From the NCBI GenBank assembly GCA_964016885.1, contig OZ024740.1:31000001-31064000 (forward strand): 64,000 nucleotides of DNA, written 5' to 3'. Shown here piece after piece: positions 1-64,000 of the stretch. The translations under genes and the position numbers were made by a program. Source of the stretch: Eledone cirrhosa (Eukaryota). Each line of letters opens with the position of its first letter. The stretch's first letter is position 1. Below the pieces are notes generated by a model. It was not told the origin of the DNA and did no database searches. It saw only the letters and a list, made by a program, of their open reading frames with translations.

Positions 1-1300
1 GCATATCGAACATGGCCATTTCCCTGACGGAATCAGGGTTTTGTCCTCTTTTCTACTCATCAGCACTTTTGTCTTAGCTAGGTTCACTCTCAGCTTCCAA
101 CTGCTGTTTCCATAGCCACAATTTATTCTCTAGCTCCTCTACTGATTCTGCTATAAGAACCAGATCGTCAGCATAGAGAAGTTCCCATGGACAACCAGTC
201 TTAAACTTCTCTGTTATGGCTTGGAGGACTATAATGAACAAGAGCGGGCTGAGGACCGAACCTTGATGTACTCCTACTTGTATCTGGAATTCCTCACTAA
301 ACTCCATTCCTACCCTGACTTTACTGAGAGTACCTCTGTACAAAGTTTGCACTGTCCTCACAAGCCATTCCTCAACACCTAGTTTTCTTAGGGACCACCA
401 GATGACAGATCGGGGTACCCTATCAAAGGCTTTCTTTAGGTCAACAAAGGCTAAGTATAGTGGCTTATTTTTCTCTAAGAACCTCTCTTGTAATTGTCTC
501 ACCAAGAAGAGGGCATCTGTTGAACTCTTCCCAGGCACAAAATCAAACTTCAAACTTCAAAACACAAAATTCAAGAATTCTCACTCCTTCTCATTTCTTG
601 AGCTGTAACTGTGCCCACTATGTACCCCAGTGTAATCATCCTGGAGCTGTCCAACATAACCATTGAAGTCCCCTGCTAGCATAACAATGTCTCTGTCCTC
701 TGTCATTGCTGTTGTTTGTAAAAGTTGCTCGTAAAAGCAGTCTTTCTCTTCTTTGCCTAGGCCTGCTTGTGGAGCATAGGCAGAGATGATTGTCAGTAGT
801 CTCCTGCCTACAACTAATCTAAGCTTAATTATTCGATCACTAACTCGAACTACCTCTATTGTCTTATTGATCCATCTCTCAGCCAGAAAAATGCCTACTC
901 CCCCTAACCCATCATCCTTACCTACCCAGAAAAGCTTATAGCTAAGATGTTTGCCTATGACTAGTCTCGCAGAGGCACCTCTCCATCTCACCTCTTGCAT
1001 GCAGCACACATCCACATGCCTCCTCTCCAGCATCTCCGCTATTTCAGCAGATCTACCTCTGAGAGTGCCAACATTATGTGTTGCAACTGAGATGCGACGT
1101 CTTCATATTTTGTTGTTGTTCCTATCTTACTTGTTGCTGTGCTGATAAATCGTTTTGGCATTGATACACTGGTTGGATGCCATTCCTAACACCAGCGCCA
1201 CTTTACAGCATGGACTGGGTGCTTTTATTTGTGCCACCAGCACTAGTGAGGATGTCTTACTAGACTCAAGAGCCCTCTCTACCCCTCCATTTTACAGCAT
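1..1300 (-). mobile_element. RTE-clade LINE (family B), internally deleted: 5' region, AP endonuclease fragment (581-1033) joined to RT fragment (74-553)
   Basis: ORF 581-1033 has APE motifs (VCCMQEVRW, SAYAPQ, GDFNG). ORF 74-553 has RT motifs (FVDLKKAFDRVPR, GVHQGSVLSP, LLYADD). Bases 1-540 are nearly identical to 23009-23555. The intervening linker is missing. Confidence 0.9.
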
Positions 1301-1309
1301 GGTCATTAA

Positions 1310-4300
1310 AAAAAAACAAAAATAAACCCACTTATTGACACTCACGGCACACACACATAAATTAAAATAAATTAAAATTCAAACCACAAAATTTCCCCAA
1401 TAAGGGGGAAGCCTCCGAGGGTCACTCATGGCGAAAACCACACAAAAGACCACGGCCACCCTGACCACCAGGGCAAGTGCCCTCTCTCACTTTTCCCACT
1501 CCTCAGTCTACATGCATATACTCAGAGTAGCCCTGTTCACTCAGACCAGACTCGCCACTTTCACCCACCTTTCAACAAACTTACTAGAAGACAGCACTTG
1601 CCTCTCCACCCTTATTTTCCTCTTCAAGTGAAACTTGAAAAAGTTAATCAGGGATTGGCCGGAGAGGGAAGTGTCCGTCTTCAACCCTTTCAACCTTGTC
1701 CACCACACAATCTCTTTCACCATGGCCACCAGGCAGATGAAAACTGCCTGCCCTTCCTACTCTTTAAAGGAGGATGGCGAGGCTATCTGCACAATGGACT
1801 CAGTCGATAACCGGATCTGTCCTACACGCGACAGCAGCTGTTCGACATAGCTCCACAAGTCAGCAATTCTCGGGCACTGAACGAGTGCATGCAGGACGGT
1901 TTCGTCGCCCTGCGCGTATCTCGGACAGGCTCAGCTGACAGCACCTCTGTGTCTGTAGTGCTTATCCCGAACCAGCAACGCTCCCCAGTAGCACTGCCAG
2001 ACCAGGGATTTCTGGAAATTGTCCATAGGTCCCAGGCTGAAAGTTCTCTTGAAGAGAGCAAACAGATGATCGTCTTTGACGCCCAGGGTCTCTCCGAGAA
2101 CGTTGTTGCTCTTCCCCTCCACTAGCCCTCTGTAGAACGCCAAGGTAGATGTTCCACCGATATCAGTGCCAAGCTGGTAGAGGACGGTGAGCACCTGAAG
2201 ACATTCCAGCTTCTAAGTGCTATCCTTGGTCTTTTTCTGATCCAGGATTGCAGCTCCGTCAAGGAGACGTGCTGTGGGAAAAGCGTGTCTGGCAAACGGC
2301 GACCACACCTGTTCACCGTCAAGGAAGCACCAGAGATGTCGCAGCCTCAGCGCATGTTTGCGCATCATTAGCCACGGCATGCCCAGTCCTCCACGCAACA
2401 GGTGCTGACAGCAGATGGACCATTTGACCATGGGAGCATGTCCCTTCCACAAAAAGCGGAAGAGAAGGCTCTCCATTTTGGTCAGAGTTGGGCGGTAGCA
2501 GATGATAGACACGATGTATGCATTCACCACCTCCGCCCGACCTTTCAGAGACAGCCTCCTCTCAGCCCATTTCTGGGTGAGAGAAGCCACCCTGCTCATC
2601 ACCTTGCTCCAGTTTTTCTCCATCTGGAGGTCCGGACTGAACCAGACCCCAAGCAATTTAACCGGTCCTTCCATCCAGCGCCCCACGACGCTGTCGGATG
2701 GCATGGACTTGCCTCTCCAGGTGCCGAGTTGCAAGCCTACCGACTTTTCCTGGTTTATCTTTGCTCCTGTCACCGCTTCGTATTCCTTGAGAGCAGTGCC
2801 GAGCATCTGGACGTTTTTGGTGCTCGACATCACCACGTGACGTCGTCGGCATGAGCCAACATGGTTTTTCTGCATCCCAGTTCGCGAGGTACCACCCCTC
2901 ATGCAGTAATGGCTTGAGAGCTAGTACGTAGAAGAGGGACGAGAGGGGACAACCTTGGTGGACCGAACGCATAATGCTGAACGGCTGCGACAGGTGACCA
3001 TCACAGCGATCCAACCCCTAAAAACGGGCCCGAAGCCGGCCACCTCAAGGACTGCAGCCAGGTGGTCGACCCTATCAAATGCTTTAGATTGATCCAAGTT
3101 GATCAGAGCCCCACCGGTGCCATGTTCCTTAACCACCCTCTCTATGATGTATCGCATGAGATGGAGGTTGTCGTGGATGGATCTGTCCGGAATGGTGCAT
3201 GTTTGCGCCTCTCCCACCAGATTACCAATGACAAGCGCCAATCTCTTTGCTAACACCTTGGCCAAACTCTTGAACTCTGTGTTTAGCAGAGTTCTGGGCC
3301 TGAAGTTGTCTATAATGTCCCCTTTGTTCGGGTCTTTTCTCAGCAGCGCCACCACTCCCCAGCTCACAAAACTGGGAATGCTCCCGTTCTGCTGCCAGTT
3401 TCAGTAGACATCTGCCAAGAGGTCGCCGAACAAGTCTGGCATGTACGCATAAAGCTTATATTGTAGACGATCCAAACCTGGCGATTTACCCCTCGTACAG
3501 TTAGACATCACTTCCCGTATTTCACCTGCTGTTATCGGCCTTTCGCAGCACTGAGCTGCGGTCACTGAGAGCCGCGACAGTCCGTCAAGGTATGCACCAA
3601 AGTCCATACTCCGATCCAGTCCACTGCTGCCCCCAAACAATCAAGCAAAATGCTGTTGAAAAGCCACACACATCTGTTCGGGTTCGAGCAATATGCGCCC
3701 GTTTTGATCAGGCAAAGAGCGTATTGTGGATTTGTTGCCACGTCACGCCTCCACCACCCAGCTTTCGTTCCTTCGTGTCTCAGAGCACGTGCTCTAGCTC
3801 TGACAATGCATCCATCATGCTTTGCGTTGAAGAATTGGTCGAGTGCCAATCTCACCACAAGCACGTCGGTTGCGATGCCTGTCCCAAACGCCTCTTCTAG
3901 TTTTCTAATTAGCTCTCCCTCTACTCTATTTTCCTCTATCACTACTCCTTTGCTAAACCTTATCGATTCTACTCTAATAGCCCTCTTCAGGGTAAACCAC
4001 CACCTGTTGTTGACGATCGCACCCGTCAACGCACGCTTAACTAATTCGCTTATCCGGTCTCTGTAAGCTTTGTGCGCCAGGAAATACGCATTCAACTTTC
4101 AGTAACAGGGCCCTTGCCTATGGAGTCTATCTAAGTCAACCTCACAGGCCACGAATTTGTGGTCCGGGTAGTCGACTACTTTAAATTGTGGACAACTTAC
4201 ACTAGCCTTATCTGTTTCCCTACAGAATACCCTATCTAAATACGATCTGGATGACCCGATGCGGTTTGTCCATGTCTACATTGGCACATTCGGATAATCC

Positions 4301-6760
4301 AGTCTATACCTGTCAGACAGTTCAAAATGTCTGAGCAGGTTGTTGAGGCTTTTACACCCTCCTGTCCTGTCTACTAGCTCCACATAATCCCAGCGTGCAT
4401 CTAAGATACCGTTCTACTCGCCCACAAACACTAAGGAGCGAGATGTTCCAAGAAAGGTCTCTAGACGTCTGAAGAAATCTGGTCGTCCTGCCCCTGTTGG
4501 GGCGTAGACGGCTACTAGCCTGAAAGCATTGCCTTCACTGCCGGTCACGTCCAGCACCACCGACTTGCCTTCTGGGTCCAGGAAGATGGCCTGTATTGTG
4601 AGATCCAAGCCTCTCCGAAAAAGCACAGCAACACCTCCCCCTGATCCTGGACAGCTGGGAGATGCATATACGAAGATTGGTGCGAAGGCTCGTGCTTCGG
4701 AGATTCTGGTCTCGATGATGGCCACTGCATCTATGTTTAGTGACCTGAGGTCGTTGAGCAGGTGACCCTGCTTCCAAGATGACCCCAGGCCACATGCATT
4801 TATGCTGCCTATTCTAAGTACGGCCATGTTGGATAAGGAACGGGGCAGGTGAGAAAGGATCACTTACCTTGATCATGTGGGGAAGGGACAGTAGAACCGT
4901 CCCCTCAGCTGGTCATGGGTGTCTCCAAGACGATATCTTTATATATTCATTTGGAGAGTGACCCAATGAAGTCCCCAACGCAGTTGGAGAATTTTTGTTT
5001 TAATTGTTTGTAGTTTTCGAGTTCAATTTCTACAATGTTAACGTTTTTTGGTAATGTTCTTGGTGTTGGTGGTGTGTGGTAATTTACGTCTGAAATATCG
5101 GTGTGGTATTTTATGTGTTCCATTAGTCCTTGGTGTGCAATGTTTATGGCTGTGTACTTTTTGGGGGAAGGGTGGTTTTGTTGCTGTTTTCTTGTTGTTG
5201 CTGTTGGGTATGTGTGGTTTGTTGTGTTTGTAATGTTGGTGTTTTTGGTGATGTTGGTGGTGGTGGTAATGGTGATTTTCGTGGTGTTGCTGTAAGTCTC
5301 CTTGCAGTCTTTATTCTTCTTTTTTTGCCTTCGCTTTTGGAGGGAGGAGCTGTGGTGTTTTTCCGTTTTTTGGGGTTTTTTTGTTAACCGTTTTCCACTC
5401 CTCAGCTGCCTCATACTCCATGTCCGACTGTTAGAGGTCGGGGAGGGGTATGAGTACTACCCTCTCATTTGTCTTTGTTGTTGTTGGTGGTGGTGGAACC
5501 TGGTTTGCCGCTCCTGGCACAGGTGCAGCTAGTGCAACTGTTTCTGTTGCTGCAGCTGCCATCGCTGTTTTTTGTTGTCTGTAGCTTTGGTGTGGGTGCC
5601 ACGGACGTTGTCCTCCTACTTTCTGTAGAAGCTGCTGACTTTTTCGCTGACTGCTCTGTTTCTGATGGCAGCAGTTCCGGCGTTGGAAGGAGGGGGACCT
5701 TGGCCTTTGTTATTTTCTGTGGGCAGAAGGCCCTGAGGTGAGACTTTGATTCACTGTTGAAGCATTTTGGGCACCTTCCTTCAACAGATATGGGAAGTTT
5801 GGAGCCATTCCCGAGGTCTATTACGTCGGGAATAACGCTGATGCAGTCCTGGTTGGTTTGGATGAGCATCTCCATTCCAATACCGGACCAGTCCTCTCTC
5901 CCCAACTTCTGTACCTGCAGAATGGTTGTTTTATCTTCGTTACCCGCTAGAATAGACACGACCAGCCAAGGCACGAGTACGTAGGGCGGGACCTGGGTTA
6001 CCTTGACCGTTGCAATTTTTTTCCTGCAGTCAAATGGGACTAATGTTATGTCATCACTCCGTAGGGTCCTCAGTGAGTGTGATTTTGCTTCCTGGGTGGT
6101 AGCAAAAAGCCCACAGTAGCATATTTCTTGCCACGGGTGATGTGGGTTTTTCGTGCCCACACAGTTCCCAAGGCCTTCTGGATTTGGGCCTCCGAGGCTT
6201 TCTCTACACGACACGATTTTGTGGCAATTGTGCGGTACGACAGTGTGCGTCGCTGTTGTTCCTCCAGGAAGTCGGTTGGTGGTTTCAAGGATACTGAAAA
6301 TTCAGTTCTGGTTACCATGTGTCATGCGACTTCCACCTCCTCCTTTGTCAGGATGATTGTTTCTATGTTGCGAGTTATTTTTGCAAAAGAGGTGGTCTCT
6401 TTTTCAGTGGCGTCATTGTTGCCCCCGCTGCTACTGCTACTGGTCTTGTTGTTGTTGTCGGTCCTGGTGCTGTTGTTGTTGTTGCCACTGCTACAAACAG
6501 TGTTTTTGGTGTTGCTGCTGCTGCCGGCACTACTGCTGCCACAGGTGTTATCGTTAATGCTGCTGCTGCTATCTCCCTTGTTGTTAAATGTATCAGCAGC
6601 AGCCACTTCAAGACTGCCGTTGGGTGAAGAGGAAAGAGTGGCATTCGCTTGACTTTGGGGCAGTGAAGGAGAGGAAAAAGAAAGCGAGACTCCACGCTGA
6701 GAGTTGGAGTAAGAAAAAGAAGGTTGTGAAGGATATCTTGCTGAAAGCGAGTGTAATAAA
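1310..6760 (-). mobile_element. Decayed Tx1/L1-clade non-LTR retrotransposon (ORF1 plus APE-RT ORF2, multiple frameshifts and stops)
   Basis: ORF1 pieces at 4947-6783 include low-complexity S/N/T tracts and a degenerate zinc knuckle (CFNSESKSHLRAFC). ORF2 pieces: SINACGL...IETR and VYAP (APE, 4414-4863), KSPGLD (3401-3640), NFRPRTLLNTEFK...LDQSKAFDRVDH (2921-3367), VHQGCPLS (2658-3014), KINQEKS/KLLGV/LSLKGR (2213-2902). Boundaries approximate. Confidence 0.85.
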
Positions 6761-6955
6761 ATAATTGTTTCTACTTTTGGCACAAGGCCAGCAATTATCT
6801 CAGTGTATTACTGGTACTTTATTTTATCGACCCCGTAAGGATGAAAGGCAAAGTTAACCTCGGTGGGATTTTAACTCAGACCATAAAGGGCCGTAACTCT
6901 ATGCTGCAAGGCATGGTGTCTGACTCTCTACCGATACTCTCAATCCACTGCCCTA
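6760..6955 (-). mobile_element. tRNA-derived SINE family A (central domain GCCTTTCATCCTTACGGGGTCGATAAAATAAAGTACCAG)
   Basis: A-box/B-box-like head (tggcagtatcggtag...gagttcaaatcc) and shared central domain. Further copies near 9263-9450, 21845-21960, 24215-24405, 24900-25025, 30940-31790, 46382-46570 and 55130-56250. Confidence 0.8.
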
Positions 6956-7110
6956 TAATAATAATAATGAAACAAAGCTATTGAATAGGACTGACACAGC
7001 TTCAGTTGTTTTCCCACTCACTCAATAATTTAATTATATCAGTATCATTAAGATACCAACCCAAGAAAATTAGAGTGGACACGATTTGGTGTGAGTAGAA
7101 AATTATATAT

Positions 7111-7516
7111 ATCATCATCATCATCATCATCATCATCGTTTAACGTCCATCTTCCACGCTTGCATGGGGTTGGACGGGAGGTTTCCCACTTGAGGCAAGA
7201 TTTGTTGACCTGCTCATATAGGACTGTCTGGCGGGTTTTCTACGGCTGGATGCCCTTCCTAACACCAACGACATTTACAGTGTGGACTGGGAGGTTTTTA
7301 CCGTGTTACCTACACGGCCACATTACAGCGTGGACTGTGTGTTTTTTTTTTGTCGTGACACCTACACGACCTCATTTGTTTCGCGGACTGGATGTTGTGG
7401 TACCAACATAACTTCACATTGGAAGGGGTGGTGTGGATGGGGGGGGGGGTATTTTGTTAGAGGTGCCTACTGACTGTAGGTTTCGCCTTGTACTTAGGCA
7501 AACCGGGTCTTCTGTA
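7111..7516 (-). mobile_element. RTE family A 3' end (3'UTR plus (ATG)n tail), 5'-truncated
   Basis: Reverse-complement match to 8240-8648. Ends in a (cat)n tract and is flanked by (TA)n. Confidence 0.85.
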
Positions 7517-7530
7517 TATATATATATATA

Positions 7531-8648
7531 TATGGGTGCATAAAAGATGTAGTGGGATCACAGGTAAGCTAACTAAGAACATAGATTTTACATGTGGCCG
7601 GTGCTCTGGTGCAATAAGTAGCAGCAAGTGCCCACAGAATACTAGCACTTTCAATTGCGCAGAGGGTTCTATAGAAATAGTGGACAGCTTCCATTACCTG
7701 GGTGACAAAATCAGCAGTGGTGGATGGTGCTCTGAAAGTACAGTAGCTAGAGTCAGAACTGGATGGAAAAAGTTCAGAGAGCTTATACCACTATTAGCCG
7801 CTAAAGGGTTCTCCCTAAAAATGAAAGGCAGGTTATATGATGCCTGCATACGAACAGCAATGTTGCATGGCAGTGAGACCTGGGCATTGTGTGCAGAGGA
7901 TATACGCAGACTAGAGAGGAACGAAGCTTGCATGCTCCGCTGGATGTGTAATAGTAATATACGTGAACGGCAAAGCATAAACGAACTAAGGGAAAAATTA
8001 GAAATAAGAGGGATCAGATGTTGTTTACTTGAGAGAAGACTACGTTGGTATGGTCACGTGATGCGCATGAAAGACGACAGCTGTATAAAAAAGTGCAGGG
8101 CAATAAAGATAGACGGTAGCCACGAAGTAGGCAGACCCAGAAAAACCTGGGACGACCTGATAAATTCCGACCTCACACACTTACACCTCTCCAAGACAAT
8201 GTCACTGGACCGAGATCTTTGGCGGTACTCAGTAATAGAGAAGACCCGCCTTACCTAAATACAAAGTAAAACCTACTACAGTCAGTAGGCATCTCTAACA
8301 AAATACACCCCCGTCCCACTACCCCCACCCCATCCACACCGCCCCTTTCAATGTAAAGTTATGTTGGTGCCACAACATCCAGGCCGAAACAAATGAGGTC
8401 GTGTAGGTGTCACGACAAAAAAACACACAGTCCACGCTGTAATGTGACCGTGTAGGCAACACGGTAAAAACCTCCCAGTCCCACACTGTAAATGTGGTTG
8501 GTGTTAGGAAGGGCATCCAGCTGTAGAAAATCCGCCAGACAGTCCTATGCGAGCAAGACAACCACTCTTGCCTCAAGTGGGAAAACTCCCGTCCAAACCC
8601 ATGCAAGCGTGGAACATGGACGTTAAACGATGATGATGATGATGATGA
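7531..8648 (+). mobile_element. 5'-truncated RTE family A LINE (RT C-terminus, ~390-nt 3'UTR, (GAT)n tail)
   Basis: ORF to 8258 has RTE C-terminal motifs (FHYLG, MLHGSETW, RLRWYGHV, GRPRKTW). Tail ends ggacgttaaac(gat)n. Confidence 0.9.
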
Positions 8649-8878
8649 TATATATACGGGATAACAAGTTATCGTTATAGGCAATCCACTTAGAGTTAGT
8701 CCAGTTAGAGTACTCCGAGTTGTGGATGGTATTAACGTATGGCTTAGTTTGACTCAACAAGACGCTTCCATAGTGATGCAGCGAGTTCGCGGTGATTTCT
8801 ATGTAGGTTATACTTGGAGTAATAATAATTCAAGAAAGAAGAGTAACATGGTTGGCTGTACAATAAGAGCTTTATTCA

Positions 8879-8990
8879 CAGTGCTGACAATTGTTTCGTT
8901 GATCTGGTAGGTCTAGAGCTCGCTAATCACTTGATGTTGCATCAATCGATCTCCAATACTTTGTTTACAACCAGTCAATACATCAGAGCG
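8879..8990 (-). ncRNA. Hammerhead-like motif with long stem II (A9 variant), capped by a fold-back at 8949-9027
   Basis: Minus strand reads gct-CTGATGT-attgactgg...ccagatcaac-GAAA-caattg-TC-agc. Stem III is palindromic (ACAATTGT) with a GUC triplet. Homologous to 33273-33385. Confidence 0.5.
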
Positions 8991-9486
8991 TGATGTATTG
9001 ATTGGTTGTAAACAAAGTATTGGAGATTATCTGAGTTTATTCTCTTGACATTGAAGGATGTTCTTTTAAATGTCTACAATCCTACAATCCTCAGTACTCT
9101 AGACTCTGCAACATTTGAGGGAGTTATTTTAAAATGAAGTGGCCCAAACAGGGCTGTAATAACCCATGGCTGGATCCCTAGGCTTTCAGCTATTTCATAT
9201 TCCCTCTGGCAATTCAATGTCTCAACAAAAAAAAAAAAAAATTATGCCCTAGTCCGCCTTATGAATAATTGTTTCTACTTTAGGCACAAGGCCAGCAATT
9301 ACGCAGTGCATTACTGGTACTTTATTTTATCGACCCAGTAAGGATGAAAGGCAAAGTCAACCTCGGCGGGATTTGAACTCAGATTGTAAAGGGACATAAC
9401 TATGCTGGAAAGCATGGCGTCCGACTCTCTACCGATACTGCCACCTTATGAATAATACAGCTCCAAAAGAAACAAAAAAAAAAAGC

Positions 9487-9655
9487 ATGGCACATGGCTT
9501 AGTGGTTAGAGCATTGGGCTTGCAATTGAAAGGTTGTAAATTCAATTCTTGGACCAGGTGATGTGTTGTTTCCTTGAGCAAGACACTCTATTTCACGTTG
9601 CTCCAGTTTACTCAGCTGTAGAAATGAGATGATAAGACTGGGGTCCCTATCATTA
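9487..9655 (+). mobile_element. tRNA-derived SINE family B, head plus CORE-like domain (partial)
   Basis: ggcacatggcttagtggttagagc...ttcaattc head followed by tccttgagcaagacact...ctccagtttactcagctgtagaaatg. Same family as 12485, 39492, 45005 and 58318. Confidence 0.75.
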
Positions 9656-11330
9656 AATTACCCAAGACACCTCCAATGAGATATACCTTGGAGGAGGCCA
9701 GCTAAACCTGCATAGGTGTGAGCTGTCACACACAAAAGAAACAGGCTCTCTCACTACAATCAGTTACTTATATAACTTATATAATGTTTTAAATAATCTT
9801 TATTCAAATACAACTACAAATTGAGTATGTTTATATGTTCATTAATAAAAAGTTAAAATCTGTTGCAAGGCATGAGTCTCATCAAGCCAGTGCTTATCTT
9901 GGTTTCATTAGTGTTGACACAGACTATACCACCCCACTTCACCTACTGGACAGGATGTTAGTCTATTGTAGGGTTAACTCCCAGCTACTTCATTTTAGTT
10001 GAGTGGACTGGAGCAGCATGAAATGAAGTGCTTTGCTTAACAACTCAATTTGCCACCCAGTCTAAGAATCAAACCCATGACATTACAATTATAAATCCTA
10101 CATTCTAACCACTAGGCTATGTACCTTCTCGCATACTCATTAACCTGTGTAAATACACCCATATATACACAAAAATACAATTACCTTATTAATTCTTTAT
10201 ATAACAATTAAGAGAAACTGGAAAACCAAAATGAATAATTAAACCCATACATAGTTATTTAATTAAAAGTTGGATATTGCTACATAGATCCATAAGCAAT
10301 CACATTTTACCTGTGAGGAAATTGAATTTAAGTTAAATAAATTTGCATAGTGTTTTTACAACACAAAACAACCAAAGTTTATATTTCAAAAGAAATCTTA
10401 CAAAGCACTGTCACTGGCATAAACTCCATCTTGTAAAGGAAAGCATCTATTCTGGATCAGCTAAATATTAAAAACTAGCTATTGGTCAACTATATGAGTA
10501 TATACATGTTTAGCCGGGAAAACAGATATTAAATGATGATGAGACGGAGGAGCAGGATTTTATGCATGCATATACATATATTATCTACACAATAAACACA
10601 CCCAGTATATGCTGGAAAGTGGTTGGTGATAGGAAGGGCAACCACCCATAGAAAGCTTGCCTGACAAAGAGTCGAGAGGACCCTCCAGTTGTGCCAAGGA
10701 CATGACAACCTCCCTACTGTTGGTGATCTACACAATGCACCTAGTACATGCTGTAAAGTAGTTGTTTATAGGAAGGACATCCAGCAATAAAAATCTTACC
10801 AAACAAAAGTGTCATGAGGACCTTCAGTTGTGTGAAAGACATGACAACTACTCCTGTACACTCAGTGAAGCGTCGACCTTACATAAAGTGAGACACAGAT
10901 CCCTGGCCTGTCTGGGAGATCAGTGGCTCCATGTCAGTACTGACTTGGTCTATGTAGACCCGTCCAACCCTTGGTAGCAGGGAGAGCAGACAATGATAAT
11001 GATGATGATGATATATATATATAGAGAGAGAGAGAGAGAGTGAGAAAGATATATATATATATATAAACGGAAAAAATGAAACGAAATTTCATTTCCCACT
11101 CTTAGTACAGCTGTTACTTAAATATAAGTATGTATACGTACATACATATATGTATACAGACGTAGAGTAGTATGTATATATATATACATACATGCACACA
11201 TATATATATGTACGTATGGATTCACCGAACATTTATTATAATGCTCGGTGTGTCTGTAAACAAACATCCCGTATTAAGCCGTACTGTCTAGCAACCATCG
11301 TTGCTTGTTTGTTCAACACTGACAAAGGAA

Positions 11331-11371
11331 CGCTGTACTAGTTTCAAGCTTATTAGCTATCGTCAGCAACA
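11331..11371 (-). ncRNA. Minimal type I hammerhead ribozyme
   Basis: Minus strand reads tgttg-CTGACGA-t-agct-aata-agct-t-GAAA-ctag-TA-cagcg. Intact core, palindromic stem III (ACTAGT), GUA triplet, stem I pairs with G-U wobbles. Confidence 0.75.
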
Positions 11372-11496
11372 TATACCTTCCTGCCAGATGATTGTATGTC
11401 TGAAAGTATATACTTTCCTTATGCATATTAACGGCTGAGCAGCCTAATTTGCATATCGAGTGGTGCAGCGAAAACGATAAACGGAAAAAATGAAGC

Positions 11497-11527
<31 letters not shown>

Positions 11528-11903
11528 TCATCATCATCATTATCATCATTGTTTAACGTCCATGTTCCACGCTTGCATGGGTTTGGACGGGAGTTTTCCC
11601 ACTTGAGGCAAGAGTGGTTGTCTTGCTCGCATAGGACTGTCTGGCGGGTTTTCTACAGCTGGATGCCCTTCCTAACACCAACCACGTTTACAGTGTGGAC
11701 TGGGAGGTTTTTACCGTGTTACCTACATGGCCACATTACAGCGTGGACTGTGTTTTTTTGTCGTGACACCTACACGATCTCATTTGTTTCGGCCTGGATG
11801 TTGTGGCACCAACATAACTTTACATTGAAAGGGGTGGTGTGGATGGGGTGGGGGTAGTGGGACGGGGTGTAGTTTGTTAGAGATGCCTACTGACTGTAGT
11901 AGG
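11528..11903 (-). mobile_element. RTE family A 3'UTR fragment
   Basis: Near-identical reverse complement of 8272-8648, bounded by (TA)n on both sides. Confidence 0.85.
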
Positions 11904-12009
11904 TATATATATATATATATATATAATATATATATATATATAATATATATATATATATTATATATATATATATATTATATATATATATATATTATATATA
12001 TATATATAA

Positions 12010-12400
12010 CTACACCTCTCAAAGTCAATGACACACGACCGTGACTTCTGGCGTCACGCAGTAATACAGGGTACCCGACCTCCCATGGGTACATGCTGAA
12101 GCATATAAACAATATGCCCCCCCCCCCCCCACCGCAAGGTGGTCGTGGAGGTGCCACGGCAAAAAAGCACCCAGCCCACACTGTAAAGTGGACGTGTAGG
12201 CGCCACGAAAAAGCACCCAGCACTCACTGTAAATGAGGTTGGTGTTAGGAAGGGCATCCAGCTGTAGAAATCAAGCCAGATCAGTTCCTGTATGAGCAAG
12301 GCATGGTCAGCCGACCAGACACTGCCCACAACAGGACAACCCGTCTAACCCATGCTAGCGTGGAAGAACGGACGTAAAACGGTGATGATGATGATGATGA

Positions 12401-12403
<3 letters not shown>
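12010..12403 (+). mobile_element. Non-autonomous RTE-related element with GGAAGGGCATCC motif and (GAT)n tail
   Basis: Contains gttggtgttaggaagggcatccagctgtagaaa and an RTE-like 3' end (acccatgctagcgtggaagaacggacgtaaaacggt(gat)n). No ORF. Confidence 0.65.
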
Positions 12404-12462
<59 letters not shown>

Positions 12463-12484
12463 ATATACATATATACACACATAC

Positions 12485-12810
12485 ATAGAACATTGGCCTT
12501 GCAATCGAAAGGTTGTGAGTTCAATTCTCAGACCGGGTGATGTGTTGTTTCCTTGACCAAGACACTTTATTTCACATTGCTCCAGTTTACTCAGCTGTAG
12601 AAATGAGATGCTAGGGACTGGGGTCCCTATCATTCAACTGCAAAGTGGTCGTGGAGGCGCCACGGCAAAAAAAGCACCCAGTACACACTGTAAATGAGGT
12701 TGGTGTTAGGAAGGGCATCCATCTGTACAAATCAAGCCAGAATCAGTTCCCGTCCCACCCTTGCAAGCAGGGAAAAAGCGAATGTAAAATGAAATGATGA
12801 TGATGATGAT
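12485..12810 (+). mobile_element. SINE family B with RTE-B-derived 3' tail
   Basis: Partial tRNA-like head, CORE-like domain, GGCATCC motif and tail cccgtcccacccttgcaagcagggaaaa, shared with the RTE-B 3' end at 22197-22252. Confidence 0.8.
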
Positions 12811-13069
12811 AGATGTATATATATATATATATATATGATGAGGATATATATAATTATTTCATTTACCAAAGGTTTGACAAAGTCAGACGAGCTCAACAGA
12901 GACGTCTGAAATCGCTCATCAAAATGAAAATTTAATATGGACATAAGATATGAATTTAAAAACAAAGGCTAATGCAATTGAAAGCGAGGGAAAATATACA
13001 CACTGAAGTAAAACGCAAATTAATACTCTCCTTTCCTTTACCCTTCCTTTGGAAATACTTCATATATAT

Positions 13070-13778
13070 GTCATCATCATCATCATCGTTTAACGTCCTT
13101 CTTCCACGCTTGCATGGGTTTGGACGGGATTTTTCCCACTTGAGGCAAGATTGGTTGTCTTGCTCGTATAGGACTGTCTGGCGGGTTTTCTACGGCTGGA
13201 TACCCTTCCTAACACCAACCACGTTTACAGCATGGACTGTGTCTTTTTTTGTCGTGACACGTAGACGACCTCATTTATTTAGGACTGGATGTTGTGGTAC
13301 CAACATAACTTTACATCGAAAGGGGATGGTGTGGATGGGGTGGGGGTAGTGGGATGGGGGTGTATTTTGGTAAGAGACACGGCCACATTACAGCGTGGAC
13401 TGTGTGTTTTTTTGTTGTGACACCTACACGACCTCATTTATTTAGGACTGAATGTTGTGGTACCAACATAACTTTATATCGAAAGGGGATGGTGTGGATG
13501 GGGTGGGGGTAGTGGGATGGGGGTGTATTTTGGTAAGAGACACGGCCACATTACAGCGTGGACTGTGTGTTTTTTGTCGTGACACCTACACGACCTCATT
13601 TATTTAGGACTGGATGTTGTGGTACCAACATAACTTTACATTGAAAGGGGGGTGCGGTAGATGGGGGGGTAGTGGGACGGGGGTGTATTTTGGTAAGAGA
13701 CACGGCCACATTACAGCGTGGACTGTGTGTTTTTTTGTCGTGACACCTACACAACATCATTTATTTAGGACTGGATGT
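13070..13778 (-). repeat. RTE-A 3'UTR fragment with ~160-bp internal tandem amplification
   Basis: The unit start cacggccacattacagcgtggactgtg recurs at about 13378, 13541 and 13701. Confidence 0.8.
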
Positions 13779-14537
13779 ATATATATATTAAGATAGAGGG
13801 GAAGAAAAAATGGCTTCACTTGTGCTTTCAACAAATTTATTTTCTTCACAAAATCCAAAAATAATTTTTCTTAAAAAAAATTATTTTATAAATTAAGTTG
13901 TTGGTTATATATAAATAGATAGCTATAGATATATATATGGTAAACATTGAGGTCCGAATAAATTAACCGATATAAAAGATACAGAAGTGAAAACCAACCA
14001 AACAGTGAGTGTGTTCTGTTATTAATTCTGGCAATATTATTACAACAATATGACCCTCCCCAAGTATAAGGATATATAGATATATATACAAATATTTATG
14101 TACATGTGTACTTGTTTACACTTAAGCATGCACACACATAAATTGCACTTCTTTACTGTTTCATTACATTCATGTCCTCATCTTTTAACTATTTTGTAGT
14201 ATGCAAGGCAGTGATAATTTCCCACTTTCAAGGAAAAGGAATGGATATGAACCAGAAATAATGGATGCATTTGCTTATGACAACAAGGCTGTAAGAACTA
14301 TATCTTTATAAGTTATCACCTACTATTTTCACAACTCTAAAATAATCTTTATATATATATATATATGTGTGTGTTGTGTGTGTGTGTGTGTGTGCATGTA
14401 TATATGTATATATGTATGTATATGTAAATATATATATGTATATATATGTATATATATATATGTATTTCATCATCATCATCATCATCGTTTAACGTCCATC
14501 TTCCACGCTTGCATGGGTGTGTATATATATATATATA

Positions 14538-15771
14538 CAGGGTGCGGACGATATTTGTTCGCAAGATTACTGTCTAGGAAAAAATAACACAGTAGTTTTA
14601 TTTTTTAAGATATATTTATCAAACTTGGGTCAGTTTGTCTTCATGACTTATTCTTTCAATCTCACTCGATAAGCCCACCATTGGCTTTGATGACGGCCTT
14701 CGTCACTGTCCCCCCAACTAAAGGCACTTGTGATCCTGGCCTTCAGATCGTCTTTCGTATTGCAGCTCGATCTCTTGGTGTCTCGTTCCACTGCACCCCA
14801 CACAAAGAAGTCGAGGGGGGTTGCAGTCAGGCGAGCTAGGAGGCCAGATGTCAGGTGAAGTGTGGTCGATGAAGTTCTCTGACAGCCAGGCTTGGGTCTT
14901 TCGGCTGGTATGGCAGGGTGCTGAGTCTTGCCGCCACACGTACGGCCTACCTGCAGCTACCTGGTCGATCCAGGGCTTTACTACCTCGCTCAGAACGCGG
15001 ATGTAGCCATCGGTGTTCAGCTTGAGGCCCTCAGGGAAGAAGTGAGGTGGCATGACGTCACCTTGATTGCTGACGACACCTAAGACCAATGTTGTCGCTG
15101 GAAACTTTGTCTGGGCACGTCTTTGAATGAGACAGCGAGCCACCTGTTGTTCTGGGTGTTGATCTTTTGGTCTTGGCAGAAGTTTTTCTCGTCAGAGAAA
15201 AACCACAGCATGTCTGGCTCCAGTGGGTATTTCAACTTGTTGATCAGCTTCTTTGCATGCTTCAGTCGCTTTTCTTGCATCGCCTTTGACAGAAATTGTC
15301 CTTTCTTCATCTTGTATGAAACGTAGGAAATGTCTTCATGTACCACCAGCCTAATGAGCTTTTCATTCACGCCTTTCTCCCTTGCAAAGGCACGCATCGA
15401 CTTGCTAGGTTCATTGTTGATGATATCCTGAACTTCAGCGACGAACTTGGTCATTCTGAAGGCGTCAGATCATCGATCATGTGTTTTCCTCTCTGATGTT
15501 GCTTCATAATCGAATCCTGAATCTTCCAATTCCTTTCTGACCTTTTCCACCATTCTCCTGCTGACACTGAGAAAGTCTGAAATTTTCTTATTTGTCCTCC
15601 TGGCACGGATTCCATAAATTTGGAGGTTCAAAATTATTCATAATCAATTATTCTGAAAATAAATAATGGAAATATAGTCACTGTTTTTATGAAGACAAGA
15701 CTGACAACGGAAGTAAAAAAAATTGGCATAAAATTAGCAGTTGAAAATTGCGAACAAATATCGTCCACACC

Positions 15772-15774
<3 letters not shown>
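14538..15774 (-). mobile_element. Tc1/mariner DNA transposon, DD37D (maT) family, frameshifted transposase
   Basis: TIRs CAGGGTGCGGACGATATTTGTTCGCAA / TTGCGAACAAATATCGTCCACACCCTG flanked by TA. Motifs FSDEK, RQDSAPCH, WPPSSPDCNP[L]D. After removing one C from a homopolymer, 37 residues separate the second and third Asp. Confidence 0.92.
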
Positions 15775-15829
<55 letters not shown>

Positions 15830-15972
15830 AGTATATGTTGGTTGTGTACCAACACCCCAGTATACAGATTGGAGCACTCGACGAAGTGAGCAGGTTGGTT
15901 TGGTTACTCCGGAGTAATGTAAAATAAAATGAAATAAATAAGTCAAATGTTTAAAATTTGGCTTCGTTTATT

Positions 15973-16027
15973 ACTGCTATATATATTTCGGTGGCAGCCA
16001 TCTTTGGCTGTGACCTCTTCAGGCAGT
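15973..16027 (-). ncRNA. Type I hammerhead ribozyme (left arm of fold-back)
   Basis: Exact reverse complement of 16179-16233. Confidence 0.85.
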
Positions 16028-16178
16028 CCGAATTAGTGTGGTAGAGAACTGGAATCATATGATATGATTCCAGTTCCTCAATGAAACAACAACCCAACCA
16101 GGAATTGGGCATATCAGAGTATTGACAAAGTTATACACCTCAACAACATGTGTACTCGTCTCTACCACACTAATTTGG

Positions 16179-16233
16179 ACTGCCTGAAGAGGTCACAGCC
16201 AAAGATGGCTGCCACCGAAATATATATAGCAGT
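16179..16233 (+). ncRNA. Type I hammerhead ribozyme (right arm of fold-back)
   Basis: actgc-CTGAAGA-ggt-ca-cagcca-aaga-tggctg-cc-acc-GAAA-tatata-TA-gcagt. Perfect 5-bp stem I, G10.1-C11.1 stem II, palindromic stem III, AUA triplet. AATAAA follows immediately. Confidence 0.85.
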
Positions 16234-16289
16234 AATAAACGAAGCCAAATTTTAAACATTTGACTTATTTATTTTATTTTATTTTATTT

Positions 16290-16320
<31 letters not shown>

Positions 16321-16678
16321 ATATATATATATGTACGGCCGAAACTCAAGTCCGGGAACTATTACAGGCACCCGTTTTACGTGTGTTGTATTGAAGCGAA
16401 TAACTATGTGTATACTCTGGGAATGTATCTTACATTGCCCATGGGGTACGCTGAGATACAACCGGTCCTGGCATTGATAAATATGCTGGGTCCGTCAACT
16501 CCTTATTATGTATATATATATATGTATATATATTTAGTTAGTCTAATTAAATAGCTCTGTTCTATACATATAGCACTCATTTTTCCTTTGCTTGTCCTTC
16601 GGAATTACCTAACACATATGTATATATATATACATACATATATATATATATAAATACATATATATGTACATATATATG

Positions 16679-16733
<55 letters not shown>

Positions 16734-16737
<4 letters not shown>

Positions 16738-17330
16738 TCATCATCATCATCTTCATTTAACGTCCATTTTCCACGCTAGCATGGGTTAGACGGGAGCTGT
16801 CCCACTTGAGGCAAAGTTGGTCGGGTGACCGTGTCTCGCTCATATAGGACTATCTGGCAGGTTTTCTATGGCTGGATGCCCTTCCTAACACCAACCACAT
16901 TTACAGTGTGGGGCTGGGAGGTTTTTACCGTGTTACCTACACGGCCACATTACAGCGTGGACTGCGTTTTTTTTCTGGTGACACCTACACGATCTCGATC
17001 TCATTTATCTCATTTATTTGGACTGGATGTTGTGGTACCAACTTTATAGAGAGAGGGTGGTGTTGGTGGGAGTGTGAGGATAGGGTAAGGGTAGTGGATT
17101 GGGGTGTATATTTGGTTAAGAGGTGCCTACTGACTGTAGGTTTCGCTTTGTACATAGGCAAGGTGGGTCTTCTGTATTACTGCGTAGTGCCAAAGATCTC
17201 GGTCCAGTGACATTGTCTTAGAGAGGTGCAAGTGTGTAAGGTCAGAATTTATCAGATCGTCCCAGGTTTTTCTGGGTCTACCTACTCCGTAGCTACCATC
17301 AATTTTGATCACCCTGCACTTTTTTATACA
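16734..17330 (-). mobile_element. RTE family A 3' fragment
   Basis: Encodes CIKKCRVIKIDG...GRPRKTWDD and carries the family 3'UTR and (ATG)n tail. Confidence 0.85.
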
Positions 17331-17359
17331 GATATATATATATGTATATATATAAGACT

Positions 17360-17399
<40 letters not shown>

Positions 17400-17427
17400 A
17401 GATATATATATATATATATATATATAA

Positions 17428-19868
17428 ATAAGACTTGTCCTCAATAGAACTACTGTGACAATAATATCTGCATATGCACCACAATCCGGACTGCCTGGCG
17501 ATATAAAAGACAGATTCTATGAGACGTTAATGCTCACTACCTCCCAAATAACCGACAGTGACTACATAGTTATCGCTGGTGACCTAAATGGTCACGTTGG
17601 ACAACATTGTGACAGCTATGATGGAATCGATGGAGGCTATGGGTTTGGTACTAGAAATGAGGAAGGCTCCAGAATCCTGGAATTCTGTGACACAAATAAC
17701 CTAACTATCTGTAACACTAACTTCAAAAAACGAGACAATCACTTGATCACCTATAGATCAGGGGAACACACCAGTCAGATAGATTATATCCTTACCAGAA
17801 GACGTGATAGAGTGTCTGTTGTAAACACTAAATCCCTCCCCCATGAAGTATGCACCTCCCAACATAGACTCATAATTAGCGACCTCATAGTCAGGACGAG
17901 ATGTACTCGACAACAGAGGAGGACTATCCTCAGGAGAAAAATATGGAAGTTAAAGGACCCCACAGCCAGTAATAAATTTAAAAGCATATTACTTGATGCT
18001 TTTGATAGTAAGGAAGAGGAATTAGAGTCGTACAATATAGAGGAACAGTGGAAATTCCTGAAAGCTAACCTGCTGAAGGCGACAGATGAAACCTGCTGTG
18101 GCTGGAGCAGACCTATAGGCAGGAGGAGAGTAACTTGGTGGTGGAACAGTAAGGTGGAGGGGTCAATCAAGGCTAAAGAGCAGGCTTGGAAAGCATGGCA
18201 GGATGGGGGAAGTAGAGAAGACTATCAAGTGGCCAGGAGGGAAGCTAGGAGACAAGTGTACTTCGCAAGAAGGGAAGCAGAGGAAAGAAAGTTCAAGCAT
18301 GTTCTACAACGCGAGGACCAAAAACGTGAGGTGTTCAGGATTGCTAGGCAATGTGTCAAGGAAAACCATGATATTGTCGGGGAGAAGTGTGTCCTTAATG
18401 ATGATGGTGTACTTGCCATCACTAACGCTGATAAGAAGGTAGCTTGGAAGTGTCACTACGAAAGGCTACTAAATCAGGAGAATAATTGGGAGTAAGACAG
18501 TCTCCCCCACATCGATCCAATAGAGGGACCAGCAGTGCAAGTTGAAGGTAATATGATATGGTCACCCGGATAGTAAACCAAGTCATACAGAATAGGGTCG
18601 TTCCGAAGGACTGGCCCAGCATCATCATCATTAACTGCTACAAGGGTAAAGGAGATGCCCTAGATATGGGAAACTATAGAGGCATTAAATTAATTGACCA
18701 GGTCATGAAGGTCACAGAAAAAGTAATAGCGCAACTAATCAGAGAGCGAATCGATCTAGACGAAATGCAGTTCGGTTTTGTGTCAAGTAAAAGTACAACA
18801 GACGCTCGTTTCAGAGTACCCCGCTCGATTATCTGGTGGGCCCTTAGAAAACTAGGTGTTGATGAATGGCTTGTGAGAGCTATACAAGCCATGTATAAAG
18901 AAACAGTCAGCAAGGTTAGAATTAACAACGAATATAGTGAAGAGTTTAGCGTAAAAGTTGGTGTTCATCAGGGCTCCGTCCTTAGTCCCCTACTATTTAT
19001 TATTGCCCTTCAGGCTATAACAGAGGAGTTCAAGACCGGCTTCCCATGGGAACTTCTATACGCAGATGATCTAACGCTCATAGCTGAATCAATGGCTGAA
19101 CTAGAAAAGAAATTCCAAACATGGAAGCATGGCCTAGAATCAATAGGCCTTAAAGTTAACCTGTCTAAGACTAAAGTTCTAGTTTGTAGGAAGGAAAATA
19201 GGGCACTGGTCCCATCTGGGAAATGGCCATGCTCAGTGTGTAGGAATGGAGTAGGCAGAAACTCCATTTTATGTCCCAAATGCAAAGTATGGGTGCATAA
19301 AAGATGTAGTGGGATCACAGGTAAGCTAACTAAGAATATAGAGTTTATATGTGGCCGGTGCTCAGGTGCAATAAGTAGCAGCAAGTGCCCACAGAATACT
19401 AGCTCATTCCATTGCACAGATGGTTCTATAGAAATAGTGGACACCTTCCGTTACCTGGGTGACAAAATCAGCAGTGGTGGAGGGTGCTCTGAAAGTACAG
19501 TAGCTAGAGTCAGAACAGGATGGAAAAAGTTCGGAGAGCTTATATCACTATTGGCCGCTAAAGGGTTCTCTCTAAAAATGAAAGGCAGGCTGTATGATGC
19601 CTGCATACGAACAGCAATGTTACATGGCAGTTAGACCTGGGCATTGTGTGCAGAGGATATACGCAGACTGGAGAGGAACGAAGCTTGCATGCTCCATTGG
19701 ATGTGTAATAGTAATATACGTGAACGGCAAAGCATAAATGAACTAAGGGAGAAATTAGGTGGAGATGACGAAGGACCGTGACGAGTGGAGAGATGCTGTG
19801 CTGAATAAGACCCGTCCCACCCTTGCAAGCAGGGAAAAGCGGACGTAAAATGATGATGATGGTGATGA

Positions 19869-19870
<2 letters not shown>
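17428..19870 (+). mobile_element. 5'-truncated RTE family A LINE with internal deletions, ending in an RTE family B 3' end
   Basis: ORF 17455-18495 (APE: SAYAPQ, GDLNGH, QIDY) and ORF 18558-19634 (RT: NYRGIKL, GVHQGSVLSP, YADD). From about 19758 the sequence matches the reverse complement of 22197-22304. Confidence 0.9.
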
Positions 19871-19914
<44 letters not shown>

Positions 19915-20124
19915 CATCATCATCAGGAGAAGAGATCCTGAGCTCTTTAAAATACAATATGTTGAAAAGGTAACACACTAGAGAGAGATATACAGTGCGT
20001 TATCAATAACACAGGGAAAAAAACCACCAGTGTATGGAATCTATAACCTATGAAAGGCAGACTATAGACACGATAATTAAAAATATAAATTAAAGCGGTA
20101 ATAAATACCTCTATAACTATATAA

Positions 20125-20202
20125 CACACGTACAAATCCAAAGATATGTTTCACCAAAAGTTTGTTGAAAGAAATGGGTTAGTCTCGGTTCATCAGCGTG
20201 TG
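20125..20202 (-). ncRNA. Type I hammerhead ribozyme with three complete helices
   Basis: Minus strand reads cacacg-CTGATGA-accgaga-(loop)-ttttggt-GAAA-catatc-tttg-gatttg-TA-cgtgtg. Perfect 6-bp stem I, 7-bp stem II, 7-position stem III with one U.U mismatch, GUA triplet. Confidence 0.85.
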
Positions 20203-20466
20203 TAAGGCTATACATTTCAGACAACACTAAGAGAATTTTAAAATTGACTGTCCAGCTACACGTGGGAGAGAGAAGTCACAGCGTGTTTAAGGGCAGTGAA
20301 CCAGTGGCCTCTGAGGGACGAACTGCTAGAAAGGGTAGCCCAATACCACTCAGTGAAGTGTGCTCAACCAAACAGAGGTAGGAAAGACTGTTATTAGGAG
20401 CGAAATATCACGATAAATTAACGGAGGCATGGCCATCGCTATTCCCTGTAAATAATGTCCTCAAAG

Positions 20467-20493
20467 GTATATATATATACTTACATGCAGTAA

Positions 20494-20535
<42 letters not shown>

Positions 20536-20575
20536 ATGTATTTATGTATATATATATATACTTACATGCAGTAAG

Positions 20576-20614
<39 letters not shown>

Positions 20615-20765
20615 GTATGTATATATATATATATACTTACATGCAGTAAGTATATACATATATATATATATATACTTACATGCAGTAAGTATATATATAT
20701 ATATATATACTTACATGCAGTAAGTATATACATATATATATATATATATACTTACATGCAGTAAG

Positions 20766-20804
<39 letters not shown>

Positions 20805-20917
20805 GTATGTATATATATATATACTTACATGCAGTAAGTATATACATATATATATATATATACTTACATGCAGTAAGTATATACATATATATATATATAT
20901 ATACTTACATGCAGTAA

Positions 20918-20963
<46 letters not shown>

Positions 20964-21117
20964 GTATGTATATATATATATACTTACATGCAGTAAGTAT
21001 ATACATATATATATATATATACTTACATGCAGTAAGTATATACATATATATATATATATATACTTACATGCAGTAAGTATATACATATATATATATATAT
21101 ATACTTACATGCAGTAA

Positions 21118-21163
<46 letters not shown>

Positions 21164-21241
21164 GTATGTATATATATATATACTTACATGCAGTAAGTAT
21201 ATACATATATATATATATATACTTACATGCAGTAAGTATAT
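20467..21241. repeat. Array of ~15 quasi-palindromic units TACTTAC-ATGCA-GTAAGTA separated by variable (TA)n/(TATG)n
   Basis: Direct reading: invariant core with microsatellite spacers that recur in higher-order blocks. Confidence 0.9.
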
Positions 21242-22196
21242 TTGCATAGGGGAATATGCAGCTCTTTTTGACATTTCGCAGTCTTCAAAATTAAAAAAAT
21301 CAGCAAATATAAACAAAATTTCCATGAGAAGCAGAGGTGATGTGCACCTGACTGGTAGGAGCACTGAGATACAACTGCGTGACCTGGGTTGACTGTGGGT
21401 TGTTTCAGGTCAAATTTGGCACCAAACTCAAGCTTTGGTGTGCACACAACATTCTGGAAAAAATGTTCGGTTTTTTTAGCTTTTTGATTTTCAGAATTTT
21501 GGATTGTGAACCTGTTATCTCTTTACATTCTCTAAATGGTTTTAAAAAATAATTCTGATATTTTCTCCAATTGAAGATTGAATATGATGAAATCCAGAGC
21601 AGAGAGTGCATCTATAACCAAAATGACTTCAAACCAAGCTTGAAGCATATTGACCCCACAAAAGATGTAAGTAAATAAGACCGTTGATTGCCTTAACTCA
21701 TAAATAAAACACTCAGAAAATACTGTAAACATGCCACTGATCTGCATTCATAAATCCTGCAAAACCAACCCTTGACACACATCCCCACCAAATAAGGAAG
21801 ACAGGCATTATCTAGCTGCAGCTGTCATATTAGGTAGTTTCTATATAATTGTTTCTACTTTAGGCACAAGGCCAGCAATTACCCAGTGCATTACTGGTAC
21901 TTTATTTTATAGACCCCGTAAGGATGAAAGGCAAAGTCAACCTCAGCGGGATTTGAACTCACTATTATTATCTGCAATGACTCCAACCCCATTATGTAAT
22001 AGGCCATGCTCCAAATTCTCCTATTGCCCATCAACTATAAACTCCCCCAAACTAACCACTGGTTTTATGCCAGAAATAATAACAGAACACACTCACTGTT
22101 TGGTTGGTTTTCACTTCTGTATCTTTTATATCTCCATAGTTAATTTATTTGGCAATCAGTGTTTATCATTGATTGATCAACGGTTAAAAATACAGA

Positions 22197-23683
22197 TCAT
22201 CATCATCATCATTTTACATCCGCTTTTCCCTGCTTGCAAGGGTGGGACGGGTCTTATTCAGCACAGCATCTCTCCACTCGTCACGGTCCCTCGTCATCTC
22301 CACCGTGAGCTTCAATGATCTGAGGTCTGTTCTCACCACCTCCGCCCATGTTTTTCGTGGTCTACCTCTACCACGTCTTCCTTCAACTGGCAATTCCTGG
22401 CACTTCTTCACCCATCGGTCATCCTCCATGTGCATCACATGTCCATACCACCTCAGTCTCCTCTCCCGTACACTACAATCTATCCCTCTCAGACACAGTT
22501 TCTCTCTCAACACATTTATGCTGGGTCGTTCACGCACATTTACACTGCACATCCAACGGAGCATGCTTGCCTCATTTCTCTCCAGCCGTCGCATACCCTC
22601 TGCAGTTGCTGCCCATGTCTCACTACCATGCAGCATCGCACTCCTCACACAGGCATCATACAACCGGCCTTTCATACGCAGGGAGAAACCCTTCTTCGTC
22701 AACAGAGGAAGCAGCTCCCTAAACTTCTTCCAACCCGTCCTTATTCTAGATACTATGGCCTCGGAACACCCTCCTCCCATGCTAATCTGATCTCCTAGGT
22801 ACCGGAAGCTATCCACCACTTCTATAGCGCCCTCTTCCATTTGAAAAATGTGTCTATCAGTGCGACTTCTACTGTCTAATTTCCCTGTACATCTACTGCA
22901 TACATATTTCTCCCTACTTGTTAGTTTGCCTGCTATCCCGCTACATCTCTTGTGTACCCAGGATCTGCATTGTGTGCATTTTATAGAATTTATGCCAGTT
23001 CCTTTTCTGCATATCGAACATGGCCATTTCCCTGACGGAATCAGGGTTTTGTCCTCTTTTCTACTCATCAACACTTTTGTCTTAGCTAGGTTCACTCTCA
23101 GTCCTCTTGCTTCCAACTGCTGTTTCCATAGCCAGAATTTATTCTCTAGCTCCTCTACTGATTCTGCTATAAGAACCAGATCGTCAGCATAGAGAAGTTC
23201 CCATGGACAGCCAGTCTTAAACTCCTCTGTTATGGCTTGGAGGACTATAATGAACAAGAGCGGGCTGAGGACCGAACCCTGATGTACTCCTACTTGTATC
23301 TGGAATTCCTCACTAAACTCCATTCCTACCCTGACTTTACTGAGAGTACCTCTGTACAAAGTTTGCACTGTCCTCACAAGCCATTCCTCAACTAGCTTCC
23401 TTAGGGACCACCAGATGACAGATCGGGGTACCCTATCAAAGGCCTTCTCTAGGTCAACAAAGGCTAAGTATAGTGGCTTATTCTTCTCTAAGAACCTCTC
23501 TTGCAATTGTCTCACCAAGAAGAGGGCTTCTGTTGTACTCTTCCCAGGCACAAAACCAAACTGCATCTCATCTAGTTTGACCCTTTCTCTAATTAGTTGT
23601 GCTAAAATCCTTTCTGCCACTTTCATAACCTGATCTATCAGTTTTATAACCCTATAATTGCTCCTCTCCAAAGCATCCCCTTT
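22197..23683 (-). mobile_element. 5'-truncated RTE family B LINE with uninterrupted RT ORF (22214-23671)
   Basis: 485-aa open frame with NYRVIKL, FVDLEKAFD, QGSVLSP, YADD, CSIC...CTQC...HKRC, YLG and GRPRKTW. The ORF runs directly into the (ATG)n tail. Confidence 0.92.
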
Positions 23684-23703
23684 ATAAATATATATATATA
23701 GTC

Positions 23704-23747
23704 TATCAAAGTTCTTTCATCACACATCTGTGACATCATCAGTGGTA
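23704..23747 (-). ncRNA. Minimal hammerhead-like motif
   Basis: Minus strand reads tacca-CTGATGA-tg-tcaca-gatg-tgtga-t-GAAA-gaac-TT-tgata. A related degenerate copy lies at 41921-41963. Confidence 0.6.
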
Positions 23748-25285
23748 CTATTATTATGTTCCCTCCTATTGTGTTGTAATGTTTACACCATCTTTATTTT
23801 ATTAATAAAATAAAAATTTTAGATATGTTTCAAAAATAAAATTTATATATCTTTTTTACCTCTCTACTAATTTTTTTGTCCTTTTTTTTTCAGTATTCCA
23901 TAGCAAGACCTAAACTTGGGTCAAACCCAGTTTTAATTGATCACGCGGTAAGATATACAAACCACAACTTTTAGTTAATTTTACTGCAGATATAGCAATC
24001 TATGTTGTTACCCACAAATGCAGCTGGTATCTCCAAAGGTGCAGTAACAATATGCTTGCCATATCCTATATTCTCTCTCTTTATATCTGACACACCCAAC
24101 TATCACTGATAGTTATCACATTACACAGGTTATAGCTTATTACGACATTTCAGTGGAAAATGCTACAAAACATAATACATTAAACGATGGTGATGGTGGT
24201 AGTGGTGCTGATTGACAGTATTAGTAGAGCATTGGACAACAATCTTTGCGGCATAGAGTTACGGCCCTTTACCTTCTGAGTTGTAATCCCGCCAAGGTTA
24301 GCTTTGCCTTTCATCCTTACAGGGTGAATAAAATAAAGTACCAGTAACAAACTGGGGTCGATTCAATCAACTTCCCCTCCCACAAAATTGTTGGCTTGGT
24401 GCCTTCGGGGATTTTCTGCTAGCATGTGTAGTGTACATATTGATATTATATGCAAGTATATATACATGTAGATATGATACGTCAAATAACATCGTAATTG
24501 ACAATATACACAGAAATTGAAGAGAGTCTGTGTTACACTGTCTTATGTAATCAATAAAGTGATCTATGATTCATTTAAAAAAGACGATATTATAAATAAA
24601 CTGCATTACAGCAAAATTTTATTAAAACGAAAAAGAAGAAAATTAGCGACAGAAATATAAAACTTATATAACGATACAAATATATAAACATTTACATAAG
24701 TGTTATGATATAAAGGATGCTAACCGGAAGTGTTGACATTTGAAAATTTTAAAGAAGTGAATGTTAAAATAACCAATACTTGATATATAAGAATCTTTAT
24801 GTTTAATGAAGGGCTACAAAATTTAGTAGATAAATTACATAATATTCATTCATTATTTATTCAAAGTAATCCAACTTATTTTACTAACGGGATAAAAAAA
24901 TATTCAAATCTTGCCGAGGTTAGCTTTACCGTTCATCCTTACAGGGTCGATAAAATAAAGTACCAGTAATGCACTGGGGTCGATTTAATCAACTTTCTCC
25001 TCCACCAAAATTGCTGGTCTTGTGCCTATAGTAGAAACAATTATTATATTTTCCTTTGATTTCGCTTTATGTGCAATAACTACCAAGTATCAACCAGATA
25101 TGTAGAGCAAGCATCATTGGTTATCACAGTTTTCAATCGTTTTTTGCCTTCCTCCTTTCTATATTGTTCTATCATATCCTATATTCATTTAAGTCACATC
25201 ACAAAAGTTAATAGGTAAATAAGTTTTTTTTAAATTGAGAAAATAAATATAAAAAGGTAGGAGTAGGTGAAGATGAAAATAAGTA

Positions 25286-25748
25286 TTAACCCTTTAGCAT
25301 TTATATTACTCTCTATTTACTATTGCATTTTCACGGTGAACACTTTATCTCATAATTATCTCACATAATATCAAATCTACAAGATTTTGCTATTATTTAT
25401 TTTGAGAATAATGCCTTAACATAAGTATGAGTAGCCAGTTATGGCTGGTTTGAACAGAAAGAGGTGAGAGAATTCTGGCCGGATATGGCCAGTTTAAATG
25501 CTAAAGGGTTAAGGAGTATAAAAGATAAGAATTAATTTTGCATTAACCCTTCAGTATTTAAACCGGCCATATCCAGTCAGAATTCTCTCATCTCTTTCTG
25601 TTCAAACTGGCTGTAACTAACTGCTCATACTTATGTTAAGGTATTGTTCTCAAAATAAATAATATAAAAATCTTATAGTTTTATATTATGTGAGATAAAG
25701 ATTTTACTGTGAAAATATAATAGAGTAATGTAAATGCTAAAGGGTTAA
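25286..25748. mobile_element. Two inverted copies of a ~220-bp piggyBac-type MITE (25286-25512 and 25543-25748)
   Basis: TTAA-CCCTTTAGCATTTA ... TAAATGCTAAAGGG-TTAA termini. TTAA target and CCC/GGG ends are typical of piggyBac. Confidence 0.8.
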
Positions 25749-26029
25749 AGATATTAGAATGGTAATAAATATCTATTAAATTTACTATAAAAATTAAACA
25801 GAAAAGATTGTTGACATACTACAAAGACAAAAATTCACAAAGTATGTGAGAGGTACTTGTTAGAACTATCTTTTGGATTTGACACACACACACACCTCAT
25901 CCCGACCACACCCACTGCTGCCACCATCATCATCATCATCATTTAAAACTTCCTTTGAATTATGCTTCTTTCCAATATCTTGCCAAGTGTCAACCGGACA
26001 CCTGAGGCAAAATTTGGCAATACACACAT

Positions 26030-26243
26030 TTAACCCTTTAGCATTTACATTACACTATATATATACTATTATATTTTCATGGTAAAGGCTTTACCTCACA
26101 TAATTATCTCACATAATATCGAATCTATGAGATTTTGAGAACAATACCTTAACATCAGTTTGAGCGACTGGTTACATCCAGTTTCAGCAGAAAGATGTAG
26201 AGAATTCTGGCCGGTTTGGCCGGGTTGAACATTAAAAGGTTAA
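26030..26243. mobile_element. piggyBac-type MITE (further copies at 33660-33887, 45217-45426, 54531-54759, 57823-57965)
   Basis: Same TIRs and internal sequence (gagaacaataccttaacatcagt...gagaattctggccgg). Confidence 0.8.
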
Positions 26244-26670
26244 CAATCAACTGGCATACAAATGATGCCATAAAGGCATAAACAAAACAGTGAATTTGAA
26301 GGGAGGAATAATGTGTAGAGGAAGGAAGGCAGGTATATAAATGGAGAAGGTACACAGCCTGCTAGAAGAGAGAAGAGCAGAAACCACAAAAATTGCAGTT
26401 AAAAAGATCATAACTACTGCTTTTCCACCACTACCACCATCATCAACATAGTCATCATTTTAAAGCCTATTTCTCCATACTTGTTCTCATTAGACAAATC
26501 CTCACCAGTGCAGCATCTCTCCACTTCTTTATTTCCTTCGTCATCTCCTTTGAGAGGATCAGTACCTTGAGATCAGCTATCACCAATTCTGCCTAAGTAT
26601 TTCTTGGGCTTCCTCTTCTTTAGCTTCCTTCTGTTTTGAACTACAGATATTTCTTCACCTAAGAAAAATC

Positions 26671-29600
26671 ACATCATCATCATCATCATCATTTAACGTC
26701 CATCTTCCACACTTGCATGGGTTTGGACGGGAATTTTGCCACTTGAGGCAAGATTGGTTGTCTTGCTCGTATAGGACTGTCTGGCGGGTTTTCTACGGCT
26801 GGATGCCCTTCCTAACACCAACCACATTTACAGTGTGGACTGGGAGGTTTTTACCGTGTTAGCTACACGGCCACATTACAGCGTGGACTGTGTGGTTTTT
26901 TTGTCGTGACACCTACACGTGCTCATTTATTTCGGACTGGATGTTGTGGTACCAACATAACTTTACATTGGAAGGGCTGGTGTGGATGGGGTGGGGGTAG
27001 TGGGACGGGGGTGTATTTTTGTTAAGAGGTGCCTACTGACTGTAGGTTTTGTTTTGTACTTAGGCAAGGCGGGTCTTCTGTATTACTGTGTCGCGCCAAA
27101 GATCTCAGTCCAGTGACATTGTCTTGCAGAGGTGTAAGTGTGTGAGGTGGGAATTTATCAAGTCATCCCAGGTTTTTCTGGGTCTGCCTACTCCGTGGCT
27201 ACCGTCTATTTTTATCGCCCTGCACTTTTTTATACAGCAGTCGTCTTTCATGCGCATCACGTGACCATACCAACGTAGTCTTCTCTCGAGTAAACAACAT
27301 CTGATCCCTCTTATTCCTAATTTCTCCCTTAGTTCATTTATGCTTTGCCGTTCACGTATATTACTATTACACATCCAGCGGAGCATGCAAGCTTCGTTCC
27401 TCTCCAGTCTGCGTAGATCCTCTGCACACAATGCCCAAGTCTCACTGCCATGTAACATTGCTGTTCGTATGCAGGCATCATACAGCCTGCCTTTCATTTT
27501 TAGAGAGAACCCTTTAGCGGCCAATAGTGGTATAAGCTCTCTGAAGTTTTTCCATCCCGTTCTGACTCTAGCTACTGTAATTTCAGAGCACCCTCCACCA
27601 CTGCTGATTTTGTCACCCAGGTAACGGAAGGTGTCCACTATTTCTATAGAACCACCTGTGCAATGGAATGAGCTAGTATTCTGTTGGCACTTGCTGCTAC
27701 TTATTGCACCTGAGCACCGGCCATATAAAAAATCTATATTCTTAGTTAGCTTACCTCTGATCCCACTACATCTTTTATGCACCCATACTTTGCATTTGGG
27801 ACATAAAATGGAGTTTCTGCCTACTCCTTTCCTACACACTGAGCATGGCCATTTCCCAGATGGGACCTGTGCCCTATTTTCCTTCCTACAAACTAGAACT
27901 TTAGTCTTAGACAGGTTAATTTTAAGGCCTTTTGATTCTAGGCCATGCTTCCATGTTTGGAATTTCTTCTCTAGTTCAGCCATTGATTCAGCTATGAGCG
28001 TTAGATCATCTGCATATAGGAGTTCCCATGGGCAGCCGGTCTTGAACTCCTCTGTTATAGCCTGAAGGGCAATAATATATAGTAGGGGGCTAAGGACGGA
28101 GCCCTGATGAACACCAACTTTTACGCTAAACTCTTCACTATATTCGTTGTTAATTCTAACCTTGCTGACTGTTTCTTTATACATGGCTTGTATAGCTCTC
28201 ACAAGCCATTCATCAACACCTAGTTTTCTGAGAGCCCACCAGATAATGGGGCGTGGGTCTCTGTCAAAGGCTTTCTCCAAGTCAACAAAAGCTAAGTATA
28301 GGGGTTTACTTTTAGCTAGGTACTTCTCCTGTAGTTGTCGTACAATGAAAAAGAGCATCTGTGGTACTTTTGCCTGACACAAAACCGAACTGCATTTCGT
28401 CTAGATCAATTTGCTCTCTGATTAGTTGCGTTATTACTTTTTCTGTGACCTTCATGACCTGGTCAATTAATTTAATGCCTCTATAGTTTCCTCTATCTAG
28501 GGCATCTCCTTTACCCTTGTAGCAGTTAATGATGATGCTGCTACGCCAGTCCTTCGGAATGACCCCATTCTGTATGACTTGGTTTACTATCCAGGTGACC
28601 ATAGCGTGTCCCACCGTTCCAGATGCTTTCAGCATTTCAGAAACTATTTCCGAAGGCCCAGCCGCCTTACCCGTCTTCATGTCATTGATCGCCTTACTTA
28701 TTATACTACCTTCAACTTGCACTGCTGGTCCCTCTATTGGATCGATGTGGGGGAGACTGTTTTCTCCCATTTATTCTCCTCATTTAGTAGCCTTTCGTAG
28801 TGACACTTCCAAGCTACCTTCTTATCAGCGTCAGTGATGGCTAGTACACCATCATCATTAAGGACACACTTCTCCCTGACAATATCACGGTTTTCCTTGA
28901 CACATGCCTAGCAATCCCGAACACCTCACGTTTTTGGTCCTTGCGTTGTAGAACATGCTTGAACTTTCTTTCCTCTGCTTCCCTTCTTGCGAAGTACACT
29001 TGTCTCCTAGCTTCCCTCCTGGCCACTTGATAGTCTTCTCTACTTCCCCCATCCCGCCATACTTTCCAAGCCTGCTTTTTGGCCTTGATTGACTCCTCCA
29101 CCTTACTGTTCCACCACCAAGTTACTCTCCTCCTGCCTATAGGTCTGCTCCAGCCACAGATTTCATCTGTCGCCTTCAGCAGGTTAGCTTTCAGGAATTC
29201 CCACTGTTCCTCTATATTGTACGACTCTAATTGCTCTTCCTTACTATCAAAAGCATCAAGTAATATGCTTTTAAATTTATTACTGGCTGTGGGGTCCTTT
29301 AGCTTCCATATTTTTCTCCTGAGGATAGTCCTCCTCTGTTGTCGAGTACGTCTCGTCCTGACTATGAGGTCGCTAATTATGAGTCTATGTTGAGAGGTGC
29401 ATTCTTCGTGGGGGAGGGATTTAGTGTTTACAACAGACACTCTATCACGTCTTCTGGTAAGGATATAATCTATCTGACTGGTGTGTTCCCCTGATCTATA
29501 GGTGATCATGTGATTGTCTCGAGTTTTGAAGTTAGTGTTACAGATAGTTAGGTTATTTGCGTCACAGAATTCCAGGATTCTGGAGCCTTCCTCATTTCTA

Positions 29601-30043
29601 GTACCAAACCCATAGCCTCCATGGATTCCGTCATAGCCATCACAATGTTGTCCAACGTGACCATTTAGGTCGCCAGCGATAATTATGTAGTCACTGTCGG
29701 TTATTTGGGAGGTAGTGAGCATTAACGACTCATAGAATCTGTCTTTTATAACGCCAGGCAGTCCGGATTGGGGTGCATATGCAGACATTATTGTCACAGT
29801 AGTTCTATTGAGGACAAGTCTTATTTTAATTATTCTGTCGTTCACTCTATTTACGTCTATTATCTTATCTGCCCACTTTTCTGCTAGCATGATTCCTACC
29901 CCACCCAGCCTATTGTCATTTCCCACCCAGAAAAGCTTATAACATCGTTTTCTACCCACAATGAATCTAGCAGACTCACCCCTCCACCTGGTCTCTTGAA
30001 TACAGCAAACATCAACCTCCTTACGTTCAAGCATTTCAAGCAC
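26671..30043 (-). mobile_element. Nearly full-length RTE family A LINE (APE plus RT, frameshifted)
   Basis: ORFs 28841-30043 (APE), 28312-28770 (GKAAGP, NYRGIKL) and 27105-28382 (RT). 3'UTR and (ATG)n tail at 26671-27050. Confidence 0.92.
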
Positions 30044-30469
30044 CTATATACATTATATGTCTGTACCTGTGCAATTTTCTCTCTGGGACACTATATCTAA
30101 CTCCTCTTATACCCAGCTTTTCTATCAACTCATCTGTGCCTCATCATTCATGCACACTGATATTACATTTCAAATGGATCATGCTTGCTTCATTTCTTTC
30201 AAACTTTCACACATCCTCTGCATTCAATATCCATGTCTCACTATTATATAACATTTTACTATGTACATGGGCATCATACAGTCTACCATTTGCTCAGAGA
30301 AAGAAATTTCATTATCAAGAGGAAACTTTCTATTAATTAATTTGAATTATTACCCTTAGCTCATTTTATTTTTAAATTATGCAAATAATACTGACCCAAA
30401 ATTCTTTGTAATTATTTTTATGTATGTGAAAATACTTGGTCAACTGATCAAGCGGGTTTTAGTAAACTA

Positions 30470-30513
30470 AACTATACTGATGAGGTCTGATATACTGAAA
30501 CATGTCCAAAGTT
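30470..30513 (+). ncRNA. Minimal hammerhead-like motif with eroded stem I
   Basis: aactata-CTGATGA-ggt-ctgatat-act-GAAA-catg-TC-caaagtt. Palindromic stem III (ACATGT) and GUC triplet, but the inner pairs of stem I are mismatched. Confidence 0.55.
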
Positions 30514-30939
30514 GTCCCTTGACAGCAAACAAAGAGTTAACTTTACTAAACTTAACTTAAATAAATTAATTCTTAATATCTTTAAATTAACTTTAACTTA
30601 TCCTAATTCATGCCATTAATGTATATGAACTGTTTCCCTCAGCTTGTTACATTTTTACGCTTTATGACTATACTCATAGTATTATTGTCTTTATAGACAA
30701 ATGTACTTGTAATAACTTGGTGATTCAATTAGTTTTCGGTTGAACTATTTTGATACCAAACTGCCTGAAACTGATCCTAGTTTTATGATATAAAACTGTT
30801 TGTTTTCATGTGCTTATATTTATGTAAAAACAACTCTTATCAAAATTTTATGTAAGAACCTTAAGTTATGTTCCTACATTTTCATTGAAAGTAAATAAAT
30901 CATTTAAAGCTGGATATATAGATTTCATCATTTCCATTA

Positions 30940-31790
30940 TTAGGATAGAATCGTTAGAACATCGGACAAAATGCTTTGAGTATTTGACCTTCTCCTCAAC
31001 ACTCTGGTTTCAAATCAGGTCAAGGTCAACTTTGCCTTTCATTCTTTAAAGGTCAATAAAATAAGGTACCTCTGAAATAATGGTATCTGATTTAGGCACA
31101 AGGTCAGCAATTTGGAGGGAGAGAAAAGTTAATCAAATCAAACCCAGTGCATTACTGGTACTTTAGTTTATTGACCCCATAAGGAGGAAAGGCAAAGCTA
31201 ACTTCAGCAGGATTTGAACTCAGAATGTAAAGGGGCGTAACTATATGCCACAAAGTATGTTGTCCGACGCTCTACCGACACTGCCATTCCACATCCCTAT
31301 AAAATACCTATCAATACCTATCAATACTTATCAATACCTCTCAGTACCTCTCAATACCTGTCAAATAATTGATTCTACATTTGGCACAAGGCCAGCAATT
31401 TGAAGGGAAGGGGAAAGTTGACATCGACCCCAGTGCATTACTGGTACTTTATCGGCCCTCATAAGTATGAAGGTAAAGCTAATCATGGTAGGATTTGAAC
31501 TCAGAACATAAAGGGCCATAACGAAATACTGCAAAGCATTTTGTCCGTCGCTCTACTGATTCTGCCAATCCACCACCCAATGTAGTACCTGTCAAATAAT
31601 TGTTTATACTTTTGGCACAAGGTCAGCAATTATCCCAGTGTATTACAGGTACTTTATTTTATCGACCCCATAAGGATGAAAAGCAAAGCTAACCTCGGCG
31701 GAATTTGAACTCAGATCATAAAGGGCCATAACTCTATGCTGCAAAGCATGGTGTCCGACGCTCTACCAATACTGCCAATCCACTGTCCTT
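30940..31790. mobile_element. Cluster of about four SINE family A copies
   Basis: Repeated ggcacaaggccagcaatt...ctggtacttt...gatttgaactcaga...gccaatccac units, one forward and three reverse. Confidence 0.75.
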
Positions 31791-32181
31791 TTATTATATA
31801 ACTGACTTCCCTCTTCCCTCTAAAATTGCTGGGCTTATGCCAAAACTGGAACCCATTTTTTTCCTATTTTTCAGTACGACTACCAAGGGAGGCCGCATTA
31901 ATATTCTAAAGACAGCACCTTTAAAAGAAAGAAAGAAAGAAAGTAATGAATGAAGAGAAGAAAAGATTAAGGGAGAAAGAAACAAAGAAAAGGAGAAAAG
32001 ACTTAACTGATGAAAGAAAAAAATTTTGTAGAAGAGAAACAATAGAATTGATGGATTTTTTTGCTCATTAGAAGTCACCTATGAATAATAAACAGTTCTA
32101 GTAGAATATATAATTGAAGACTAGAATTGTAATACAATTACAGCTCTCCCTCTATCCTTCCTTCTATCTATCTACATCTAT

Positions 32182-32349
<168 letters not shown>

Positions 32350-32467
32350 TACGTTAAATATTTTCCCTCTTGACGTAATAGTCACTTATAGATTATGAAT
32401 TACTGTTGGCTTCTTGCTCACATTAATTTCTCTATTTTCATTTATATATATATATATATATATATAT

Positions 32468-32689
32468 AGTAATAATAATAAATTCGAAGACTAAAATCCA
32501 AAGAGGGCTCGATAAGGATAAATATATATCAAATATATAAGAGATATATAAGAACCCTAGAGTAAATATTTATTAAAATAACAGATTAAAGTTTAAGCAA
32601 AGAATCGCTGCTTTCACCCTTAACAGGATCTTCAGATGATCCCGTTAAGGGTGAAAGCAGCGATTCTTTGCTTAAACTTTAATCTGTTA

Positions 32690-32695
<6 letters not shown>
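32468..32695. mobile_element. Fold-back remnant of the PLE 3' end with hammerhead-like cores on both strands
   Basis: 32468-32635 matches the PLE terminus at 36397-36553. The inverted repeat 32571-32695 is centred on the core: plus strand CAGATGA...GAAA, minus strand CTGAAGA...GAAA. Confidence 0.8.
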
Positions 32696-32749
<54 letters not shown>

Positions 32750-32790
32750 CATACATACATACATATATATCAAGTTTAATATAGAAATGG

Positions 32791-32838
32791 CTTCTACAGG
32801 ACAAACACTGTTTCATTCAAAAGAAATCATCAGGAAAG
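32791..32838 (-). ncRNA. Type I hammerhead ribozyme (inverted partial copy at 32841-32870)
   Basis: Minus strand reads tttc-CTGATGA-t-ttc-tttt-gaa-t-GAAA-cag-tgtttgtc-ctg-TA-gaag. GUA triplet. Confidence 0.75.
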
Positions 32839-33178
32839 ATTTTCTGATGATTTCTTTTGAATGAAACAGTTTACATTCTACTAATGTATTGAGTACCTTA
32901 CTACAATTTTCTGTGAACCATACTATCTTTAGTCAGTATTTTCTTGACCCTGGCAGTTTGTGTCCCTTGTGATTTGAACACACACATATATATATATATG
33001 TGTGTTCATCTCTCTTTACTGTGTTATATGTGTGTGTGTATCCCGGGTTTAATCGGAGGCAACCACAGTACGTAAGGTACTCAATACGTAGCAGAGTATA
33101 AATATTTAATATAGAGGCTTCTACAGGAGTAGAACTGTTTCCTTCGAATGAAACAGTTCTAGTCCTGTAGAAGCCATT

Positions 33179-33225
<47 letters not shown>

Positions 33226-33272
33226 AAGAGTGAAGAATAACATGGTCAACAGTACAAAAAGGGTTTTATTTA

Positions 33273-33385
33273 CAGTATTAACAATTGTTTCATTGATTAG
33301 GGTGTCTAAAAATTGCTAATCACTTGAAGTTGTGTCACTCAATTTTAAATACAATGTATGCCTAATCAAATCATCGGAAAAACTG
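33273..33385 (-). ncRNA. Hammerhead-like motif with long stem II (U4C variant)
   Basis: Minus strand reads cagttttt-CCGATGA-t-ttgattagg-(~60 nt)-cctaatcaa-t-GAAA-caattg-TT-aatactg. Stem II has a perfect 9-bp base. Confidence 0.55.
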
Positions 33386-34211
33386 ATTAAAATTATACAC
33401 GGCGTTCGTAATATACTAGTATATTACGAACGCCGTGTATATATATATATAAATAACCTATACATTTATATATATTGATCAATACACCTAATATATATAT
33501 ATATATATATACGCTCAACTGAAATAAACCAACATAATTTACATCATCTTTGATTGGTTGGCAATATGGCTAATTTACCTGAACAATTATTAATTCACAA
33601 CACAGCATACATTGAATAATACAAATATTCTTTTTAAAATATAGCTGTATTAACAACTGTTAGCCCTTTAACATTTGCACTACTTCATATATACTATTGT
33701 ATTTTCTTGAAAAAATCTTTATCTTACAAAATATCTCACTTAATATTGAATCTATGAGATTTTGATATTATTTATTTTGAGAACAATACCTTAACATCAG
33801 TATGAACAAACAGTTGCAGCTGGTTTGAACAGAAAGAGGTGAGGGAGTTTTGGCTGGATATGGCTAGTTTAAATGCTAAAGGGTTAAACAATATAAGCCA
33901 AGTTGATGTGTTTGATATAAAGATTTATATGCTATCAATTTCTTTATGAACTGAAAATGAGAAAAAATGTTGTTTGATGACTTTCCAAGTAGAAATGAAA
34001 CTAGTTAGGATAATCTCAATATTTTTCTATCCACAAAGAGATTTATAGAGAAAAAAATGTGTTTACATTTTGCAGTCAAGCTTATGATTTAAACATTGAT
34101 GGGTATAATTTTGTTAAAAAAACTTCCACATCATCTAGTTATTTTTATCTAAAGACATTTTTTCCAATTCCAACCCGCCCGTCCCCTCGATCTATCTTAT
34201 TTTTCATTCTT

Positions 34212-34247
34212 TCTTCTGATGAAGGAATAGCGTCCAAAACGTTAAGA
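34212..34247 (+). ncRNA. Degenerate minimal hammerhead (G12 to A)
   Basis: tctt-CTGATGA-a-gga-atagcg-tcc-AAAA-cg-TT-aaga. Stems are present but the catalytic G12 is mutated. Confidence 0.45.
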
Positions 34248-34832
34248 CCCTCTTCCTGCTATATCAAGTGTTAACCTAATATATCCCTTCCATATACTCT
34301 ACCAATTGTGTTGTTATTTCTGTTTACCTTTTACATACATATATGTATATATATATAAAGAGAGATATAGATATAGATATCAGGATTAAGCCAGTACTAA
34401 ACTAGTTTGACCATTATTCAACAGAGTATATATTATATACAATGCTTCAAGCAAACTATAATATTTTATTATATATATATATATATAACTGTAAATGTGG
34501 TTGGTGTTAGGAAGGGCATCCAGCCGTAGAAAACCCGCCAGACAGTCCTATGCGAGCAAGACAACCAGTCTTGCCTCAAGTGGGAAAACTCCCGTCCGAA
34601 CCCATGCAAGCGTGGAATACGGACGTTAAACGATGATGATGATGATGATGATAAATAACCCATGCTAGTGTGGAAGAACGGATGTAAAACAGTGATGATG
34701 ATAATGATGATATATATATATGATATATATTATATATATATATGATATATAATTATATATATAATATATGATTATATATATATATATAATATATATTTAT
34801 ATATATAATATATGAATATATATATATATATA

Positions 34833-36384
34833 TCATCATCATCATCATCATTATCCTTTAACGTCCATATTCCATGCTAGCATGGGTTTGGACGGGAATT
34901 GTTCCACTTGATGCAAGATTGGTTGTCTTACTCGTATAGGACTGTCTGGCGGGTTTTCTACGGCTGGATACTTCCTAACACCAACCACGTTTACAGTGTG
35001 GACTGGGAGGTTTTTACCGTGTTTCCTACACGGCCACATTACAGCGCAGACTGTGTTTTTTTGTCGTGACACCTACACGTGCTCATTTATTTAGGACTGG
35101 ATGTTGTGGTACCAACATAACTTTACATTGAAAGGGGTGGTGTGGATGGGGTGGGGGTAGTGGGACGGGGTGTATTTTGGTTAAGAGGTGCCTACTGACT
35201 GTAGGTTTCGCTTTGCACTTAGGCAAGGTGGGTCTTCTGTATTACTGTGTAGCGCCAAAGATCTCGGTCCAGTGACATTGTCTTGGAGAGATGTAAGTTT
35301 GTGAGGTCGGAATTTATCAAATCGTCCCAGGTTTTTCTGGGTCTGCCTACTCCGTGGCTACCGTCTATTTTGATCGCCCTGCACTTTTTTATACAGCTGT
35401 CGTCTTTCATGCGCATCATGTGACCATACCAACGTAGTCTTCTCTCGAGTAAACAGCATCTGATCCCTCTTATTCCTAATTTCTCACTTAGTTCATTTAT
35501 GCTTTGCCGTTCACGTATATTACTATTACACATCCAGCGGAGCATGCAAGCTTCGTTCCTCTCCAGTCTGCGTATATCCTCTGCACACAATGCCCAAGTC
35601 TCACTGCCATGTAACATTGCTGTTCGTATGCAGGCATCATACAGCCTGCCTTTCATTTTTAGAGAGAAACCTTTAGCGGCCAATAGTGGTATAAGCTCTC
35701 TGAAGTTTTTCCATCCCGTTCTGACTCTAGCTACTGTAATTTCAGAGCACCCTCCACCACTGCTGATTTTGTCACCCAGGTAACGGAAGGTGTCCACTAT
35801 TTCTATAGAACCACCTGTGCAATGGAATGAGCTAGTATTCTGTGGGCATTTGCTGCTTCTTATTGCACCTGATCATCGGCCATATATAAAATCTATATTC
35901 TTAGTTAGCTTACCTGTGATCCCACTATATCTTTTATGCACCCATACTTTGCATTTGGGATATAAAATGGAGTTTCTGCCTACTCCTTTCCTACACACTG
36001 AGCATGGCCATTTTTCAGATGGGACCAGTGCCCTATTTTCCTTCCTACATACTAGAACTTTAGTCTTAGACAGGTTAATTTTAAGGCCTTTTGATTCTAA
36101 GCCATGCTTCCATGTTTGGAATTTCTTCTCTAGTTCAGCCATTGATTCAGCTATGAGCGTTAGATCATCTGCGTATAGGAGTTCCCATGGGCAGCCGGTC
36201 TTGAACTCCTCTGTTATAGCCTGAAGGGCAATAATAAATAGTAGGGGGCTAAGGACAGAGCTCTGATGAACACCAACTTTTACGCTAAACTCTTCACTAT
36301 ATTCGTTGTTAATTCTAACCTTGCTGACTGTTTCTTTATACATGGCTTTTATAGCTCTCACAAGCCATTCATCAACACCTAGTT
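34833..36384 (-). mobile_element. 5'-truncated RTE family A LINE
   Basis: ORFs 35873-36361 (YADD) and 35219-35797 (C-terminus), family 3'UTR and (ATG)n tail. Confidence 0.9.
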
Positions 36385-36396
36385 ATATATATATAT

Positions 36397-38121
36397 AGTA
36401 ATAATAATAAATTTGAAGACCAAAATCCAAAGAGGGCTCGATAAGGATAAATATATATCAAATATATAAGAATCGTAGAGCAAATATTTATTAAAATAAC
36501 AGATTAAAGTTTAAGCAAAGAATCGCTGCTTTCACCCTTAACGGGGTCTTCTGAAACTAACAAAGTCAATCTGTGAACGCAGAAGTGAATATTTCAAAAA
36601 ACGTTGCAACCGGAGGAAGACAGGAAGACGATACTTTGGTTCGTGGAAACGTTCCCTATGCAAATAAGTAATGGTATAAACAAAACATACTTAGCTCCCA
36701 CATCAAGACGTAAAATATCCACGTATAAATCGTACTATCCGTTAGGGTATAACGTGGGGCTGTAATACAGGAAAGTTTTGTGCAATTTATGTTTACAAGC
36801 CGAAATTGCCTCAGATTTTTTGTTTAAGATGTGGTCTGTGGCGTAGAGTATTTCCAGAGCCTCAGCGGCGCAGAGGTCACATGGTCTTTTATTTCCGTTA
36901 TACGATCAAGCCCTAGCTAGGATCTCCCAGTGTAACTTATATTGGGTGTGGTTGTCTTTTAGACTCCAGATATAAGCTGAAAGTGACGTCATATTCCTTC
37001 TTAGAGGGTAACGAAAAGAATGGGTATGCATGTAAAGACGCTGCTTGAATCTATTGGCGGTTAACCCTATGTAGGCCCAACGGGACGTGGGTGTTACAAC
37101 CTTACATTTGTAGACAATGTTACTAGAGAGGCATTTCCTGATTCCTACAATTATAGTTAGTACTAACTACAGGGTTGCACGTGTTCCTACGGCTAGGTAG
37201 TTTAGCTAAATTTGAAGCTGTGATGTTATGTGCAAGGTTAGGAGTCGTAGAGTAAGAAATTTTAATAGTATTTCTATTAAAAATGTTACTATACTTATGT
37301 GTAGGGGGAAAATGCTTCGTAATAAGGGAAAGAAAGATCTTAGCTAATGGTGTGGCCACTTCCATATTATATGGTGGGTTATACCAACAAATGCGACGGG
37401 ATCTATTTCTTCTAGGTCTATTTTCGTACTCTGTATATGCTACCTTATCGACAAATCCACTTCGAGCAAGAGCTTCATTGTAATAAGTGGAATGGTCGTT
37501 GAAAATACGCTCGTTGGTGAGAAGACGGGAAAGCCTCAACGAAACGTTTCTTACCAGGTTCTTGGTTATGCTGGCAGGATGGTTGGAATGCTTACTTATG
37601 TAATTAAGCGTATCAAACGTCACTTTCAGCTTATATCTGGAGTCTAAAAGACAACCACACCCAATATAAGTTACACTGGGAGATCCTAGCTAGGGCTAGA
37701 TCGTATAACGGAAATAAAAGACCATGTGACCTCTGCACCGCTGAGGCTCTGGAAATACTCTACACCACAAACCACATCTTAAACAAAAAATCTGAGGCAA
37801 TTTCGGCTTGTAAACATAAATTGCACAAAACTTTCCTGTATTACAGCCCCACGTTATACCCTAACGGATAGTACGATTTATACGTGGATATTTTACGTCT
37901 TGATGTGGGAGCTAAGTATGTTTTGTTTATACCATTACTTATTTGCATAGGGAACATTTCCACGAACCAAAGTATCGTTTTCCTGTCTTCCTCCGGTTGC
38001 AACGTTTTTTGAAATATCCACTTCTGCGTTCACAGATTGACTTTGTTAGTTTCAGAAGACCCCGTTAAGGGTGAAAGCAGCGATTCTTTGCTTAAACTTT
38101 AATCTGTTATTTTAATAAATA
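36397..38121 (-). mobile_element. 5'-truncated Penelope-like element (RT C-terminus plus GIY-YIG endonuclease) with ~500-bp inverted copy of its 3' region
   Basis: ORF 37123-37623 contains SNHP and RRICWYNPPY...KHFP...IFNRNTIKISYS. After a frameshift, my manual translation gives CLSSNIVY...YIGLTANRFKQR...HWEIL...KRPCDLC..E...LNKKSE...CKH. Arms about 36485-36989 and 37617-38121 are inverted. Flanked by (TA)n. Confidence 0.9.
38048..38098 (+). ncRNA. Hammerhead motif in the PLE terminal repeat (U4A variant), inverted copy at 36508-36558
   Basis: agttt-CAGAAGA-c-ccc-gttaa-ggg-t-GAAA-gca-gcgattctt-tgc-TT-aaact. Three helices are present. It lies 3' of the GIY-YIG region, as expected for a PLE pLTR. 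Confidence 0.65.
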
Positions 38122-38321
38122 TATATATATATATATACATGGAAAGTTATATTTAAATTGTTGGGTTACAACTAGTAAATATTTATAACTGATATAAAAG
38201 CACTCAACAAGTATTTGGAGTATATTTACGATATTAAAACTGCCAAATCAACTTTTTCAAATACAAGTCGATGTTGAACGGTATGTCAAATCTATTTATC
38301 TATAAAACTGTCTATATTGTA

Positions 38322-38383
38322 TTTTGTCTGAGGAAGGCATAACATATTGTTAATATGATATCCCTGAAATATATATAATGAAA
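38322..38383 (+). ncRNA. Type I hammerhead ribozyme at the end of a second, decayed PLE fragment
   Basis: ttttgt-CTGAGGA-agg-cataa-catatt-gtt-aatatg-atatc-cct-GAAA-tatata-TA-atgaaa, followed by AATAAA and (TA)n. Upstream 38230-38290 translates to IKTAKSTFSNTSRC*TVC, resembling the PLE endonuclease CxxC region. Confidence 0.7.
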
Positions 38384-38411
38384 TAAATATGGTTTCCATT
38401 TATTTAATATC

Positions 38412-38447
<36 letters not shown>

Positions 38448-38455
38448 CTAGGTGT

Positions 38456-38499
<44 letters not shown>

Positions 38500-38729
38500 G
38501 ACGTAAAATAAGAGACTTATGATAATTGACTTACTTACTAAAATTTCACTCCAACTAATTAGTTTCTGTAAGGGAAATTTTAGTAAGTCAATTTTCATAA
38601 TTCTCTTATTTTACGTCTTTCATATAATTGTTCTGCATCCCCTTGCATTGAACTACAAAGTTACTAAGTCTAAACCTATATATTTGCTTGCATAGGTATG
38701 CATCTGTATACATATGTTGGTAGATATAC

Positions 38730-38861
<132 letters not shown>

Positions 38862-38965
38862 TATATATATATGTGTGTGTAACAATTTTCAAATGTCCAA
38901 AATTATTAATTATTAAATCTAAAAGTTCAGAGAGGAAACTTACTTGACTCTTTCTCTCCCTCTCT

Positions 38966-39011
<46 letters not shown>

Positions 39012-39243
39012 CACTCACACATGCATGCATGCATACATACATACATACATACATTCAAAGTTTCACATGAATGTTTTTATTGATTATCGACCAGTTATAT
39101 ATGATTCACAGATGATTAGGGGGCATCCCACATGGTACCCAAGGGTATTTGGATAAGATGGCTCAATGTTCATATTATAATTATAGACATGACTCCAGCA
39201 ACAATCTGCTCATCAGATTTGTTAATCAAGCTAAAAACAAAAT

Positions 39244-39277
<34 letters not shown>

Positions 39278-39491
39278 AAGAGATAATTAGAAAATGAACA
39301 ACACAAAATATAACTACTCCATTACCAAAGGTTTCTGGATCACAGACGATAATAATAGACGTCTGGAATATTATTATCGTTTGTGATCCAGAAACCTTTG
39401 GTAATGGAGTAGTTATATATTGTGTTCACTTTCTAATTAAATAGCACTCTTTTTTCTTTTGCTTTTCCTTTGGAATTACCTAACATATATA

Positions 39492-40124
<633 letters not shown>

Positions 40125-40556
40125 GGAGACACAAGGCAGGCTTTGTTTAGAAACGCTAGTGAATCTGAAAATTAGGTAGTAACATATGCTTACGTTGTAT
40201 TTGACTAAATAAAATTAGTCTGTTAGTTGGGTTTTTAAAAAAAACCTCTGAATGGAATAAAGGATGAGTATTGATGTGCATGGGACACAAACCCACATCT
40301 TTGGTTTGCCGGACCAATGTGTTACTCGTCTGGCAAACCAAAGATGTACGTCAATACTCATCCTTTTTTCCATTCACAGGGTTTTTTTTAAATCCCAACT
40401 AACAGACTAATTCTAGTTACTCAAATACAACATAAGCACATGTTACTACCTAATTTTCAAATTATATATTTCTGGACTTATATATATACTATATATAGTC
40501 CAGAAATAGCCGTCGAAACTGCTTGAGCTCTGCCGTCAGGGTCCTGACTCTTCTCC

Positions 40557-40599
<43 letters not shown>

Positions 40600-40701
40600 T
40601 GAGATATATATATATTCATTTCATTAAGGCTAAATAGTGAGTCTTGTTACTCTGGAGTTTCGCCTGTTATCACAGGGTTATCAGAAAAATATTCTTGTCT
40701 G

Positions 40702-40749
40702 CTTGTCTGATGACCCTGTGATAAACAGACGAAACTCCAGAGTAACAAG
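40702..40749 (+). ncRNA. Type I hammerhead ribozyme (inverted copy with G8A at 40643-40690)
   Basis: cttgt-CTGATGA-cc-ctgt-gataa-acag-ac-GAAA-ctc-ca-gag-TA-acaag. Perfect stem I and GUA triplet, inside the fold-back 40616-40777. Confidence 0.8.
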
Positions 40750-40841
40750 ACTCACTATTTAGCCTTAATGAAATGATTATTAAAACTCAACTTAGGTATT
40801 GAGTACTCTTTTCTCGCAGCCATCAACCACACACGGATATG

Positions 40842-41722
40842 ATAATAATAATGAAATTATTGTGTACAGTGCTCAGGTGCGTCAGAGCTTCAATGTCTCC
40901 ATGCCCAGGGAAGCAAGGCATTCAGAGTATGGTAGGTGTCTGATGGGGGGGTATGCGCTTGGTTGCACGTCTCTGAACAGTTTCCAAGCAGTCAATGTTC
41001 TGAGCAAGATAGGGGTTCCAGACTGGTGATGCAAATTCTAAGTGTGGCCGCACCACAGCTATATACAGCTTTAAATAGATAGCTGGAGGGCGGCTGACAA
41101 AGGTCTTGCTGAGTGATGCTAAGACACCCTCGGCCTTCTTGACAATTTTAAAGATGTGCTTCGTCCAATGCAAATCGCTACTGACTGTAATGCCCAGGTC
41201 ACGTTCAAAAGAAGACTTCTTGATATTAGTGCTGTGGAGGGAGTATGTGGACGCTGAATTTTTCCTCCTAAAATGCATGGTGGTGCACTTGTCCACAGCC
41301 AGCTTGAGTTGCCAGTCCGTGATCCATTGTTGCATTGTGTCCAGGTCAGACTGCAAGCAAGATCTATAGTGTTCAGGATCTGTCCTTTTTATCTCAAGGT
41401 ACAGCTTGATGTCATCTGCATATTTCAGTACTGTGGCATTCTTTAAGTTGGCATCTATGTCGTTAATAAGGGGGCCAAGAACAGATCTCTGTGGTACACC
41501 AGATGACATCTCATATGGTGAGGAATGCCGTCCTAGAACCGTGACTACCTCTCTTCGAGTGAGAATGAAGGACTTCAACCAGTTAAAAAGATCATCCTTC
41601 ACACCCATTGCAGAGAGTTTTGCCATAAGTCTTTTGTGTGGCACAGAATTGAAAGCTTTAGGAAAGTCAAGGTCCACAACATCCACCCATGAGCCGCCAT
41701 CAGTGATCCGGGTAATGTCTTC
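40842..41722 (-). mobile_element. CR1-clade LINE fragment (RT), with internal deletion before the 3' end
   Basis: ORF 40922-41686 has LDFPKAFNSVPH, GVPQRSVLGP, KYADD, RDLG, RPHLEFASPVWNP and VQRRATK, and the element ends in a (TAT)n tail. Related 3' fragments at 42420-42890 (+) and 52850-53250 (-). Confidence 0.88.
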
Positions 41723-42740
41723 AATATATATATGTGTGTGTGTATTTATATATGTTTATATATAATAATAATAATAATAATAATAAGGGTTTAGATCAAT
41801 ATATATGTTTTCAAATTTGTTTTGCAAGATTTCTTATCTGAAAACGTGTGTTGAAAGAGATATTGTTATACTTTGGGAGGGTTATAAATTTCCAATTGAT
41901 TCCTTGGTTGTTTATATATTGTCAAAGCTCTTTCATCACTCATTCTGTGACTCCCTCAGTGACTGAGATTTTTTATTGTGTGTCTCACCTTTGTTCTGTC
42001 CTACACCATCTTGTTTTTGGGTGTAAGACAACATATATTGTTGATTATACTTTTAACTTTCGTCTGCATTTTTTCCCTTTTGTTTATTCTTAATACTTTT
42101 ATATATCTCTTTAAACATCCCAATCTATCTAGCTATATACATCCATCTGAATATCCCTATTAATCAATTTATCACTATATTTCAATCCACCCATTATCTA
42201 GCTACTTACCTATCTAACTACCCACCTCTTTATCTATCTCTTTATTCATCTAGCTACATATCTATCCATCTCCTTACATATCTATTAATCTATTTATCAA
42301 TCTATTTATCAGTGTATCACTCTGTCTATCCATCTATCTATCTGTTTGTTAATACATCTATACATCTCCCTATCTATCTACTTCCGTATCTGTCTATTAA
42401 TATATCCCTATCTAATACCCTCCATCAGGCATCTACCATACTCTGAACACCTTGCTTCCAGGGCATAGATACATTAAAGCTCCGACCTCTGGCAACTGAC
42501 TTGGTAGACACCCACAAGATTATTAACCATTTTTCCAACAACAACCCTGAGCACCTTTTTGAATTCCATGTGTCTAACACCTGAGAACATGAAGTCAGAA
42601 AACAGCACAGCTCCCACAACTTTCAGAAACATTTTTTCATGCTCAGAGTTGCTAAAGCATGGAACAAACTACCTGCATCAGTTGCTTCCCAAATTTCGCC
42701 AACACTACACCTGATATTCCCCCTCCAAACACACGCACGA

Positions 42741-42781
<41 letters not shown>

Positions 42782-42884
42782 ATGACTCATACAGATTTGT
42801 ACATTATTCTATGTACTATACATGCATCTTTGATGAGTTGTAGTGCACCTGAGCACTGTACACAATAATTTTCATTATGATTAT

Positions 42885-42920
<36 letters not shown>

Positions 42921-42939
42921 GTGTGTGTGTGTATATATA

Positions 42940-43005
<66 letters not shown>

Positions 43006-43295
43006 AATGTATGTGTATGTATAATGTATAAATATATATGTATATATGCATGTACATATATATGTGCATGTGTGTGTGTGTGTGTGTATTGAAAGTATGA
43101 TAAGTACTACAGAGTGACTCTGTCCATTTTTATATCTCTATAGGGGTTTATATACCTAACTTGTTCAACTATTTTATAGTTAAACCTGCATTGTAGCAGC
43201 TTACAATAAGCTAATATACTTTCAAAATTCAAATTTGCTCAATGCCTCATAAAACGATTGTTTCACTCCCTCTCTCTTTCTTTCTCTTTCTCTTT

Positions 43296-43910
<615 letters not shown>

Positions 43911-46900
43911 TTCAAGGAACATATGAAACAACCAATTTCTTAACTAATATTAAATACTATTATGATAAAACATGCTATTATATTTACTCCATATGTATGT
44001 GAGTGCGCATGTGTGTGTTTGTATGTGTGCGAATGTGTGTGTATGTGTTAATGTTACAAAACTTTTAATCATCAAGCTAAATATTATATTTGTTGATTTA
44101 TTTCCTCAACTATATAAGCAGAGGCATGGCTGTGTGGCTAAAAGGTTTCCTTCTCAATAACCTGCTCTTGTGTTCTATCCCATTGTGTGACACCGCTTCT
44201 ACTATAGCCTTCAGCTGCTCAATGACTTGGGAGTGAAATTTGGTAGGCAGAAATTATACAAAACCTGTTATAGATGATGATGATGATTGTGGTGGTGGTG
44301 GTGGTGGTGGTGGTACAAAGAAAAAATCTAATTTTGTCTAAGTCTACTTAAAAAATGTTGGATGTGCTACAACAATGTGAATATAGTGAAGATAAGTGAA
44401 AAGAAGAAAACATCGTGAAGTACTCTATACACTCATGTATGGACCCATGATGTCTGGTGGAGTCATAGGAGGGTCATGTGTCTTTGGCATTTAAAACCTG
44501 ATAGAGCCCATTACTTCTCCGGCTTAGAACACAACCAATTTCTCACAGAGAAAGAGGAGGGTGAAAGAGAAAGAGAATCAACCCAGTACTGAACTGGTAC
44601 TGTTTTTAGGATGAAAGGATGCAGACAAAGTTGACCTTGGTGGGATTTCAACTCAGAGCACAAAGAGCTAGAACCAATACTACAAAGCGTTCTATCCAAC
44701 AATCTAACAATTTGCTACCTTAAACTCGTGTATAAGTCACACTTCCATTTGACATACAACATTCTCAATGTACCATCTATTTTGAACTGAGCTTTTTTAA
44801 GTCTGGCAGATAAGTTACACACTGGTTTTTCACATATTTTCATTTGGAAAGGAGTGACTTATGCATAGTATATATGGGGGATATTATATACAAGTGTGAT
44901 AGTGAGAAGATTAACAGAGGGTGTGATAACACTGTAAATATGAACATTATAAAAGATTCAATAAAAAATATCATGAGGCCCTTAACAACAGATTTGAAAC
45001 CAAGGTGTGTGGCTTAGGGGCTAAGGTTGTTGGGCTCACAATTGTAAAGCGATGAGTTCAATTCCAAGAATGGATGGTGTCTTGTGTCCTTCAGCAAAAC
45101 TCTTTATTTCCTGTTGTTCCAGTGCACTCAACTAGAAAAATTGCATTACATGAAAAGGGGAGGTTGGCATGCATGACTGCTGGTCTTCCACAAAGCACTT
45201 TACCCAGGCTTGTGCCTTAACCCTTTAGGATTTACATTACTCTAAATATACTATTGTATTTTCACAGTAAAGGCTTCATCTCATAATATTGAATCTATGA
45301 GATTTTGATGTTATTTATTTTGAGAACAATACCTTAATGCCAGTATGAGTGGCCAATTACAGTCAGTTTAAACAGAATGAGGTGAAAATTCTGGCCAGAT
45401 ATGACCAGTTTAAATGTTAAAGGGTGAAAAAGGAAATTTCTAGGTGCAAAACCATGGTCAGTCATGGCTTAAGAGAGCCTATTTCTTTCATTGAAAACCA
45501 GGCTAAATATTTATCAGCTTATCCGCCGTACGGTCTAACCTTCGCACATGCACAGTCTCATACACTAAAAATTTTTTAAATAGATAAATACTCTTGTTTA
45601 ACTCCTTTGATACCAATCTGCCATAGAAAGTTCCTGGTTCTATGATACAAAAACCAAGCATTTTAAATCATTATCGTCATTTAATGTCCATTTTCGCTGC
45701 TACCAAGAGTTTGTATTTAAATTAAGACCTTCCAACATCCTTTTACATAAGGAATTTTCTATCAGTTATATTCTGAACATAATACATTATTTTATTAAAT
45801 TCCTCTACATCCTTGTTGATTTTAAAAATTAATAGAAATAGGTAGGCACTATATTTCATTGAAAAATAGGCCACAAAAGGGTTATGTACCAGAACACAAT
45901 GTGTGTGTGCACGCGTTTTATACACAGAACATGTTAGATGACCAAAGATAGCTTTGGAGCACACCCTAACGCATCCACTATCATGACCACAACACAATCA
46001 TCATCACATTTGCAATTCCAGAAGCTTGAGTATTACAACAGATTTAATGTTAAATAGTTTTAAATTGTCAGTGTAATCCATCCATAGTAATAAACGAGTG
46101 AGTGTGTGTGTGTGTATGTCTTCACATGCATGTGTGTTTCTAAATGAATTTCTTCTAGAATGTCTTTCGGCTACACAATTTGCTATGTTGAGGAAATAAT
46201 TCATAAAACTTGTATAAGCTTTACTATTTTATACATATTTGTGAAACATGTATAATTTATGTCACAAACATATGGTATTGTCCCAGTAATGTGGTGCTTG
46301 CAGTTGATACAGTCAGCTAGACAGACATATGTATACAAACACAACACCTATACCACCATCTCTATTTACATATCATTATATAGGTGGATTGGCAGTATCG
46401 GTAGAGGATCGGACGCCATGCTTTGATGCATGGAGTTACGGCCCTTGCCATTCTGAGTTCAAATCCCGCCGAGGTTAACTTTGCCTTTCATCCTTACGGG
46501 GTCGATAAAATAAAGTACCAGTAATGCACTGGGTAATTGCTGGCCTTGTGCCAAAAGTAGAAACAATTATATATATAATATGCTATTCCCATATTTGACA
46601 GTATTTAGTATCAGAACCAAATATTATTAAGATTGTCCATATTTTTCACAAGATAAAATTATTTTAAATAATCTATGTATATAAGCATTTTTTTTTTCTT
46701 TTTCAAAATATCGTCTTTGTATTACACACTTTAAAAAGTCTAAATAAAATTTATATGACAACTTTTTCCTATCGAAATATTTGTTTATTTGTTTTTTTAG
46801 TGTTTGTTTTAGACATGAAAGTGGAAATATATTTATTATCAATAAAATGAACACAACAAACAATTTCAGCTCTGCTCATCATAATTTTACATTCACAGAC

Positions 46901-47042
46901 ATGGCTGTGTGATTAACAAGTTTGCTTCACAACTAAGTGGTTTTAGGGTCTACCCCACTGCATGACACCTTTGACAAATATCTTCTATAGCTTTAGACTG
47001 ACTTGTGAGTAGAATTTGGTAGATGAAAACAGTAACAAAACT

Positions 47043-48665
47043 TCATCATTATCATCATTTTTATGTCCACTTTCCAAACTGGCATGGGTTGGACAGGTTG
47101 TCATGGTTTCATACCAGACAGGTCAAAGCAACTAATCTTGCTCATTATGCTTCATATTCAGTATCGTTTCTAGGGTTGGATGCCATTCCTAACACCAACT
47201 ACCTTATGTAGTGTACTGAGTGCATATTTTTGACACCAGCACTACCACTATCCAGAGTAGACTGGGTACGTTTTATTGTGACACCAACATTACACATTAC
47301 AGAGTGTATTGGATGCATCTTATCATGGCACCAGCACTACAGAAGTTGTCACATGTTAGGCAAAACTGAAGACTTTTCTCAAACCCTATATTGTTTCCAT
47401 TCAATTACCAAACACTATAGCCTGTTTTTTTTAAACACGTTTAGTGTCACAGTGCATGTACTGGCTCAGTTTCTTGAAGTCATTCTTTACAACATTGTCT
47501 CATGTTTTCCTTCATCTCCCTCTTCCACCTTTTCATACAACTCTTACACACCACATGACCATACAAGCACTATTATGTATGCTACATTCAATTTCTCTTA
47601 TATTCAGCTTTTCTCTGAGTTCACTAGTGCTCTGTCATTCATGTACACTAGCATTACACATTTGGTGAAACATGCATACTTCATCTCTTTTTAGCCATTG
47701 CAAATTCTCTCCCCTCAAGACTCACAACTTGCTGCCGTTCAGTATTGCAGTTCAAGTACACGATTCGTATAATCTGCCCTTCATTCTGAGAAAGAGGCAG
47801 TGTGTTGCCAGTAGAGGTAACATTTCCATGAATTTCTTCTACCCTGTTCTCACTCTGACTATAACACTTTCAGTACATCAATTTCCACTATTGGTGACTA
47901 GTAAGCCTTCTAAATATTTGAGAGAGTTTATTTCTTGAGTGCCCTTACTGTTGACTACTACACTTACTGTGCATCTGCCACATATGAACTCTATACTCCC
48001 TGTAATCCCACTACATTTGGTATGTTTACACTGAATGGAATTTCTACCTGCACCTTTTCTACATATTGAGCATGACCATTATCCTACTTACTAAAGCTTT
48101 AGTCTTTGTTAGGTTTATTTTGAGGCCCTTGATTCCAGATTTTGCTTTCATGTCTGGAATTTCATCTTTAGTTCTACCATTTCAGTTACGGTGGATAAAT
48201 ATATCAGCATATAGGAGTTCCCACAGTCTTGAATTGAGCTGCTATGGCCTGGTAAACTATAATAAACAAGACAGGGATGATGACTGAGCTTTAGTGGATT
48301 CCCAGCTGCACTAAACTTGTTGCTGACTCTTACCTTGTGGGTTGCAGTTCTGTACAGATGTCACAAGTCATAACTTCCTAAGCAACCACCAAATTACAGA
48401 GCATGGATTTCTGTCAAAGACCCTTTCCAGGTTGACGAATGTTAGATATATGGGCTTATTCTTAGCTAAACACTTCTCTTACAACTATCTGACTAGAAAG
48501 ATGGCATTTGTAGTGTTATTCCCAGGCACAAAGTTAAACTACATCTCATCAAAATTAATTCTGTTCCTAATTGTGCAATAACTCTTTCTCTGATTTTCAT
48601 AACCTGATCCAAGTTTCATACCTTAGTAATTTTCTCTCTCTAGTGCATCTCCCTTTGCCCTTGTA
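47043..48665 (-). mobile_element. Old, heavily degraded RTE LINE
   Basis: Colinear similarity to RTE-A/B RT segments (for example atcagcatataggagttcccacag, cccaggcacaaagttaaactacatctcatc). No long ORF remains. Confidence 0.7.
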
Positions 48666-49194
48666 GCCTATTGTCTGTCTATATATATAAATGTATGTAT
48701 ATGTGTGCATGTCTTTGCTTTCACATTTGACACTGCTAGGTGGAGACATTTGTTTATGACATCATGTAATAATCATTGTTTCCATTGGTCTTTCCATCAC
48801 TGATACTATCTGCTGGTTGCAACTCCTGACAGAAGGTGAGATTTAAACTAAAAAAAACACAGAACTGGATCAAATACTGCAAAATATCCTGTTTGACATT
48901 TTAACAATTTCATCAATCCACCAGCTCTGGGCTGGTAATTTATTTATTGACTCTGAAAGGATGAAAGGCAAAGCTGACCTTGACAAGATTTTAACTCAAA
49001 GTACAGTGTACTGAAACAGATACTGAAGCATTTAATCAGATGCCCTTAACAACAATGCCAATTTGCCATGGAATTAAGGGGCAATATTGTATCAGAAGAT
49101 TGAACAAAAGAAAATTATTAAGAGGGAGTGCAAATCAAATTACAGAGTAACAATCAAGAAGACTTGGGATTGGGTAGTGAAGACCAACCGTAAG

Positions 49195-52100
49195 AAGCTG
49201 CACCTCATAATGGTGGACCAACCTTAAGAAACTGAACATCACAACAGAAGATCAACCTTTAGAAACTGAACCTCACAATAGAAGATCAACCTTTAGAAAC
49301 TGAACCTTACAACAGATGACGAACCTTTAGAAACTGAACCTCACAACAGATCAGCCTTTAGAAACTGAACCTCACAACAGATCAGCCTTTAGAAACTGAG
49401 CCTCACAACAGATGACGAACCTTTAGAAACTGAACCTCACAACAGAAGATCAGCCTTTAGAAACTGAGCCTCACAACAGAAGATCAACCTTTAGAAACTG
49501 AACCTCACAACAGAAGATCAACCTTTAGAAACTGAACCTCACAACAGATGACGAACCTTTAGAAACTGAACCTCACAACAGAAGATCAGCCTTTAGAAAC
49601 TGAGCCTCACAACAGAAGATCAACCTTTAGAAACTGAACCTCACAACAGAAGATCGACCTTTAGAAACTGAACCTCACAACAGATGACGAATCTTTAGAA
49701 ACTGAACCTCACAACAGATGACGAACCTTTAGAAACTGAACCTCACAACAGATGACGAATCTTTAGAAACTGAACCTCACAACAGATGACCAACCTTTAG
49801 AAACTGAACCTCACAACAGATGACCAACCTTTAGAAACTGAACCTCACAACAGAAGATCAACCTTAAGAAACTGAACCTCACAACAGATGACCAACCTTT
49901 AGAAACTGAACCTCACAACAGATGACCAACCTTTAGAAACTGAACCTCACAACAGATGACCAACCTTTAGAAACTGAACCTCACAACAGAAGATCAACCT
50001 TTAGAAACTGAACCTCACAACAGATGACCAACCTTTAGAAACTGAACCTCACAACAGAAGATCAACCTTTAGAAACTGAACCTCACAACAGATGACCAAC
50101 CTTTAGAAACTGAACCTCACAACAGATGACCAACCTTTAGAAACTGAACCTCACAACAGAAGATCAACCTTTAGAAACTGAACCTCACAACAGATGACCA
50201 ACCTTTAGAAACTGAACCTCACAACAGAAGATCAACCTTTAGAAACTGAACCTCACAACAGATGACCAACCTTTAGAAACTGAACCTCACAACAGATGAC
50301 CAACCTTTAGAAACTGAACCTCACAACAGATGACCAACCTTTAGAAACTGAACCTCACAACAGAAGATCAACCTTTAGAAACTGAACCTCACAACAGATG
50401 ACCAACCTTTAGAAACTGAACCTCACAACAGATGACCAACCTTTAGAAACTGAACCTCACAACAGATGACCAACCTTTAGAAACTGAACCTCACAACAGA
50501 AGATCAACCTTTAGAAACTGAACCTCACAACAGATGACCAACCTTTAGAAACTGAACCTCACAACAGATGACCAACCTTTAGAAACTGAACCTCACAACA
50601 GATGACCAACCTTTAGAAACTGAACCTCACAACAGAAGATCAACCTTTAGAAACTGAACCTCACAACAGATGACCAACCTTTAGAAACTGAACCTCACAA
50701 CAGATGACCAACCTTTAGAAACTGAACCTCACAACAGATGACCAACCTTTAGAAACTGAACCTCACAACAGAAGATCAACCTTTAGAAACTGAACCTCAC
50801 AACAGATGACCAACCTTTAGAAACTGAACCTCACAACAGATGACCAACCTTTAGAAACTGAACCTCACAACAGATGACCAACCTTTAGAAACTGAGCCTC
50901 ACAACAGAAGATCAACCTTTAGAAACTGAACCTCACAACAGAAGATCAACCTTTAGAAACTGAACCTCACAACAGATGACCAACCTTTAGAAACTGAACC
51001 TCACAACAGATGACCAACCTTTAGAAACTGAACCTCACAACAGATGACCAACCTTTAGAAACTGAACCTCACAACAGAAGATCAACCTTTAGAAACTGAA
51101 CCTCACAACAGATGACCAACCTTTAGAAACTGAACCTCACAACAGATGACCAACCTTTAGAAACTGAACCTCACAACAGATGACCAACCTTTAGAAACTG
51201 AACCTCACAACAGAAGATCAACCTTTAGAAACTGAACCTCACAACAGATGACCAACCTTTAGAAACTGAACCTCACAACAGATGACCAACCTTTAGAAAC
51301 TGAACCTCACAACAGATGACCAACCTTTAGAAACTGAACCTCACAACAGAAGATCAACCTTTAGAAACTGAACCTCACAACAGATGACCAACCTTTAGAA
51401 ACTGAACCTCACAACAGATGACCAACCTTTAGAAACTGAACCTCACAACAGATGACCAACCTTTAGAAACTGAACCTCACAACAGAAGATCAACCTTTAG
51501 AAACTGAACCTCACAACAGATGACCAACCTTTAGAAACTGAACCTCACAACAGATGACCAACCTTTAGAAACTGAACCTCACAACAGATGACGAACCTTT
51601 AGAAACTGAGCCTCACAACAGAAGATCAACCTTTAGAAACTGAACCTCACAACAGAAGATCAACCTTTAGAAACTGAACCTCACAACAGATGACCAACCT
51701 TTAGAAACTGAACCTCACAACAGATGACCAACCTTTAGAAACTGAACCTCACAACAGATGACCAACCTTTAGAAACTGAACCTCACAACAGAAGATCAAC
51801 CTTTAGAAACTGAACCTCACAACAGATGACCAACCTTTAGAAACTGAACCTCACAACAGATGACCAACCTTTAGAAACTGAACCTCACAACAGATGACCA
51901 ACCTTTAGAAACTGAACCTCACAACAGATGACCAACCTTTAGAAACTGAACCTCACAACAGATGACGAACCTTTAGAAACTGAACCTCACAACAGAAGAT
52001 CAACCTTTAGAAACTGAACCTCACAACAGATGACCAACCTTTAGAAACTGAACCTCACAACAGAAGATCAACCTTTAGAAACTGAACTTCACAACAGATC

Positions 52101-52562
52101 AACCTTTAGAAACTGAACCTCACAACAGATGACCAATCTTTAGAAACTGAACCTCACAACAGAAGATCAACCTTTAGAAACTGAACCTCACAACAGATGA
52201 CCAACCTTTAGAAACTGAACCTCACAACAGAAGATCAACCTTTAGAAACTGAACCTCACAACAGATGACCAACCTTTAGAAACTGAACCTCACAACAGAA
52301 GATCAACCTTTAGAAACTGAACCTCACAACAGATGACCAACCTTTAGAAACTGAACCTCACAACAGAAGATCAACCTTTAGAAACTGAACCTCACAACAG
52401 ATGACCAACCTTTAGAAACTGAACCTCACAACAGAAGATCAACCTTTAGAAACTGAACCTCACAACAGAAGATCAACCTTTAGAAACTGAACATCACAAC
52501 AGAAGATCAATCTTAAGAATCTGAACTTCACAACAGATCAACCTTTAGAAACTGAACCTGAC
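49195..52562. repeat. 34-bp tandem repeat, about 99 copies (CTTTAGAAACTGAACCTCACAACAGA[TGACC/AGATC]AAC)
   Basis: Unit counted directly. The lines starting at 50101 and 51121 are in identical phase (1020 = 30 x 34). Edges are degenerate. Confidence 0.95.
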
Positions 52563-55129
52563 AAAGGTTCACCATGAGGATTAGTAACATACTGTACTGG
52601 AGAAGATTCCCCCTACCAGCAGAAAATGTGACCTGACACATCCATGTGCCCCCCCCCCGCCTCTACTAGCACGCCTTAGTATCACTGACACACCCTACTG
52701 CAGCCATTCCCCTTCAATACCTTTAGCTAATCACCCCATCATAACAACTCCACCTGGTAGCTATCCTCACTATCAGAACTTAGTATCTACTCCCTCCATC
52801 CATATGCACCTCCCTCAACTCCATCTACTACCACTCCTTAGCAATCTTAATAATAATAAATAATAATAATGAAATATTGTGTACAGTGCTCAGGTGCACT
52901 ACAACTCATCAAAAAGTGTATGTATAGTACATCGGGTAATGCACAAACGTCAGGAAAATGAACAGTGCATGAGTCATGATATACACATGTGTGCATGTGT
53001 ATGGAAGGGGTACATCAGGTGTAGTTTTGGCGAATTTTGGGAAGCATGAGGGTTTTAAAGGATGCAGTGTCTCGGCAGCTAACAACTGATGCAGTCAGTT
53101 TGTTCCATGCTTCAGCACCTCTGAGCATGAAAAATTGCTTCCGAAAGTCATGGGAGCTGTGCTGTTTTCTGATTTTGTAGGCATGTCCACGTGTGTTAGA
53201 CATATGGAAATCAAAAAGGTGCTCAGGGTTGTTGTTGGCAAGATGGTTAATAACACCATCACTACACCCCCTACTCTAACACACTGGTGACCACACCCCT
53301 CCACTACTACCTCACTATCACTACAACCTCCCTCTAAAATCCTGACACACCTGTGACTACACCCTTCCATGCTATCAGAGATCACCACACTCCTCCTACC
53401 CACAAATCTGTCAAATCCATGACACTTTCCATACACCCATAACATTATACTTATTTTCCTTCTGGCTTGTAAACTGGCTCAGTCTGTGGATATCTGTCCA
53501 ACCCATGCTAGTGGGGAAAACAAATGATGGTGATGATGGTATGATAGGGAGGGCACCCAGCTATAGAAACCCTGCCAAAACTGGAACATATGTGAGATAT
53601 GGTCCTAGGCTTGTTTGGAAGGTTTGATTAAGTCCTGACTTAGTCTGTAAATATCTATCCAACCTATACTAGCATGGGGAAATGAACATTAAATGGTGGT
53701 GGTGGTGGTGGTGATGATGAATTATATTGAACAGAAATAGACTGGTAATCTTTTTTATCTTTTTTTGTCTTTACATTTTTTCAACTCTACATAACAGTAC
53801 GGAAATTACTTCATTAGTTTTGAACCCGAAAATATATTTTAGTTTAAGGGGTAAATAAAAATAAATCAAAAGGAATAAATTTTGTGCTGAAGAGGTCACA
53901 TAAAATAGGTTACCTAAAAATATAAACAGCAGTAGGTAGGCTTTATTACAGTCAAGTTATAATTAAGTTGAAATATTTATAGCTATTTCAACAAACTAAA
54001 TACTGCCATAACAACATTTAGAATAGTTAAGTTGCCAGACACATGGGGTACAATGTGAAGAAGTAGTGGAAAATAACACATGACTTAGACAAGTGGTTAT
54101 AACTATTTTTATATCTATTTTAATGCCCTTACACTATAAACCAGCCAGTGAGTGTTTGAATGTAGTCTGAGCTAACAAATAGATAAGTAGTATGTACTAG
54201 TTTACAAATGCTTCTCTGAATTTCAACTTGAAGCACCATTTTTAATATGTACAATCTTTAATTTCTAAATTCATCTCTAAAGACTAAAATATACTGAAAA
54301 CTTATTTTAATGGTATTCACAATCTTCAAGTATGTTTTTTGTATTATCACATGTTTACAACAGAATGTACAAAAAAAAATGAAATTAAAACTAGCTTAAC
54401 CCTTTCAATAGCAACCTCATTGAAACCACCTCTGGTTCTATGAAACAAAATCACCCAATTTAAACTTTGTTTAAGAGGATGTTGTAGTTTGATTGAAGTA
54501 TTGTGTAAACTATAGAAAACAGTTTCTTGTTTAACCCTTTAGCATTTACATTACTCTATATGTACCATTGTATTTTCGTGATTAAGGTTTTACCTCACAT
54601 AATCATCTCACATAATATCGAATCTATGAGATTTTGATATTATTTATTTTGAGAAAAATACCTTAACATCAGTATGAGTGGCCAGTTACGGGCGGTGTGA
54701 ACAGAAAAAGGTGAGAGAATTCTGGCCGGATACAGCCGGTTTAAATGCTAAAGGGTTAAAAGCTACCACCATGTGAATTGAACAGTTCTCATCATTACCA
54801 CCATTTAACGTCCATTTTCCATGCTTACATGAGTTAGATGGGTCATCCACATCGTGAGGCAAGTCTGGCCAGATTGGCCATGTCATACCTTGTTCAGATG
54901 GAACTGTAAATTTGGCCGGGATTTTTACAGCTGGATGCCCTTCCTAACACCAACCTCATTTACAGTGTGGATGGCACTGTAATGAGGAAGGACAACCCAG
55001 TTGGTTGTGCCATACCCTGCTCATATAGAGAAAACACTATTTTCTCTATATATATTTAAATTAAAACAGTCCATCATGATTTTATGTAAGAACCTTTCTA
55101 TCATTTGTTTTAAACACCAACTTAACAAT

Positions 55130-56250
55130 GGTTTTTAATTTTGGCACAAGGCCAACAATGTTTGAGGAAAAGAAAAGTTGATTAAATCATCCTCAATACT
55201 TGACTGGTACTGTATTTTTTATCAACCCTGGGAGGATGAAAGGCAAAGTTTTTCTGACCTCAGTGGGATTTGAAAATACTGCAAAACAATTTGACATATG
55301 TTCTAACAATTCTGTCAAACCACCACCCTTAAATACCAGCTCAGCACTGATTTTTAATTTAGGCTCAGGACCAGCAAAGATGGGAGGACAAAATTGATTA
55401 AATCAACCCCAGAAAAGCGAAAGACAAAGTTGACCTCTGGAGGATTTGAACTAGCTTAATAATTGTTTCTACTTTAGGCACAAGGCCAACAATAACCCAG
55501 TGCGTTACTGGTACTTTATTTTATCGACCCCGTAAGGATGAAAGGCAAAGTCAACCTCGGCAGGATTTGAACTCAGATCGTAAAGGGACATAACTATGCT
55601 GGAAAGCATGGCGTCCCGACCCTCTACCGATACTGCCAATCCACCGCGTCCGACCCTCTAATAATGATTTATAATTATACCAACCCCAGTACTTGACTAG
55701 TACTTTATTTTATTAAGCTCGGAAGGATAAAAGACAAAGTTGACTTTTGCAAGATTTGAACTCAGGATGTAAAGAGCTGAAATAAATACCTTAAAGCATT
55801 TCCCTGACTCTCTCATTATTCTGCCTATAGACCCCCCCCACACCAGCTTGTTTCTAATATAAGCACAAAGCTAATAATTTGGGGGAAAGAAAAAAAATCA
55901 AATAAATCAAACCAGTATTTTACCACTACTTTGTTTTATCAATGTCAGTGGGCTTTGAACTCAGAACACATAAGGGCTGTAGCTAAATGTTGTAAAGCAT
56001 TTTGTCTGATGCTCTAACAATCCACCAGTTTAATAATTGTTTCTACTTTAGGCACAAGGCCAACAATTTTATGGGGAGGGGAAATTCAAATAAACTCCAG
56101 TGCATTACTGGTACTTTATTTTATCGACTCCATAAGGATGAAATGTAAAGCTAACCTCAGCGGGATTCGAAGTCAGAACGTAAAGGGCCATAACTCTATG
56201 CTGCAAAGCATGGTATCTGACACTACTGATACTGCCAATCAACTGCCCTC
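55130..56250 (-). mobile_element. Tandem cluster of about six SINE family A copies of differing age
   Basis: Repeated ggcacaaggcc...actggtacttt...gatttgaactcag units, all in the same orientation. Confidence 0.7.
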
Positions 56251-58317
56251 ACCAGCTTAATAATTATTTAAAAAAAAGAATATTTAATAACTCACACCTA
56301 CACACCTTTTTTTTTTTTCTGCCTACAATAGACTGGCTTCCTCTCAACTTGTTAATTGCATGCCACCTCCACCCATCTTTACTTGCACTTCCTCACTAAA
56401 ATACAATCCTTTATCTACCTGTGCCAATGATTTAATCTTCAAAGGCCTGTGAAGGCGTAAAAAATGAAAATTTAGCTCTCCCCCCAAAAAATAAAACAAT
56501 TAGTCTCTACATAATTACTCAATGTTAAACATTTCATATCCCATGTACTTCCTTAACACTTTTATCTCAATTAATGAATTTTGAGAGATTCACTAAAATT
56601 CTTTTTTTAGTAAGATAGTAATTTAGTAAATTGTTCTTATATTGTTGGAAGATTTTAATTTAAATAGGAACCCTTTCAAATGATGGTTTTGTTTCATAGT
56701 ATCAGAGCCAGTTTGATATCAAGAGTTAGACATGTGATGTCACATACATACACACAAATGTATTTAAAATGTCACTCAGTATGACCCATTCAATTACTAA
56801 ATGCAAAAGACTGCATTTCCTTGGCAGCTTTTGCAGGCCTTTTCCACCTGACTTTTAGGGTACCAAATTGTTATATAAACTAGAAAAATACTAAAATCTA
56901 GTTGTACATTTTCCTGACAAACCATTGTCAGCAGGTGTCCTGCCTGACAAATATATTTTTACATGTATGACACCACAAATTTATTCAAACTGATATATTT
57001 TCCTTGAGACTAAAAAATGCTTTGAATGACTTTAAATAACATCAATTGTGGCTGTTATTTATTGTTCTACATAAAACATAATGAAAAACATTAAAGCAAG
57101 CTGTTCCCATAAACATTGTTTGATCAGTTTCATCATTTTTCATACACCTTAACCCACATAAAAATATTCCCATTTTGTTGAACACTGCTTTTGATCTTAA
57201 ACCTGCTCGATCTTAGTTCTTTAAAACAAAATATATATAAAATACTCTTAATGCTTTCAATTTTCTAAGAAAAATACTTAACATATATACTCGAATGTAA
57301 GCTTCTGACAGAAATTTTTTGAGGTTGGTGTTAGGAAGGGCATCCAGCTGTAGAAATCAAGCCAGAATCAGTTCCCGTCCAACCCTTGCAAGCAGGGAAA
57401 AGCGGACGTAAAAAATGAAATGAAAATGAATGAAATGAAGCTAACCTTTTTTTTTTGTCTGAGAAATCGGCAAAATTCCTAACCCCATATAAAAGCGAAA
57501 GCAGCTAATCAACACATTGTTTAGTGTATATGTGCCAACCCCACCATTTTACCATCAATATTTTTGGTCACATATTCCTTGGCTTATATTCAAGTATATA
57601 CAGTGCATACCCTGATTTATGTTAAGCACTTTCAAGTAAAAATTAAAACACTTGGCATGTAGGTGTTTTAATTGACTATATTGATTTCCAGTGAATTATT
57701 ACATTCAGATACTGCTGACCCTTAAGAGAAGGAACATCCTGTGAAATCTTATGTATGTATAGACCTGTAACTCCTGGAGTTGTAGGGGTGCCAAGCATGA
57801 CATACAGTTTAACTTGGGCACTTTAACCCTTTAACATTCACATTACTCTATATTTACTATTGTATCGAGAACAATACCTTAACATCAGTATGAGTGGCTG
57901 ATTTGAACAGAAAGAGGTGATAGAATTCTGGCTGGATACAGCTGGTTTAAATGTTAAAGGGTTAAACCTGGTGGAATCCCTCCTAGATAACCAATTTCTT
58001 TCAGAAAAGGAAAGAGAACGAGTGAAAAAGAGGAAGAGCCAACCTCAGAACTGGACTAGTACTTTTTTTTTAAATCAACTTCAAAAGAATGAAAGAAAAA
58101 GTTGAGGATTTGAACTGAGGGAGTCAGCAAAAATACTGCAAAACATTCTGCCACTAATTCCTTACCTTGTGAAATTTACAAATCTAAATGATGGTTTATC
58201 AATAAATAGGTCTATTTAATTTTTCTTATTTCTCTGCACATAGCTGGCTATAGTTGACAACTGAGCCTTTTTTGTCTTATCACTGGTGGTAGATAACCTG
58301 CATCAGTAGAATATTGA

Positions 58318-58650
58318 TCATTTTCATCATTTTACATCCACTTTTCCCTGCTTGCAAGGGTGGGATGGGAACTGATTCTGGCTCGATTTCTACAGCTGGA
58401 TGCCCTTCCTAACACCAACCTCATTTACAGTCAGTGCTGGGTGTTTTTTTTTTTCCGTGGCACCTACACGTCCACTTTGCAGTAGAATGATAGGGACCCC
58501 AGTCCTATCATCTCATTTCTACAGCTGAGTAAACTGGAGCAATGTGAAATAAAGTGTCTTGCTCAAGGAAACACATCACCCGGTCTGAGAATTGAACTCA
58601 CCTTTCGATTGCAAGGCCAATGCTCTAACCACTAAGCCATGTGCCTCCAT
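58318..58650 (-). mobile_element. SINE family B, full length
   Basis: tRNA-like head, CORE-like domain, GGCATCC motif and RTE-B 3' tail with (ATG)n. Confidence 0.8.
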
Positions 58651-59699
58651 ATAAATCAGTTTTACGTTATCTACATTGGCATGGGTTGTCACATTAAGAG
58701 ACTTGATGTGGCAGATGACCACATCTTGCTCATATTCCAGTTTGGCATAGTTTCTATAGCTAGATGTCCTCCCTAATGCAAACCACTTTACAAAATTGGC
58801 TGGGTGCATTTTATTGTAGCATCAGTGAAATCATCTGCAGAGTGCACCAACTGCTTTCTAGTGTCAACACTAAAGCAATCATTGGGAGAGATGAGAGTAT
58901 GGCAGCTACTTGAAGCTTACTGAGAGAGAACCATCACATAAGGAGGAAAGGATGTGCCAGCTATCATGAGACAGGGTGATCAATAGATCAGTGCATTGTA
59001 TGGGGAAAGGAAGAAAGATGAAAAGAGTGATAGGTAGATACAAGCCCAAGATGCTTTTGCATGGACATTATCATACTAAAACAGCAAGGATGGGGGAATC
59101 AAGATAAGGCACTTAAATACCCTTATAACTCGGCCTTTACACTATAATCTTTCCTATGCACATCTCAACCTGCTTGAAGGTAGAGTGAGGTCAGGTCTTT
59201 TGAACTAAGACAAATCACCAGCCAACTCAATCTTGTTTTATCTCTTCAATGAGATCAGACTTCAATCTCATTTTCTTAGGTCTTGACTTCTTTTAACTGA
59301 GTACCCTGCACTTCTTTATGTAACAAGTCAATACAGCTTCCTCTCTTGTACACTACATCCAATCCCGCTTTTGCCCAATTTTTCTATTACACATCTAGAA
59401 GGAAGTGCTTGTCTCATTCACATCTTTCCAATCCTTGAATACATTAGAACCAATTGAAGCTAACCTGGTACAATTAGATCATTGATCATGTCTGCCTAAT
59501 CAGGCCAGGCTTACCTGAGATTAAACAAAAAGTATAATAGCTTTGCAGGAAATTTAGCCATGCACCTTGCGACAGTCTACAAAACAAGTAATTTTTTGGC
59601 TAGCTAAAAACCAAGAGGATTGACTAGTGCAATAAACAAAACACTGAAGTACTGTTTACTGCATGCAGTTTGCTGTTAAAGATCTATGAAAAATATATT

Positions 59700-63244
<3,545 letters not shown>

Positions 63245-63639
63245 TTACTTTTTATCTAAATTGGTCTTTTCAGATTTTGTGTCTTTTGTTGAACCACCAC
63301 CACTGCCACCACCAGCAGTAGCACACTGGGGATTACTCATTACATCTCTTTTGGCATCTGAAGATTGGACCTGCTTCATAGTTGGCTTCTTTTGTGGATT
63401 TAAAAAATTTTGGGCATGTTTCAAAACTTCATTTCGTTCCCTAGCCTGCTGAGCCTTAAAGTTGCGACCAGAGCGTTGTCCAGAATAAAGTTGAGGTGCT
63501 TGTTGTACAGGAGGCGGAGACTGAACTGCGGTCAATTGTTGCATTTGAACATTAGGAGGTCTCTGAATAGGAGAGGAATAGCTGGCTCTTGGATGAGGAT
63601 TATTGGACCGGATCATATTACCAACCATTTGCCGAACAA
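63245..63639 (-). CDS. PRRC2C: Terminal coding exon of a host gene, probably PRRC2/BAT2-like
   Basis: Polypyrimidine tract and acceptor (ttttttttacag) end at 63640, followed by an open frame to TAA at 63245. Peptides SYSSPIQRPP and FKAQQARERNEVLKHAQNFL resemble, from memory, the PRRC2C C-terminal motifs FPAPVQRPP and KAKQRAEVLQSTQRFF. Not verified by search. Confidence 0.6.
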
Positions 63640-64000
63640 CTGTAAAAAAAAACAAAAAACAATTAAAATTAAAAATACATTTTGAAAGGATTAAGAAAAT
63701 CCTTTCATTACTATTTCTTGGCTAAAACGTGTTTCAATTAAATTTAAACTGGTTTTGTAAAGCAGAATTTGCTTTATTTAATCAATGGAATTTGTTTCAA
63801 AAATACTCTAATTACAAATAAAATTAGTAAAATATAAAGACATCTAAGTTTGCTTTAAATATCATCATGAAATACCAGACAATAAATAATTATATAACCT
63901 AATAAATGTCCAATATATATTTAGGCCAAAATTTCCTAACTTTGAATTTTTTCATTTTACTAGAGATTATCTATTCTAAATAACACTAAAATTAGAATTA

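What the first reader, a model, noticed from the sequence alone, without database searches (positions are those of the whole stretch)
15925..16275. Bipolar fold-back cassette: identical intact hammerheads on both strands
Seen in sequence: ~120-bp arms (about 15930-16046 and 16160-16275) form a near-perfect inverted repeat. Each holds a canonical HHR followed by AATAAA and points outward to (TA)n. The spacer contains a second small palindrome (gaactggaatcatatgatatgattccagttc). Transcription from either direction gives an RNA with one sense ribozyme and its complement, so a long dsRNA hairpin competes with the ribozyme fold. This resembles the two-polarity arrangement of viroid-like RNAs, but the simpler explanation is a PLE insertion with an inverted terminal repeat.
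Basis: partly seen in the sequence, partly recalled or inferred. Interest (0 to 1): 0.72.

Follow-up and report, generated by a model that had tools for sequence, protein, structure and literature searches.

The report
Head-to-head stub of a Penelope retrotransposon
This mirror-image repeat is made of two truncated ends of a common Penelope-type jumping gene joined back to back in a TA repeat, a layout already described for these elements, and its two ribozyme motifs are predicted to be shut off by pairing with each other, so it is an ordinary insertion and likely not a two-way RNA device.

Summary
The inverted arms (133 nt, 97%), both type I hammerhead cores, both AATAAA and the central palindrome are real. 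One detail is wrong: the left arm is separated from (TA)n by a 92-bp tail. Arm, spacer and tail are the terminal repeat (pLTR) and 5' leader of an RT + GIY-YIG Penelope-like element of the Hydra clade; decayed near-full copies lie elsewhere in the genome. Head-to-head pairs are routine: 16 of 28 other loci found with the ribozyme alone. Junctions differ between loci and this one occurs once in 3.0 Gb, so the cassette does not spread as a unit. Inverted pLTRs, one-sided tail, junction palindromes and opposite-strand hammerheads are all published. Whole-cassette RNA is predicted to form one hairpin with no ribozyme fold. No RNA data could be had. Likely mechanism (inferred): two cDNAs, one primed at each target end, joined head to head; 48 of 50 pairs have the tail on exactly one arm. 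The scan has reported this layout before, in this genome and others.

The parts
15775..15826 (.). (TA)n target microsatellite, left part
   Evidence: target-site duplication cannot be read inside (TA)n
15827..15918 (-). 92-bp PLE tail = first part of the element's 5' leader, on the left arm only
   Evidence: in long copies L117, L118, L120 the same 92 bp follow the upstream pLTR and lead into the RT reading frame
15919..16047 (-). Left, 5'-truncated pLTR copy (family position about +81 to +211, numbering from window 16078 = 0)
15973..16027 (-). Type I hammerhead motif of the left arm; predicted cut between 15978 and 15977; AATAAA at 15967-15972
   Evidence: cleavage not tested
16046..16076 (.). 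Junction palindrome, 15-bp arms plus 1 nt: the first bases of the right pLTR and their inverted copy
   Evidence: the joint to the left arm occurs once in the genome
16062..16286 (+). Right pLTR copy (family position -16 to +208), includes the 'spacer' 16078-16158; no tail
16179..16233 (+). Type I hammerhead motif of the right arm; predicted cut between 16228 and 16229
   Evidence: core intact in 121 of 134 family arms; cleavage not tested
16234..16239 (+). AATAAA, part of the pLTR
   Evidence: present in 132 of 134 family arms; use as a poly(A) signal not tested
16287..16332 (.). (TA)n target microsatellite, right part

Best explanation
The cassette is a gene-less insertion of a Hydra-clade Penelope-like retrotransposon, made of two truncated copies of its hammerhead-bearing terminal repeat joined head to head in (TA)n, and it was likely built on landing from two cDNAs, one primed at each end of the cut target. 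Shown: identity of the parts, parent element, recurrence of the layout, uniqueness of the joint. Inferred: one cDNA started at the end of the pLTR and the other at the end of the tail, both ran towards the RNA 5' end near the self-complementary 8-mer at family position -18, and they were joined there, with 81 bp skipped or later deleted in the left arm. Predicted: a read-through RNA of either strand folds into one long hairpin, so neither ribozyme would cut; the copy is likely inert cargo.
For: Parent: loci L071/L072 and L117-L120 carry RT fragments, GIY-YIG endonuclease (PF01541, E 1.2e-4, 22.7 bits against cut-off 22.6, on L062), 3' UTR, spacer, arm and tail on one strand; L120 shows inverted tailed pLTR, direct pLTR, tail, ORF, 3' pLTR. 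Recurrence: 29 of 29 other loci fetched with the cassette, 16 of 28 fetched with the ribozyme alone and 5 of 28 fetched with the spacer have an inverted partner within 400 bp; longer pairs with arms of 0.4-1.5 kb reach into the ORF. Independent origin: exact joint 1 match in 3.0 Gb; 45 different end-and-gap combinations among 50 pairs (five combinations occur twice), and two such twins checked differ in subfamily variants or tail side (L005/L028, L009/L011). One template per pair: diagnostic site 16246 agrees in 43 of 43 pairs, shuffle mean 22.1. Two fixed start points: 48 of 50 pairs have the tail on exactly one arm, 2 on none, 0 on both; the tailed arm is the 5'-shorter one in 24, the longer in 18, equal in 6. 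5' ends pile up at -20..-12: 12 of 39 and 8 of 28 ends in the two sets whose query lacked the joint. A purified PLE protein cuts and extends both strands and starts at two RNA sites that bound the tail (PMC11167929). Fold: stems I and II at 0.70 and 0.94 in the arm alone, 0.000 in the whole cassette on both strands.
Against: The assembly steps are read from end products only. A single tailed cDNA that snapped back at the 8-mer, followed by a deletion in the left arm, gives the same sequence at this locus. The samples are the best-identity hits (40 scored of 331-1975 candidates per search), not random. Arm ends are BLAST ends, good to a few bases. No intact full-length ORF was seen in the 6 long loci read. 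Pfam did not recognise the family's own RT fragment at E 0.001; it is 42% identical over 312 aa to a fragment that hits RVT_1 below cut-off. The in vitro work is on a Poseidon-clade element, not a Hydra one. Co-transcriptional folding could let the ribozyme form before the antisense arm is made on the strand where it comes first; here the sense ribozyme is always in the second arm transcribed, which disfavours this, but promoters inside the cassette were not mapped.
Confidence: 0.9

Rival explanations
1. Same element, different assembly: one cDNA ran from the tail to the 5' end, snapped back on the self-complementary 8-mer and copied itself; asymmetry came from jumps or later deletions in an unstable palindrome.
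For: Joints fall on natural self-complementary words of the pLTR: the 8-mer at -18 and the 9-bp inverted match between -8 and +22. Short inverted copies of the first 15-40 bases sit at many joints, including this one. Self-priming was proposed from such junction palindromes in PMC3846280.
Against: Neither arm here is contained in the other (left has the tail, right has the spacer), so a second event is needed; the tailed arm is the shorter in 24 of 48 one-tailed pairs. Unpaired copies mostly lack the tail (10 of 35 have it), so snap-back should give many tail-less pairs, yet only 2 of 50 are. Annealing of two cDNA ends uses the same words.
Confidence: 0.3
2. A non-autonomous fold-back element (MITE-like or retrozyme-like) that is copied as a unit.
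For: At least 30 loci match the cassette over nearly its whole length at 86-94%; five end-and-gap combinations occur twice among 50 pairs.
Against: This joint is unique; joints vary and tail side switches; twins checked belong to different subfamilies or have opposite tails; arm lengths form a continuum up to ORF-containing copies; no tandem array at this locus, unlike non-LTR retrozymes (bioRxiv 10.64898/2026.07.22.740005).
Confidence: 0.04
3. A functional two-polarity ribozyme or dsRNA device, viroid-like or co-opted by the host.
For: Both cores are intact; non-CpG substitutions are fewer in core positions, 11 of 1335 against 147 of 9798, P = 0.048. A transcript would be a long dsRNA hairpin.
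Against: The core result is marginal and biased, since loci were chosen by likeness to an intact query. Young copies inherit intact cores from the parent (pair divergence 2.6% on average). The whole-cassette fold abolishes the ribozyme. The 2-bp stem III type needs a same-strand dimer and cuts poorly in vitro (PMC4209133). The readable neighbours are transposon fragments.
Confidence: 0.02

Closest known systems
Hydra clade of C-terminal-endonuclease Penelope-like elements (Craig et al. 2021, PMC8557442), including Hydra-1_Obim
   Same: RWK and DKT motifs, CxCX5C linker, no CCHH finger, CxxC and CxH around the conserved E and N, type I hammerhead in the pLTR, (TA)n targets.
   Different: Longer (about 4 kb between pLTRs in L118 and L120, with low-complexity inserts and a 3' UTR over 1 kb) than the usual under 3 kb; its hammerhead differs by eye from the one listed for Hydra-1_Obim, so it is another family. 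No tree was built.
'Typical Penelope structure' with inverted pLTR, one-sided tail and junction palindrome (Adineta vaga Pen2/Pen3, PMC3846280; D. virilis Penelope, PMC2377424; Fig. 2 text of PMC8557442)
   Same: Head-to-head inverted, 5'-truncated pLTR; tail at one end; palindrome at the inverted joint.
   Different: No ORF between the repeats; tail is 92 bp, not 30-40 bp; target-site duplication unreadable in (TA)n.
Dual opposite-strand hammerheads of truncated PLEs (Cervera and de la Pena 2014, PMC4209133)
   Same: The paper reports pairs of PLE hammerheads 100-700 bp apart on opposite strands, and a variant with a small palindromic helix III, as here.
   Different: Different host and family; here the motif lacks the extra base 5' of stem II that the paper finds typical.
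Non-LTR retrozymes and viroid-like RNAs with ribozymes in both polarities
   Same: Small, non-coding, type I hammerhead, PLE-related.
   Different: Retrozymes are head-to-tail tandem arrays with same-strand ribozymes; this is a single head-to-head pair. Viroid-like RNAs replicate as RNA circles (recalled); nothing here shows a circle.

Membership tests
EN+ Penelope-like element | RT and C-terminal GIY-YIG endonuclease in one ORF linked to the terminal repeat | tested here: met
   Met in the parent family, in pieces broken by stops and frameshifts; the cassette itself has no ORF
EN+ Penelope-like element | pLTRs from partial tandems, with optional inverted 5'-truncated copy | tested here: met
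   L118 direct pLTRs; L120 inverted plus direct pLTRs; this locus is the inverted pair alone
EN+ Penelope-like element | Tail that continues the pLTR into the element's 5' body, at one end only | tested here: met
   Tail leads into the ORF in L117, L118, L120; on one arm in 48 of 50 pairs
EN+ Penelope-like element | Type I hammerhead in the pLTR | tested here: met
   Motif and stems; self-cleavage itself not tested
EN+ Penelope-like element | Target-site duplication | tested here: inconclusive
   Both ends lie in (TA)n
Hydra clade | RWK and DKT motifs in the RT N-terminal region | tested here: met
   RWK read in L118; DKT in L117, L118, L120; definition
Hydra clade | CxCX5C linker, no CCHH, CxxC and CxH around E and N of the endonuclease | tested here: met
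   Read in L068, L070/L119, L072
Hydra clade | Placement in the Hydra clade on an RT tree | not tested
   Only motif comparison and by-eye reading of the paper's supplement
Neptune clade (my first guess) | CX2-5CxxC linker and CCHH finger | tested here: not met
   Linker is CxCX5C and only one Cys lies between the GIY and YIG words
Non-LTR retrozyme | Head-to-tail tandem units, each with a same-strand hammerhead | tested here: not met
   No tandem unit at this locus; definition
MITE / non-autonomous unit | Many copies with the same internal structure and ends | tested here: not met
   Joint unique; joints and tail side vary
Viroid-like RNA | Circular RNA with active ribozymes in both polarities | not testable with these tools
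   Needs RNA reads and a cleavage assay; folding predicts no ribozyme in the whole-cassette RNA

The most novel reading that the evidence does not exclude
The copies of this family record how Hydra-clade PLEs make inverted ends: one protein-RNA complex primes a cDNA at each cut target end from two fixed RNA sites 92 nt apart, both run off at a transcription start near position -18, and the self-complementary cDNA ends are joined, so mini-palindromes like this are the shortest normal product of integration.
Probability: 0.4. Interest if true: 0.4.

Novelty: new member of a known kind. Interest (0 to 1): 0.13.

Why it matters
As a locus it matters little: it is one of many such stubs. It is a caution for ribozyme screens, because opposite-strand hammerhead pairs in animal genomes are a by-product of Penelope integration and do not point to viroid-like replication. 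The family statistics (one-sided tail, 5' ends at one site, both arms from one template lineage) bear on an open question, how PLEs form tandem and inverted structures, which PMC8557442 names as unresolved, and give a concrete prediction for an in vitro test.

Tried and rejected
Rfam at gathering score: 0 matches in the window. RNA evidence: no RNA holder listed; the four runs listed are contigs of unrecorded kind from one study, and none of the pieces shown spans the joint, which says nothing either way. Those contigs do show other head-to-head joints ending at 16062, noted as a weak hint only. Editing trace in copies: A>G 26 of 4642 against T>C 7 of 2758, P = 0.07, inconclusive. The 'core-intact 0 of 132' line was an indexing slip of mine; one search gives the corrected 121 of 134. 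Neptune assignment rejected. The C at 16212 is shared by both arms here and by no other of 43 pairs; its frequency in single arms is inflated by searching with this copy. The 81 bp missing from the left arm has no GT-AG ends (read), so an intron was rejected. Look-up of earlier findings by sequence gave nothing. A paper search for Penelope with 'twin priming' and related terms listed 4 papers, none with that phrase; the library lacks most subscription papers, so this does not show the idea is unpublished. Rows dropped before counts: the window's own loci (L031, L087, L089; L001 also) and L053, a duplicate of L010; L040/L041 and L045/L046 are the two ends of long inverted insertions and count as unpaired at the 400-bp limit.

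Full report
Observation. The arms are real: 15915-16047 and 16159-16291, 133 nt, 97% complementary, folding as one hairpin far beyond shuffles. Each holds a type I hammerhead motif followed by AATAAA, and a 31-nt palindrome sits at 16046-16076. Two details need correcting. The left arm does not end in (TA)n but in a 92-bp extension, 15827-15918. The ribozyme is of the weak type: stem II has 8 of 10 pairs, and stem III is 2 bp around a palindromic loop, with pairing probability 0.005 in the isolated arm. Rfam gave no match at gathering score.

What it is. A search of the own genome (3.0 Gb) with the cassette gave 1975 candidates, 40 scored; the 29 other loci fetched all have two head-to-head arms. 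A search with the spacer alone led to copies that run on upstream for up to 1.5 kb or more, through a 3' UTR into a GIY-YIG endonuclease. A search with that endonuclease region gave loci with RT fragments, endonuclease, UTR, spacer, arm and extension on one strand. Six longer stretches showed the full layout: L118 has pLTR, extension, ORF, pLTR; L120 adds an inverted pLTR with the extension in front. The extension is thus the PLE tail, the start of the element's 5' leader, and an ATG follows about 55 bases later in L117. All long copies read carry stops or frameshifts. The proteins show RWK, DKT, a CxCX5C linker, no CCHH finger, and CxxC and CxH motifs, the features given for the Hydra clade in PMC8557442 (section 11 read whole). 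That note calls the host an octopus, which fits my recall of its repeats; I did not test it.

Unit or by-product. The exact joint between the left arm and the palindrome occurs once in the genome. Among loci found with the ribozyme alone, 16 of 28 have an inverted partner within 400 bp, 14 with a whole hammerhead in both arms. Over the three sets there are 50 pairs; five end-and-gap combinations occur twice, the rest once. Two such twins differ in subfamily variants or in which arm has the tail. Arms within a pair differ by 2.6% on average against 4.1% between pairs (45 pairs), and a subfamily site agrees in 43 of 43 pairs. So each pair was made on its own, from one template lineage or homogenised afterwards. 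All sets are best-identity hits, not random samples.

How it likely formed. 3' ends fall at two places, the end of the pLTR and the end of the tail. In 48 of 50 pairs exactly one arm has the tail, in 2 neither, in none both; the tailed arm is the 5'-shorter in 24, the longer in 18, equal in 6. Only 10 of 35 unpaired copies have it. 5' ends pile up at family positions -20 to -12, around a self-complementary 8-mer: 12 of 39 and 8 of 28 ends in the sets whose query lacked the joint. A purified Poseidon PLE protein cuts and extends both target strands and starts at two RNA sites that bound the tail (PMC11167929, parts 1-2 of 4 read). I infer that two cDNAs, one from each target end and each from one of the two start sites, ran to the RNA 5' end and were joined. 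Earlier notes on other genomes proposed this reading (e1-8019565, e1-8160173, e1-9529720); I reuse it and tested only its tail and end-point predictions. That -18 is a transcription start is a guess by analogy with the internal promoter of D. virilis Penelope (PMC2377424, passages). At this locus the small palindrome is the first 15 bases of the right arm and their mirror image, after which the left arm skips 81 bp. Snap-back of one cDNA plus a later deletion gives the same sequence and stays open (PMC3846280 proposed self-priming; passages). I put about 0.55 on two-ended priming, 0.3 on snap-back, and 0.9 or more on the PLE stub reading as a whole.

Function. In a read-through RNA of either strand the antisense arm is made first, and the hammerhead stems have pairing probability 0.000, against 0.70 and 0.94 in the arm alone. 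Hammerheads of this kind are reported to need same-strand dimers and to cut poorly (PMC4209133, parts 1-2 of 4). The slight deficit of core substitutions (P = 0.048) is marginal and biased by the query. Expression could not be tested. The neighbours are a Tc1/mariner-type element on the left and a piece of another hammerhead repeat on the right; 6 of 13 window ORFs scanned hit RT or LINE-type endonuclease families and 7 hit nothing.

Comparison and verdict. Inverted 5'-truncated pLTRs with a one-sided tail and (TA)n targets are described in PMC8557442 (passages; supplement passages), junction palindromes in head-to-head pairs in PMC3846280, and opposite-strand hammerhead pairs 100-700 bp apart in PMC4209133. 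Retrozymes are tandem arrays (bioRxiv 10.64898/2026.07.22.740005, part 1 of 5; its supplements were not seen). PMC13282606 (passages) added nothing on structure. The scan holds 125 findings with these words in at least 30 genomes. This is a new member of a known kind, interest 0.13.

Noticed in passing
window 14535-15775, minus strand: Tc1/mariner-type DNA transposon with both terminal inverted repeats and a broken transposase, directly left of the (TA)n target (family named from recalled motifs; Pfam gave no hit on two fragments).
   Followed up: partly
window 16333-16508: 5'-truncated piece of a second abundant repeat (2707 candidates) whose longer copies carry a hammerhead-like motif with a long stem II insert; only the 3' half of the core is kept here. 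Probably another PLE end in the same (TA)n.
   Followed up: partly
window 40707 (+), 38328 (+), 30477 (+), 20196 (-): Further hammerhead-like core matches from a loose pattern scan; 40707 looks the most complete. Not folded or searched.
   Followed up: no
L048 joint (G000:C1:353733697-353734036): Joint made of several repeated short copies of the pLTR's first bases mixed with TA runs, as if the 5' end was copied again and again.
   Followed up: no
L061:1944-3662 (+) and L061:9077-9790 (-); L049; L065; L066: Fragments of other Hydra-like PLE families lie next to copies of this family, suggesting shared (TA)n targets.
   Followed up: no
window 49182-52564: Minisatellite of about 100 copies of a 34-bp unit, 94% matches.
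   Followed up: no
window 17428-19634 (+), 22214-23716 (-), 27105-30043 (-): LINE fragments with endonuclease, RT and a PHD-finger match after the RT.
   Followed up: partly
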